A stretch of 64,000 nucleotides of DNA from Macrostomum lignano. Taxonomy: Eukaryota. This document shows positions 1-64,000 of the stretch, in pieces (within the stretch, counting starts at the first letter, position 1; each line of letters starts with the position of its first letter). The notes under the pieces are model-generated. The model was not told where the DNA came from. It saw nothing but the letters and a program-made list of their open reading frames with translations, and did not search any database. Where the stretch lies: positions 59,625 to 123,624 of the forward strand of contig NIVC01002452.1 of the NCBI GenBank assembly GCA_002269645.1. Reading direction: 5' to 3'. The position numbers and the translations under genes were made by a program.

Positions 1-1
1 G

Positions 2-154
2 TTCGGCCGCAAGCTGATGGAAACGGATGTGCACTCGGTGTACGAGCACAGGGTCCTGGGCAGCCTGTCCAACATGCCGCAGTTCGCCAAGGCGTTCGGC
101 TGCAAGCCCGGCTCACCCTTCAACCCTGCAAAGCGGTGCACCCTGTGGACCTGA
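2..154 (+). CDS. C-terminal end of an M13 family (neprilysin/ECE-like) metallopeptidase; partial
   Basis: Frame from nt 2 reads FGRKLMETDVHSVYEHRVLGSLSNMPQFAKAFGCKPGSPFNPAKRCTLWT*. This matches the M13 terminal pattern DxHS...RVxGxLSN...FaxAFxC..GS.xNP..xC.xW. TGA at 152-154. Confidence 0.9.
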   Translation, partial: FGRKLMETDVHSVYEHRVLGSLSNMPQFAKAFGCKPGSPFNPAKRCTLWT

Positions 155-736
155 GCCCGGGCCCCAGTGACTATACTGTTTACCCTCTTCGACGCACAAA
201 CCGTGTTCGCATCGATTTTGCAATTCGGTTTTGTGCAACCCGTTCTATTCTAATCTCTCCAGTAATTAATCGCCACTCGCTTATTGAGGCTTAAGGATGT
301 GATAACCTACAGAGACATGGCTATTTATTTATTTAAGCGTAACAATACAATAATTGAAAACGCGCCTTGAAGTTCGTCTTGTTGCCTGTTTGGGGGTCAT
401 TAAAATACGATCGAATGCTTGTTTGCTTTTTTTCGTTCAATTTATTACAGTATGAAGGTTGAAAAAACTGAACAAATTGATTATAAAATTATTCTTGCCA
501 TACGCCTTAATCAGTAGTGTAAAAGAGAATTTTCATTTAAATTGAAACAGTAAAAGTTTGAGATAAAAATTAAGTAACAAAGGATCCGAGATTTTTTTAA
601 GTCGCCATGACATTTTCAACAAAAATTTGATCTCGGGGAGAAAATCCCTTCCAGCTACTGTTAGTAGTTAGCAAGTATTTATAGTGCAGTTTCATTGCAA
701 ATAGGAATAGATAGTTCGTAAAGATCACCCACCGAC

Positions 737-11081
<10,345 letters not shown>

Positions 11082-11705
11082 TTTTTGCAAAGTGTATTTT
11101 CAGCGAACTACGAGTAACAGATAGCTCTGAGCCAGCTCTCCTCTCTTATAGCAGCGATACAAGCGAGTGCAGTCTTCCCTGCTTTCCTATCCCAATTTTT
11201 TGTGGCAGTGTAACAGACAGAGGTAAGGTGGAGACTTCAGACTGCAGCCCGCGGGGAGACAGAGATTGGCTGCTCGCTACGGACACAAGTTAAAGCTGGC
11301 GAGAGAAGCTGGGGATTTGGGATGGGGGGACGGAGCAGATCCAGGATTAGCAAAACGCGGCCTATGAGCCTATAAAAATCAATTCTACCGTATGGCACAG
11401 CTCAGATGTTGATTGATGATGGCTGGGTGCAGTGAGGCCAGGTTACGTGCTCATCTGCCTGCTCATCTGGTTTGGCGCCATCGGACTTAACACAGATATA
11501 TTCTGAGCTCACCCTGTCACGGGACAGATTGCAGTAGGACTGAACACAGCTGAGCGAATGGGATAAAATTAGATAATGATGAAGCAGTTGTTTTGGGATT
11601 TGGGCGATGGATAATTTAATGATTGCATTATTACTAAGTTGCGAAATCACAGCGGAAGTGCATTCTTATTTATAAAAAGCTACATGTAAACAGCTTTAGA
11701 ATTAA

Positions 11706-12940
11706 CCACCTGGGAACAGGGGAATGGGATGGGATGCCACACCTGGGAACAGGGAGATGGAATGGCACACCTGGGAAGAGGGAATGGCCATGGAGAGGCA
11801 CACCCGAGAACAGGGGTACGGGATGCCACACCTGGGAACAGGGGAATGGGATGGCACATCTGGGAACAGGGGTACGGGATGCCACACCTGGGAACAGGGG
11901 AATGGGATGGCACATCTGGGAACAGGGGTACGGGATGCCACACCTGGGAACAGGGGAATGGGATGGCACATCTGGGAACAGGGGTACGGGATGCCACACC
12001 TGGGAACAGGGGAATGGGATGGCACATCTGGGAACAGGGGTACGGGATGCCACACCTGGGAACAGGGGAATGGGATGGCACATCTGGGAACAGGGGTACG
12101 GGATGCCACACCTGGGAACAGGGGAATGGGATGGCACATCTGGGAACAGGGGTACGGGATGCCACACCTGGGAACAGGGGAATGGGATGCCACACCTGGG
12201 AACAGGGGAATCGGATGCCACACCTGGGAACAGGGAAATGGGATGGCACACCTGGGAACAGGGGAATGAAGAGGCACACCTGGGAACAGGCGAATAGGAA
12301 GCGCACCTGGGAACAGGGAAATGGAGAGGCACACCTGGGAACAGGGGAATGGAGAGGCACACCTGGGAACAGGGGAATGGAGAGGCACACCTGGGAACAG
12401 GGGAATGGAATGGCACACCTGGGAACAGGGGTACGGGATGCCACACCTTGGAACAGTGGAATGAAGAGGCACACCTGGGAACAGGGGAATGGGATGGCAT
12501 ACCTGGGAACAGGGGAATGGAGAGGCACACCTGGGAACAGGGGAATGGAGAGGCACACCTGGGAACAGGGGTACGGGATGCCACACCTTGGAACAGTGGA
12601 ATGAAGAGGCACACCTGGGAACAGGGGAATGGGATGGCATACCTGGGAACAGGGGAATGGAGAGGCACACCTAGGAACAGGGGAATGGGATGGCACACCT
12701 GGGAACAGGGGAACGGAGAGGCACACCTGGGAACAGGGGAATGGAGAGGCACACCTGGGAACAGGGGAATGGAATGGCACACCTGGGAACAGGAGTACGG
12801 GATGCCACACCTTGGAACAGTGGAATGAAGAGGCACACCTGGGAACAGGGGAATGGGATGGCATACCTGGGAACAGGGGAATGGAGAGGCACACCTAGGA
12901 ACAGGGGAATGGGATGGCACACCTGGGAACAGGGGAACGG
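11706..12940. repeat. 28-bp minisatellite with alternating 56-bp higher-order units, between the KLHDC8-like and FSTL-like genes
   Basis: CACACCTGGGAACAGGGGAATGGGATGG alternating with CACATCTGGGAACAGGGGTACGGGATGC. Confidence 0.96.
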
Positions 12941-13679
12941 GGTGGCTTGTTCTTGTTAGTTCGTATTGTATTGGATTGTACACATGTATATTTATTTAAT
13001 GAATGTTTCACACCAGTGCGCACTAAAACATCACGCTTACATCACGGCGCGCACTTCTGCTTTTGCGCGCTAATCTAGCGCACTCCCTCAATTTCGGAGC
13101 AAGAGAAAATAATGAGTAAAACTAATAAAACAATATGGAACTTTTCAATTGCAGGTATTGATTGCTGCAATATTATTTAAATGTGCATGCACATTGTGTA
13201 TGTTTAGCAATAGTTATAAAAGGCAGAAATCTTGCACATAGCATGCCAATGCCTTTACAAACAAATAAATCAGAAGTATTAAAAAAGCAAAAATGAACTA
13301 TTAAGCATAAAGCCAAGAATTGTTTTATAGCAGTAAGCATTGATTAGGTAATAAATATGTAGAAAACAATAAAAGTCACGCAGTATAGTGACAGGCTACT
13401 AAAGAGTCTCACAAGTCAAGGATAGCAGAGGTCGAAGCCAGCCACGATTCAAGATATTTTAACTACACTACTTGAACTAACCAAATAAGTAGGACAAAAA
13501 GCATTTAAACTTCATCAGAATTAGAAAAACATTTTCCCATCATTTTGGCCTTAACAAAAAGTTAAGAAAAAAGTAAGTTATAACAAATCAGGACTGCATC
13601 ACGAATCTGTTTATGATGGACAGCAACTTTTTAGCGATTTGAAATTATTGGAAGCAGCCGCGTAGGGAGAGAAGTTGAC

Positions 13680-13930
13680 TGTTGAGATAAGCTGAGACTG
13701 GATGGGTAGAATAAGAGAGTATGGGATATGATTAAACAGGGTGAGATTAGATTAGATAAGACTGAGATAAGATAAGACGGGGTGAGATAAGATGAGACTG
13801 AGTGAGATAAGATAAGACGGGGTGAGATAAGATGAGACTGAGTAAGAATAGATAAGAACAGGGCAAAACACGGGGTGAGATTGGATAAGATTGAATGGGA
13901 TAGTGAGAGTAGATACACGTAAGAGAGGGT
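13680..13930. repeat. GATAA/GAGAT-rich low-complexity tract
   Basis: Degenerate GAGATAAGAT copies downstream of the kelch gene stop. Confidence 0.75.
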
Positions 13931-14009
13931 GAGATAGATGAGGCTGGGACAAATCCAGCTCAGACTTAATTAAAGCAGGGAGTCCCAAGCAGCACAGCTA
14001 GCAGAGAAT

Positions 14010-14318
14010 TCAAACGGCCGCCAGATCCAGGTAGTCCACAGCCTGGCTGAGGCTGCCCTCGGCGATGCCGCCAGCCAGGTAGAGCCGGGCTCCGGCGGCC
14101 AGGTAGGCGCAGCTCATGTGGCCAGACGGCAGGGCGGATTGCTCCGTCCAGGTGTCCGAGTCCGGCCGGTACAGGTGGCAGGAGGTGCTGGGCCGGCCAG
14201 TGTTGTCTGAGGGCGAGATCGGCGATGGGAAGGGGCGGTGATCACCAGCTGGTGCTGCGTGTGGGTAGTGAAATAGGTAAGCAGACTAGCTAAGGCTAGT
14301 CTAAGCCTAAAGCTAGAC

Positions 14319-14353
<35 letters not shown>

Positions 14354-14436
14354 GTCAGACAGACAGACAGTCAGGCAGACAGACAGACAGTCAGCCAGAC
14401 AGACAGACAGTCAGACAGACAGACAGACAGGCAGGC

Positions 14437-14481
<45 letters not shown>

Positions 14482-17400
14482 GTCAGGCAGACAGACAGAC
14501 AGGCAGACAGACAGACAGACAGACAGACAGGCAGACAGACAGACAGGCAGACAGACAGTAGCAAGCTGATTCCCGTACCGAATCCGGCAGCGAGGATGAC
14601 CCGGCCATCGTCCAGAGTACACTGGGCGGCGTCGGCCCGGCCAATCAGCAGGTTGGCACACTCGGACCATTGCTCTGCGTGTGGGGTGTTAAAGAAAGAT
14701 TAGCTTTTCAATGTGGGAACTGCAACTCGCATAGAGTGGCCGATACAAGCAGAGCCTCGTAGGTTGAGTTGGATTGGGGCGATTCTCAGGTGGGATTGGG
14801 GCGATTCTCACGGTTGGATTGGGGCGATTCTCAGGTGGGATTGGGGCGATTCTCAGGGTTGGATTGGGGCAATTCCTAATGTTAGATTGGGGCGACTCTC
14901 AGGTGGGATTAGGGCGATTCTCAGGTGGGATTGGGGCGATTCTCACGGTTAGATTGGGGCGATTCTCAGTGCTGGATTGGGGCGATTCTCAGGTGGGATT
15001 GGGGCGATTCTCAGGTGGGATTGGAGCGATTCTCAGGTAGGATTGGGGCGATTCTCAGTGCTGGATTGGGGCGATTCTCAGGTGGGATTGGGGCGATTCT
15101 CAGGTGGGATTGGAGCGATTCTCAGGTAGGATTGGGGCGATTCTCAGTGCTGGATTGGGGCGATTCTCAGGTGGGATTAAGGCGATTCGCAGGGTTGGAT
15201 TGGGCCGACTCGCAGGGTTGGATTGGGCCGATTCGCAGGGTTGGATTGGGCCGATTCGCAGGGTTGGATTGGGCCGATTCTCACGGTTGGATTGGGCCGA
15301 TTCGCAGGGTTGGATTGGGCCGATTCGCAGGGTTGGATTGGGCCGATTCGCAGGGTTGGATTGGGCCGACTCGCAGGGTTGGATTGGGCCGATTCGCAGG
15401 GTTGGATTGGGCCGATTCGCAGGGTTGGATTGGGCCGATTCGCAGGGTTGGATTGGGCCGATTCGCAGGGTTGGATTGGGCCGATTCTCACGGTTGGATT
15501 GGGCCGATTCTCACGGTTGGATTGGGCCGATTCGCAGGGTTAGATTGGGCCGATTCGCAGGGTTGGATTGGGCCGATTCGCAGGGTTGGATTGGGCCGAT
15601 TCTCACGGTTGGATTGGGCCGATTCGCAGGGTTGTATTGGGCCGATTCTCACGGTTGGATTGGGCCGATTCGCAGGGTTGGATTGGGCCGATTCTCACGG
15701 TTGGATTGGGCCGATTCTCAGGGTTGGATTGGGGGCGATTCTCAGGGTTGGATTAGGCCGATTCGCAGGGTTGGATTGGGCCGATTCTCACGGTTGGATT
15801 GGGCCGATTCGCAGGGTTGGATTGGGCCGATTCGCAGGGTTGGATTGGGCCGATTCGCAGGGTTGGATTGGGCCGACTCGCAGGGTTGGATCGGCAACAA
15901 TAGCAATCTAACAGCTGCTCACCAGTGTCCAAATCGAACGAATGGCACAGGCAGGAGAAGCCGCTGGCCAGATTGCCGGGGTCCAGGCCGCCCATGCAGA
16001 GGACCCGGCGGCCAGTGCGGGCATAGATGGGGAACACGCGGCCGTGGCTGGGCAGGTCGGGCAGTGGGCGCCATTTGCAGGCGCGGAAGTCGAATACTTC
16101 GCAACCGGCTACAGGGGTTCGACCCTCTCGACCGCCTGGCAGTGTTCGAAGCAACCAATTAGCAACTAGTTGAGTTTAACAGATAGAATAGAGTATGGGA
16201 TAATGAGAAAGGAGAGACAGCTGGGAAGGGTGAGGGACAGTTGTAGCTAAAACGAGTAGAAAATCCGGGCGCTGGCAGAGCAAGCCTGAGATGGGATTTC
16301 CCTAACAATAAATTAGAGAAAGATTTGCTCTTCGACACTAGCATCATACTTGTTAGGCTAAAGGATCAACTTGAGCCTCTGTGGTAGTGCACTAATGTCT
16401 GAGGCCTGTCAGTTATACTACTACATGTATGCAGATATAAGGCACGTCAGCGTCTTCAAATGGCACACAGATAAATTGGTATGCAAATTACGGGATTAAG
16501 ATCAAGGAAAGTGCACGAGTGTGCAACAAGAGACTGCAAACGGCTGGGAAAAAGTCAGTCAAATGTAGCTATTCAAACATTTATTTTCCCGTTGCCTAGC
16601 TATTTGCTTCAACAAAGATTCTAAGTGACAATCGATTGGCTGATTTCTATATTTTTAGAGTTTCAATTCTCAGCTACCAAATATGGCAAATTGTCAAAGA
16701 AGCGATACAATATGCCGGGAATAATTTTAGATGCAATCACCGCTGTCTTTTTTTACTAACAAAGCAGCAGCGCGATGCTGGATATAATTCAAACAGTAGG
16801 AAAGGACTGTTTAAATAAGACGAATCGGCGCTCATCGCCATAAGGGTCAAATGCGATGCGTGCTGGAGTCGATGACTAGCTGGAGCGTGCTGAGCAAGAT
16901 TCAGCAAGGTAAGCCAATGACAATATCGGACCAATACAAGGCCAGGAGAAGCCAATGCCAGCCTGAAGGGTTCCGCATCGCGACGCAGCCAGCCTCCTCT
17001 ATCCCCCCTCATTATAAGTGAAGCAACGTCCAGGAAACCAGGAGGAATTTTTGCTGACGCAGACATACCTTCAATATCGTTGGCATTGAGGCTCAATAAA
17101 ACAGTAAATCTCAAGCTCCAAATTTACTTCGTTAGGCAATAAAGGTAAGTTTCGATAACTTCAGTGATATTGTCCTGTAAGTCGTGACAGTGCGTGCCGC
17201 AGCACAGGAAGGAAAAGTTTCAGGGCGATAACTCAGTTCCAAGAATCAATACGGGTCGAAGGCAAAAATATCATATGATCTAGTCTGTCTTTATCTCAAT
17301 TCGATTCGGACTCGAAAAACTCACTTTTAAGATACTCAAGCTAGGAAGGAAAGTCACTTGTCCTGAGTTTCCCTCACTGGCACGGTCGTTGAGAGCTAAA

Positions 17401-20400
17401 AGTATTACTTCTGCACACTACAGACTGCTGCAAGGATTTTAATGAGATCTTAACACTCCACAGTCAGAGTTTACGAGGGTCACTCCGAAAGTTTTTAGAA
17501 CGGAACGGTTATAATGCTAATAACAAAACAAAACTCTAAAATTTTCAAAGTAACTCCCTCCAGTAGCGATGCACTTCTCCATTTGGCGAAACCATTGCTC
17601 AAAAGCGTGTGAGAAGGCCGAACTTGGCAGGTGTCAATTGCATGCATGTAAGCTTGCAGGGCTGCCTCTGGGGTCTCAAATCGCTGGCCCCGAATCTGCT
17701 GTTTGACTGTCGGAAACAGGAAAAAGTCGCAGGGGGCCAGGTCAGGCGAGTAGGGTAAGTGGGAGACCAGCTTGACTCCATTTTGCTCCAGGAAGGCAGA
17801 AGTCAACCGTGCAGAGTGGGTGCTGGCGTTGTCCTAGTGCAGCTGGCGGCCTCGGGTTCGTGTTTTGTCGCCTCTGGAACCAAGCGCTGATGACCTGAGG
17901 AAGGCAGTGGCTGGTGTACCATGCCGCAGTCACCGTGCGATGATCCTCCAGGGGCACCGACACCAGATGGCCGGAGGCGGTGATAAAGGAGGCGACTATC
18001 TTCTTTGCGACTGTAACTCGTCGTAGGTTATTTGCCTGTTCTAGTTTACCAGTCGCTCAGCTTTATTGATGTTGTGCTGGGTTACAGCTGTCGAGGGCCG
18101 ACCGCTGCGACCTTATCACTCAGGCAGGTGCGCTGCGAACGAAACTCGCGAAACCAGTTAAACAAATAAACAAGACACACGAATGAGCCACAAGAAAGTA
18201 CTCAAAGAAATACATGTACAAGCAACAGATTATAATGTTTTAGAAAAGCGAGCAGTTGTGAACCAGTTTTTTTTTAAACTCTTACTACCCACAGATGCCG
18301 TCCCAACGCAGCATTCCCAATTTGATCACGCTGGCAGCCGCTACATCGCTGCTACTGCTGGCAATCAGTAGCCAAACTGGCATCGTCACTGCCGCCGCAG
18401 TGTCCGAGCCGCAGAACTCCGGAGTGCGCAACGTAGCCCGAGATCGGTACGACGATTTGGCTAACCGGCTGGCGGCTTCCGTGCTACTGAGCGAGGAGGA
18501 GCCGCAGCTGATGCAGTCAGGAAACACGGACGAGAACTACCCGGTTCCTGAAGTTGGCTTCAAGCTCCTTCGCCAGCATCGGCAGCAAGGAGGAGTCGGA
18601 CGGCAGCAGCAGAAGAAGTGGTACGAGTGGGGCAAGTGAGCAATGAAAGCGCAACAGCTTTTATCGAATCGACCCAGAGAGCCGGCCATATTTCGATCTA
18701 CTAATATCCGACTGATTCCTATTATAAACTGATAACAGTGACATTGAAAGTAAAAATCGACTGCGGCTTTAAGTGCGCTTGCGTTACCGTTTGCAATACC
18801 GTTAATAACAACAGTTTCTATCATTAAACGCCATGGACAACTCAAGTAAAACAAAATAATCATTGCAATTTTGAAAAAGGCGGACTAAATGGCCGTTTTC
18901 AGCTTAAGCCTATAAATTATTTGTTTTAAAATCCAGGTGCAGATCATAGATTGAGAATAGCCCAGTATCAAGTCGTATTGCAATCTTACTGTAAATTAGA
19001 CTCGAACTGTCTAGAGTGCTTCTAGTCACAACAAATAGTCAGCCAGGCGGAAGTGAGAGCATCTCACTTCATCTTCATCTGACTAGGATGTTTCGATCAT
19101 AGCATCAACTCCAAGCCGATGCTGATCTATGCAAATATGAGCTGTCAAAACGTCCACAAGCTGTCCACAATAGCACAGGACCAGAGCAACTTTCACTTTC
19201 TGTCGTCATTTCACTCCAACGCACTCGAAAGCTGAAAGTGAGCTTAACGATAAAATCGCAAGGAACCCCAGTGGCGCAATATGGCACTATAAGGGTTGGG
19301 GCTGGCACTGTAGAATGCCCGCGGATTCTATGAACTGTGGGGGAGAGGACTGGATATGCGCGCATAACACTGGGCATAAGCGCGCTGTGCCAACAGCAGC
19401 TAGATTAAGTGCGCAAGTTGTACATCTTTTTGCATGATCCAGAATAAGAGTGCAACGAATGTGTTCGACTTTGGAATGAGCGCACAGGCTATTCTGTTTG
19501 ATTTTTGACCATTTCAATTCTTAATAATTTTACTTTTCTGAGTAGCTCTTTAACAAAAGTTCGATTGCTAGCTACTCCGTCTAAAATATAGATAACTTAT
19601 AAACATCTAGCCTCTCCCATCATAGAGGGGGTGGCTCCACCCCTCTGTACCAGATTGCAAACACGTTTCTGATAGGTTGATCTTTTCTGTGGCTATATTT
19701 GTAAAGAAAATAAAGAGCTACAGAAGACGGCCGCCGAGGCTCAAAACTGTTCATCAAATATGGCTATAGATAGCAAGAGTGGTAGCAAAATAGGATTCCG
19801 AGCTACTGCAAGAACTGCCCAGATCGCATTCTGCAACGTCACCCTCACTCATCCCATGCCCCATCCATAACTATTAGCAGCTGTATTTATAATCACAATA
19901 AAAAACCAGATGTTTACAGCGCCGATGCGCTAATGACATATTAGGCCAATATGAGTTGTTCTCAAAAGCGGCTAGGGCTTTAAAGTCACAAAGCAACCAG
20001 CCGCGTTTAAGCAACAAACTAAACTAAAAAACGTAACTATGTAGCAGCAGCAGCATTGGCGGCACGTTTGAGATCCCATCAACTGCATGAAAAGCTACTC
20101 AAATAAAAAGCAACTAGCTTTATCCCAAATTGCCATCTTTGATTTAGGGCTCCCGTTTTAGAACTGGCAGTTTTGGCAAACAATAGCAGCACAAATGCTT
20201 GAGGAGAGTTGCTCGTTGCAACACAAAGGAGAATCGGCATTGATCTGCCATCTGATTCCCGACAAGCCTATCTTCGCATCATGGATCCTTCTTCGTTTCA
20301 GTTATGAATTTTTTATAGCACAGATAATGCGCGCTTGAATCATTTAGGAATCATTTTAATTTAGGATCGCTCTGGCATCCAGCAGCAACCCCATTTTACC

Positions 20401-23400
20401 CAGGCTATTCCAGTATTGTTAGTCGCGAATTCTGCTGGCTTTTATTATGAAAACCAGTGATGATTGCAATTTTTAAGCAACAATAATTTTACGATTTGAA
20501 TTAAAAAAAACAATTTAACTGTGTCTTGCTGTAAAGTAGCTTTATATATCTTAGAACAAAATTTGATTGCTTTCAAAGCAGCTTTGCACATACTTCATCT
20601 ATCAGCAAGTTTGACACTTCGCCGTGTAAAGCGGAGCTGTTCGATTCACCAAGATCCAGACACGGCGGGCATTGTTGCCTCAGAGACTTGGGAGAAGCTT
20701 TCAGTCTCACCCGCCTCTCCCCCTTTTTCCTCTCTTTCAACGCGACGCTGGTACAGTTTGTCCATCGCAAACAACCGCATAATGCCGCCGCTGCGTGCGG
20801 GATACGGCGTGAAGGAGAGCTAAAAAACTCCAGCTAATGTATATCGATATGAGCTGCCAACGGGTTTTAGGGAAATAAGTTGTGCGATTAGTCTCATGTC
20901 TCATGCAACTACACCAGTATATACCAATTAGAATATGTGTGAATGTCATTTTTACCGTTTTTCTACTTTGCAGCACATTTAGGCAGTCAGAAGATGCCGT
21001 CAAGTCTCATCGTCAACTCTCAACAAGATAATGTCAAGTCACAATAAGATAACGTCAAGTCTCAATAAGATACCATCAAGTCTCAACAAAATACCGTCAA
21101 GTCTTAGCAGGATGCCATTAAGTCTCAGCAAGATACCGTCAAGTCTCTAAAAGACATTATCAAACTCTATAAGACATCGTCAGATTTACGAGTATAAATA
21201 CACGGGGGGGTAACATAAAGACACCCCAGATCCTGGTGTTTTTTTCGTAAAATTCTTATGCCATTCGCAAGATCAATATGGCATTGACAGAATCTATATT
21301 TTTATTATTTAACGATATCTTACCAACATTCCTTTCAAGCACTACTTTTAAGGACAATAATAACAACGAAATTGAAATTTGAAAAAAGAATCCTGAAAAA
21401 CTAAATTTTGTTATAACGCCAACAAAATCACCAATCTATTTCAATATTCGACCATGTCATCGCAAGATTATGACACAAAAAACCGAAGGTCAGATCTAGA
21501 AGACACAACCAAGTCCCTAAAAGACTTCACCACTTTTCTTAATACACAGCACGCAATATTTTTAGTCATTCTCGTATTCCCTCCAAATGCATTGGAACAT
21601 CTACAAGAAAACTCAACTAGGAAACTCAAACGCGCAATGCCGATTTAACTTGAGTCTGGACAGTTTCACAGTGTCGAATAACGCAATTTCCTTGCTAAGT
21701 GATCGAGATTCGAGGTTGGGTTTTAATCAGAGCCTTCTTTTTCCTCTAAAAAACAACCCCCCGAGTTGTCAACGCATGGGGGGTCAGTTAAGTTCAAGGC
21801 TAAGGTCAATTTTAAGTGTCTCGCATTTTATACTGTTGTCTAAAGTTTTTTTGCGATTAGTTAAATTTTCAGACTGCTACAAACACAGTTAGTTAACTTA
21901 ACTTGCACGCCTTGGCGTAAGATTCCAAACCTACCACTTTGGAAGCGGTACAAAACAGTTGAAAAAACCTGTCAGTTATCAGTCTGCGATAGCGCAGTCA
22001 TTTTCAACCCCAACTTAGTTCCTTTTTTAATTGCAGCTAGTTCGTCCTAGAGGCAGCGCGTGTGCTGCAGGGCTTGTGTGCAAAGCGCAGTTTGCGTACA
22101 CTTGTACACATACACAAGCAAGTCTTCAAGGCTGAGAGACAAAACTGTGCATTTAAAGGTAAGCAAGAAGTTAACGAATCGGCCAAAAGCAAAAAAGAAC
22201 GCGCGCACACAAGGACCTTGCATGAATCATGAATCACCTACTCAGGTAAGTTTTAGAGAATTTCGACTGGGAAAAATTCCGATACAGCTGCATCTGTCAA
22301 AAAAGAAAGACAAGACTTCACTCCGGGCTGTCTGCTTTCTGTTGAGCGGCATTCCGGCATTCAAGAATGCTCAACGCAGGAGAGAGGTACTCAGCTGGCC
22401 CAGCGGAGAGGAAATAGCATTCGCCGAATTCTCTTTAACGCCTTATAATAAATAGAGGCTTCAAGCAGCAAGCAACACTTGCGGCTGAATGCCTAACAGA
22501 ATAGGATCGATAGCTAAAGCGATGCCATTGGCAATTACACTGTCAAGACAATCCTTACAATCGTCGTATCCTTTAGATAGTGCTTGACAGATGACAGACA
22601 ATAGAATGACAAGTAGCTAAGTACTAGTTAACTTAAACATTTAACTGAATGAGACTATGGAACCCTATTGTTGGAAGTATATTGTCAATATAGCGTTTGA
22701 AATGCAGCAAAAATATAAGTACTTAAATTTAATTCTGAGATGCTTTAAAAGTGCTGACACTGGTGTCTTGACAAACTTTATACCACCCATTTCAACCATC
22801 CTTTCGGTTACATCGCAAGCCTGCAGTATAAGTTCAAACCTTCTGCTTCATAGCAAGCGATCCAGTATATTCTCAAACCTGCTTCATAACAAGCCTGCAG
22901 TATAATCTCAAACCCTATTTTATTCCATCGTAAACTTTTTTTCGTTCTTTTCAACTCTTCAGCCAAGGACTTCTACTTCTACTGCTGATACCATTGGCTT
23001 CAGCGGCCGCCCTGAAAGAAAGCCGCAGCAGCACAAAGCCGCCGCTACTACTGATTTCATTGGACGGCTTTCGGTACGACTATCTGACACTATTCGCTAA
23101 TGAGACGCCAAATATGAATAGACTGGCGCAACTAGAAGGCGCCTACGCGGCCAGGGTTAAGCCGGCCTACATGACCAAAACAGCGGCCAACCATTGGACC
23201 ATGGTTACTGGCCAACACCAAGAGGTTCACGGCGTAGTCAACAATCAGATGTTCGACCCGGTTTTCAATGAAACAGTCGACATGTTTAATACTGACGACG
23301 AGCGTTGGTGGAACGCGTCCGAGCCAATTTGGCTGACAGCGGAAGCGAGCGGCCTGCGCGCTGGTGTGTACAGGTGGCCCGGCGGTCACGTGGCCATTGG

Positions 23401-26400
23401 TGGCCGACTGCCAACCTACTTGACGCCGCGGACAGAAAAGCGGGGTGACAAAGTTGCGCAATCACCGGAGCTCAGCGCCGGGCTTGACAGGGTGCTGGAC
23501 TGGCTGACTAACGGCCAGGCCAGACTGGTGGTGGCGTATCACGACGAGCCAGACTTCACCGCGCACGGCCAAGGACCAGGCGCTGTGGGACCCGTGCTGG
23601 CGGAGATCGACGCGGCGATCGGACGGTTTCTCAGACAGCTGCAGGAGCGCGGCATGCAACAGCGGGTCAATGTGATCATCACGTCTGATCACGGTAAGCT
23701 TCGTTTGGATTGCTTTTTAGTCTTGACCTTCAGTATCTGGGAGGGCGGCAGTGGCCCAGCAACTGAGGATCTGGGAGGCTTGCCCAGCAACAGACACTCT
23801 GGGAGGCTGGCCCAGCAACTGACACTCTGGGAGGCTGGCCCAGCAACTGACACTCTGGGAGGCTGGCCCAGCAACTGAGGATCTGGGAGGCTGGTCCAGC
23901 AACTGAGGATCTGGGAGGCTGGCCCAGCAACTGGGGATCTGCGAGGGCGGCGGTGGCCCAGCAACTGGGGATCTGGGAGGCTGGCCCAGCAACTGAGGAT
24001 CTGGGAGGCTGGCCCAGCATCTGAGGATCTGCTTTAAACAAAGCCTCAAAACTCCCGCAGGCATGCTGCCAGTGAATCACAACAACACGATCCGAGTGAA
24101 CGGCAGGAAGCACCCAGCTACCAGAGCAGTGCTGCAGATGGGCGTCGCCCTAGGCCTATTCGCCAAGCCGAACAGATCGATGGAGCTGTACTCGGCCATG
24201 CTAGAAGACATTGGAAAGAGCGGCAAGAGCAAGATGGCAAATGTTGTGCACCGTCGGGAACTGCCAGATCACTTGCACTATAAGAGGCACAGACGAATAC
24301 CGGATATACTTATAATGCCAGTCAAAGGCTATCAAATCGCCGACAATAATGACACAGTCTGGAAGCTGGGCATGCACGGCGGAGAGCCGGACTGGGACGA
24401 GATGCAGGTGCCTCTGCTGGCCATTGGTCCGGCATTTGTCAAAGGCGCCCGAACGGATAGCACAGCCGAGCAGACAGATATCTATGGCCTAGCCTGCCGG
24501 CTGATAGGGTTGCCAGCCAGACCGCACAATGGCAGCGACAATGGGCCGCTGAGCAGTCTGCTGCACAATGACGGAAATCTAGCTCAAGCTGAGCTGCCGC
24601 TGCTGCTGCCACTGTTGCTAACCGTTTGGAAATTAATGCTCAACATTTCGTAACCATCTTAAACATTACTATTTTAACTAATTTTGCATTAATAATTAAA
24701 TTTGGCATAACAAACTCAAGCATGGAAGAAATGATTTTGTCGACATCTAATAATAATGAGTACACGATTGATTCAGAATATCACTACTGTTAGACCCTGA
24801 TGCAGTTTGGGTCCAAATCTGAAACTGACAGAGCTGTGGAAATCTCATCCCATGTGATGCAAAAGAAAATCTTACTCTGAGGTAGCTACAGAAGTCTCAC
24901 CTTCCGTGAGATAGCATTGGAAATCTCACCGTGTAAGATTACAATGGACATCTCACCGTTAGATAACAATGGACATCTCACCGTGAGATTACAATGGACA
25001 TCTCCCCATGAGATAACAATGGACATCTCACCATGAGATAGCAATGGAAATCTCATTCATGAGACAGCAATAAAAATCTCACCCCCTGAGATAGCAGTGG
25101 AAATCTCATCTATGAGATAGCAATGAAAATCTCATCCCTGAGATAGCAGTGGAAATCGCACCCCTGAGATAGCCATGGAAATCTGACCCATGAGATAGCC
25201 ATGGAAATCTCACCCCTGAGATAGCCATGGAAATCTGACCCATGAGATAGCCATGGAAATCTCACCCCTGAGATAGCCATGGAAATCTGACCCATGAGAT
25301 AGCCATGGAAATCTCACCCCTGAGATAGCCATGGAAATCTCACCCCTGTGACAGCAGTAGAAATTTCACCCTGAGATAGCAGTGGAAATCTCACCCCTGA
25401 AATAGCAGTGGAAATCTCACCCCTGAGGTCGCAGTGGAAATCTCATCCCTGAAATAGCAGTGAAAACCTCATCTCTGAGATAGCAGTGAAAATTTCACCC
25501 CTGAGATAGCAAAGGAAATCTCACCGAACAGATAAAGCGATTCCTCAACCAGGAAGCAGCCGGGCGAATACCTTTTAACACTCATTGGCGGCAAGTTGCC
25601 AACCTTTTTACGCTCGGGATCGAAACAATAAAACTCGTTCCTAGTCGAAGTGGCCGTTTCCATGCCGCCTGCGATGAAAAATTTGCCGCCGCGACTCGCT
25701 ACGGAGCAGCTCTTGACGGCGACGGGCAGCCGGCCCAGCTCCAGCCACTGCTGCGACTCAACGTCCAGTGCGTCAATAGTGGCCACACCGGATTGGCCTG
25801 GGCCGGAGCCGCCGAAGGCGTACACCCGCTTGTCTGCGTTAAATTTGGATTGAAGAGATTGCCAATTACAACCGCAAACCAATTAGCGAACAATATTTAC
25901 CCAACCAATGAACCAATCAGAGACAGACAAGCCTAGCAATTCTACGTTCAAACCAATCAGACGCCAGTGTTTCATTCCAACCAATCAGAGACTGACAAGA
26001 AGCCAGTGTGTCATTCCAACCAATCAGAGACTGACAAGAAGCCAGTGTTTCATTCCAACCAATCAGAGACTGACAAGAAGCCAGTGTTTGATTTCAACCA
26101 ATCAGAGACTGACAGTGACAAGAAGCCAGTGTGTCATTCCAACCAATCAGAGACTGACAAGAAGCCAGTGTTTGATTTCAACCAATCAGCCACGATCTAG
26201 TAAGCCCTAAGCCAATCGGATTAAAACTAAGAACCCTTTATTTCGGCTCACCCAAAGTCGCAAGCTGCACGCCAGCCCTGGGTGTTGGCAGGCTGGGCGC
26301 TGCGCTCCAGGACCCGGCAATATCGCCATCGCCGCTGCCAAGTCGAATACTTTCGCAGGAGTCAATCGGCTGACCAGTCTGGGTGCAGCCGCCGATCACG

Positions 26401-26531
26401 AACAGGGTATCGTCCAGTTTAGCCATCGTTGGGAACACGTGCTGCTGCTGCAGCGGTGGCAGGCTGTGCCAACAGCCGGTGCTCAAGGATGCCGCCGACT
26501 CTTTGTCGGCTCCTGATGCCGGAGACGTCAT
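14010..26531 (-). CDS. KLHDC8: Kelch domain-containing protein 8 (KLHDC8A/B)-like, 364 aa, kelch repeats only
   Basis: Five exons: 26531-26252, 25833-25525, 16135-15923, 14674-14579, 14206-14010. GT-AG, all phase 1, 1095 nt. Kelch GG motifs: LFVIGGC..G.PID, LPTPRAG, VYAFGG, FIAGGM, LYLFGGREGRTPV, MGGL, LYLAGGIAEGSLSQAVD. These parallel recalled KLHDC8B (LLVLGGC..G.PLD, LPTARAG, VLGGRQGKLPV, GGVAQGPSQAVE). Confidence 0.88.
14314..14558. repeat. (GACA)n microsatellite in KLHDC8-like intron 4
   Basis: Directly visible. Confidence 0.97.
14768..15890. repeat. 23-bp minisatellite, ~49 copies, in KLHDC8-like intron 3
   Basis: Unit GATTGGGCCGATTCGCAGGGTTG; same family as 2211-2470. Confidence 0.97.
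17472..18030 (-). mobile_element. Defective mariner (DD34D) transposon, 3' part with one terminal inverted repeat
   Basis: Minus strand encodes KKIVASF..GH.VSVPLE..TVTAAWY..CLP and SHLPYSPDLAPCDFFLFP with frameshifts. Terminal TACGAGGGTCACTCCGAAAG at 17472. Confidence 0.9.
18295..18639 (+). CDS. Neuropeptide precursor, 114 aa (predicted C-terminal WYEW-amide), nested antisense in KLHDC8-like intron 2
   Basis: Hydrophobic signal peptide (LITLAAATSLLLLAISS), acidic pro-region, and C-terminus GR-QQQ-KK-WYEW-GK-stop (basic cleavage site plus Gly amide donor). ATG directly follows a CAG acceptor. Confidence 0.75.
   Translation: MPSQRSIPNLITLAAATSLLLLAISSQTGIVTAAAVSEPQNSGVRNVARDRYDDLANRLAASVLLSEEEPQLMQSGNTDENYPVPEVGFKLLRQHRQQGGVGRQQQKKWYEWGK
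20995..21180. repeat. Degenerate ~21-bp tandem repeat (CCGTCAAGTCTCAACAAGATA-type)
   Basis: About 8 diverged copies of GTCAAGTCTC. Confidence 0.7.
22229..24653 (+). CDS. Ectonucleotide pyrophosphatase/phosphodiesterase (ENPP4/5/7-like), ~446 aa, nested antisense in KLHDC8-like intron 2
   Basis: Exons 22229-22245 (MNHLL), 22963-23693, 24061-24653; 1341 nt, in frame. Signal peptide SQGLLLLLLIPLASAAA. Motifs LLISLDGFRYDY, TKTAANH (catalytic Thr), EPDxxxH, IITSDHGM, GMHG. Hydrophobic C-terminal tail. The short first exon is the least certain part. Confidence 0.9.
23735..24030. repeat. 28-31-bp minisatellite in ENPP intron 2
   Basis: ATCTGGGAGGCTGGCCCAGCAACTGAGG copies. Confidence 0.93.
24880..25524. 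repeat. ~26-bp minisatellite at the 5' end of KLHDC8-like intron 2
   Basis: GAGATAGCCATGGAAATCTCACCCCT copies that run up to the splice donor. Confidence 0.93.
25955..26185. repeat. 39-bp minisatellite in KLHDC8-like intron 1
   Basis: TCATTCCAACCAATCAGAGACTGACAAGAAGCCAGTGTT, ~6 copies. Confidence 0.93.
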
Positions 26532-26644
26532 GTTTGATAAAAAAAATTTTCGTAGCCCTTTAAATTTTTTGAGGCTAAGGCAGGCACAGCATGCATTAAT
26601 TGCAAAACAATTATACAGTTCAGAAAAAACTAAGTTTACTGTCT

Positions 26645-26922
26645 GAAGGCGGGCATGCTCAAGATGGAGAGGCCAGTTTATCACAGGGGAAGGCGGGCAT
26701 GCTCAAAATGGAGAGGCCAGTTTATCACAGGGGAAGGCGGGCCTGCTCAAAATGGAGAGGCCAGTTTATCACAGGGGAAGGCGGGCATGCTCAAAATGGA
26801 GAGGCCAGTTTATCACAGGGGAAGGCGGGCCTGCTCAAAATGGAGAGGCCAGTTTATCACAGGGGAAGGCGGGCATGCTCAAAATCGAGAGGCCAGTTTA
26901 TCACAGGGGAAGGCGGGCCTGC
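26645..26922. repeat. 44-bp minisatellite, ~6 copies
   Basis: ATGCTCAAAATGGAGAGGCCAGTTTATCACAGGGGAAGGCGGGC. Confidence 0.95.
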
Positions 26923-27334
26923 TATTGTGAATCAGGATAATTCTGTTCTTCCAACAAAAAGTAGAAAAGGGAAGTAAAAAATATCATTCCTAAAAAACAA
27001 ACTAACTGCTGGCTACAGAAAATATTATCGAATCTAATTAGTCAAATATTGATAAAGTGATTTTTGTAGGAAAAATAGGGATCAGAGTAAATTAGCCCAA
27101 TTTTGATGTGTTTTAATCATTGAATTTTCAAGAAAATTTTTCATACAGAAACGTCTTTAACTGGCTTGAAAAAATCGTTATTTCTAGTTTCTGTAGCCCA
27201 CTACAAACATATTCTACAAAATTCGCATGCCTCCAAAACTTTCCAAAATACATTATTAAGCCTTCATTTATCTGAGAAGATTTTTGGGATTTAGCACGGA
27301 GTTAAAAGTACACAGGGTAGCGGCAAGGACAGTT

Positions 27335-28030
27335 GGGGGACTGAGAGGGCATCGGCAAGGACATCCGAGGACTGAGAGGGCAGCGGCAAGGACATCCGAG
27401 GACTGAGAGGGCAGCGGCAAGGACATCCGAGGACTGAGAGGGCAGCGGCAAGGACATCCGAGGACTGAGAGGGCAGCGGCAAGGACATCCGAGGACTGAG
27501 AGGGCAGCGGCAAGGACATCCGAGGATTGAGAGGGCAGCGGCAAGGACATCCGAGGATTGAGAGGGCAGCGGCAAGGACATCCGAGGACTGAGAGGGCAG
27601 CGGCAAGGACATCCGAGGACTGAGAGGGCAGCGGCAAGGACATCCGAGGACTGAGAGGGCAGCGGCAAGGAAATCCGAAGATTGAGAGGGCAGCGGCAAG
27701 GACAACCGAGGATTGAGAGGGCAGCGGCAAGGACATCCGAGGACTGAGAGGGCAGCGGCAAGGACATCCGAGGACTGAGAGGGCAGCGGCAAGGACATCC
27801 GAGGATTGAGAGGGCAGCGGCAAGGACATCCGAGGATTGAGAGGGCAGCGGCAAGGACATCCGAGGACTGAGAGGGCAGCGGCAAGGACATCCGAGGACT
27901 GAGAGGGCAGCGGCAAGGACATCCGAGGACTGAGAGGGCAGCGGCAAGGAAATCCGAAGATTGAGAGGGCAGCGGCAAGGACATCCGAGGATTGAGAGGG
28001 CAGCGGCAAGGACATCCGAGGACTAAGAGG
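27335..28030. repeat. 31-bp minisatellite, ~22 copies
   Basis: GAGGACTGAGAGGGCAGCGGCAAGGACATCC. Confidence 0.97.
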
Positions 28031-28528
28031 GTATCATTGACGCTGAAAGAGATAAAAAAGAAGAGTAGCGACAGGGCGCAGACAAGAATTAAGAGACAGG
28101 TGAACTCGGCGAAGCGCGAGAACACCTGGAAATGGAATCAAAATTAAAGGTAGAAAAAGTCATAAAAGGAAAATAGATGAAAGATTCTGGATGCACGGGA
28201 TGAAGTTTATCTAGGGTTGAATTGAGGGTTAGGGGGGTAAATTATGCATTAGGATTCCTATATGCTGACCGGGTTGCGTGTTTCTATAAGAGAAGAATCG
28301 AAGCGGAATTTATTCCTTGCTAATTTACAATCTATCGCAACTCATGATAATTACTGCTGCGACTGTACCTGCAATTCCTACGAATTGAAAGAAAAATATT
28401 TAAGTTTTAAACAAAACAGGTTTATTGTCTTCGAATTCCTTTTCAATTTGACAATCTTTATTAACTGCTAACATAGTTAACTGATCACTTAAAAATGCAG
28501 AGATAATTTCTCTAAGCAATCCGGCTGG

Positions 28529-30525
28529 TCACGTGATCAACATCCGATCCAAAGGAAATCCGCCGCCGCCTTGGGCAGAAACGTCTCCAGCCATTGTTGC
28601 TTTCATTGTCAAAGAAGCGTTGCCAGTTTTATTCTTCTTATTAATAATTGGCAACTTCAGACGAGCCAGAGACTTTGGCGGCTCGCTAACAACTGGCTCC
28701 AGCCGGCTTGGCCTGGTGCCAGCTGTCCTCCGCGGCTTTTGGTTGGCTTTTTTCTGCTCCTGCTCCGATTGCCTGTCCCCTGCGGCAACCGCTTTTGCAA
28801 CAATCTTCTTTTTATTCTTTTGCTTCTGCTCTTGCTGCTGTTTATTCTGTCGCTCGCCAAAGCGGTCGGCGTATTGGGCAGACAGCAGCGTCTGCTGCGC
28901 CGTCCGCTCCACCCTGGCCAGGTGGCGCGGTTGCGACTCGCCCGGCCGGCGGCGCAGGTCGGCCAGCTTGGCCGGCGCCCGGCGCATCCCGGCCACGTCG
29001 CCAACCTCCGGATTAGTGCGACGGCGCGATTTTAAATAGCGGCGCCGATCCTTCGGGGACAGAGCTGGGGATGGGGGAGAGGTGGAGAATAGGGATTTTA
29101 GAGTCTGGTACGGCTGTTCAGTCCAAGGTCTGGGGGGTCGCCACACACAGCCTCAATTACCCAGCTAATGCTGGCACCCATTTTACAGCTGGGTGAACTG
29201 AAGCAATGCAGAGTTAAGTGTCTTGCTCAAGGACACAAATTGTTCCTAGCAGGTCGAGAATCGAACCCCCGACCTTTCTCCAGCGCTCCTGAGAGTCCAA
29301 CGCTCTAACCACTAGGCTACAACCCCTTTTAATAACACACCGGATACACTTTAAATAATACACACTGGCAATCTTATGCTAATAGCGACAATATCCACAG
29401 AAAAAAGCGATCAGAAGAAGCGAATTATTTACAATTCTCGTAGCAACTCAATGGAGTTCAGGAATCTAATTCCAAGCATCCGTTACGCAGTTGCCAAATA
29501 CACGGTAATAAGAATCCTAAGCCAGAAATGAAAATGCAACGCATGGCATAAAGGACTTTACAGCTTCATAATAACGTATTTATTATGGCTTTGAAGCGAG
29601 AGAATAAAATACTGGCACACGCCCAAATTCAATGGGGTGCAGGAGATGGGAAGCGGAAGGCGTGCGTGATGATCGACTCCGAATAGCTGCTTGCTTTTGC
29701 AACACAGGAAGCTACTGTGTCAAAACGTAGGCGCATTAAATTAGCCCAAATGTATATCAGTATCAAAATAAGCATAAAATTTTCATCGTGCTACTTACTT
29801 AGTAGAGCAACAGCACTTTATTTAATAAGGTAACATAAAATACAGCAATTAAAAAGCTACTTAAACCGATGTTAAGACTTTCATACTCATAAGTAATTCT
29901 GCTCATGGCTGCGAGAGGAGAGACAATGACCCAACGTCTGGATACAGAGGCTTCTTGAGTTAGCCTCATTGCCTCCATACATGCGCGCCAATCCGACCCG
30001 GCTGGCGAGGGGCCCAGCCAATTTAAGTCGCAAATATGCCCACACAAAAATACAGACGAGTACTAATTAGATGACGAGGTTACTCCTGCCGTTTACCCAA
30101 AATTACGTCAATCTTAGGTTTTTTATAGGCAAGTCGCATTCTTGGGAAAAAAAGTCGCACGGCCGGAGTAAATCAGGGGGGGGGTATGATTGTCTCAATA
30201 TATTGCTACTAGTAATTTTACCAACCTAACTTATTTAAAAAACAAACTAACCAGCAACCCGTTTGAGCCACATGATCTCGCGCAGAGATCGGGGTAGGAA
30301 TCGATCTTCTCCGGCGCCGGGCGCCAGATCGCCGCCAGATGGCGCGGGCGCCGGCGACCAGCCAACATCGGCCGCGTCTGGCTCAGAGTATGGCCGAACT
30401 TTTCTATGCCGCCTCGATTTTTGCCGCTTATTGTAAACAGGCTGCGACTGAGTCTGCGTCTGTTGCTTCTGCTTTTTAGGCGTCTGCTGTGGCTTCTTCT
30501 GCCTCTGCTTTGCTGCCGGCTTCAT
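28529..30525 (-). CDS. CCDC137: CCDC137-like basic coiled-coil protein, ~269 aa
   Basis: Exons 30525-30252 and 29064-28529 (phase-1 GT-AG, 810 nt). EDRFLPRSLREIM, RRRPGES...RVERTAQQTLL and VVSEPP resemble recalled CCDC137 DEQEIPFRLREIM, KQRKGES...RMQQEAQHVL and VVLQPP. Confidence 0.75.
29106..29326 (-). mobile_element. tRNA-derived SINE, 3'-truncated copy in the CCDC137-like intron
   Basis: Minus strand begins GGGGTTGTAGCCTAGTGG (A box), has GGTTCGATTC (B box), then GTGTCCTTGAGCAAGACACTTAAC...ACCCAGCTGTAAAATGGG. A second copy lies at 54563-54868. Confidence 0.88.
30079..30172. mobile_element. ~94-bp MITE-like element with 14-bp imperfect terminal inverted repeats
   Basis: GTTACTCCTGCCGT ... 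ACGGCCGGAGTAAA with two internal AAGTCGCA motifs; related copy at 40160-40251. Confidence 0.6.
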
Positions 30526-30857
30526 GGCATGAATTTTTCCGTTGGAAAATATTCTTGACAGGCATTGGGAACTTTTGTAATGAATATTCCCAATGAAAAT
30601 TGTATCTAGGCCAGGAAGCGCCCCAGAGTCGTTGCAGATAACACACAGATACTAGAATAACTACAATAGATGGGCCACTCAGCACATTTGCATGTAAGCT
30701 ACTTTCAGTTCAGTAGTAAGTTAGACAGAAGCATTTCAATGTATTTTTAAAGTTAAGACCAAAGCTTGAACCATCCAATCGCGCCTTTCAACACTACCCT
30801 CCCACTCCGCCCCAACTTTTATTGTCTTTCTTAGAATTCCAGCCTAAAGCTGCAATG

Positions 30858-31700
30858 TACGAGGGTATGCAATAAGTTACCAAAGTGGGAAGGTGATGTA
30901 CACAATTTGGCATAGCAGGTATTATGTACATTGACTTGTGATTATGCTTGAGCAATTTCAGACAAATTCACTCTAAAAAGCCTGTGTTGCGCTGGAAGCT
31001 CAAAAAGGCCATCGAAGAGCAACTATTAACTATGACTACAAAAGTGGTCAAAAGCAGCAGGAAAGCTTTGAGCGACTTTAAGTCTTGAAGGACTTCCAGG
31101 ACCACGGTTTTTGAGCGGTTTGCCGAATTTCGATGTGGCCGACGGAGTCTGGATGATGAAGAGCGCAACAGCCGGCCCAAGTCCGCAGCAAGCGAAGAGA
31201 ATGTTGCTGCTATTCGGGGCATGACTGAGGATGATGCCAGAGTAACTGTGACCCAGATAGAGACAGAAGTGGGCATCTCATCAGGAACCATCAGCACGAT
31301 CCTGCACCTGAGCAAGGTTTATGCATGCTGGGTGCCTCATCATCTGATGGAGGAGCAAAAGGAGGCTCGGATGGCTTCGTGCCATGCATACTCAACAGAT
31401 TCGATGGTGGCCGCTCAAACTCGGTCCGGGAAATCATCAGTGGTGACGAATCCTGGATCTATAGTTTCAACCTAGAGACCAAGCAGCAGTCGGGCCAGTG
31501 GACACCAGCTGGAAGCCCCACCATTAAAGCTGCAGCAAGAGCGCAACGTGGCGAAGCAGATATTGGTCGTTTTTGTGACAAAAGCTGGTCATCTAGCAAT
31601 TGTGCCACTTGTGCAGCAGCACACAGTCACTGGCAACTTTTATACCAACTACTGCCTGCCAAAAGTGCTGAGTTTATCATGACAACACCCCTACCCACTA
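30858..31700 (+). mobile_element. Defective mariner transposon (5' terminus and interrupted transposase; 3' end missing)
   Basis: Starts TACGAGGGTATGCAATAAG. Fragments: FAEFRCGRRSLDDEER..RP, ISSGTISTILH, WVPHHL, IISGDESWIY..ETKQQS, CLPKV, HDN; stops and frameshifts present. Confidence 0.9.
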
Positions 31701-34700
31701 GTCTAGACAAGTGGTCAAAGGGTGTATATGACAACCCCCCAGTCCTTAGAGTAAACAGCTATATACAGCCTGATGTGCCGCGCAATAGTTGCAGCTAAGC
31801 TGCCAGTTGCACATCTACCAATTAGGATATGTGTAATCAATTATTATTTACTATTATTGCTATTGAACACAAAGTAAAAAGCTGTTTTACAAAGTATATA
31901 CACCTGAGTGGCTCCTTTAGTTATTCTAATATCTGTGGTGACATAGGTAAAATAAGAAAGTGACTCTAAGACAAACTTTACATGTTTACAGTTTCTATTC
32001 TAATTGAGTTATAGACTTTATATTTAGATAAAGAAATAAGTCAATGAAGAATCTTGTAAAGTTTAAGGTCAATTGGTTCACGTGGAACAAACTAATGGCA
32101 GCCAAAATTTAGTAAATTTTAAAACCCCCTTTTCCACATCTAGCAGATAAGGGAAGAAGAGGTGGAGTTTGGGATGGCTGTCTTGCTGACAAAAAGCAGA
32201 CTAACTTTAAAAGTGCATAACAGGATAAAGTTTGAGACTTAAAAATTTAATTAATAATGCCCTTTTTAGCAGTTTTTTTTGCATTTTTAGATAGGCAGAC
32301 TTAAATTTAGAAAATTTTAAGGTAGCCTAAGACATTGTAGTAAGTTTAGGGGGGTGCAGATCATTTTGTCTGCTAGAGGTCCATGCTATGGTAGATGATT
32401 TTTCTACTGTGGTGTCCAATGAAAACAATGCCTAGCAATAAAATAATGAAGTATGTTTTGGTGCAAAGAGCAGTATTTGCTGCAAATAAGCATACATTTT
32501 TACTATTTAATGCTACTTTAATTAAAATAATTACGATGAATATAGATTTATCTCAGGTTTTGAATATACATTTTGGTAGGAATTTCATACAAAGTACAAA
32601 ACTCATATATTTCACTATGCATTTCTTGTAGCATTACAAATATAAATAAGCTGAATGTATAATAAATATATTATTATTACAAAATCACATTAAAACATTT
32701 AAATCAAAGTTTAAAATCACAGTTAAAAATGAAAGCTAAATTATACAATGTCATCTCTTCAAATTATGTTAGGCCCTATATAGCATATAAACAAACTATA
32801 GCATTTTTCTTTTTGCTTTGAATATTGGGACTAAGCATGAATTAATTAATTAATCATGTAATATATAATATGTTATATAATCATATGAAAACAAGCAATT
32901 AAAACATCTATCACTAAAGTCATTTTGTCTATTGGCAGATAAACTGACAACAAACAAAACCACATTCTATTTATAATGGGTACAAAAATTAGTATAATTA
33001 GGTTGAGTGGTTTGGGAGTTAGTAGCAATCAAAATTATGTATAGATATAGATAGATAGACAAATAGATGGTTTTGATTTTTATAGGTAGAGTTTTTATTG
33101 ATAAAAAAGATATTATATTTGAAGTTTTAGCCAATATATAGGCCTAAATTATATTCTAGGCCTATTTTATTATATTTATACTATAACTCCTAAGGGCAAT
33201 ATAAGTATTAGTTATTTATTTAAGTTTCCAATGCATTTTGTCCAATATTAGATATCTTCAAGGTCAAAATTTATCATTAAGATGTGTTATCACATCAAAT
33301 AAATTTTGACCTTGAAGATGTCCAATGTTGGACAAAATGCATCAGCAACTCAAATAAATAACCAATTGCAATAGGCCTACTTAATGAATGTTGATATTGA
33401 GTAATTGACCTTTATTTATCTACTTTTCATTAAGCGAGCCATTTTACCTGATTCCTAAGTGCAAATTGGGTCTCAAATTAGCCCTAGGCCTAGCATAAAT
33501 ACCTTGTATAAGGCCTAGGCCTAATAAAAACTAGGCTAATAGAAAAACAAATTTATATAAATGCTTGGTACAAAACATAAAAATGTATAATTTAATGTAC
33601 TTTGCTATTTGGCCTATTTAGTATTTTGACAATAGGATATTTTGGACAATATTTTTGGCTTAGAATATAGGGCTTTATACAAAACATATCTAGATTCTAG
33701 TACTAATAGGGCCAGGCAAAACCTCTAAATAAGAACTGTCTGCTATGGAATACTGAGGTACCAAATGGCAAACATTGCTAGTGTAGGCTGTACTATAGGA
33801 CTTGTCATAAATTATATAGTTGATAGACTAGGCCCTGCCCTAGACTAGGCCTAACTTAAATTTCTAGCAATTTACTAGAGCCTAGGGGCCTACTACTTAG
33901 GCACTAAAGTAGGATTTTTGAACATAACTGTTAGACGTGTAACCAAAACATCAAACTTTGTACTTTGTAGGCCTAAGCCCTAGCCCCTTATTGGTACTCG
34001 GTAAAGAGCCAGTTTAGAATATTCAGTTCCTGCTGATTGGGCCTAGGCCCTAGCCAGGCTAGCCCCTGGCACTGGGATCTAGGAAGGAATACAATCCACT
34101 TCGGTAGCGTTATCTCATATCTAATTAATATTATGCATTATAAACACTGACTAAATTGTTCCGTTATCATTTTTGGTAACAGTCCACTTCGGTAACACTA
34201 ACTGCCGTCTGCCACTTCGTAACTGCCACTGTGCAGTGGCGTGCGTTTTGCTAGAAATCAATTACGGAGAGTTATGTCGTTTAAAAAAATTGCTTTGTTT
34301 TTGTGTCTGAATGTTTCAAACACTTTCTGCAGTTAAAAAATAAGTTTTAAATTTAGAACTAAAGTTTTTATTTGTGTACTTTGTTTTTCCTCGATAACAG
34401 GTAATACGTTGTATTTTAAAGTGTGTAAATAAAATCAATTTACTTCCGTGGTCGAATAGAGCCAAACGCGTTGATAAACATTTGACGCGTCCGAATTCAT
34501 TAGCTTGCAAATAACATCAATAATAAGCATACTTTAATCATGTCTTTATGTAATCTGAATCCTTTTATATTTTTTGTTGTAAGCCTATGCATTTTGCCTA
34601 CACTGTGCATTGGACAAGCTTTGTATGCTGACAATTCAATTGCAAGTAAGTATTCCAGGTGCCAGTAAGTGTGTTGTGTGTAGGCCCTATGACTTTAAAT

Positions 34701-35121
34701 GACGTAAAACCAAACATAAAAGTATACCTCATTTTATTCCTGCCTTTATCAGCTATAGATAGTAGTAGTTTATTGCTTTTTGTATTTTCTTATTTTTGTA
34801 ACTTAACAATTGAAAACAAAAACTTATAATATTATTTGGCCTATAAAGTCCGGAAGTTTTTTTTTAAAAATGTTCATAGCTCTTGTCTATAATTCTTAGA
34901 AAAAGCTTAACATGTTTGTTTTTCTCTTTTAAAAAGTACATAGGCCTAATCATTTTAAGCTTAGGGGCGGGACCTATTTATAAAAAAAAAATAAAAAAAT
35001 AAAAAATTAATTTTGATAAATAAATGTAAATAAAATTGGACTAAATTTAGTCCATGGTCTCGTAGATGCACTGGTTATGAAAGAACATTTTTGTCTGCCA
35101 TGGAAATTGCCTATAATATAT

Positions 35122-35782
35122 GGCAGTGCTTATCCCCACGGTACCGTAGGAATAATTTCTGTCTTATTCCAACGGTACCGTGGGGATAATTTTCTGCTTA
35201 TCCGCACGGCACACTGACGAGATAGCTGCCTATCTTCTACATATGCCGTGGGTTCATAATTTAGTTTAGTACTTACGGTTTGAGTGCAATATAACAACAT
35301 AACTTTGCTTGGCTATTATTTTGATAGAAGTAAAGATTTAATGGCCTTTTTACGCAAAAAAACACTTTTTTGTATTTATGACGTATGATTTAAGATGAAT
35401 TGCTCTAGTAATTGTTTACAATTTAGGAACTTTTAGCAACTAGTCTAATCCCGACATCCCCGAAAAGTCCATTGCCGCTGCTTCTGTAGACTTCTTACTA
35501 GACATGTAAATTCTCAATTTGTCTGTACAGATTATTGCATTGCTTCAACAATTCACCCGTGCGGATAAGCAGAAAATTATTCCCACGGCATATGTAGAAG
35601 ATGGGGCAGCTATCTCGTCAATGTGCCGTGCGGATAAGCAGAAAATTATTCCCACGGCATATGTAGAAGATGGGGCAGCTATCTCGTCAATGTGCCGTGC
35701 GGATAAGCAGAAAATTATCCCCACGGTACCGTTGGAATAAGACAGAAATTATTCCTACGGTACCGTGGGGATAAGCACTGCC
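35122..35782. mobile_element. Non-autonomous Mutator/Foldback-type element, 661 bp, ~130-bp terminal inverted repeats, 9-bp target-site duplication
   Basis: Termini GGCAGTGCTTATCCCCACGGTACCG... / ...CGGTACCGTGGGGATAAGCACTGCC. ATAATATAT at both 35113-35121 and 35783-35791. Confidence 0.8.
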
Positions 35783-37484
35783 ATAATATATATAAATAGC
35801 AATTATATTTAAATGTTTGGCCTAAAAGGCAAATAGAGCAAAAGGGGGTTAGACATACGTTACACTGAGTATATTCTGGGGACTTCTTGAACTTTAGATA
35901 TGTAAAATACTTCCAATTTTCCAATTTTTCTCAAACTTCATTAGAGTCCTAGAGGCATCCTCTATATAATTAATGATAATTTTATGCAAATTTCAAAAAA
36001 ATGTATATTTGAAAATTAAACTTTTTAGAATCATGACTTTCAAATATAAATGGCAAAATCCAAAAATCAGGGGCAAGTTTTATGAAAATTCGTTTTTTGG
36101 CAATTTGAACGCAATAAAGCTATAAAATAAATTTATTCAAGTTTTTTAAAGGTAAAAAAAGTCTATAAAAGTACAAATTATTAATATATAGCTTTATTTT
36201 TAATAAAATAATTTGTTAAAATAGTAAGTTTAATTACAACCTAAAATGACTCTAATGAAAATGATAGAAAAGCTATAATAATATATTTCATTAACTTTAA
36301 CTATCTTATAATGTTACACTATATTTCTACAACATATTTAACATTATTTTTAAGGGTTTATTTGTTTATCACTTTCGTTACTCTTGACAACGTGTATTTT
36401 GTAAAGTTCATTTGCAATAAATTGTATTCAACATAAGTTTATTATTTAAACAGAAATTCCCATAAGGATCAGAAAATTGCATTTTACTCAGCTTCTACCA
36501 AAGCAATTTGGAAAATTCTTTTTTCCTGCATACATGCCGCAGTGATATATGTTTTAGTGTAATTTCATTGTTTTTCATCGCTTAATAAGCATATAGTAAG
36601 CATCTGATTTGGAAGTGGGGTAACACATTAGAATTCCCATAAGGATTGTAAAATTGCATTTTACTCAGCTTCTATTAAAGCAATTTGGAAAATTCTTTTT
36701 TCCTGCATACACGCCGTAGTGATATATGTTTTAGTGTAATTTCATTGTTTTTCGTCACTTAATAAGCAAATAGGAAACACATTTGTAAAAGAACATTTAG
36801 AGGGTTAGAATTTTAACTTTAATAAAAAGAGTGTCTATTTTAATTTTTCTTCACTTAGTTTATTATAGTATAGTAAAAGTGTCATTCTATCATGGTTGTC
36901 ACTAGCCATACATTCTTTACGTTTAACTATACCTATTTCTACTAATCTATGTTGTCTTCTCCATTTTAAAGGTAAGTATAGCTGCTAATATTAATTGCAT
37001 GTAGTTTTGATAGAATTATAGGTTTTTTTTTCCATAGAATGGAAGTGTTTGATAACTTGCTCAATTTTTAATTTAATTAAGCTTTTTTACAATCCCCTTT
37101 TGGACCCCCTTAACCTTCAAATTTATCTACCTAATCTTCAATAAGTCTCCATGCCTCTATTGAAGTTTAGGTATGTAAAATCATTCTCTATGATTATTCT
37201 CCCCACCCTAAAACCCCCCATTCCCCATGCCCCAGTGGTTGGCTTTAAGCTGCAAAAGAATAAAGTTCAAATTTGAAATTTGCACCATCATACATGCGCA
37301 ACTGCTGGCCGACCTGGCCGATCCGGCCACCGTAAATCGTGGCTGACAGGGGTAAGTCGCAAAATTGAGTCAACCAAAAACAGAAAAACACAAGAACCAA
37401 GAAAGGCAAGAGGAAAGCGAAAGAAAGAGCAGTTCAGGGAAAATGGTGAAGCAAAAGAAAAACAATTCGCAAAAGAAGCAAACT

Positions 37485-37965
37485 AAGTTGTAAAAATAAT
37501 CAGGTAAGTCGCAAAAAGGATCAGGTAAGTCGCAAAAGAAGCAAACTAAGTCGCAAAAAGGATCAGGTAAGTCACAAAAGAAGCAAACTAAGTCGCAAAA
37601 AGGATCAGGTAAGTCACAAAAGAAGCAAACTAAGTCGCAAAAAGAATCAGGTAAGTCGCAAAAGGGTTAGGTAAGTCGCAAAAAGGATTAGGTAAGTCCC
37701 AAAAAGGATCAGGTAAGTCGCAAAAAGAATCAGCTAAGTCGCAAAAGGATCAGCTAAGTCGCAAAAGGATTAGGTAAGTCGCAAAAGGGTTAGGTAAGTC
37801 GCAAAAGGATTAGGTAAGTCGCAAAAGGGTTAGGTAAGTCGCAAAAAGGATTAGGTAAGTCGCAAAAAGGATTAGGTAAGTCGCAAAAAGGATTAGGTAA
37901 GTCGCAAAAAGGATTAGGTAAGTCGCAAAAAGGATTAGGTAAGTCGCAAAAAGAAGCAACTAAGT
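37485..37965. repeat. ~21-bp TAAGTCGCAAAAAGGATTAGG tandem array
   Basis: More than 20 copies of the TAAGTCGCA core. Confidence 0.92.
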
Positions 37966-38774
37966 CGCAATAAGAGGGAAGTAAGTCACAATCAGAGGCA
38001 ATCAGGGGGTAGTAGGTGCAAGTGTGGCAGGAGAGCAAAAACAGAAAAGAAGCCTTCAACAACAGACAAGATCTTTGAAATCAGAAGCCCACGTCAACAG
38101 TTTCCCATTGATTTCTTAAACTCTGGAGCAGGGGTTGGCAAACTCCGGCTCGCGAAGCCCCTCTATCTGGCCCTCGCCCCTCGGGTTCTTTGAAACTTCC
38201 TAACTACGCTTGAATGTGCTTGGTGTCATTTGAAAGTGGCAAGTCTCTTCTTTAAGATGACACCAATTACAAGAGATTTGGATCTGTGCTTCAAGAGATA
38301 TGGACGATTAAGTAGAGAAAGGTCGGTCATAGACTTGCAGAGCCTCAGGGATGTCAACAGAAAACTTTTACGATTTTATCGATTTTTTCGTAATCATGGG
38401 CTGTCTATGGCCAAATGTGATGCAGTGAACGAGAGGGGCTGTCTCATAAAACTACGAGACTTGTAAAACTGCTTCTGCTGCGCCTGCAAAGTTTATTGAC
38501 ATTCAATTTTCAATTGTGAACTGCAAATGGATGTGCATTCAAAGACTGGGCAGCGACATGCCATATTTACACTTTGGAGCTCCGGAACCAAATTGGCTGA
38601 CATCCACAGGCAACTTTGCACAGCTCATGGCGACCATGCTGTCAGCAAGATGATAAGCCTGCCAACCGATGAATGATTTTAATGTTGTTCGCTTGTGTGA
38701 TAATTTGCTTGTTATCTGTTTCACCTGCTTCTGTACTGTACTGTTGTGTTTTTTGTTTTTTTCTGGAGTAATTA

Positions 38775-39005
38775 CGCTCGTGATAAAAGTTTTCTGTTGA
38801 CATTTTTGAGGTTCTGTAAGTCTATGACTGACCTTTCTCTACTTGATCGTCCATATCTCTTGAAGCACAGATTCAAATCTCTTGCAATTGGTGTCATTTT
38901 AAAGAAGAGACTTGCCGCTTTCAAATGACACCAAGCACATGCAAGTGTGACTGTCCATACGTCCACACCAAGCAAAAGTAACACTACTTTCCGGACGCCC
39001 CTCGT
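38775..39005 (-). mobile_element. Mariner-like terminal fragment, with an inverted partial copy at ~38213-38385
   Basis: Minus strand starts TACGAGGGGCGTCCGGAAAG. The ORF track shows near-identical peptides (SLFFKMTPI.RDL.LCFKRYGR) on opposite strands at 38230 and 38772. Confidence 0.65.
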
Positions 39006-39024
39006 AGCAAGGTTGGTGTCTCTT

Positions 39025-39690
39025 CAACTCTCATCTCTCTCTTCTCTACCTTGCCTCCCCTCTTCTCTCTCTCCCCCTTTTCCCTCTTCTCTCTCCTCTC
39101 ATTTTTACTCTCCTCTCTTCTCCCCCTTTCTCTCTACCCTTTCTCCTCAATGCCCTCTTCTCTCCTCTTATCTTCAGCAAAAATATGTGCATATTTTCTT
39201 ACTTCAAAGTAGAGGGAATAGAAGATTAAAGATAATCAAACAGAGGAGAGGCGAGCGATGCGATGGGAGAAAAGATAGAAGAGGAGAGAAAAGCTGAGGG
39301 AGGAAAAAGAGATGAGAGAGAAGAGGAGATGAGAGGAAAGAGGGAAGAAAAGATGATGGATGAGATCAGAAGAGAGGAAAGAGGAGAGAGTAGATGAGAG
39401 AAGAGAGGATAAAGAGGAGATGAGAGGAGAGTGAAGAGAGGAGAGATGAGAGAGTAGAAAAGAGAGGAGAGATAAGATGAGAGAGTAGAGTGGAGAGAGA
39501 CGAGAGGGAAGATAAGATGAGAGAGTAGAGTGGAATGGAGAGAGACGAGAGGAGAGATAAGAATGTAGAGAGGAGACAGAAGAGATAGGAGAGGAGAGGA
39601 AAGAGAGGAGAGAGGAGAGGAAAGAGAGAAGGGATAAGGGATGAGAGAGAAAAGAAAAAGAGGATGAGAAGATTGAGGAATGGAGAGAAT
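39025..39690. repeat. CT-rich then GA-rich low-complexity block
   Basis: Polypyrimidine ~39025-39170 followed by polypurine ~39240-39690. Confidence 0.9.
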
Positions 39691-40159
39691 TTGCAAAGGC
39701 CTCAAATCTTAGTTTAACATGCATTATTCCCATCTTTGCCTTTTTCCTAACTGTTAACAAGTTTTTGTTTGAGCATGACTTCAAATTTAGAATCTATGCA
39801 AAAATAGTTCCGGGAATTAGAATTCAGTGGTTTAAAAATCTGTGGGTTTTCACAGCTTGTATCTCTACTGGATTCGTATTCTGCATCTGATGAGCCATCT
39901 GAATCAGGGCTCTCATCTTCCATGCCAAATCGTCTAGCAAATCGTTCTTGAGCTATAGGTCACACTGTATTCACTTCACTTACTTCTGGACATTCATGAA
40001 TCATGACTTTTGTAGTATGCTCACTACACTGTACTGACAATTTACTAATTGCTTCATGCCGCCACTAGATGACATACTGATTAGCTGTTATAAAAACGCG
40101 GAATCTGCACGCAGCACTAATTAGCTGGCGAGGCATTTAGCTTTAAAAATATGGTCATA

Positions 40160-40251
40160 GTTACTCCTGCCGTTTACCTAAAGTTTTTGCTTGGCTCTTT
40201 CATAGGTAAGTCGCATTTTTATCGAAAACTAAGTCGCACGGCCAGCGTAAT
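40160..40251. mobile_element. Second copy of the ~94-bp AAGTCGCA mini-MITE
   Basis: GTTACTCCTGCCGTTTACC...TAAGTCGCA...AAGTCGCACGGCCAGCGTAAT; co-linear with 30079-30172. Confidence 0.55.
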
Positions 40252-43200
40252 TTCAGAAGTTGCGCATGTATGTGCACCATCAAAAACTTCTATTGAAATA
40301 AGTTTCAAAAACCTGCGGATGCTCAACGTGGGTGCCAAAGTTGTGCCCTCAAAAGCGCAATGTGACACCAAATTTTGTTGACTAAGGAGGGGTGGCAACG
40401 CAACACCAATGTCTGTTAACCAAATAACTAGGGGGGGGGGGAGAGCATTTACTTAAATTGACAATTCCTGTTCTGCAATTCACTCCCAAGACTAAGACAA
40501 TAGGACAAGGGATGAGAATATTCCTGTCAATTTTGCAGAAAAAGAAATGAAATTTAAAAACAATAAAAAAAAACAACAAAGGTACAGCAGTTAAAAAAAC
40601 AGCGCACATATTGTAACTAATAAGTATTACTTGTTACTTGTTTTTCATAATTCATAGCAGGCTAGTAGCTGGCCCAGCAGTCACTTCATCTGAGTTCAGT
40701 TCACTCAATTCTCAATGTTTGTCATTAGTGAAAAAATGTTATAATCAAAACTAGAGAACAAGAAACTGTAACTTCAAGTCTGCAATGGCAAATATTATCT
40801 TTTTACATACTATATTGTAAATAATTTAAAAGTAAGTTGAAACAAAAAAGAAGAGGATAAAACAAAAAATTACAAGAAGCTTATCTCTTGACTTAATGAC
40901 ACTTACATTAACAAAAACCCAGAAAATGAAGACCTGGATACAGTTTCTGACTGTATGTTCATTAATTGTGGTGACTGACAACTGCAATAGTGTTGTAACA
41001 CTACCAAACAAAACCATGGACTCCGCGATGGCAATGTGACACACCCACTGAAAACTCCATTGCGACGCGACACGGAAAAATTTTGTAAATGTGACAGACA
41101 CGTGTCTACAATTTGTCAGCTTATTCCAATGGAAAAAACTTCTATAGAGACAAAAGTATGAGCCTATCAAAACTGAAACTATTTTATCTACCCAAAGTTC
41201 AAGAAGTCCAAAAGTTATACTTGGTTAAACTTTACATATCTTCTAAATATATTAAATCTCTAAGGTTTGTATGCTTGATTGATTGAATGAATGAATGTCC
41301 ATAATCTAAATATACTAAATCTCTAAGGTTTGTTTCTATGTTAGTCCATAATTGTCAAGCTTTATATTAAATTTATAAAATAAAGCCAAAATAGGAAAAA
41401 CATATGCTTCTAGAAAATTAAAAACCATTGCAAATTAAAGGAATATAACAAAAGGTAGTAATTGCAATGGAATATAAACATATTTGACTACAAAAAACTG
41501 AAAAAATTTCTAGCCCTATAGAAAGCTAGTAAAATTTTGTTTTTGAGTTTTTGTCCTTTGAAAAAACATTGATAGAACTTTTGAATGATGCTTTCTATTA
41601 TACTAGCCATATAGTTTCCAATGTAGAAAACTGTTTGTTCATCTGTATTCCCATATTTACATAATATTGATTCAAAGTTAGAGCCAAAATACACGTTAAA
41701 GTTCTATTTAAAATAGAAAATATTATCCAATTTTTTTCTAATACGCATCAATGTTTTTTCTTCTGTTGCATTATCCAAAATGGTATACAAACAGGACAAA
41801 ACAATGATCTTATTGCCAGCTCTTCCCACAACTCCAATAATAGCACCAATGTTTTGGATAAATGGCAGGAGTAACTGTTACCATTGTTTTATAAGAAAGT
41901 GATTTTATCATCTTATTAGTCAAGTTGATTTTGATTTTACTATTAAGTTTCATTGCATTGGACATTATATATGTATATAAGCATGCATGTACATAAATAC
42001 ACTAGATATTGGATATATAAATATTATTTACTTTTTGATCAAAAAGGTTAACATAATGTTTAGGTAAATGGCAAGAATAATTATAATGGTATTATAAGGA
42101 CTAAATGCCTTTTCAGCTAATTGGCTAATTAGTATTATTGTGTTAGGCTGTCTGATCAAATTAAGAGAACTCTTAGCGGAAAAGCGCAAGTTTGCTTTAG
42201 TCCACTGGCTAGACTAAGCTTTGGTTCTGAGTAGAGGTTGCATCAAGAAGTGTTGACAGTCTGTCCCTAAACTTTCCAAACACTGTTCCCAAGTCCAGTA
42301 CAATTCCAAAATAAGAGAGAGATAAAAGAGAAAGTGAGAGTGACCAAGGTGAGGTAGATTATATTTAAAGTAATAAAAACTGGATTCATTAAAATTATCA
42401 ATCAGAAAAAAATTTTATTGTATAAACCATTATAAATATACACACAATAAGTACACAATAAAATAGTCTATTCGGAAGCCACACCAAATGCAAAATACAG
42501 AGAAAATAAGAATTAATATAAGCTATGACTATTGTCTATTTTTAGATACATAAATCTAACACATTTTATGCCTAGCATTTTCTCTTGCTCTTTTCTATTC
42601 CATCTTCTATGTATAGTACAATATCACAATATGTATTTAATGTATATCAATGTATCATTAAATAGCAATAATTACAATTGTGTGACCCATGAATATATCT
42701 TTGTATTCTAATATATGCAAAATACACAATATATTAATGAACCCTTTTATAGCCTTTTGAAGTTTTGCAAAATGTATGAAAATAAAATGAAATGAAATGA
42801 AAACAATCTAACAAATGCAAATATTTTTTTAAGTGTAATAATATCATTAATTCATAAGACAATGTCTTTTTTCTATGGGCATTTTTGTGACCTACCTTGA
42901 CTAGGCGCTTTAATAGCTATCTAGATTGGCTAGGTCAACCAGATATAGCCTATGTACTTATATGATTATCCATATATTTTAATGTTGGTTTAACATTCAT
43001 TGGTCTACATTTATAACTGCTTTGATAGCAGTTTATATCTAGATGAATTCATTTAACTATCAATTAGCACTACTAACAAATAAATTAATAAGTTGTGAGG
43101 AAGACAAGTTGTTGACTGAAATATTTGTATTTGCTATTATTTTGCATTCAAATCTATTCTATCAAATATTCAAATCAAATCAAATTGGTTGAAATATTTT

Positions 43201-44619
43201 TGTCCTATTTTTTTTTACTATATCTCTATTTGTCTCTAACAATGTTCATTTTTTAAATGCATTATTCATTAAAACAATTTGTTTTCAATTCTCATTGAGA
43301 ATATATTGCATTGGTTATACAATTCAGTTTTTACTAAAAGTATAATCAAGTTTTGCAAATGACCTAAAAACAATAAATTAATTTTGTTTGAATCAATATT
43401 ATTCGAAAGGTAAATAAATGGTTTTCAAATTTATAATTTACCCTTGGTCTAAGTATTTTTATGTATATTTATATATTACAATAATTTATCCAACTATTTC
43501 TTTTTGAAACTTGCACTATTCAATTATTAATTCTTGCAAATTGGTATAGTTCTCTTGACTAAAAAGAGAATTGCTCTATTTTAAAGAGATCAAAGGTTAA
43601 AAAAGCTTCATGCTTGGGTGCAACCTTGCTTGGCCATTTTCACTTGGTCATTTCTTTTGGCAACACATACATGTAAGTCGCTATTGGACAGAATAGTAGT
43701 CATGTGACTATTCTCAGCCAAAAGCAACTTACATATGTGTGTTACGAATAGAAACAGCTAGGTAATTTCCAAAGTTGTGCATATATGAAAAGCTTAGATT
43801 TTTAGCCTTATTTTTAAAGGTCAGATTTTCTTGGCTGGCTGAGATTTTTATTGATTGCCAAAAATGTGTTGCATCATAACCTATATGTTACTATGCAAGG
43901 CAGTGAGTTGCACAATATTTCTCCAACCCATACATTTTAAATGCTTGAATTTTACCATTTTTCTAAAGATGCTAAGGCAAAAGCTTTGAATTTATATTTT
44001 CTCTTGCTGTTATAAACCTATATAGTGCATATTTTTTGAAGATCAAAGATTTCCATATACTAAAATGTTCTATATAATAACACATTGAGCCTAGCTAAAA
44101 TTGAAAATGAAATAAAATGCATTTCTAACTGAGGCTTCCCAAGTCAACAAGTAGCTACATTTTAAATTCTTAGCTCTTAGTATTTTGTTTATAATTTGCT
44201 CTTTTATTTCTATTTTAACTTCTATGCACCATTTGATCAAAAAAATCTTATTAGAAATTATTTTCAAATTTAGACAAATAGCAAAGAAATATAAACAAAA
44301 GAATTTTGTTTTACTTTTTTCTTTCTAGAAACCTTATTTAAAGTTCACACTGTTCATTGAAGATATTTAGTATAAATGATATACATAATATAAATAAAGT
44401 CTATATCACAATATACTAAATCTCTAAGATCTGTTTGTCTGTCTGACTGGTATTCCAGTCTACAGCCTGAATGCCTGAACCAATTTTTTTCAAACTTGCT
44501 TTATTCAATTGCAAATTCTTGTGAGATTGTGTGGGTGTAATTGCATTGAAAAATTTGAATGAGAAGTTTAAAAACCTAAATTTAGACAAGTATATTGAAA
44601 TGTTTCAATTTGATGTAAT

Positions 44620-44834
44620 TGTAGTGAGTTGCAAGTGTACTTGTATGCGCCAGTCGCTAGAGCGGGGTGGGGGTTGCTATTGTACAGCATGTACGTGCTT
44701 TTCACCCACCCCTGTCTCTATCTTTTATACCCAGTTATGTAACAATCGTTGTATCGTATTAACCTGCGTATCGATCTAATAAACGCCAAGAGGCTTCGTC
44801 AACTCTCAGTTGTATCTCTCTGCCTTAGTCTACA
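44620..44834 (+). repeat. 5' LTR, 215 bp
   Basis: Direct repeat of 49111-49326; contains AATAAA. Confidence 0.97.
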
Positions 44835-44836
44835 AC

Positions 44837-44847
44837 TGGTAGCAGAG
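44837..44847 (+). promoter_or_regulatory. Primer-binding site complementary to initiator tRNA-Met
   Basis: TGGTAGCAGAG, 2 nt after the 5' LTR; complementary to the 3' end (CUCUGCUACCA) of eukaryotic tRNAi-Met. Confidence 0.85.
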
Positions 44848-44861
44848 CAAATTATTCTAGA

Positions 44862-45671
44862 ATGGCTGAGAAAGGTTTGACCGCCAGTGCAGCGCTGCCC
44901 AGAGTTTTCAGTACCGGCAACTTTAAGGAATGGCTGCAGCGTTTCAATGTATGCGCAAAAGTCAACAAGTGGGACACGTGCAAAGCGGAGCGACTGGCCA
45001 CATTTTTGGATGGCGAGGCTCTCGTCGTTTATTTGGAACTGTCGGCAGGAGATCAGGCAGACTACGACAAAGTAGTCCAGGCATTGGATGATGCATTCCA
45101 CCCGAACCGCGAGCACTTCGCCGTCATGGAGGCGTTCAAATCAAGGAAGATTTTGTCGAATGAGACTCCACGCATGTATCTTTACGAGTTAAAGAAGATG
45201 CTCAAAAGCTCCTCCGTGGACAACAAAGATGCTCAAGAGGCTCTGCTGTTCCATCAGTTCGTCTGTGGCCTTCCCGAATCCGTGAGCTGGCAGATTCGCG
45301 CGGACTCCAGCGTTAAGACCTCAGAGCAAGCGCTTCAAAAGGCCCAGCTACTGATGCAGCACAGCTCGCCAAGCATCCCAGCAGCAGCGGTGCAACCTCA
45401 GTCGAGCCAATCCAGCGAAGTTCAGGAGCTGCGGGACACTGTGCAGAGTCTGCAGGCATCGGTGGGCACCCTGAGTTCCCAGCTGCAGCAGCTGGCAGCC
45501 TGTGGAGTGAGGACGAGTAGCACAACGAGACCGCAGCACCGTTCGAAGTCTGACATCATCTGCTACAACTGCCACAAGGCCGGCCACATTGCCAGAGATT
45601 GCTACAGCAGGCGACAGCCGGGAAACGCCAGAGGCTGGGGTGTGCGGGCCCGCAACCCCGGCCAGCAGTAA
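44862..45671 (+). CDS. gag: Gag with CCHC zinc knuckle
   Basis: 269-aa ORF containing CYNCHKAGHIARDC. Confidence 0.95.
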   Translation: MAEKGLTASAALPRVFSTGNFKEWLQRFNVCAKVNKWDTCKAERLATFLDGEALVVYLELSAGDQADYDKVVQALDDAFHPNREHFAVMEAFKSRKILSNETPRMYLYELKKMLKSSSVDNKDAQEALLFHQFVCGLPESVSWQIRADSSVKTSEQALQKAQLLMQHSSPSIPAAAVQPQSSQSSEVQELRDTVQSLQASVGTLSSQLQQLAACGVRTSSTTRPQHRSKSDIICYNCHKAGHIARDCYSRRQPGNARGWGVRARNPGQQ

Positions 45672-48600
45672 CTGCGGGCCCAGCAGCAGCGGCTTCAAGG
45701 CCGGCGCTCACAGTCGGCGGGATCTTCGACGGATGCAGCGTCGCGCCCGACCGACTATCGCAGTGTGAGTGCAAGCTTGATGGCAGAAGTTTGAAGGCGC
45801 TGTTAGACACCGGAAGCCAGTGCTCACTAGTTGAGTCCAGCATCCTGACAAAATCCCAGCTCAGACAGGCAACTGCAGCCAGAGTGCAACTTCATTCAGT
45901 GAACAAGCAGCCAATTAGCATAGAACGGCAAATCGAATTGCCACTTACAGTCGGTGGAGTGACAGCCCGGCAATTGTTTTTCGTTGTGTCAGGTTTGGTC
46001 TGCCCTGTCATTGTTGGAGTCGACTTCATCGGCAAGCATAATTTGCAACTGGACTTCACAGGATCTTCACAAGAAGCCGGCCAAGTCTGCAGCACCAGAT
46101 TCCAGGCTGACACCGACGATCCAGTTGACATCGAAGACGCACTCGTCCCCGAGTTCAGCTGTGAAGAGTTCGAGTTGCCGACTACCGACGACCCTGATGT
46201 ACAACGGCTGCTGGTGGAGTTCAAAGACTTGTTCAAGAAAAAGCCGGGACTAACTCATCTGCAACAGCACCGAATTGTTCTCTCGGATGAAGTACCTGTC
46301 CGAGTGCCACCGCGCCGAATGCCTGTGCATTACCGGGAGAAGGTAGAGCAGCTGATTCAGGAACTGCTGGAGAACGACGTGATAGAGCTGAGCGAAAGTC
46401 CGTACGTGGCCCCACCGGTGTACGTGACAAAGAAGGATGGCAGTCTCCGCCTGACCATAGACTATCGAGAGATCAACAAGAAGACTATTCGCTCTGCACA
46501 TGGAATTCCGTTGATGGAGGAGGCAAGAGATCGAATCGCAGGCAGTTCAGTGTTCTCTGTGTTGGATCTCAATGGAGGCTATTTTCAAATTCCGATGGCG
46601 GAAGAAGACAAGCTAAAAACTGCTTTCTGTCCGGGACCAGGGATGCCGCTGTACCAATTTAAGAGAATGCCCCAAGGTCTGTCGGGGGGCCCAAGCACAT
46701 TCTGCATGCTAATGTCAAAAGTTTTCAACGGCTGCGATTTCATCTTCACGTTCTTCGATGACAGCCTGTGCTTCTCAAAGACCAAGTCGGATCATCTGCG
46801 GCAACTTCGAGAGACCTTCGAGCGACTTCGAGCAGCCGGACTGACATTAAGAGGCTCCAAGTGCAAGATCGCGGTACCCGAAGTGACCTTTCTCGGCACA
46901 CGGTATTCAAAGGATGGTGCCCAGCCCAGCCAGGAGAAGCTGGAGGCAATTCAGCAGTGGAGAGAGCCGAGGTCAGCCAAGGAGGTGCGTCAGTTCATCG
47001 GCCTGTGCAACCAATACCGACGCCATGTAGCCAACTTCGCTGCCATCGCCGCACCGCTGCACCATCTGACTGGCAAGGGCGTTCCATTTGACTGGACTTC
47101 GGAATGCCAGACGGCCTTCGACGAGCTCAAAAGGTGCCTAATTAGTCCTCCGATCCTGGTGAACCCAGATTTCACTAAGGAGTTCTCAGTCTTCACGGAT
47201 GCCAGTGGCAGCGGAGTCGGTGCAATTCTCAAGCAAGGCGAGGCGGTGATCGAGTTCTCAAGCCGCGCATTCAATTCAGCTGAGAAGAAATACTCTGCAA
47301 CAGAAAAGGAGTGCCTGGCCATCCTGCACGCATTCCAAGTTTTTCGCCACTATCTTCTCGGCAAGCATTTCACGGTGCACACGGATCACTGCCCGCTCAC
47401 CTACATCGATTCACAGAGAGTTGACAGCTACGGCAGGCTAGGACGATGGCGTCTGCTGCTTCAAGAGTTCGACTTCACCGTCAAGTACCGAAGAGGCGTT
47501 GAGAACTCAGATGCTGACGCGCTGTCCAGACTGCACGGCCAAGAAGTCGCAGCTACGCAGCTGACTCCGGAAATCGACACTGAAGAGCTCAAAACTGCGC
47601 AGCGACATGACCCGGAGCTCAGCCAGGTGATTCAGGCGATGGACAAGGACGCAGAAATTGCACCCAGATGGCGAGCAGGACCACTGCAGCAACTCGGCAG
47701 AATCTGGAAGAAGCTAAAGCTGGATGATGACGGTGTTCTACTGCGCAAGTTCAATGACCCGGACGGCCTGCGGGAGGTTCCAGTGGTGCCAGCGCGGCTT
47801 CGACAACAGTTTTTGACCAACGCTCACGAAGGTCTGGGAGGTCATTTCGGAGCCGAGAAATGCTACCGCACACTGAAACTGACCGCCTACTGGCCCGGCA
47901 TGGCTGAAGACATCGTGCAACACTGCCAGAGTTGTTCTGTCTGTCAGGAGAAGAAAGCGGGCTCGCGGACCAGCGCGCCACTCGGAGAACTGCCAATCGG
48001 CTCGCCGTGGGATTCTGTGGCTATCGACATCGTCAAGGTGGCGCCATCATCGCGCGGCAACAAATACCTGCTGGTGGCTCAGGATCAGTTTTCCAAGTAC
48101 CTGACGGCCGTGGCGATTCCTGACCAGACTGCTGAGACTACTGCTCGCGCCTTCCTCTCCATCTGCTCCCAGACTGGACTTCCCCGAGTCATCCACTCCG
48201 ATCAAGGACCGAATTTCGAGTCTCAGCTTTTTCAAGACACTCTGCGAGGCCTGGGAGTCACGAAGACAAGAACAACGGCTTACAATCCCAAAGGCAACGG
48301 ATTAGCGGAGTCGGGCAACAAGTCAGTGCTGCAGTTACTCAGGTGTTTCACCGAGCGAGAGAGCGAGTGGGAGGACAAGCTGCCACTGATCCTGCTGTCC
48401 TACAATTCCCGGGTGCACTGCTCAACACAGCTGCCGCCACTGAAGGTGTTCACCGGGCGCGATCCGAGCCTGCCGGTCATCAGCCAGCAGTCCAGGCGAT
48501 TCTATGACGTGCGCACCTACGCCGACAAGCTCGAGGGCGACCTGCTGCGAATTCGAGAGTTTGTCGAGGAGCATCTGGTGCAGGCGGCTGGCGAGCAAAA

Positions 48601-48955
48601 GAGCGGCTACGACAGGTCGACCGGGCAGCTGCGCACGTTCAGTCCTGGAGACGAGGTCCTGCTGCGCATCGAGCTGAGGGGCTCCAAGCTGGCGCCGTAC
48701 TGGGAGCCGGGCTGGCAGGTGCTGTCGCAGCGGGATCTGGTAGTCGAAATCCAAAAGATCGAGAACGGCCGGACCCGCAGGGTGAATGTGAATCGTCTGC
48801 GGCCGCGGATCCTGCCAGTCCCTGACGGAGAGCGCTTCCTGCAGCCGCCCTTTGCGCACGCGGCGCACGGCGGCGATGAGGCGGACGAGGAGCCGCCCCC
48901 GAGACGCTACCCGGTGCGTAGGCGGATGCCGGTGGATCGCTATGTGGCCGGTTGA
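45620..48955 (+). CDS. pol: Pol (protease, RT, RNase H, integrase), probably expressed by -1 frameshift from gag
   Basis: ALLDTGS (protease); LDLNGGYFQI, RMPQGL, FFDD (RT); TDASGSGVGAIL (RNase H); H..LGGH..C..C, AIDI, HSDQGPNF, NGLAE (integrase). No stops over more than 1100 codons. Confidence 0.96.
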   Translation, partial: GKRQRLGCAGPQPRPAVTAGPAAAASRPALTVGGIFDGCSVAPDRLSQCECKLDGRSLKALLDTGSQCSLVESSILTKSQLRQATAARVQLHSVNKQPISIERQIELPLTVGGVTARQLFFVVSGLVCPVIVGVDFIGKHNLQLDFTGSSQEAGQVCSTRFQADTDDPVDIEDALVPEFSCEEFELPTTDDPDVQRLLVEFKDLFKKKPGLTHLQQHRIVLSDEVPVRVPPRRMPVHYREKVEQLIQELLENDVIELSESPYVAPPVYVTKKDGSLRLTIDYREINKKTIRSAHGIPLMEEARDRIAGSSVFSVLDLNGGYFQIPMAEEDKLKTAFCPGPGMPLYQFKRMPQGLSGGPSTFCMLMSKVFNGCDFIFTFFDDSLCFSKTKSDHLRQLRETFERLRAAGLTLRGSKCKIAVPEVTFLGTRYSKDGAQPSQEKLEAIQQWREPRSAKEVRQFIGLCNQYRRHVANFAAIAAPLHHLTGKGVPFDWTSECQTAFDELKRCLISPPILVNPDFTKEFSVFTDASGSGVGAILKQGEAVIEFSSRAFNSAEKKYSATEKECLAILHAFQVFRHYLLGKHFTVHTDHCPLTYIDSQRVDSYGRLGRWRLLLQEFDFTVKYRRGVENSDADALSRLHGQEVAATQLTPEIDTEELKTAQRHDPELSQVIQAMDKDAEIAPRWRAGPLQQLGRIWKKLKLDDDGVLLRKFNDPDGLREVPVVPARLRQQFLTNAHEGLGGHFGAEKCYRTLKLTAYWPGMAEDIVQHCQSCSVCQEKKAGSRTSAPLGELPIGSPWDSVAIDIVKVAPSSRGNKYLLVAQDQFSKYLTAVAIPDQTAETTARAFLSICSQTGLPRVIHSDQGPNFESQLFQDTLRGLGVTKTRTTAYNPKGNGLAESGNKSVLQLLRCFTERESEWEDKLPLILLSYNSRVHCSTQLPPLKVFTGRDPSLPVISQQSRRFYDVRTYADKLEGDLLRIREFVEEHLVQAAGEQKSGYDRSTGQLRTFSPGDEVLLRIELRGSKLAPYWEPGWQVLSQRDLVVEIQKIENGRTRRVNVNRLRPRILPVPDGERFLQPPFAHAAHGGDEADEEPPPRRYPVRRRMPVDRYVAG

Positions 48956-49100
48956 ATTTTTGATTGACTCAGTGACTGTTCGACTGACTGTTGCGAATTA
49001 TTTGAAAGCGAGAAATTCTTTATAACAATATTGTTCGAATGTTTTACTGTTCTTATGTTTCCTTCGAATTATTCGTTCGAATGTTATTGATCTTTTTCGC

Positions 49101-49109
49101 CGGGGAGGA
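49101..49109 (+). promoter_or_regulatory. Polypurine tract of the Gypsy element
   Basis: CGGGGAGGA immediately before the 3' LTR. Confidence 0.8.
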
Positions 49110-49110
49110 T

Positions 49111-49326
49111 TGTAGTGAGTTGCAAGTGTACTTGTATGCGCCAGTCGCTAGAGCGGGGTGGGGGTTGCTATTGTACAGCATGTACGTGCTTTTCACCCAC
49201 CCCTGTCTCTATCTTTTATACCCAGTTATGTAACAATCGTTGTATCGTATTTAACCTGCGTATCGATCTAATAAACGCCAAGAGGCTTCGTCAACTCTCA
49301 GTTGTATCTCTCTGCCTTAGTCTACA
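49111..49326 (+). repeat. 3' LTR, 216 bp
   Basis: Identical to the 5' LTR except CGTATTTAACC versus CGTATTAACC. Confidence 0.97.
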
Positions 49327-51065
49327 TAATAAAGTCCTGAAAATGTCAATTTCTAAAAAAGTTAGGTTGTGAAAGTTTATTTATCATTGGTATTGGCATT
49401 ATCTATAGAACATGAAGAACTAGAACATGATTTTTAGAGTGTGGTACTACTCAGATTGTGATCTACTAGTAGTCAAAACTCCAAATTTTCAATGCAAATA
49501 TTTGTCTATAAATTTGTAAATTTGAATCAACATTTGTTTCATTTGATAAAATTTCAAAAGATATTAAAATATAAGAATAATGTATAAGTCCCTATCTCCC
49601 AACTGCCTCTTTAATATGCATACACTTGCCTGCTTAGTATGTCTTTAGTATGTCACACAAGTTCTTCCACAAAACTTGTATTGAAGCTTCTGTGGGTGTC
49701 AGATAAGTTACCTGCAAACAAACTGATTTGATGTCTGATTGGCTAGATTTATCAATACTTTGCTCATATCAATTAAGAGCTTGTTCAACTTTGATTTGAC
49801 CTTGGGTTGTTCTAGATTAATCTGGCAAAATGTGTCATTGCAATTAAGCAAAATGGAGTGATAGTTTGTGGTTCTTGTTCCTCTGATAATAAGAGCACTT
49901 CTGGCAATCACCAAATAAGTGCTTCTATGAAGGTGTATGTCATACTCGTATGTTTATTAAAAGTATTGCCAAGCATTATTGACAACTTTGCAAATTCAGA
50001 CATCTTGTAGAATCTTTCAAAATGTATTTATTTTAATTCTTTCTACATTAAATATTGTTATATATGATAATTATCTTTGATTGGAATTCCAATGCAAGTA
50101 AATTGTATTTATCATAACAAGTACCAACCTGTTTAGAGCTACCCTGGTAGAATTGAATTGAAAATTTTTAAAAGGCTAATCAAGCACAGTATTATTCATT
50201 TCTATCCATTATGAATATTTTTCTCATTGTTTCAAATGTTAACTTCCTATGCATAGACAGCATAGTTTATCAAAGTTGATTTCAAAAATAACTTGTTCTT
50301 TATCATTTACTTCTTATACTAAATCTTAAATTATTGCTTGAATTGTGACAAATTCTCAACCTTTTGGGTGGTCATTTCATCTATATAAATGGCTAAAGAC
50401 CTTACAGGGTGTCTTCACTTTATCAATTTTTGAGGGATTTATGGACTAATATATGAATTTCCTATATATTTTGAGGATTCTTCGACATTGTAAGGGAGAT
50501 TTCAAATAAGTAAAAAAACTGTTTAAGTGGGAAACCTAAGACAAAATGAAATAGTTATTGACTAAATAGGAGAATCCTTGAGTCAATGAGAATTTAATTG
50601 ACCAAACAGAATATTAAATGATCCAAGGGATAGTTGTGACTGTATTTTGGAATTATATTCCTTTGTAAGGAATTTATGCAGAAGGTAAAACTATTAAATG
50701 GAATTGGTATTTGACCCCCAATGGAGACAGTTGTGTTAGTTATTAAGCTAAAAGTGGAACTCCTTATTGGAATTTAAAAAATATGTTGACCTTGTTAGGC
50801 AAACTTAAATCTAAATTGTGTAGTTTCAAAAGGATTATAAGAACATATTTTCTTAGTTAGCCTAACATAATTCCATTTTATTCTTTGAGCAAAAGAAACA
50901 TGTTTTTATGCAATTTGATATTTGATTATTTCTCAGGTTGTGGATTTTAAATATGTTTAATTGGACATTTCTATTAACTGATTTATCTATCCACAAAAGA
51001 CACTATTTGTATTTGGTCCAATAAGGATAGAACTTGCTTAGTTATTCAATCCTAAGTCCTTAGAC

Positions 51066-51288
51066 TAGGGCTCTCCAACCTGCAGTCTGTGGGCCATTTC
51101 TGGGATCCACTTCTGTGGGCCCTCTTTTCAATTTTGCATTGCATGTGACCTGCCAAGTCATTTTTGGTCTTGGTGATAGTGCATAGGCAAGCTGAAAAAA
51201 ATGAAGCCCTTTACTTTTTTGTGGCCCATGCATCTTAGCTAATCTTGAATAATGTAGCCCGCTGTTAACAATAGGTTGGGGGCCCCTG
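51066..51288. mobile_element. hAT-superfamily MITE, 223 bp
   Basis: Imperfect termini TAGGGCTCTCCAACCT / AGGTTGGGGGCCCCTG. Perfect 8-bp TSD CCTTAGAC at 51058-51065 and 51289-51296. Confidence 0.85.
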
Positions 51289-51688
51289 CCTTAGACCTAA
51301 GTGTGATTTAAGAGCTAAAGGAAGACCAACTGATATGATCAACCTTCTTGCAAATCAAATTGTAATATAACTGCTATAGCATTTATAACTGCCAAAAGCC
51401 TATTAAATTTTAATAGCTTATAATAATATTTTATCTACATTGCTTAAGCTAGTTTAAGTTGTATTAAAAGTAAATATACTTTATTTACAACAGATATTTG
51501 GTCCTATATAGGATATATCATTATGTGCTAAAATTTTGATAAATATATATCTTTTATATGTACCTAACAAACTTTTTTTGGGTTTTGAATATTTGGTAGC
51601 TCTTCATATGGCAGTTGTCCAACAAAGTTATTTTTCATAAAGCAAAGTACAAATAATCACAAAAAGGCTTGTAAACATTCCATTTTAG

Positions 51689-52312
51689 AAAACAACGAGA
51701 CGCTATTCCATTGCTACATCTGCAACTCCTTTCTGGATCATAAATGTTCAGACTTCTTTGACAACCGCACCCGATTAGTTGAACCCTGTCCCAGCCCCGC
51801 GCATCGTCTGTGTAGAAAAATAATTCAAGAGAGTGAGTAAACTCTTAATTGTTCTTCAACTGTCTTTTACACACTGGATATTAAGAGGAAAATTACTTTA
51901 GGCGTTTTTGTGTACTTATTCTAAGTTGTTGGATATTGCTCAGCGGTCTGGACTGCTGTTTGGAATTTAAAGCTTGTAGTAGCTGTGCTTAATTTGATAG
52001 TAGTAGCTACAGAGTAGTACTATCAGTTTTAACTGAAATTTATTACAAAAACTCGCAGCTTATTACGACGGCTCCTGGGATCGGCGCTACATTCGCGACT
52101 GCGCCATCCATGGCGATATTGGCGCCGAGGAGGGTCGCTGGTGCATTGAACGATTGGGCACCCTGCGCGTGAAAATGCGCTTCTGTCATTGCAATAATAA
52201 GCACGGCTGCAATGCCGCTTTTGCCGGTCCTAGCGTTGCTAGATTGCTTGTGCCCCTGCTTCTGTTGCTTCCTAGCGCTACAAAATTTTTTGCTAGTTTG
52301 GATAGTGCATAA
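51689..52312 (+). CDS. Quiver/sleepless-like Ly6/uPAR three-finger protein, probably GPI-anchored; last two exons only
   Basis: Exon 51689-51832: NNETLFHCYICNSFLDHKCSDFFDN...C....LCRKIIQE. Exon 52059-52312: YYDGSWDRRYIRDC...C...FCHCNNKHGCN plus hydrophobic tail LLVPLLLLLP, TAA. Phase-1 GT-AG intron. Signal-peptide exon not located. Confidence 0.85.
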
Positions 52313-54562
52313 TTCTTCTCCAGCTGGCATCTCATATAGCCTTAATGATGAGCGCTATGTCTTTAGCAAAGGCAAAAATCGTTTTTATTAGTAAGACATG
52401 TTTTGTCACAACATTTAATCGCATTTCTTTAACTGCTTTGAAAGTAAGCAATATGATTACTGTATGATTGGCATGGTTTAATTAGCTCGTTTGTCTTGTA
52501 CTAATTTTACTCTATGCCAATCATTAAAGAAGCGAAATTAGCTAGTCTCTGTGTGTGTGTTGCCAGTAGATACTGAGGTAATTCGAGAGAGTTGCGCATC
52601 TGTGTAGTAATTACCTAGAAATGCCCCGCACTGAATGCTTTGTGTATCTGATATGCACAAGTTTTTATCAATCTTGAGTAGGTTTTTAAACATTTTTTAC
52701 ACATCGCCAGCTGTAAAGTCAATACAGCTGGTCTATTCTGGTCTGTCTCGAGCTGTTTTTTCTGTTAAGCTTGGATGCACTTTTATTGTTTGATTTTTTG
52801 TGTCCTGTATATCATTCCCAATTGAGTAGCAATTTCCTTTTGTTTTCAGCTGGCTGTGCGGAATATGTTTTATTACTTTACTTATTCCTAAGTCTAGTCT
52901 CAAGTTTTGGGACTAATTCTAATAATTTAATTAAAATTCTTGCTCTGTACTTTGTCAAATTTATCGCCTGATTGTATAGTTTCATTTCAAGCAATCCTTC
53001 TACCGAGTATATACTTTTATGCTAATTCTGCCGACTAGTTTAAATACATTCCCTTGAACGTTGCCGTTGCTACTAATTCAAGATTAATTGCTTTAAATAT
53101 ATCACATTGTCTTCAATCTTTCTATTGGCTGTTCTCTAAAATGTTGTATAATAGATTGTAGTAAGTATAGATTAGGAAGCCAGTTCGGTTTCAAATCAAA
53201 TCCCATTGTAATCTTAAAAGTATATTGTAATCTAAACTATTCATAGCTAGCATTTAAGCTGTTTAAGTTTTACGACCTCCAAATGTAAGTATCCTTTTTA
53301 TGGCTAAAAATATTCTTATTCGCTGCCAATCGCCTAATCGAATTACTTTGAATCATATTTTAGATTTAAGTGCTCAACATTCTATTCGTTATTTTAGTTC
53401 GGTGAGTTGATTTCTGCTAGTTCTTAAATGCTTTCTACATAATAGAAGTTGGTCACGCATTAACTAATACCGTCCTTATTCTACTTTTGCACAGATTTGT
53501 CGAGATCTACAGCTGAAGTGATTGCACTGATTCAACATTTCACACATTGCAAAGAGCCATTAATGATAGCTAGGTATATTGTTTTAGGCTTCATTCACCA
53601 TTATTTAAAACAGTATAAAACAAGCTTCTCTTTAAAGACTTTCTCTTATGCAAAAAGTCAGACTATAAAAGTATTTTTTCTCCGATTGTCCAAATTTTAT
53701 CTATAGCTGTTGAGAAACTCTCGTTTAACTTAAAGTTTTTAAACCTTTGGCTTGCTAGCAGCATGCTTTGGCAATCGACGCTTAAAATATTTGGTTTTTT
53801 TGTTTCTATGATTCCAAACTACCAATGGCACAAAAACCAACGCAAAGATTAGTCTTTGTATTCGTTTGATTCGACACCACAGGATAAGAACCCAGTTTAT
53901 TTAGTCTTCTAACCTCTATGCAAGTTTCACCCCAATAGTGTGCCAGCTTCGAAGCTGTACTTTGAAAGATTTTATTACTGCAAAAAGAACAGACATTACT
54001 CTCGTTAAAGTGCTTTTATCGGGTTCAGGGCCAAAATTGTTGACCAACAAGGACGGCTTCTGCATCGAATGTCGATGTGGCATTAATGAATGTCGCGTTA
54101 GTAACTTGGCTCGCCGTTTGGAGAGCAGCTCAAGAACGACTGTCCAAACTATGCAGTTGAGGTCTCTTCGGTTTAATCAAAACTAAATCGCACAGCTACA
54201 GCCCCGGCCACAGCCAATCATCGTTCGAAACTAAGTTTCTTTTCCGACTAACTGCAAGTTCGAGGCGGCGTATCGAGTGTATTGAATCGTAAGCAATTAT
54301 TTAGTTTATGCAATGAAATTCAAATTGAAGCTGAGATATATCAAAAGCGTTATTGTATCGATCATACATGCACCAAAAAGGTCAAAAGTTCATTTACTGT
54401 GGACTTATACGAGGAGTTTACTGAACGTTTTGAGGTGCACCGAAACCAAGAGTCAACAAAATTTAGTCGATTTTTCAAAGTAGTTGCCACCAGCTTGTAC
54501 ACATTTTCTCATCCGGTGAAACCACTGAGTCCAGGCTCCAGTCTATTGTTCTTCTGACACTA

Positions 54563-54868
54563 TAATAATTGATAATAATTGATTACACCTGCCCAATGGG
54601 CAGATGTGCAACCGACAGCTCAGCCGCAGCTATTGCGCGGCGCATCTGAAGGCTGCGTACGGCTGTTCAGTCCAAGGACTGGGGGGTCGCCACACACACC
54701 CTCAATTACCCCAGCTAATGCTGGTACCCATTTTACAGCTGGGTAAACTGAAGCAACGCAGAGTTAAGTGTCTTGCTCAAGGACACAAATTGTTGCAGAG
54801 GGATCGGGAATCGAACCCCCGACCTTCAAGTCGTGAGTCCGACACCCTAACCACTAGGCTACAACCCC
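54563..54868 (-). mobile_element. tRNA-derived SINE, near full length
   Basis: A box TAGCCTAGTGG, B box GGTTCGATTCC, central GTGTCCTTGAGCAAGACACTTAAC..ACCCAGCTGTAAAATGGGTACC, and short AATTATTATC-repeat tail. Co-linear with 29106-29326. Confidence 0.9.
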
Positions 54869-55044
54869 TGTTGTATTTAGAGGGGTTCTGACACTGTTCT
54901 GACACTATTCTGACACTGCTGAAACCACTAACTGGAACTCGATTCTCGCTGCTTCCGGGTTCAGAACAAGTTCCACAAAGTTGAAAACCAAAGGGAAGAG
55001 AAAGAAGTTGGTGCTCCGTGGGGGAATATTTCACCAGCTGGACT

Positions 55045-55700
55045 CCATTCTCGGGTCAGAAATGCCATTGCCAATGTCGTAGCAGTCTGCGCACTGGCGT
55101 TGTGGTGCAGCAGCCTGGCTAAAAAGTCGCGACCATCTGCTTCCCGGCGCTGCGGGACCCGCTTGACTTTTGTCGGGGTGGTACGAGTATCTTCCGGAAG
55201 GAGCCAAACGGCGGACTGCAGCTTGGTTTCCGGTCGTTCTGGTAGACCCAGGTCTCATCACTTCTGATTATCTCCCAGACTCGCTTCATGCCAGGGAATG
55301 AACTTGCACCAACGCACCCTGTCCGCCTTCTAGTACTCTGTCAGGTTCCAGGAGGCTCCAAGCTTGTACAGGATGGTTCTAGCTACTGCCGATCCAATTT
55401 CAAGAGAGCCTCTCTGATCTTGGCACAGGTTACTCGCCGGTCCTCATCGATCATTCTCCGGACAGCAGCGATGTTTTCGTCGGTGACAGCAGTAGCTGGG
55501 CGTCCCGTGCGAGGTTCGTCATCGAGACTTTCGGCTCCACTTACACTACCACCGAAAGCTGACCAAGGGTTTTGGTCTCCGAAAGCAGTATGTAAACTCT
55601 TAAAGCACTGCTTCTGCGTGAGACCATTTCGCTGGTCGTAAACGATCATAAGCACGAAAGTCGCAGTTTGTCAATTCCTTCAGAGCGAGTACAGCTTGGT
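55045..55700 (-). mobile_element. Defective mariner transposase remnant
   Basis: Minus-strand fragments: SLDDEPRTGRP.TAVT.ENIAAVRRMI.EDRRVT, SDETWVYQ, ETKLQSAVW, PTKVKR, LLHHNASA; deletions and frameshifts. Confidence 0.85.
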
Positions 55701-57784
55701 AAGGGGTGTTAACTTTAAAGAGTGATCGTGAAAAATCTACAAGCACAGAGGCTGAAAATTTATACACAAGCATCTGAACTGTGGCTGAGTATGTACATGA
55801 AAAGACGTGCAGTTGTGACTTATGAGTCAGTTGTATCTCAAAACTTTCAGTAAGCTCCACGTATTTGAAACATTGCGGCTGAGTAGCGGAGCGATAACGC
55901 CTCCGATTCGCACACCAAAGTGGGGTTAGGTTCCTGACGATGATCAAAAGTGGAATGAGATACGATAGAATGAGCTTGAGATAAGACCATGCAAAGCTAT
56001 CTACTACTTATCGCCCGTTAGGATTCTGGTTTGATTATTTACCAGTATTAGTACTACTGTTTATGATGAAATTTAAAGTTAACGTAAGAAATCGATAGCT
56101 TAGTAAATTATTTCTGTCCAAAAAGGACAATTATTTTGGTCGGGACAGCAAAAGCGACTGTCGCTCATTTTACTATGTCGATTAGTTTAAGATGATTAAG
56201 AAGCCTCAGAGGTGTTTGCCATTTAGTCACTATTACTGATAGGGAACTGGTGCGTCATTTAATCAACTATACGTAGATTTTAAATGTTTTTAATTCAAGT
56301 AGGATTAAAAGTGAATGTCCTTTATTCTAACTACCTGAATTGACATTTTAAACCCTGATTTCACAGTGTGAGACACCTGCAGCTCAAGTCGAGTCGAACT
56401 AGCGGTCGTTGATCGGTCTTGCCAGCGTCAAAGTCGTTACCAAGTTCGTATCCGCGGTGACCAGAGATCTGCTTGGTGCTCAATGGATCAGTCGGATTTC
56501 ATAATTTTATCTGCTGGGTTTAAGTGTTTGCTTACTAGCAGAACAAATATTGTGTGTTAATTGTACTTGCTAACTCTAAATCAAAGTATGGAATGGAAAA
56601 GAATCTTATTTTGCCGTCATATGTTCCTGCATAGTCTACTCGTACAAGATATGTGTGTATATATCTTAAGTAACACTATAGTTTATGAAAATAATGCTAA
56701 AAGTGATTTTGGCGTCACCATAACGCCAGAGTTCAATAAATTACATTCGATATATTAATTCATAAGTAATACCGGCTCCGCATCGAGTGCACAGCTTTAA
56801 AAGGGGCTCACTTGACTGTCTGTCAGCAGGGGCGGTTGCATTCGCCCTTCGGAGGAGACTCCGAATTTTTGCCGAAATGCCGGCCTACCAGTGGGCCCTT
56901 TGTATCCGCCCCCTCACCTAAATCTCTGGTTGCGCCACTTATCAGTCAACTCTATAGCGTATTATCTGTGGCTAGGTAGTATTAAGAAGCACTGCTAATC
57001 GACTGGCTGCAGTTCGCCGTCGATCCTTGCACGGTCTCCAAAATCCTACTTAGTCTAGCCCTAAGAGCCGTTGAGAGTTTCTGAACTCGCGTCCACCGTT
57101 CTCAATCGCATATCAATTAACAAGCTAGACTTTGCCGAGTCTTATCGACTGAATGAAAGATCAGATCTAAGGTTGAAATATTCATCAGCTGCTATACATT
57201 ATAGGGCTAAATATTAACTTTCAACTTCTATTTCCATCGGGCACTGCCTGTCTGCAGTTAGTAACTTTATTATCATCTGTCATCTGAGTAACTTCTGCAT
57301 CGTCAAGATGGCTTCGATCTTGGTAGTTATTGACTGTTAGAACGAAGAAATCATTGAGAACTATTATTTAAATTAATAATCGTAAAATTTGTAAAGTCGG
57401 TTTGAACTTGAAGGAAAAATATTCATATAGAGAAAGTACTTTTTACGAGCAATGAACCAATTACTGGTCATTGTCAGTAAAACCACTAGCCGGGCCGACA
57501 GTTTCGCTTTTGAGCGAAACAAATGGCTTACAATGGATACTGCACGTGTTGTAGGTACACACTGGGTCCTCGATTATGAATTTGAAGTTACTACTTGCAG
57601 GCAGTGCCCGTACGAAAAAAGTGGATCTTTTAAAACAGAAATTGCACACATTTGTTTTAGCGATTGGGGCTTTGGTTGAAGGTATATTGAGTTTACGATT
57701 CGTTTATGCCGCCATCGAAGGTCAGAGTGGCAAAAATTATGTTCGCACAATTTGCATGGCATTCGCCTGATGATACTCGTACCC

Positions 57785-58890
57785 TCTCCTAGCTGCATGC
57801 CCTCTCATCCTTCTTTATGCTACCCTCTAGCTGCCCTCAAACCCTTCCTTGTGATACCCTCTAACTGCCCTCTAATCCTTATGATACCCTCTAGCTACCC
57901 TCAAACCCTTCCTTATGATACCCACTAACTGCTCTCTAATTCTTATGATACCATCTAGCTACCCTCTAATCCTTCGTTATGATACCCTCTAGCTACCCTC
58001 TAATCCTTATGATACCCTCTAGCTGCCCTTATCATTTCTTATAATAATCTCTATAGCTACCCTCTAATCCTTCCTTATGATACCCTCTAACTGCCCTCTA
58101 ATCCTTGATACCCTCAAACTGCCCTTATCATTTCTTAAAATAATCTCTATAGCTACCCTCTAATCCTTCCTTATGATACCCTCTAACTGCCCTCTAATCA
58201 TTATGATACCCTCTAACTGCCCTTATCATTTCTTATAATAATCTCTAGCTACCCTCTAATCCTTCCTCATGATACCCTCTAGCTACCCTCTAATCCTTCG
58301 TTATGCTACCCTCGGCCTCTAGCTGCCCTCTAAACCTTCCTTATGATACCCTAGCCTCTAGCTGCCCTCTCATCCTTCCTTATGATACCCTCTAGCTGCC
58401 CTCTAATCCTTCCTTATGATACCCTCTAGCTGCCCTCTCACCCTTCCTTATGATACCCTCCAGCTACCCTCTATTCCTTCGTTATGATACCCTCTAGCTG
58501 CCCTCTCACCCTTCCATATGATACCCTCTAGCTACCCTCTATTCCTTCGTTATGATACCCTCTAGCTGCCCTCTCACCCTTCCATATGATACCCTCCAGC
58601 TACCCTCTATTCCTTCGTTATGATACCCTCTAGCTGCCCTCTCACCCTTCCATATGATACCCTCTAGCTACCCTCTATTCCTTCGTTATGATACCCTCTA
58701 GCTGCCCTCTCACCCTTCCTTATGATACCCTCTAACTGCCCTCTAATCCTTATGATACCCTCTAGCTGCCCTTATCCTTTCTTATAATAATCTCTAGCTG
58801 CCCTCTAATCCTTCCTCATGATACCCTCTAGCTGCCCTCTAATCCTTCCTTGTGATACCCTCTAATCCTTCGTTATGATACCCTCTCTAT
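57785..58890. repeat. ~34-bp minisatellite (TTATGATACCCTCTAGCTGCCCTCTAATCCTTCC)
   Basis: About 30 degenerate copies. Confidence 0.95.
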
Positions 58891-60249
58891 TCTTGAAAGT
58901 CTTACTGTAGTCTTCGTGTATTTTTCTGCGTAATTTACTCGGTTGATTTATTTGAATCAGTCTTGAAGAAAAATCGTACTATAAATTGCATTTAAGTACT
59001 TCCATCAGGTTTATTTTTAGTTTTAATCTTGAGGAACTCAGCATACATTTTATTGCCTTGGCTATACTGTCGTAAATAATGAAATAATGGGTGTCCAGTT
59101 TATTTATTGACAATACTCTATCTTTGAAGTAATTTTTGAATAAAAGCAATAAACGTACTTTTACTCCAATGTACATTCTCACGTTTCTTGCATTACATTT
59201 ATGTGTCTTCCGGTCCTATCACATTATTGTTCTGTTGAGGTCTCAGAAGGTAGTCACATTCACCATAAAAAATAGTATGTTAAAGGGCTACATATCACAG
59301 TTGCTTGGCTACAATGCCATAAGTTAACCTTTTTCTTGGCAGGTACTATTTTGCCTACTTTTAGTAGCAAGTAGTGCAGAATGTTTTTTAAACCCTTGGC
59401 TATTTGATAAAATATTGAGTCAGGTCGGGATCGCATTCCCGCTACCGTAATGACAGTATACGGTACTACCTGACGCTGTTCGAAGCAGAGTTGCATTTGC
59501 CAATTATTATCTGGTTTATAATATACCTAGCTTGTTGAGTTAGATGTTTAGTTTCTTGTTTGAAAAAATATTTATTGTTGGCTATATATCCGTGTTCTGT
59601 CACAGCTTTTGCTTAGGCTATATTGTAGGACTGACTATATGCGAAAGGGCTGAATGATTTCACACATGGACAAAATATGACAATATCTTGAGGTGCAATT
59701 CACAGCTCTGAAACCAGAAAATATATATTATTGCGTCATAATATCAATATCACTAATCAAAGTTACGCATCAAATTCGAGCTTATGGAATTTCGAGCTAT
59801 TGTGGAACACCCGCTATGCCTAACAGTAGTTAGTATGGGACATCAGTGTTGAATATATTTATCAAATTCAATCAGCGATTGTACTGTTATAAATAAGCGA
59901 ACTTAACTAATCTTTATATATTTAATGTATATGGTTAGTAGATTAGTGATCTGTAGCGCTATTTTTAATTGGCTTTCTGTCGGCTTTAGAGTAAGAAAAT
60001 TAGGCAAAAGTATTGTCATCGAAATAAGTCGAAAGTAATCAGTTTTAAATTCTATTAACTAAGAACTTATATAGTAAGTAAATATATTATAAAGGCTTGT
60101 TCACGCCGCCAATAAATTGAAAACGCTTTGTATGCAAAGTTCATGTATGCATCACTTCATAACTTTTATTGATTTCATTGATGGCGGTGTGAACGACCAT
60201 TCAACCAAATCTTGTTATTAGCGTACATATGTAATGTTATTGACTATAG

Positions 60250-61005
60250 CACCATTCACAGCTTCCCCTACATTCACAGCTTACTTCTCTTCACAACTGG
60301 CCCTTCATTAACAGCTTCTCTGCTTTGCAGCTTCCCCTCCATTCACAGTATCCCCCATTTACAACTTCCCCTATTTACAACATCCTTCCAATCACAGCAT
60401 CCCTTCATCCACAGCTTCCTGTTCCCAGCTTCCCTCCATTCACAGCATCCTTTCATTCACAGCTTTTGATTCACAGCTTCCCTCTGTTCACAGCTTCCCT
60501 GTATTCACAGCTTCCCTCTTTCACAGCTTCCTTCTCTTCACAACTGGCCCTCCATTCACGGCTCCTCTGTATTCACAGATTCTCTCTGTTCACAACTTTC
60601 TACTCTTCACAACTGGCCCTCCATTCACAGCTCCCCCCATTAACAGCTTCCCTGCATTCACAACTTCCCTTCCATTCACAGGTTCCACTCCATTCACAGC
60701 TTCCTGAATTCACACCTTCCCTCTATTTACAGCTTCCTCTCCATTTACAGCTTCCTCTCCATTTACAGCTTCCTCCCCATTCACATCTGCCGTTCCATTC
60801 ACATATTCCCCCATTCACAGCTTCTCTTTATTCACACCTTCCCTCTATTCACAGTTTCCTCTCTATTCACAGTTTCCTCTCCATTTACAGCTTCCTCCCC
60901 ATTCACACCTGCCGCTCCATTCACAGCTTCCCCCCATTCACAGTTTCCTCTTCATTTACAGCTTCTTTCTATTTACAACTGGCCCTCCATCACAGCCGCC
61001 CCTCC
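60250..61005. repeat. Degenerate ATTCACAGCTTCC-based tandem repeat
   Basis: Many short variable units. Confidence 0.88.
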
Positions 61006-61270
61006 ATATTTGTGTGTTATTTGAATTGCTTCGCTATTGGCCAGGAAGGTTGCTAGGTTTCCTGTCTATAATGCTAGCTATATTAATTAGAATTGACATT
61101 TTAGTTATATTAATATACTAAACAGTTTTCCGTCACTGAGTTGTAAAAGTCGCATGTATCGTAAATATGACGCCACAAAGAATAAGCTAAATTTCAAAGT
61201 CTGAACTACGAGCTAAATCCTCATTCGCTGCATATTTCTGGCAACCGAACAAAGACTTGAGTATTTTAAG

Positions 61271-63319
61271 TCGCTGGCCAGAGACGGCCTGATCGACTCA
61301 AATGGCGGCATCCGGGCGGCAGACTCGGTGCCGAAACTCTACGACAGAATGCTGTCGGCTAATAAACTCGTGGCCAAGGCCATCATGCTGAACGTGATCA
61401 AGTACACCGACCAGGCGGACAAGATGGCCGCGCTGTGCAAGAACGGTGGCTGGCAGCTGTTAAATCAGTGGCTAGCGGAGGCCCGGCGAGATGAGAACCG
61501 GGCCCTGGAGAAGCTGCTGCTCGAGGTGTTCCACCGCCTGCCCGTCACTCTGGACATGCTAAGGAGCAACGATTCAGCCAAGATGGTGAAGCAGATTGCA
61601 AGGCCAAGAACCAGGCCGAGCTGTCTGACCTGGCCGCCAGCCTAGTTGACAAGTGGATGGACCAGATCAAAGCGGAACTGCCGCCTCAGCCGCAGCAGGC
61701 GTCGTTGCCGGCTAGCGAGAAAGGCACCGGTCCTTCCGAGCACAAGAGAAAACGGCTGGACAGCGGTGGCGAAGAGCAGCAGCAGCAGCAGCAGCGACGT
61801 TCAACTGAGAAGCAGTCTGAGAAGAAGCAACAGCAGCCGCGTAAGATACCATCGACTGCCCGCACCGCTCCGTCGCATTTTCGCGACACCAACCTGCTCG
61901 CTCGGACGAGCTGACATCGTCCTCGCCGTCGTCGTCGTCGTCATCCGGAGCTGGCGCCGCTGCTTCCTCGTCAAAATTTAAAAGCGAAGCCGTCGAAGGT
62001 CCGTCCGCGGCGAAACGGAAGCGACCGGACACGGACCTTGAGTCTATTCACGCGTCTATCAGCGTCAAGCCAACGCCGTCAGATTCTCCTAAAAGCATAC
62101 CCGGCAGCAGCAACAACCAGCAGCAGCAGCAACAGCAGCAACAGCAAAAGAAACGGCCAGCCGGTGAGCTGCATCTGGACTCCGGCTTCATGGACTCGCT
62201 GTTCTCCAATGGCGGCCATTCTGGCGCTGGTGGCGGCACTGAGCAGCAGCAACAGCACGCAGCCGGTGGCTCCGCCAAGCTGGTGCGAAAACGGAAGAAG
62301 GACAGCGGCGGCAACAGCAACGCAACAACGCCAACAACGCCCGAGTCGCCTGCGGTGCCGGCGCTGCAATCGACGACAGCTCAGCCTGACTCATCATCGG
62401 CGACAAGCCCGAAGAAGCCTGAGTCAGCTGCTGCGCCGCCTCCTCCGGCAACAAGAAGTCCGGCCGGCGGGTCAGCTGGGCGCCAGCCGGCGAGCTGGAG
62501 CAGGTGTCCTACTTCGAGCTGGACGAAACCGAACGAGTCAATGTCAATCGGCAGAGCGTTGAAGAGATGTCCAAGCAGGAGCACGTCAGGGAGCGCGAAT
62601 TGCTTAATAAAGCCCGCAAAGAGGGCCTAATGGACGGGGCCATGGACGATTCGTCGTCCGATTTGTCTTCAAGCAACCCGGCGGCTCCGCACCGTCTGCA
62701 GCTGGGCCGGCCGCCGCAGTGGTACCGGCCGCGGCCAATCAGCGACCTGCCGCCGTTCGCTGCCGAGTCCAATAGCGGCCGGAAATCCACCGAGCGGGCC
62801 CGCCAGGCCAAGCGCCAGGAGGCCATTCTGCAGGTGATTTATTTTAGCCGCGAAGCGGTGCCACCCAGTCCGGCTGAGCCTGACGTTGAGCATGCGGACG
62901 CTGAGGAGCCAAAAATTATCCCGCTCGAAGAGGTATCCAAGCCTGCGTCGCCGCCGCCTACGACTTCTGCAGCGACGCCTCAGCAGCAGGCAAAGCCAGA
63001 GCAACAGCAGAAGCCGAAGCAGGAGCAACCGGTGGCTTCTAGTGCCGGTACTCCATCTGCTACTGTTTCTGCATCAATTCTTCCATCGCCGGATTCGGTC
63101 GCTGTGGCAGTGGCTGCGGCGGTATCTTCAACGTCTTCAACTTCGACAGCTGCACCAACGTCAGCAGCGCTGTCCTCAGCAGCGTCGTCGGCTGTTACAG
63201 CAACGTCGACATTGACTACGACAGCCGCCTCCACGCAGCATCAGTGGCCAGCAGCGTCTCCGACCTTCTGATGACGATTAGCAGATCTTCGAGACGGCGG
63301 TTTGGCTTTGAAAGACGAG
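61271..63319 (+). CDS. PPP1R10: PNUTS/PPP1R10-like PP1 regulatory subunit; 5' part, with at least three -1 frame breaks; continues beyond the window
   Basis: TFIIS-N-like GGWQLLNQWL..LPVTLDMLRSNDSAKMVKQ..LAASLVDKWM, HFRDTNL, PP1-docking RVSW (62468-62479) and YFELDETERVNVN, as recalled for PNUTS. Donor GAG|GTGAGT at 63319/63320. Start codon unresolved. Confidence 0.88.
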
Positions 63320-63385
63320 GTGAGTCATTGCGAGAGCCGAATTAGCGAGGTCTATATTGTCAGGCTAGGAAGGGAACTAATAGTA

Positions 63386-64000
63386 GCTGGAAGCGGAAGC
63401 TGGAAGCGGAAGCTGGAAGCGGAAGCTGGAAGCGGAAGCTGGAAGCGGAAGCTGGAAGCGGAAGCTGGAAGCGGAAGCTGAAGCGGAAGCTGGAAGCGGA
63501 AGCTGGAAGCGGAAGCTGAAGCGGAAGCTGGAAGCGGAAACTGGAAGCGGAAGCTGGAAGCGGAAGCTGGAAGCGGAAGCTGGAAGCGGAAGCTGGAAGC
63601 GGAAGCTGGAAGCGGAAGCTGGAAGCGGAAGCTGGAAGCGGAAGCTGGAAGCGGAAGCTGGAAGCGGAAGCTGGAAGCGGAAGCTGGAAGCGGAAGCTGG
63701 AAGCGGAAGCTGGAAGCGGAAGCTGGAAGCGGAAGCTGGAAGCGGAAGCTGGAAGCGGAAGCTGGAAGCGGAAGCTGGAAGCGGAAGCTGGAAGCGGAAG
63801 CTGGAAGCGGAAGCTGGAAGCGGAAGTGGAGCGGAAGCTGGAAGCGGAAGCTGGAAGCGGAAGCTGGAAGCGGAAGCTGGAAGCGGAAGCTGGAAGCGGA
63901 AGCTGGAAGCGGAAGCTGGAAGCGGAAGCTGGAAGCGGAAGCTGAAGCGGAAGCTGGAAGCGGAAGCTGGAAGCGGAAGCTGGAAGCGGAAGCTGGAAGC
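63386..64000. repeat. 13-bp minisatellite (GGAAGCTGGAAGC)n in the PNUTS-like intron
   Basis: More than 45 copies, running off the window end. Confidence 0.98.

Follow-up and report, generated by a model that had tools for sequence, protein, structure and literature searches.

A plausible lineage-restricted neuropeptide precursor with a predicted WYEW-amide product in Macrostomum lignano

Introduction

Does a short open reading frame (ORF) of the flatworm Macrostomum lignano, ending in WYEW-Gly-Lys-stop, encode the precursor of an amidated peptide outside the described neuropeptide families? The question was raised by a 64-kb stretch of the Mlig_3_7 assembly (64,000 nucleotides, hereafter the window). 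Among flatworms, stable transgenesis is available in M. lignano alone, for which a PC2 reporter line and a single-nucleus atlas also exist; if the neuropeptide reading is true, the gene, the producing cells and the receptor of a very short amidated peptide could be quickly traced in this species. The peptide would also provide a data point on the origin of lineage-specific neuropeptides beside conserved ones, such as the product of the canonical AYGSMPWamide gene, and could be added to the candidate ligands of orphan flatworm GPCRs and peptide-gated DEG/ENaC channels. If the product is not a neuropeptide, the gene would be one among many orphan secreted-protein genes in M. lignano, with little wider significance. 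Based on the evidence presented below, the ORF is plausibly an undescribed, lineage-restricted candidate neuropeptide precursor. The fuller reading, that of a transcribed, lineage-restricted gene coding for a secretory prohormone of a WYEW-NH2-type peptide, is given an even chance.

Results

Locus and annotation

Positions 18295..18639 of the forward strand hold a single uninterrupted ORF from ATG to TGA (MPSQRSIPNLITLAAATSLLLLAISSQTGIVTAAAVSEPQNSGVRNVARDRYDDLANRLAASVLLSEEEPQLMQSGNTDENYPVPEVGFKLLRQHRQQGGVGRQQQKKWYEWGK), a complete coding sequence of 114 aa plus stop that is annotated in GenBank as the CDS "hypothetical protein BOX15_Mlig010817". The coordinates given for it in a first-pass annotation were exact on rereading of the sequence, and all elements of the layout proposed there (signal peptide, acidic spacer and RQHR-QQGGVG-R-QQQ-KK-WYEWG-K-stop) were present. 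The protein carries the UniRef name "RxLR effector protein", which we regard as an automatic mislabel: R-x-L-R is absent from the sequence, and M. lignano is an animal. Rfam and tRNA scans returned no match at the locus.

Upstream of the ORF, a polypyrimidine tract and a CAG acceptor-like site (18267..18294, forward strand; ttttttttt aaac tcttactacccacAG) end exactly at the ATG, and this site would probably be used as a spliced-leader trans-splice acceptor. The same arrangement precedes the start codon of the M. lignano Wamide precursor gene (P0023/L005; cctctattttcttAG g ATG), so that an acceptor AG lies just 5' of the ATG in both. Trans-splicing has been reported for 38.8% of M. lignano genes (PMC5730564). 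Downstream, an ATTAAA hexamer about 185 nt 3' of the stop codon (18823..18828, forward strand) is a candidate polyadenylation signal.

Precursor architecture and predicted products

An N-terminal signal peptide, as a prohormone would carry, was predicted by a hydropathy heuristic for residues 1-33 (18295..18393, forward strand), with MPSQRS as n-region, IPNLITLAAATSLLLLAI as h-region and SSQTGIVTA as polar c-region. The hydrophobic core (residues 10-25, after R5) reached a Kyte-Doolittle 11-residue mean of up to 2.3, and residues 10-28 formed a helix in a single-sequence AF2 model. Cleavage is likely at VTA/AAV (between A33 and A34); this site and the others were judged from hydropathy and standard motif rules, the -3/-1 small-residue rule being applied by eye. 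The predicted signal peptide is followed by an acidic, Cys-free pro-region or spacer (residues 34-88, pI 4.1; 18394..18558, forward strand), and this in turn by a basic tail (residues 89-114, pI 11.1) composed of R93-Q-H-R96, QQGGV-G102-R103, QQQ, K107K108 and WYEW-G113-K114-stop. The whole 114-aa product contains no Cys, and no globular fold was obtained with AF2 (mean pLDDT 56, pTM 0.23), a result compatible with a prohormone, though not diagnostic, as the model was built from a single sequence without an alignment.

RxxR is a recognised convertase-type cleavage motif, and R93-Q-H-R96 (18571..18582, forward strand) may be cut accordingly. Next to it lies QQGGV-G102-R103 (18583..18603, forward strand), a possible second product that would end at a monobasic site, the P8 position being occupied by Arg. 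The QQQ linker with the K107-K108 dibasic site (18604..18618, forward strand) leads to WYEW-G113-K114-stop (18619..18639, forward strand), in which Gly would be the amide donor and Lys would be removed by a carboxypeptidase. Basic convertase sites flanking the peptide (RQHR96, G102-R103, K107K108 and G113-K114-stop), together with a C-terminal Gly, are features of a prohormone. The most likely reading of the tail gives WYEW-NH2 or, with KK uncut, pQQQKKWYEW-NH2 (calculated [M+H]+ 682.298 and 1305.638, respectively), and perhaps pQQGGV-NH2 (470.236) as an additional product. Counted against the prohormone reading were the presence of only one copy of each predicted peptide per precursor and the nature of the convertase sites, KK and monobasic Arg being weaker than KR or RR.

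In the window, 151 ATG-initiated ORFs reached 50 aa or more. Three of them ended in G[KR] and four had a signal-like N-terminus; a single one, 18295-18639, combined both with an upstream dibasic or RxxR site. The same combination was found in none of the ORFs from 200 block-shuffled windows. These counts bear on the possibility that a chance ORF was called as coding by TransDecoder, with no functional protein behind it; its transcript would be intronic and lineage-specific and might be non-coding or antisense. The window holds 43 ATG-ORFs of 114 aa or longer (many of them within minisatellites), so that the length of this ORF is by itself unremarkable, as a chance origin would have it; the joint signal-peptide and amidation architecture, absent from all 200 shuffles, is remarkable, and speaks against such an origin, as does the acceptor-like site placed exactly at the ATG. 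By our own extrapolation, a genome-wide scan would be expected to yield tens of chance ORFs with this architecture, and coding and transcript evidence therefore counts.

The same architecture has to be weighed against a rather unlikely reading in which the ORF is translated, but its small, secreted, orphan product is something other than a neuropeptide (a gland, epidermal, reproductive or antimicrobial product, or one secreted largely unprocessed), the terminal G-K being coincidental. A signal peptide and a coding signature would suit any secreted protein, and many lineage-specific secreted genes are likewise devoid of homologues. Nevertheless, the basic sites (RxxR, G-R, KK and G-K-stop) are clustered in the last 22 residues, after the acidic spacer, and the protein has neither Cys nor a predicted fold, a typical prohormone layout that matches the M. 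lignano Wamide precursor.

Coding signature and transcript evidence

The codon-usage log-likelihood, trained on exons within the window, was 48 bits in the frame of the ORF versus at most 15 bits in the other five frames. Per codon, the score equalled that of real exons nearby, and about 1% of random windows reached it. The GC content at the three codon positions (0.65/0.44/0.70) resembled that of an exon from the neighboring ENPP-like gene, and the ORF constituted a GC-rich compositional island with AT-rich flanks on either side. The frame-specific codon usage, as strong as in real neighboring exons, and the compositional island both argue against a chance ORF.

The Mlig_3_7 annotation was derived from transcripts only: RNA-seq was assembled with Trinity, the assembled transcripts were split at sites of trans-splicing and polyadenylation, and TransDecoder was used to call the ORFs (PMC5730564). 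Because the GenBank annotation was built solely from transcripts, RNA of Mlig010817 exists; transcription of the gene is thus supported indirectly, through a CDS of this pipeline. A transcript-derived CDS and a frame-specific codon usage are both in keeping with a transcribed coding gene, as the prohormone reading supposes.

Genomic copies and neighboring genes

Four genomic copies of the ORF were found in M. lignano, approximately 99% identical to each other and annotated with a CDS in all four cases. Differences affected 3 of the 345 ORF positions (three non-synonymous and none synonymous), with a similar rate in the flanks. No purifying selection was seen, and since the copies are about 99% identical in both ORF and flanks, the comparison had no power to detect it. 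The ORF is antisense to a Kelch gene model, inside a long intron, and adjoins a transposase-like remnant, a setting that was counted against the prohormone reading, since antisense intronic and transposase-adjacent positions also yield spurious transcripts. This location, the 3/3 non-synonymous differences, the short length and the lack of homologues all favor a chance ORF; with the coding signature and the motif architecture on the opposite side, we regard that explanation as unlikely.

An ENPP-like gene lies 3.6 kb downstream on the same strand, a proximity compatible with the ORF being an alternative 5' exon that supplies the signal peptide to this gene. However, ORF and ENPP are annotated as separate genes in 4/4 copies, and the ENPP-like gene has a first exon (22229-22245, with a GT donor, spliced to 22963) and a signal peptide (MNHLLSQGLLLLLLIPLASAAA) of its own. 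The alternative-exon explanation was accordingly rejected as extremely improbable.

Homology and literature searches

A word-index search of 5.8 billion proteins retrieved the M. lignano paralogue cluster only. Using phmmer against 1.84 billion representative proteins, no true homologue was detected; the one match, P0002, was discarded as spurious, since it corresponds to a translated repeat. No Pfam family matched the 114-aa protein at E<=10. As a coverage control, a neighboring ENPP exon was used as query and gave matches of at most 43% identity, of bacterial or metagenomic origin wherever a source was named, while the M. lignano protein itself was absent. Because this control missed its own M. 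lignano protein, a missing homologue in that protein index is weak evidence. The npp-5 profile search described below indicated that flatworm proteomes, M. lignano included, are at least partly represented in the protein data.

At the nucleotide level, JGI metagenome contigs contained no match to a degenerate pattern encoding KKWYEWGK-stop. In the literature, "WYEW" was found only within unrelated strings of the text searched, although the peptide may still have been listed elsewhere, and "Mlig010817" was not mentioned in the searchable main texts. In the data searched, in which M. lignano was the only Macrostomum species, no homologue outside M. lignano was found, a point counted against the prohormone reading.

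Discussion

Proposed processing and action

Beyond the sequence and annotation evidence, the prohormone reading is supported by the same build of the M. lignano Wamide precursor, by the tetrapeptide Wamides predicted after KK in planarian cpp-1 and by the PC2 machinery present in M. lignano. Its PC2 homologue is expressed in the nervous system and is essential by RNAi (PMC4490696; PMC12435804), and pc2+/7b2+ peptidergic neurons have been described in the single-nucleus atlas (bioRxiv 2024.09.03.611027). In the proposed sequence of events, a spliced leader would be added to the mRNA at the AG adjoining the ATG, and the 114-aa preproprotein would enter the secretory path and lose its signal peptide around A33/A34. 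A PC2-type convertase would cut the unstructured, acidic, Cys-free pro-region at RQHR96, GR103 and KK108, a carboxypeptidase would trim the basic residues after these cuts, and the Gly residues thus uncovered would be substrates of peptidylglycine alpha-amidating monooxygenase. The output would be WYEW-NH2, or pGlu-QQKKWYEW-NH2 with KK skipped, and possibly pGlu-QGGV-NH2. If expressed in neurons, WYEW-NH2 may serve as a secreted aromatic-amide (Wamide) signal.

It is possible, although less likely than not, that WYEW-NH2 or pQQQKKWYEW-NH2 is a real undescribed neuropeptide of Macrostomum or the Macrostomorpha, representing a new Wamide branch with its own receptor. Such a receptor might belong to the protostome expansion of RFamide/Wamide GPCRs, or be one of the M. 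lignano DEG/ENaC channels found unresponsive to FMRFa, YMRFa, GRTNNKNVFRWa and AYGSMPWa (PMC9234716). The idea that WYEW-amide defines a new peptide-receptor system is speculation.

Comparison with known peptide families

The first-pass annotation had found no fit of WYEW-amide to MIP/allatostatin-B, GLWa, APGW/RGWa or AKH-type peptides, a view borne out by our analysis: no match to a described precursor family was detected among npp-5/MIP-type peptides, cpp-1/xPGWamide peptides or Pfam families. MIP/allatostatin-B peptides are defined by two Trp residues 5-8 positions apart, the second one amidated. In these peptides (arthropods, annelids) and in the mollusc WWamides, as in WYEWa, the core starts with Trp and ends with an amidated Trp; the spacing in WYEWa is W-X2-W, in a single copy, versus W(X5-8)W-amide in multiple copies for MIP/allatostatin-B. 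The W-x6-W yardstick applied earlier was wrong for flatworms, whose npp-5 Wamides follow [W/Y]-x4-W-amide (e.g. SAWRDMPWa, AAYMDLPWa and AYGSMPWa).

A strongly diverged member of a described Wamide family, either npp-5/MIP-type or cpp-1/APGWamide-RGWamide, would be a further explanation for the ORF, although a very unlikely one. With regard to the second family, planarian Smed-cpp-1 (VPGWamide/TPGWamide) resembles the ORF in having a Trp-amide tetrapeptide after KK, the predicted site before TPGW-Gly (Collins 2010 supplement), as well as an acidic pro-region, and its spacers also carry YQW. In addition, a single expanded clade comprises the protostome receptors for aromatic amides (Thiel et al. 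preprint). In contrast, the ORF has no Pro-Gly-Trp or Arg-Gly-Trp core and encodes one copy where APGWamide/RGWamide and cpp-1 precursors encode several; it also lacks the two Cys found near the C-terminus of mollusc and annelid APGWa/RGWa precursors (Thiel et al. preprint). BLASTP of the ORF against Smed-cpp-1, and likewise against P0023, the M. lignano Wamide precursor, gave nothing at E<=100.

The npp-5 family includes Smed-npp-5 (SAWRDMPWamide, PNWKDMPWamide), Sm-npp-5 (AAYMDLPW-NH2, AAYIDLPW-NH2) and, in M. lignano, BOX15_Mlig029361g1 / Mlig032062 (AYGSMPWamide). The latter, described as the M. lignano Wamide propeptide (PMC9234716), is encoded at another locus and contains 20 AYGSMPWG repeats, so that a canonical npp-5-type gene is already present in the species; the npp-5 profile retrieved this gene (P0023, E=2e-11) and not the ORF. 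The npp-5 precursors and the ORF have in common a signal peptide, an acidic spacer and a short peptide ending in Trp-Gly-basic, and in both the ORF and the M. lignano npp-5-type precursor the final unit abuts the stop codon (EWGK-stop and PWGR-stop, respectively). Another aromatic residue upstream of the C-terminal Trp-amide is likewise shared by WYEW and the npp-5 peptides, and a diverged relationship could be read from the aromatic and acidic residues of W-Y-E-W-NH2 set against [W/Y]-x-D-[LM]-P-W-NH2. Nevertheless, npp-5 precursors contain 2-20 peptide copies in tandem, bordered by KR and sharing the conserved core [W/Y]-x-x-[DS]-[ML]-P-W, whereas W-Y-E-W occurs once in the ORF, lacks [ML]P and is bordered by KK and monobasic sites. 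Given the [W/Y]-x4-W-amide pattern of npp-5 peptides, WYEWa comes closer to the flatworm Wamides than was first assumed, without being a member of this family.

Structure and predicted processing of the candidate precursor

An ORF of 114 codons, uninterrupted from ATG to TGA, was read at positions 18295-18639 (+), and its translation exactly matched the first-pass annotation, whose sequence elements were all borne out. The deduced protein showed a hydrophobic N-terminal core after Arg5 (Kyte-Doolittle 11-residue mean up to 2.3, residues 10-25), a polar segment terminating at VTA/AAV, an acidic, Cys-free region (residues 34-88, pI 4.1) and a strongly basic end (last 26 residues, pI 11.1). The tail was arranged as F-K-L-L-R93-Q-H-R96, QQGGV-G102-R103, QQQ, K107-K108 and WYEW-G113-K114, followed by the stop codon. 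Single-sequence AlphaFold2 yielded no fold (mean pLDDT 56, pTM 0.23), which as weak evidence would be compatible with a prohormone.

A secretory prohormone is the best-supported reading of the candidate, for which we infer the processing steps, cell type and any receptor. The signal peptide would be cut off near A33/A34, convertases would cleave at RQHR96 (RxxR), G102-R103 (monobasic, Arg at P8) and K107K108, carboxypeptidase would trim the basic residues, and both exposed Gly residues would be amidated. The predicted product is WYEW-NH2 ([M+H]+ 682.298, calculated); skipping of the weaker KK site would give pGlu-QQKKWYEW-NH2 (1305.638, calculated), and pGlu-QGGV-NH2 (470.236, calculated) may perhaps also be released. 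Machinery for such processing is present in M. lignano: its PC2 homologue is essential and expressed across the nervous system (PMC4490696, PMC12435804), and pc2+/7b2+ peptidergic neurons have been recognised in this species.

Genomic copies and transcription

The exact protein is encoded on contig NIVC01002452.1 (assembly GCA_002269645.1, Mlig_3_7), and its sole database relative was [quoted passage not shown] (98% identity); the 90% cluster comprised PAA47387.1 and PAA57713.1 (g3, g4), PAA72189.1 (g1) and the window's own copy. Two UniRef entries for the protein (A0A267E805 and A0A267FGK4) bear the name "RxLR effector protein", rejected as an automatic mislabel because the protein comes from an animal and contains no R-x-L-R motif. 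The gene was found in four copies on four contigs, in each of which (4/4) an intronless 114-aa CDS is annotated, antisense to a Kelch-repeat gene model, whose long span encloses it, and with an ENPP-type phosphodiesterase gene 3.6 kb downstream on the same strand.

The Mlig_3_7 GenBank annotation was made from RNA evidence only (StringTie/TACO and Trinity transcripts), the transcripts being cut wherever experiments had mapped a trans-splice or poly(A) site, ORFs called with TransDecoder, and transcripts non-coding or overlapping repeats discarded (PMC5730564); it therefore implies, indirectly, a transcript of the candidate gene. Immediately 5' of the ATG, a T-run with tcttactacccacAG (18267-18294, +) makes a good putative splice acceptor, an arrangement shared with the bona fide Wamide precursor gene of M. 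lignano (cctctattttcttAG-g-ATG); spliced-leader trans-splicing concerns 38.8% of M. lignano genes (PMC5730564). Directly upstream, ORF fragments with a mariner/Tc1-like motif (LPYSPDLAPCDFFLFP; 17495-17963, -) were recognised by eye, and a Pfam search with a 103-aa piece of them gave no significant match; the same putative, unconfirmed remnant was found in all aligned paralogous copies (L001-L003).

The ENPP-type gene (22229-24653, +; Pfam Phosphodiest, E=2.7e-54) starts with an exon 1 of its own (22229-22245), which is spliced to position 22963, and encodes a separate signal peptide, so the reading of the ORF as its alternative first exon was rejected. Its best matches in the large protein index had <=43% identity, those with a source name being Acidobacteria/Pyrinomonadaceae MAGs and JGI AlkP-superfamily predictions, a pattern that could reflect either a gap in the index or a phylogenetic affinity out of the ordinary. 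Elsewhere in the window, an LTR-retrotransposon-type element with gag (zf-CCHC) and a long unbroken pol ORF (aspartyl protease, RT, RNase H, integrase; 44862-48955, +) appears intact at the ORF level, and a tRNA match at 54799-54868 (-; Rfam 35 bits vs. a gathering score of 29, no ARAGORN call) is possibly a degenerate tRNA or else a repeat of tRNA origin.

Coding potential

Length by itself was not informative, with 43 ATG-ORFs in the window as long as the candidate or longer, many of them within minisatellite arrays. Long minisatellite/tandem-repeat arrays (931-1664, 3352-4636, 5938-7314, 7650-8808, 10157-10960, 11670-12983, 14925-16162 and 27268-28125) were open in several frames on both strands and made up most long ORFs of the window. 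The window has 151 ATG-ORFs that reach 50 aa; among them, a signal-like N-terminus was present in four and a G[KR] end in three, while the rare combination of both with an upstream dibasic or RxxR site was found in the candidate only (1/151), and in none of 200 block-shuffled windows. By our own extrapolation, a genome-wide scan would yield tens of such ORFs by chance, and independent coding evidence was therefore needed.

A codon model trained on the window's own recognisable exons (ENPP, Kelch and CCDC137 among them) scored the candidate at 48 bits in the ORF frame vs. <=15 in the other five frames (0.44 per codon vs. 0.10-0.50 in training exons), a score matched by ~1% of random 342-nt windows; GC1/2/3 was 0.65/0.44/0.70, a pattern as in the ENPP exon. 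Alternatively, the ORF could have arisen by chance on an intronic, antisense transcript specific to the lineage; the codon statistics and the combined features speak against this, while the differences among paralogues, all of which (3/3) were non-synonymous, keep the explanation alive. The four copies were ~99% identical across the ORF ±3 kb, with 3/345 variable columns in the ORF (0.9%) as against 0.6-2.8% in most flanking bins of 500 bp and up to 20% in one distal upstream bin; two of the changes (I11L, T12A) affect the signal peptide and one (A56V) the spacer, and the basic C-terminal tail was unchanged in all four. Because only three changes were present, nothing can be deduced from them on selection in either direction. 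The ORF may also be a translated orphan secreted protein other than a neuropeptide.

Homology searches

A full phmmer search of 1.84 billion representative proteins matched the ORF to P0002 only, a translated repeat rejected as a spurious homologue; no match was found in Pfam, and a degenerate DNA pattern for KKWYEWGK-stop gave 0 matches in JGI metagenome contigs. Other Macrostomum species were absent from the results of every search. These negatives are of limited value, since the neighbouring ENPP exon, searched as a control, missed the M. lignano protein itself, returning matches of <=43% identity, bacterial or metagenomic where a source was named. Recovery of the npp-5 family (see below) showed that the index holds parasitic-flatworm and M. 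lignano proteins at least partly, and therefore that the ORF has no relative there similar enough for detection. Neither gene nor peptide was described in the searchable literature, a scope that excludes two key surveys of flatworm neuropeptides (McVeigh 2009, Koziol 2016).

Comparison with flatworm Wamide precursors

Two genes of the planarian prohormone catalogue are classed as "Wamide", cpp-1 and npp-5 (Collins et al. 2010, supplement). The former encodes ...KR-VPGWG-KR-SYQWI-KK-TPGWG-KR-TYQWS-KK-TPGWG, with KK as predicted cleavage site before a tetrapeptide Wamide, and the latter SAWRDMPWamide (five copies) and PNWKDMPWamide, in bold in the peptide list (Collins et al. 2010, supplement). 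Schistosoma npp-5 yields AAYMDLPW-NH2 and AAYIDLPW-NH2, both detected by MS; from the npp-5 peptides of both animals, the flatworm Wamide theme is therefore [W/Y]-x4-W-amide, not W-x6-W.

A probe built from Smed-npp-5 and a synthetic row with the two published Schistosoma peptides found the family in Opisthorchis, Schistosoma, Paragonimus, Clonorchis and Calicophoron, as well as M. lignano BOX15_Mlig029361g1 (P0023, E=2e-11), built of a signal peptide, acidic spacer, (AYGSMPWG-KR)n and a PWGR-stop end. Earlier work already treated AYGSMPWa as derived from the Wamide propeptide of M. lignano and, on testing it against DEG/ENaC channels of this species, saw no effect (PMC9234716). The canonical Wamide gene of M. 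lignano is therefore a locus other than the candidate. At that locus (L005:3001-3741, contig NIVC01004687.1), the genomic ORF comprised 20 tandem AYGSMPWG units (246 aa), while the annotated P0023 carries only five and the locus "does not translate to the query", which looks like repeat collapse during transcript assembly.

Membership of the candidate in a known Wamide family, after strong divergence, is disfavoured: BLASTP against P0023 and cpp-1 gave nothing at E<=100, and the ORF was not among the matches of the npp-5 profile search. Unlike npp-5, it has neither an [ML]PW core nor a multi-copy structure, and unlike APGWa/RGWa precursors it has neither a PGW/RGW core nor their C-terminal Cys pair. 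The proposal of a precursor yielding WYEW-amide or pQQQKKWYEW-amide, perhaps within a new peptide-receptor system, is partly supported: it holds for the precursor-like layout that fits no tested family, and not as a demonstrated neuropeptide or "peptide-receptor system". The candidate is ordinary in kind, a short single-peptide prohormone candidate, while its predicted peptide is new and as yet assigned to no family.
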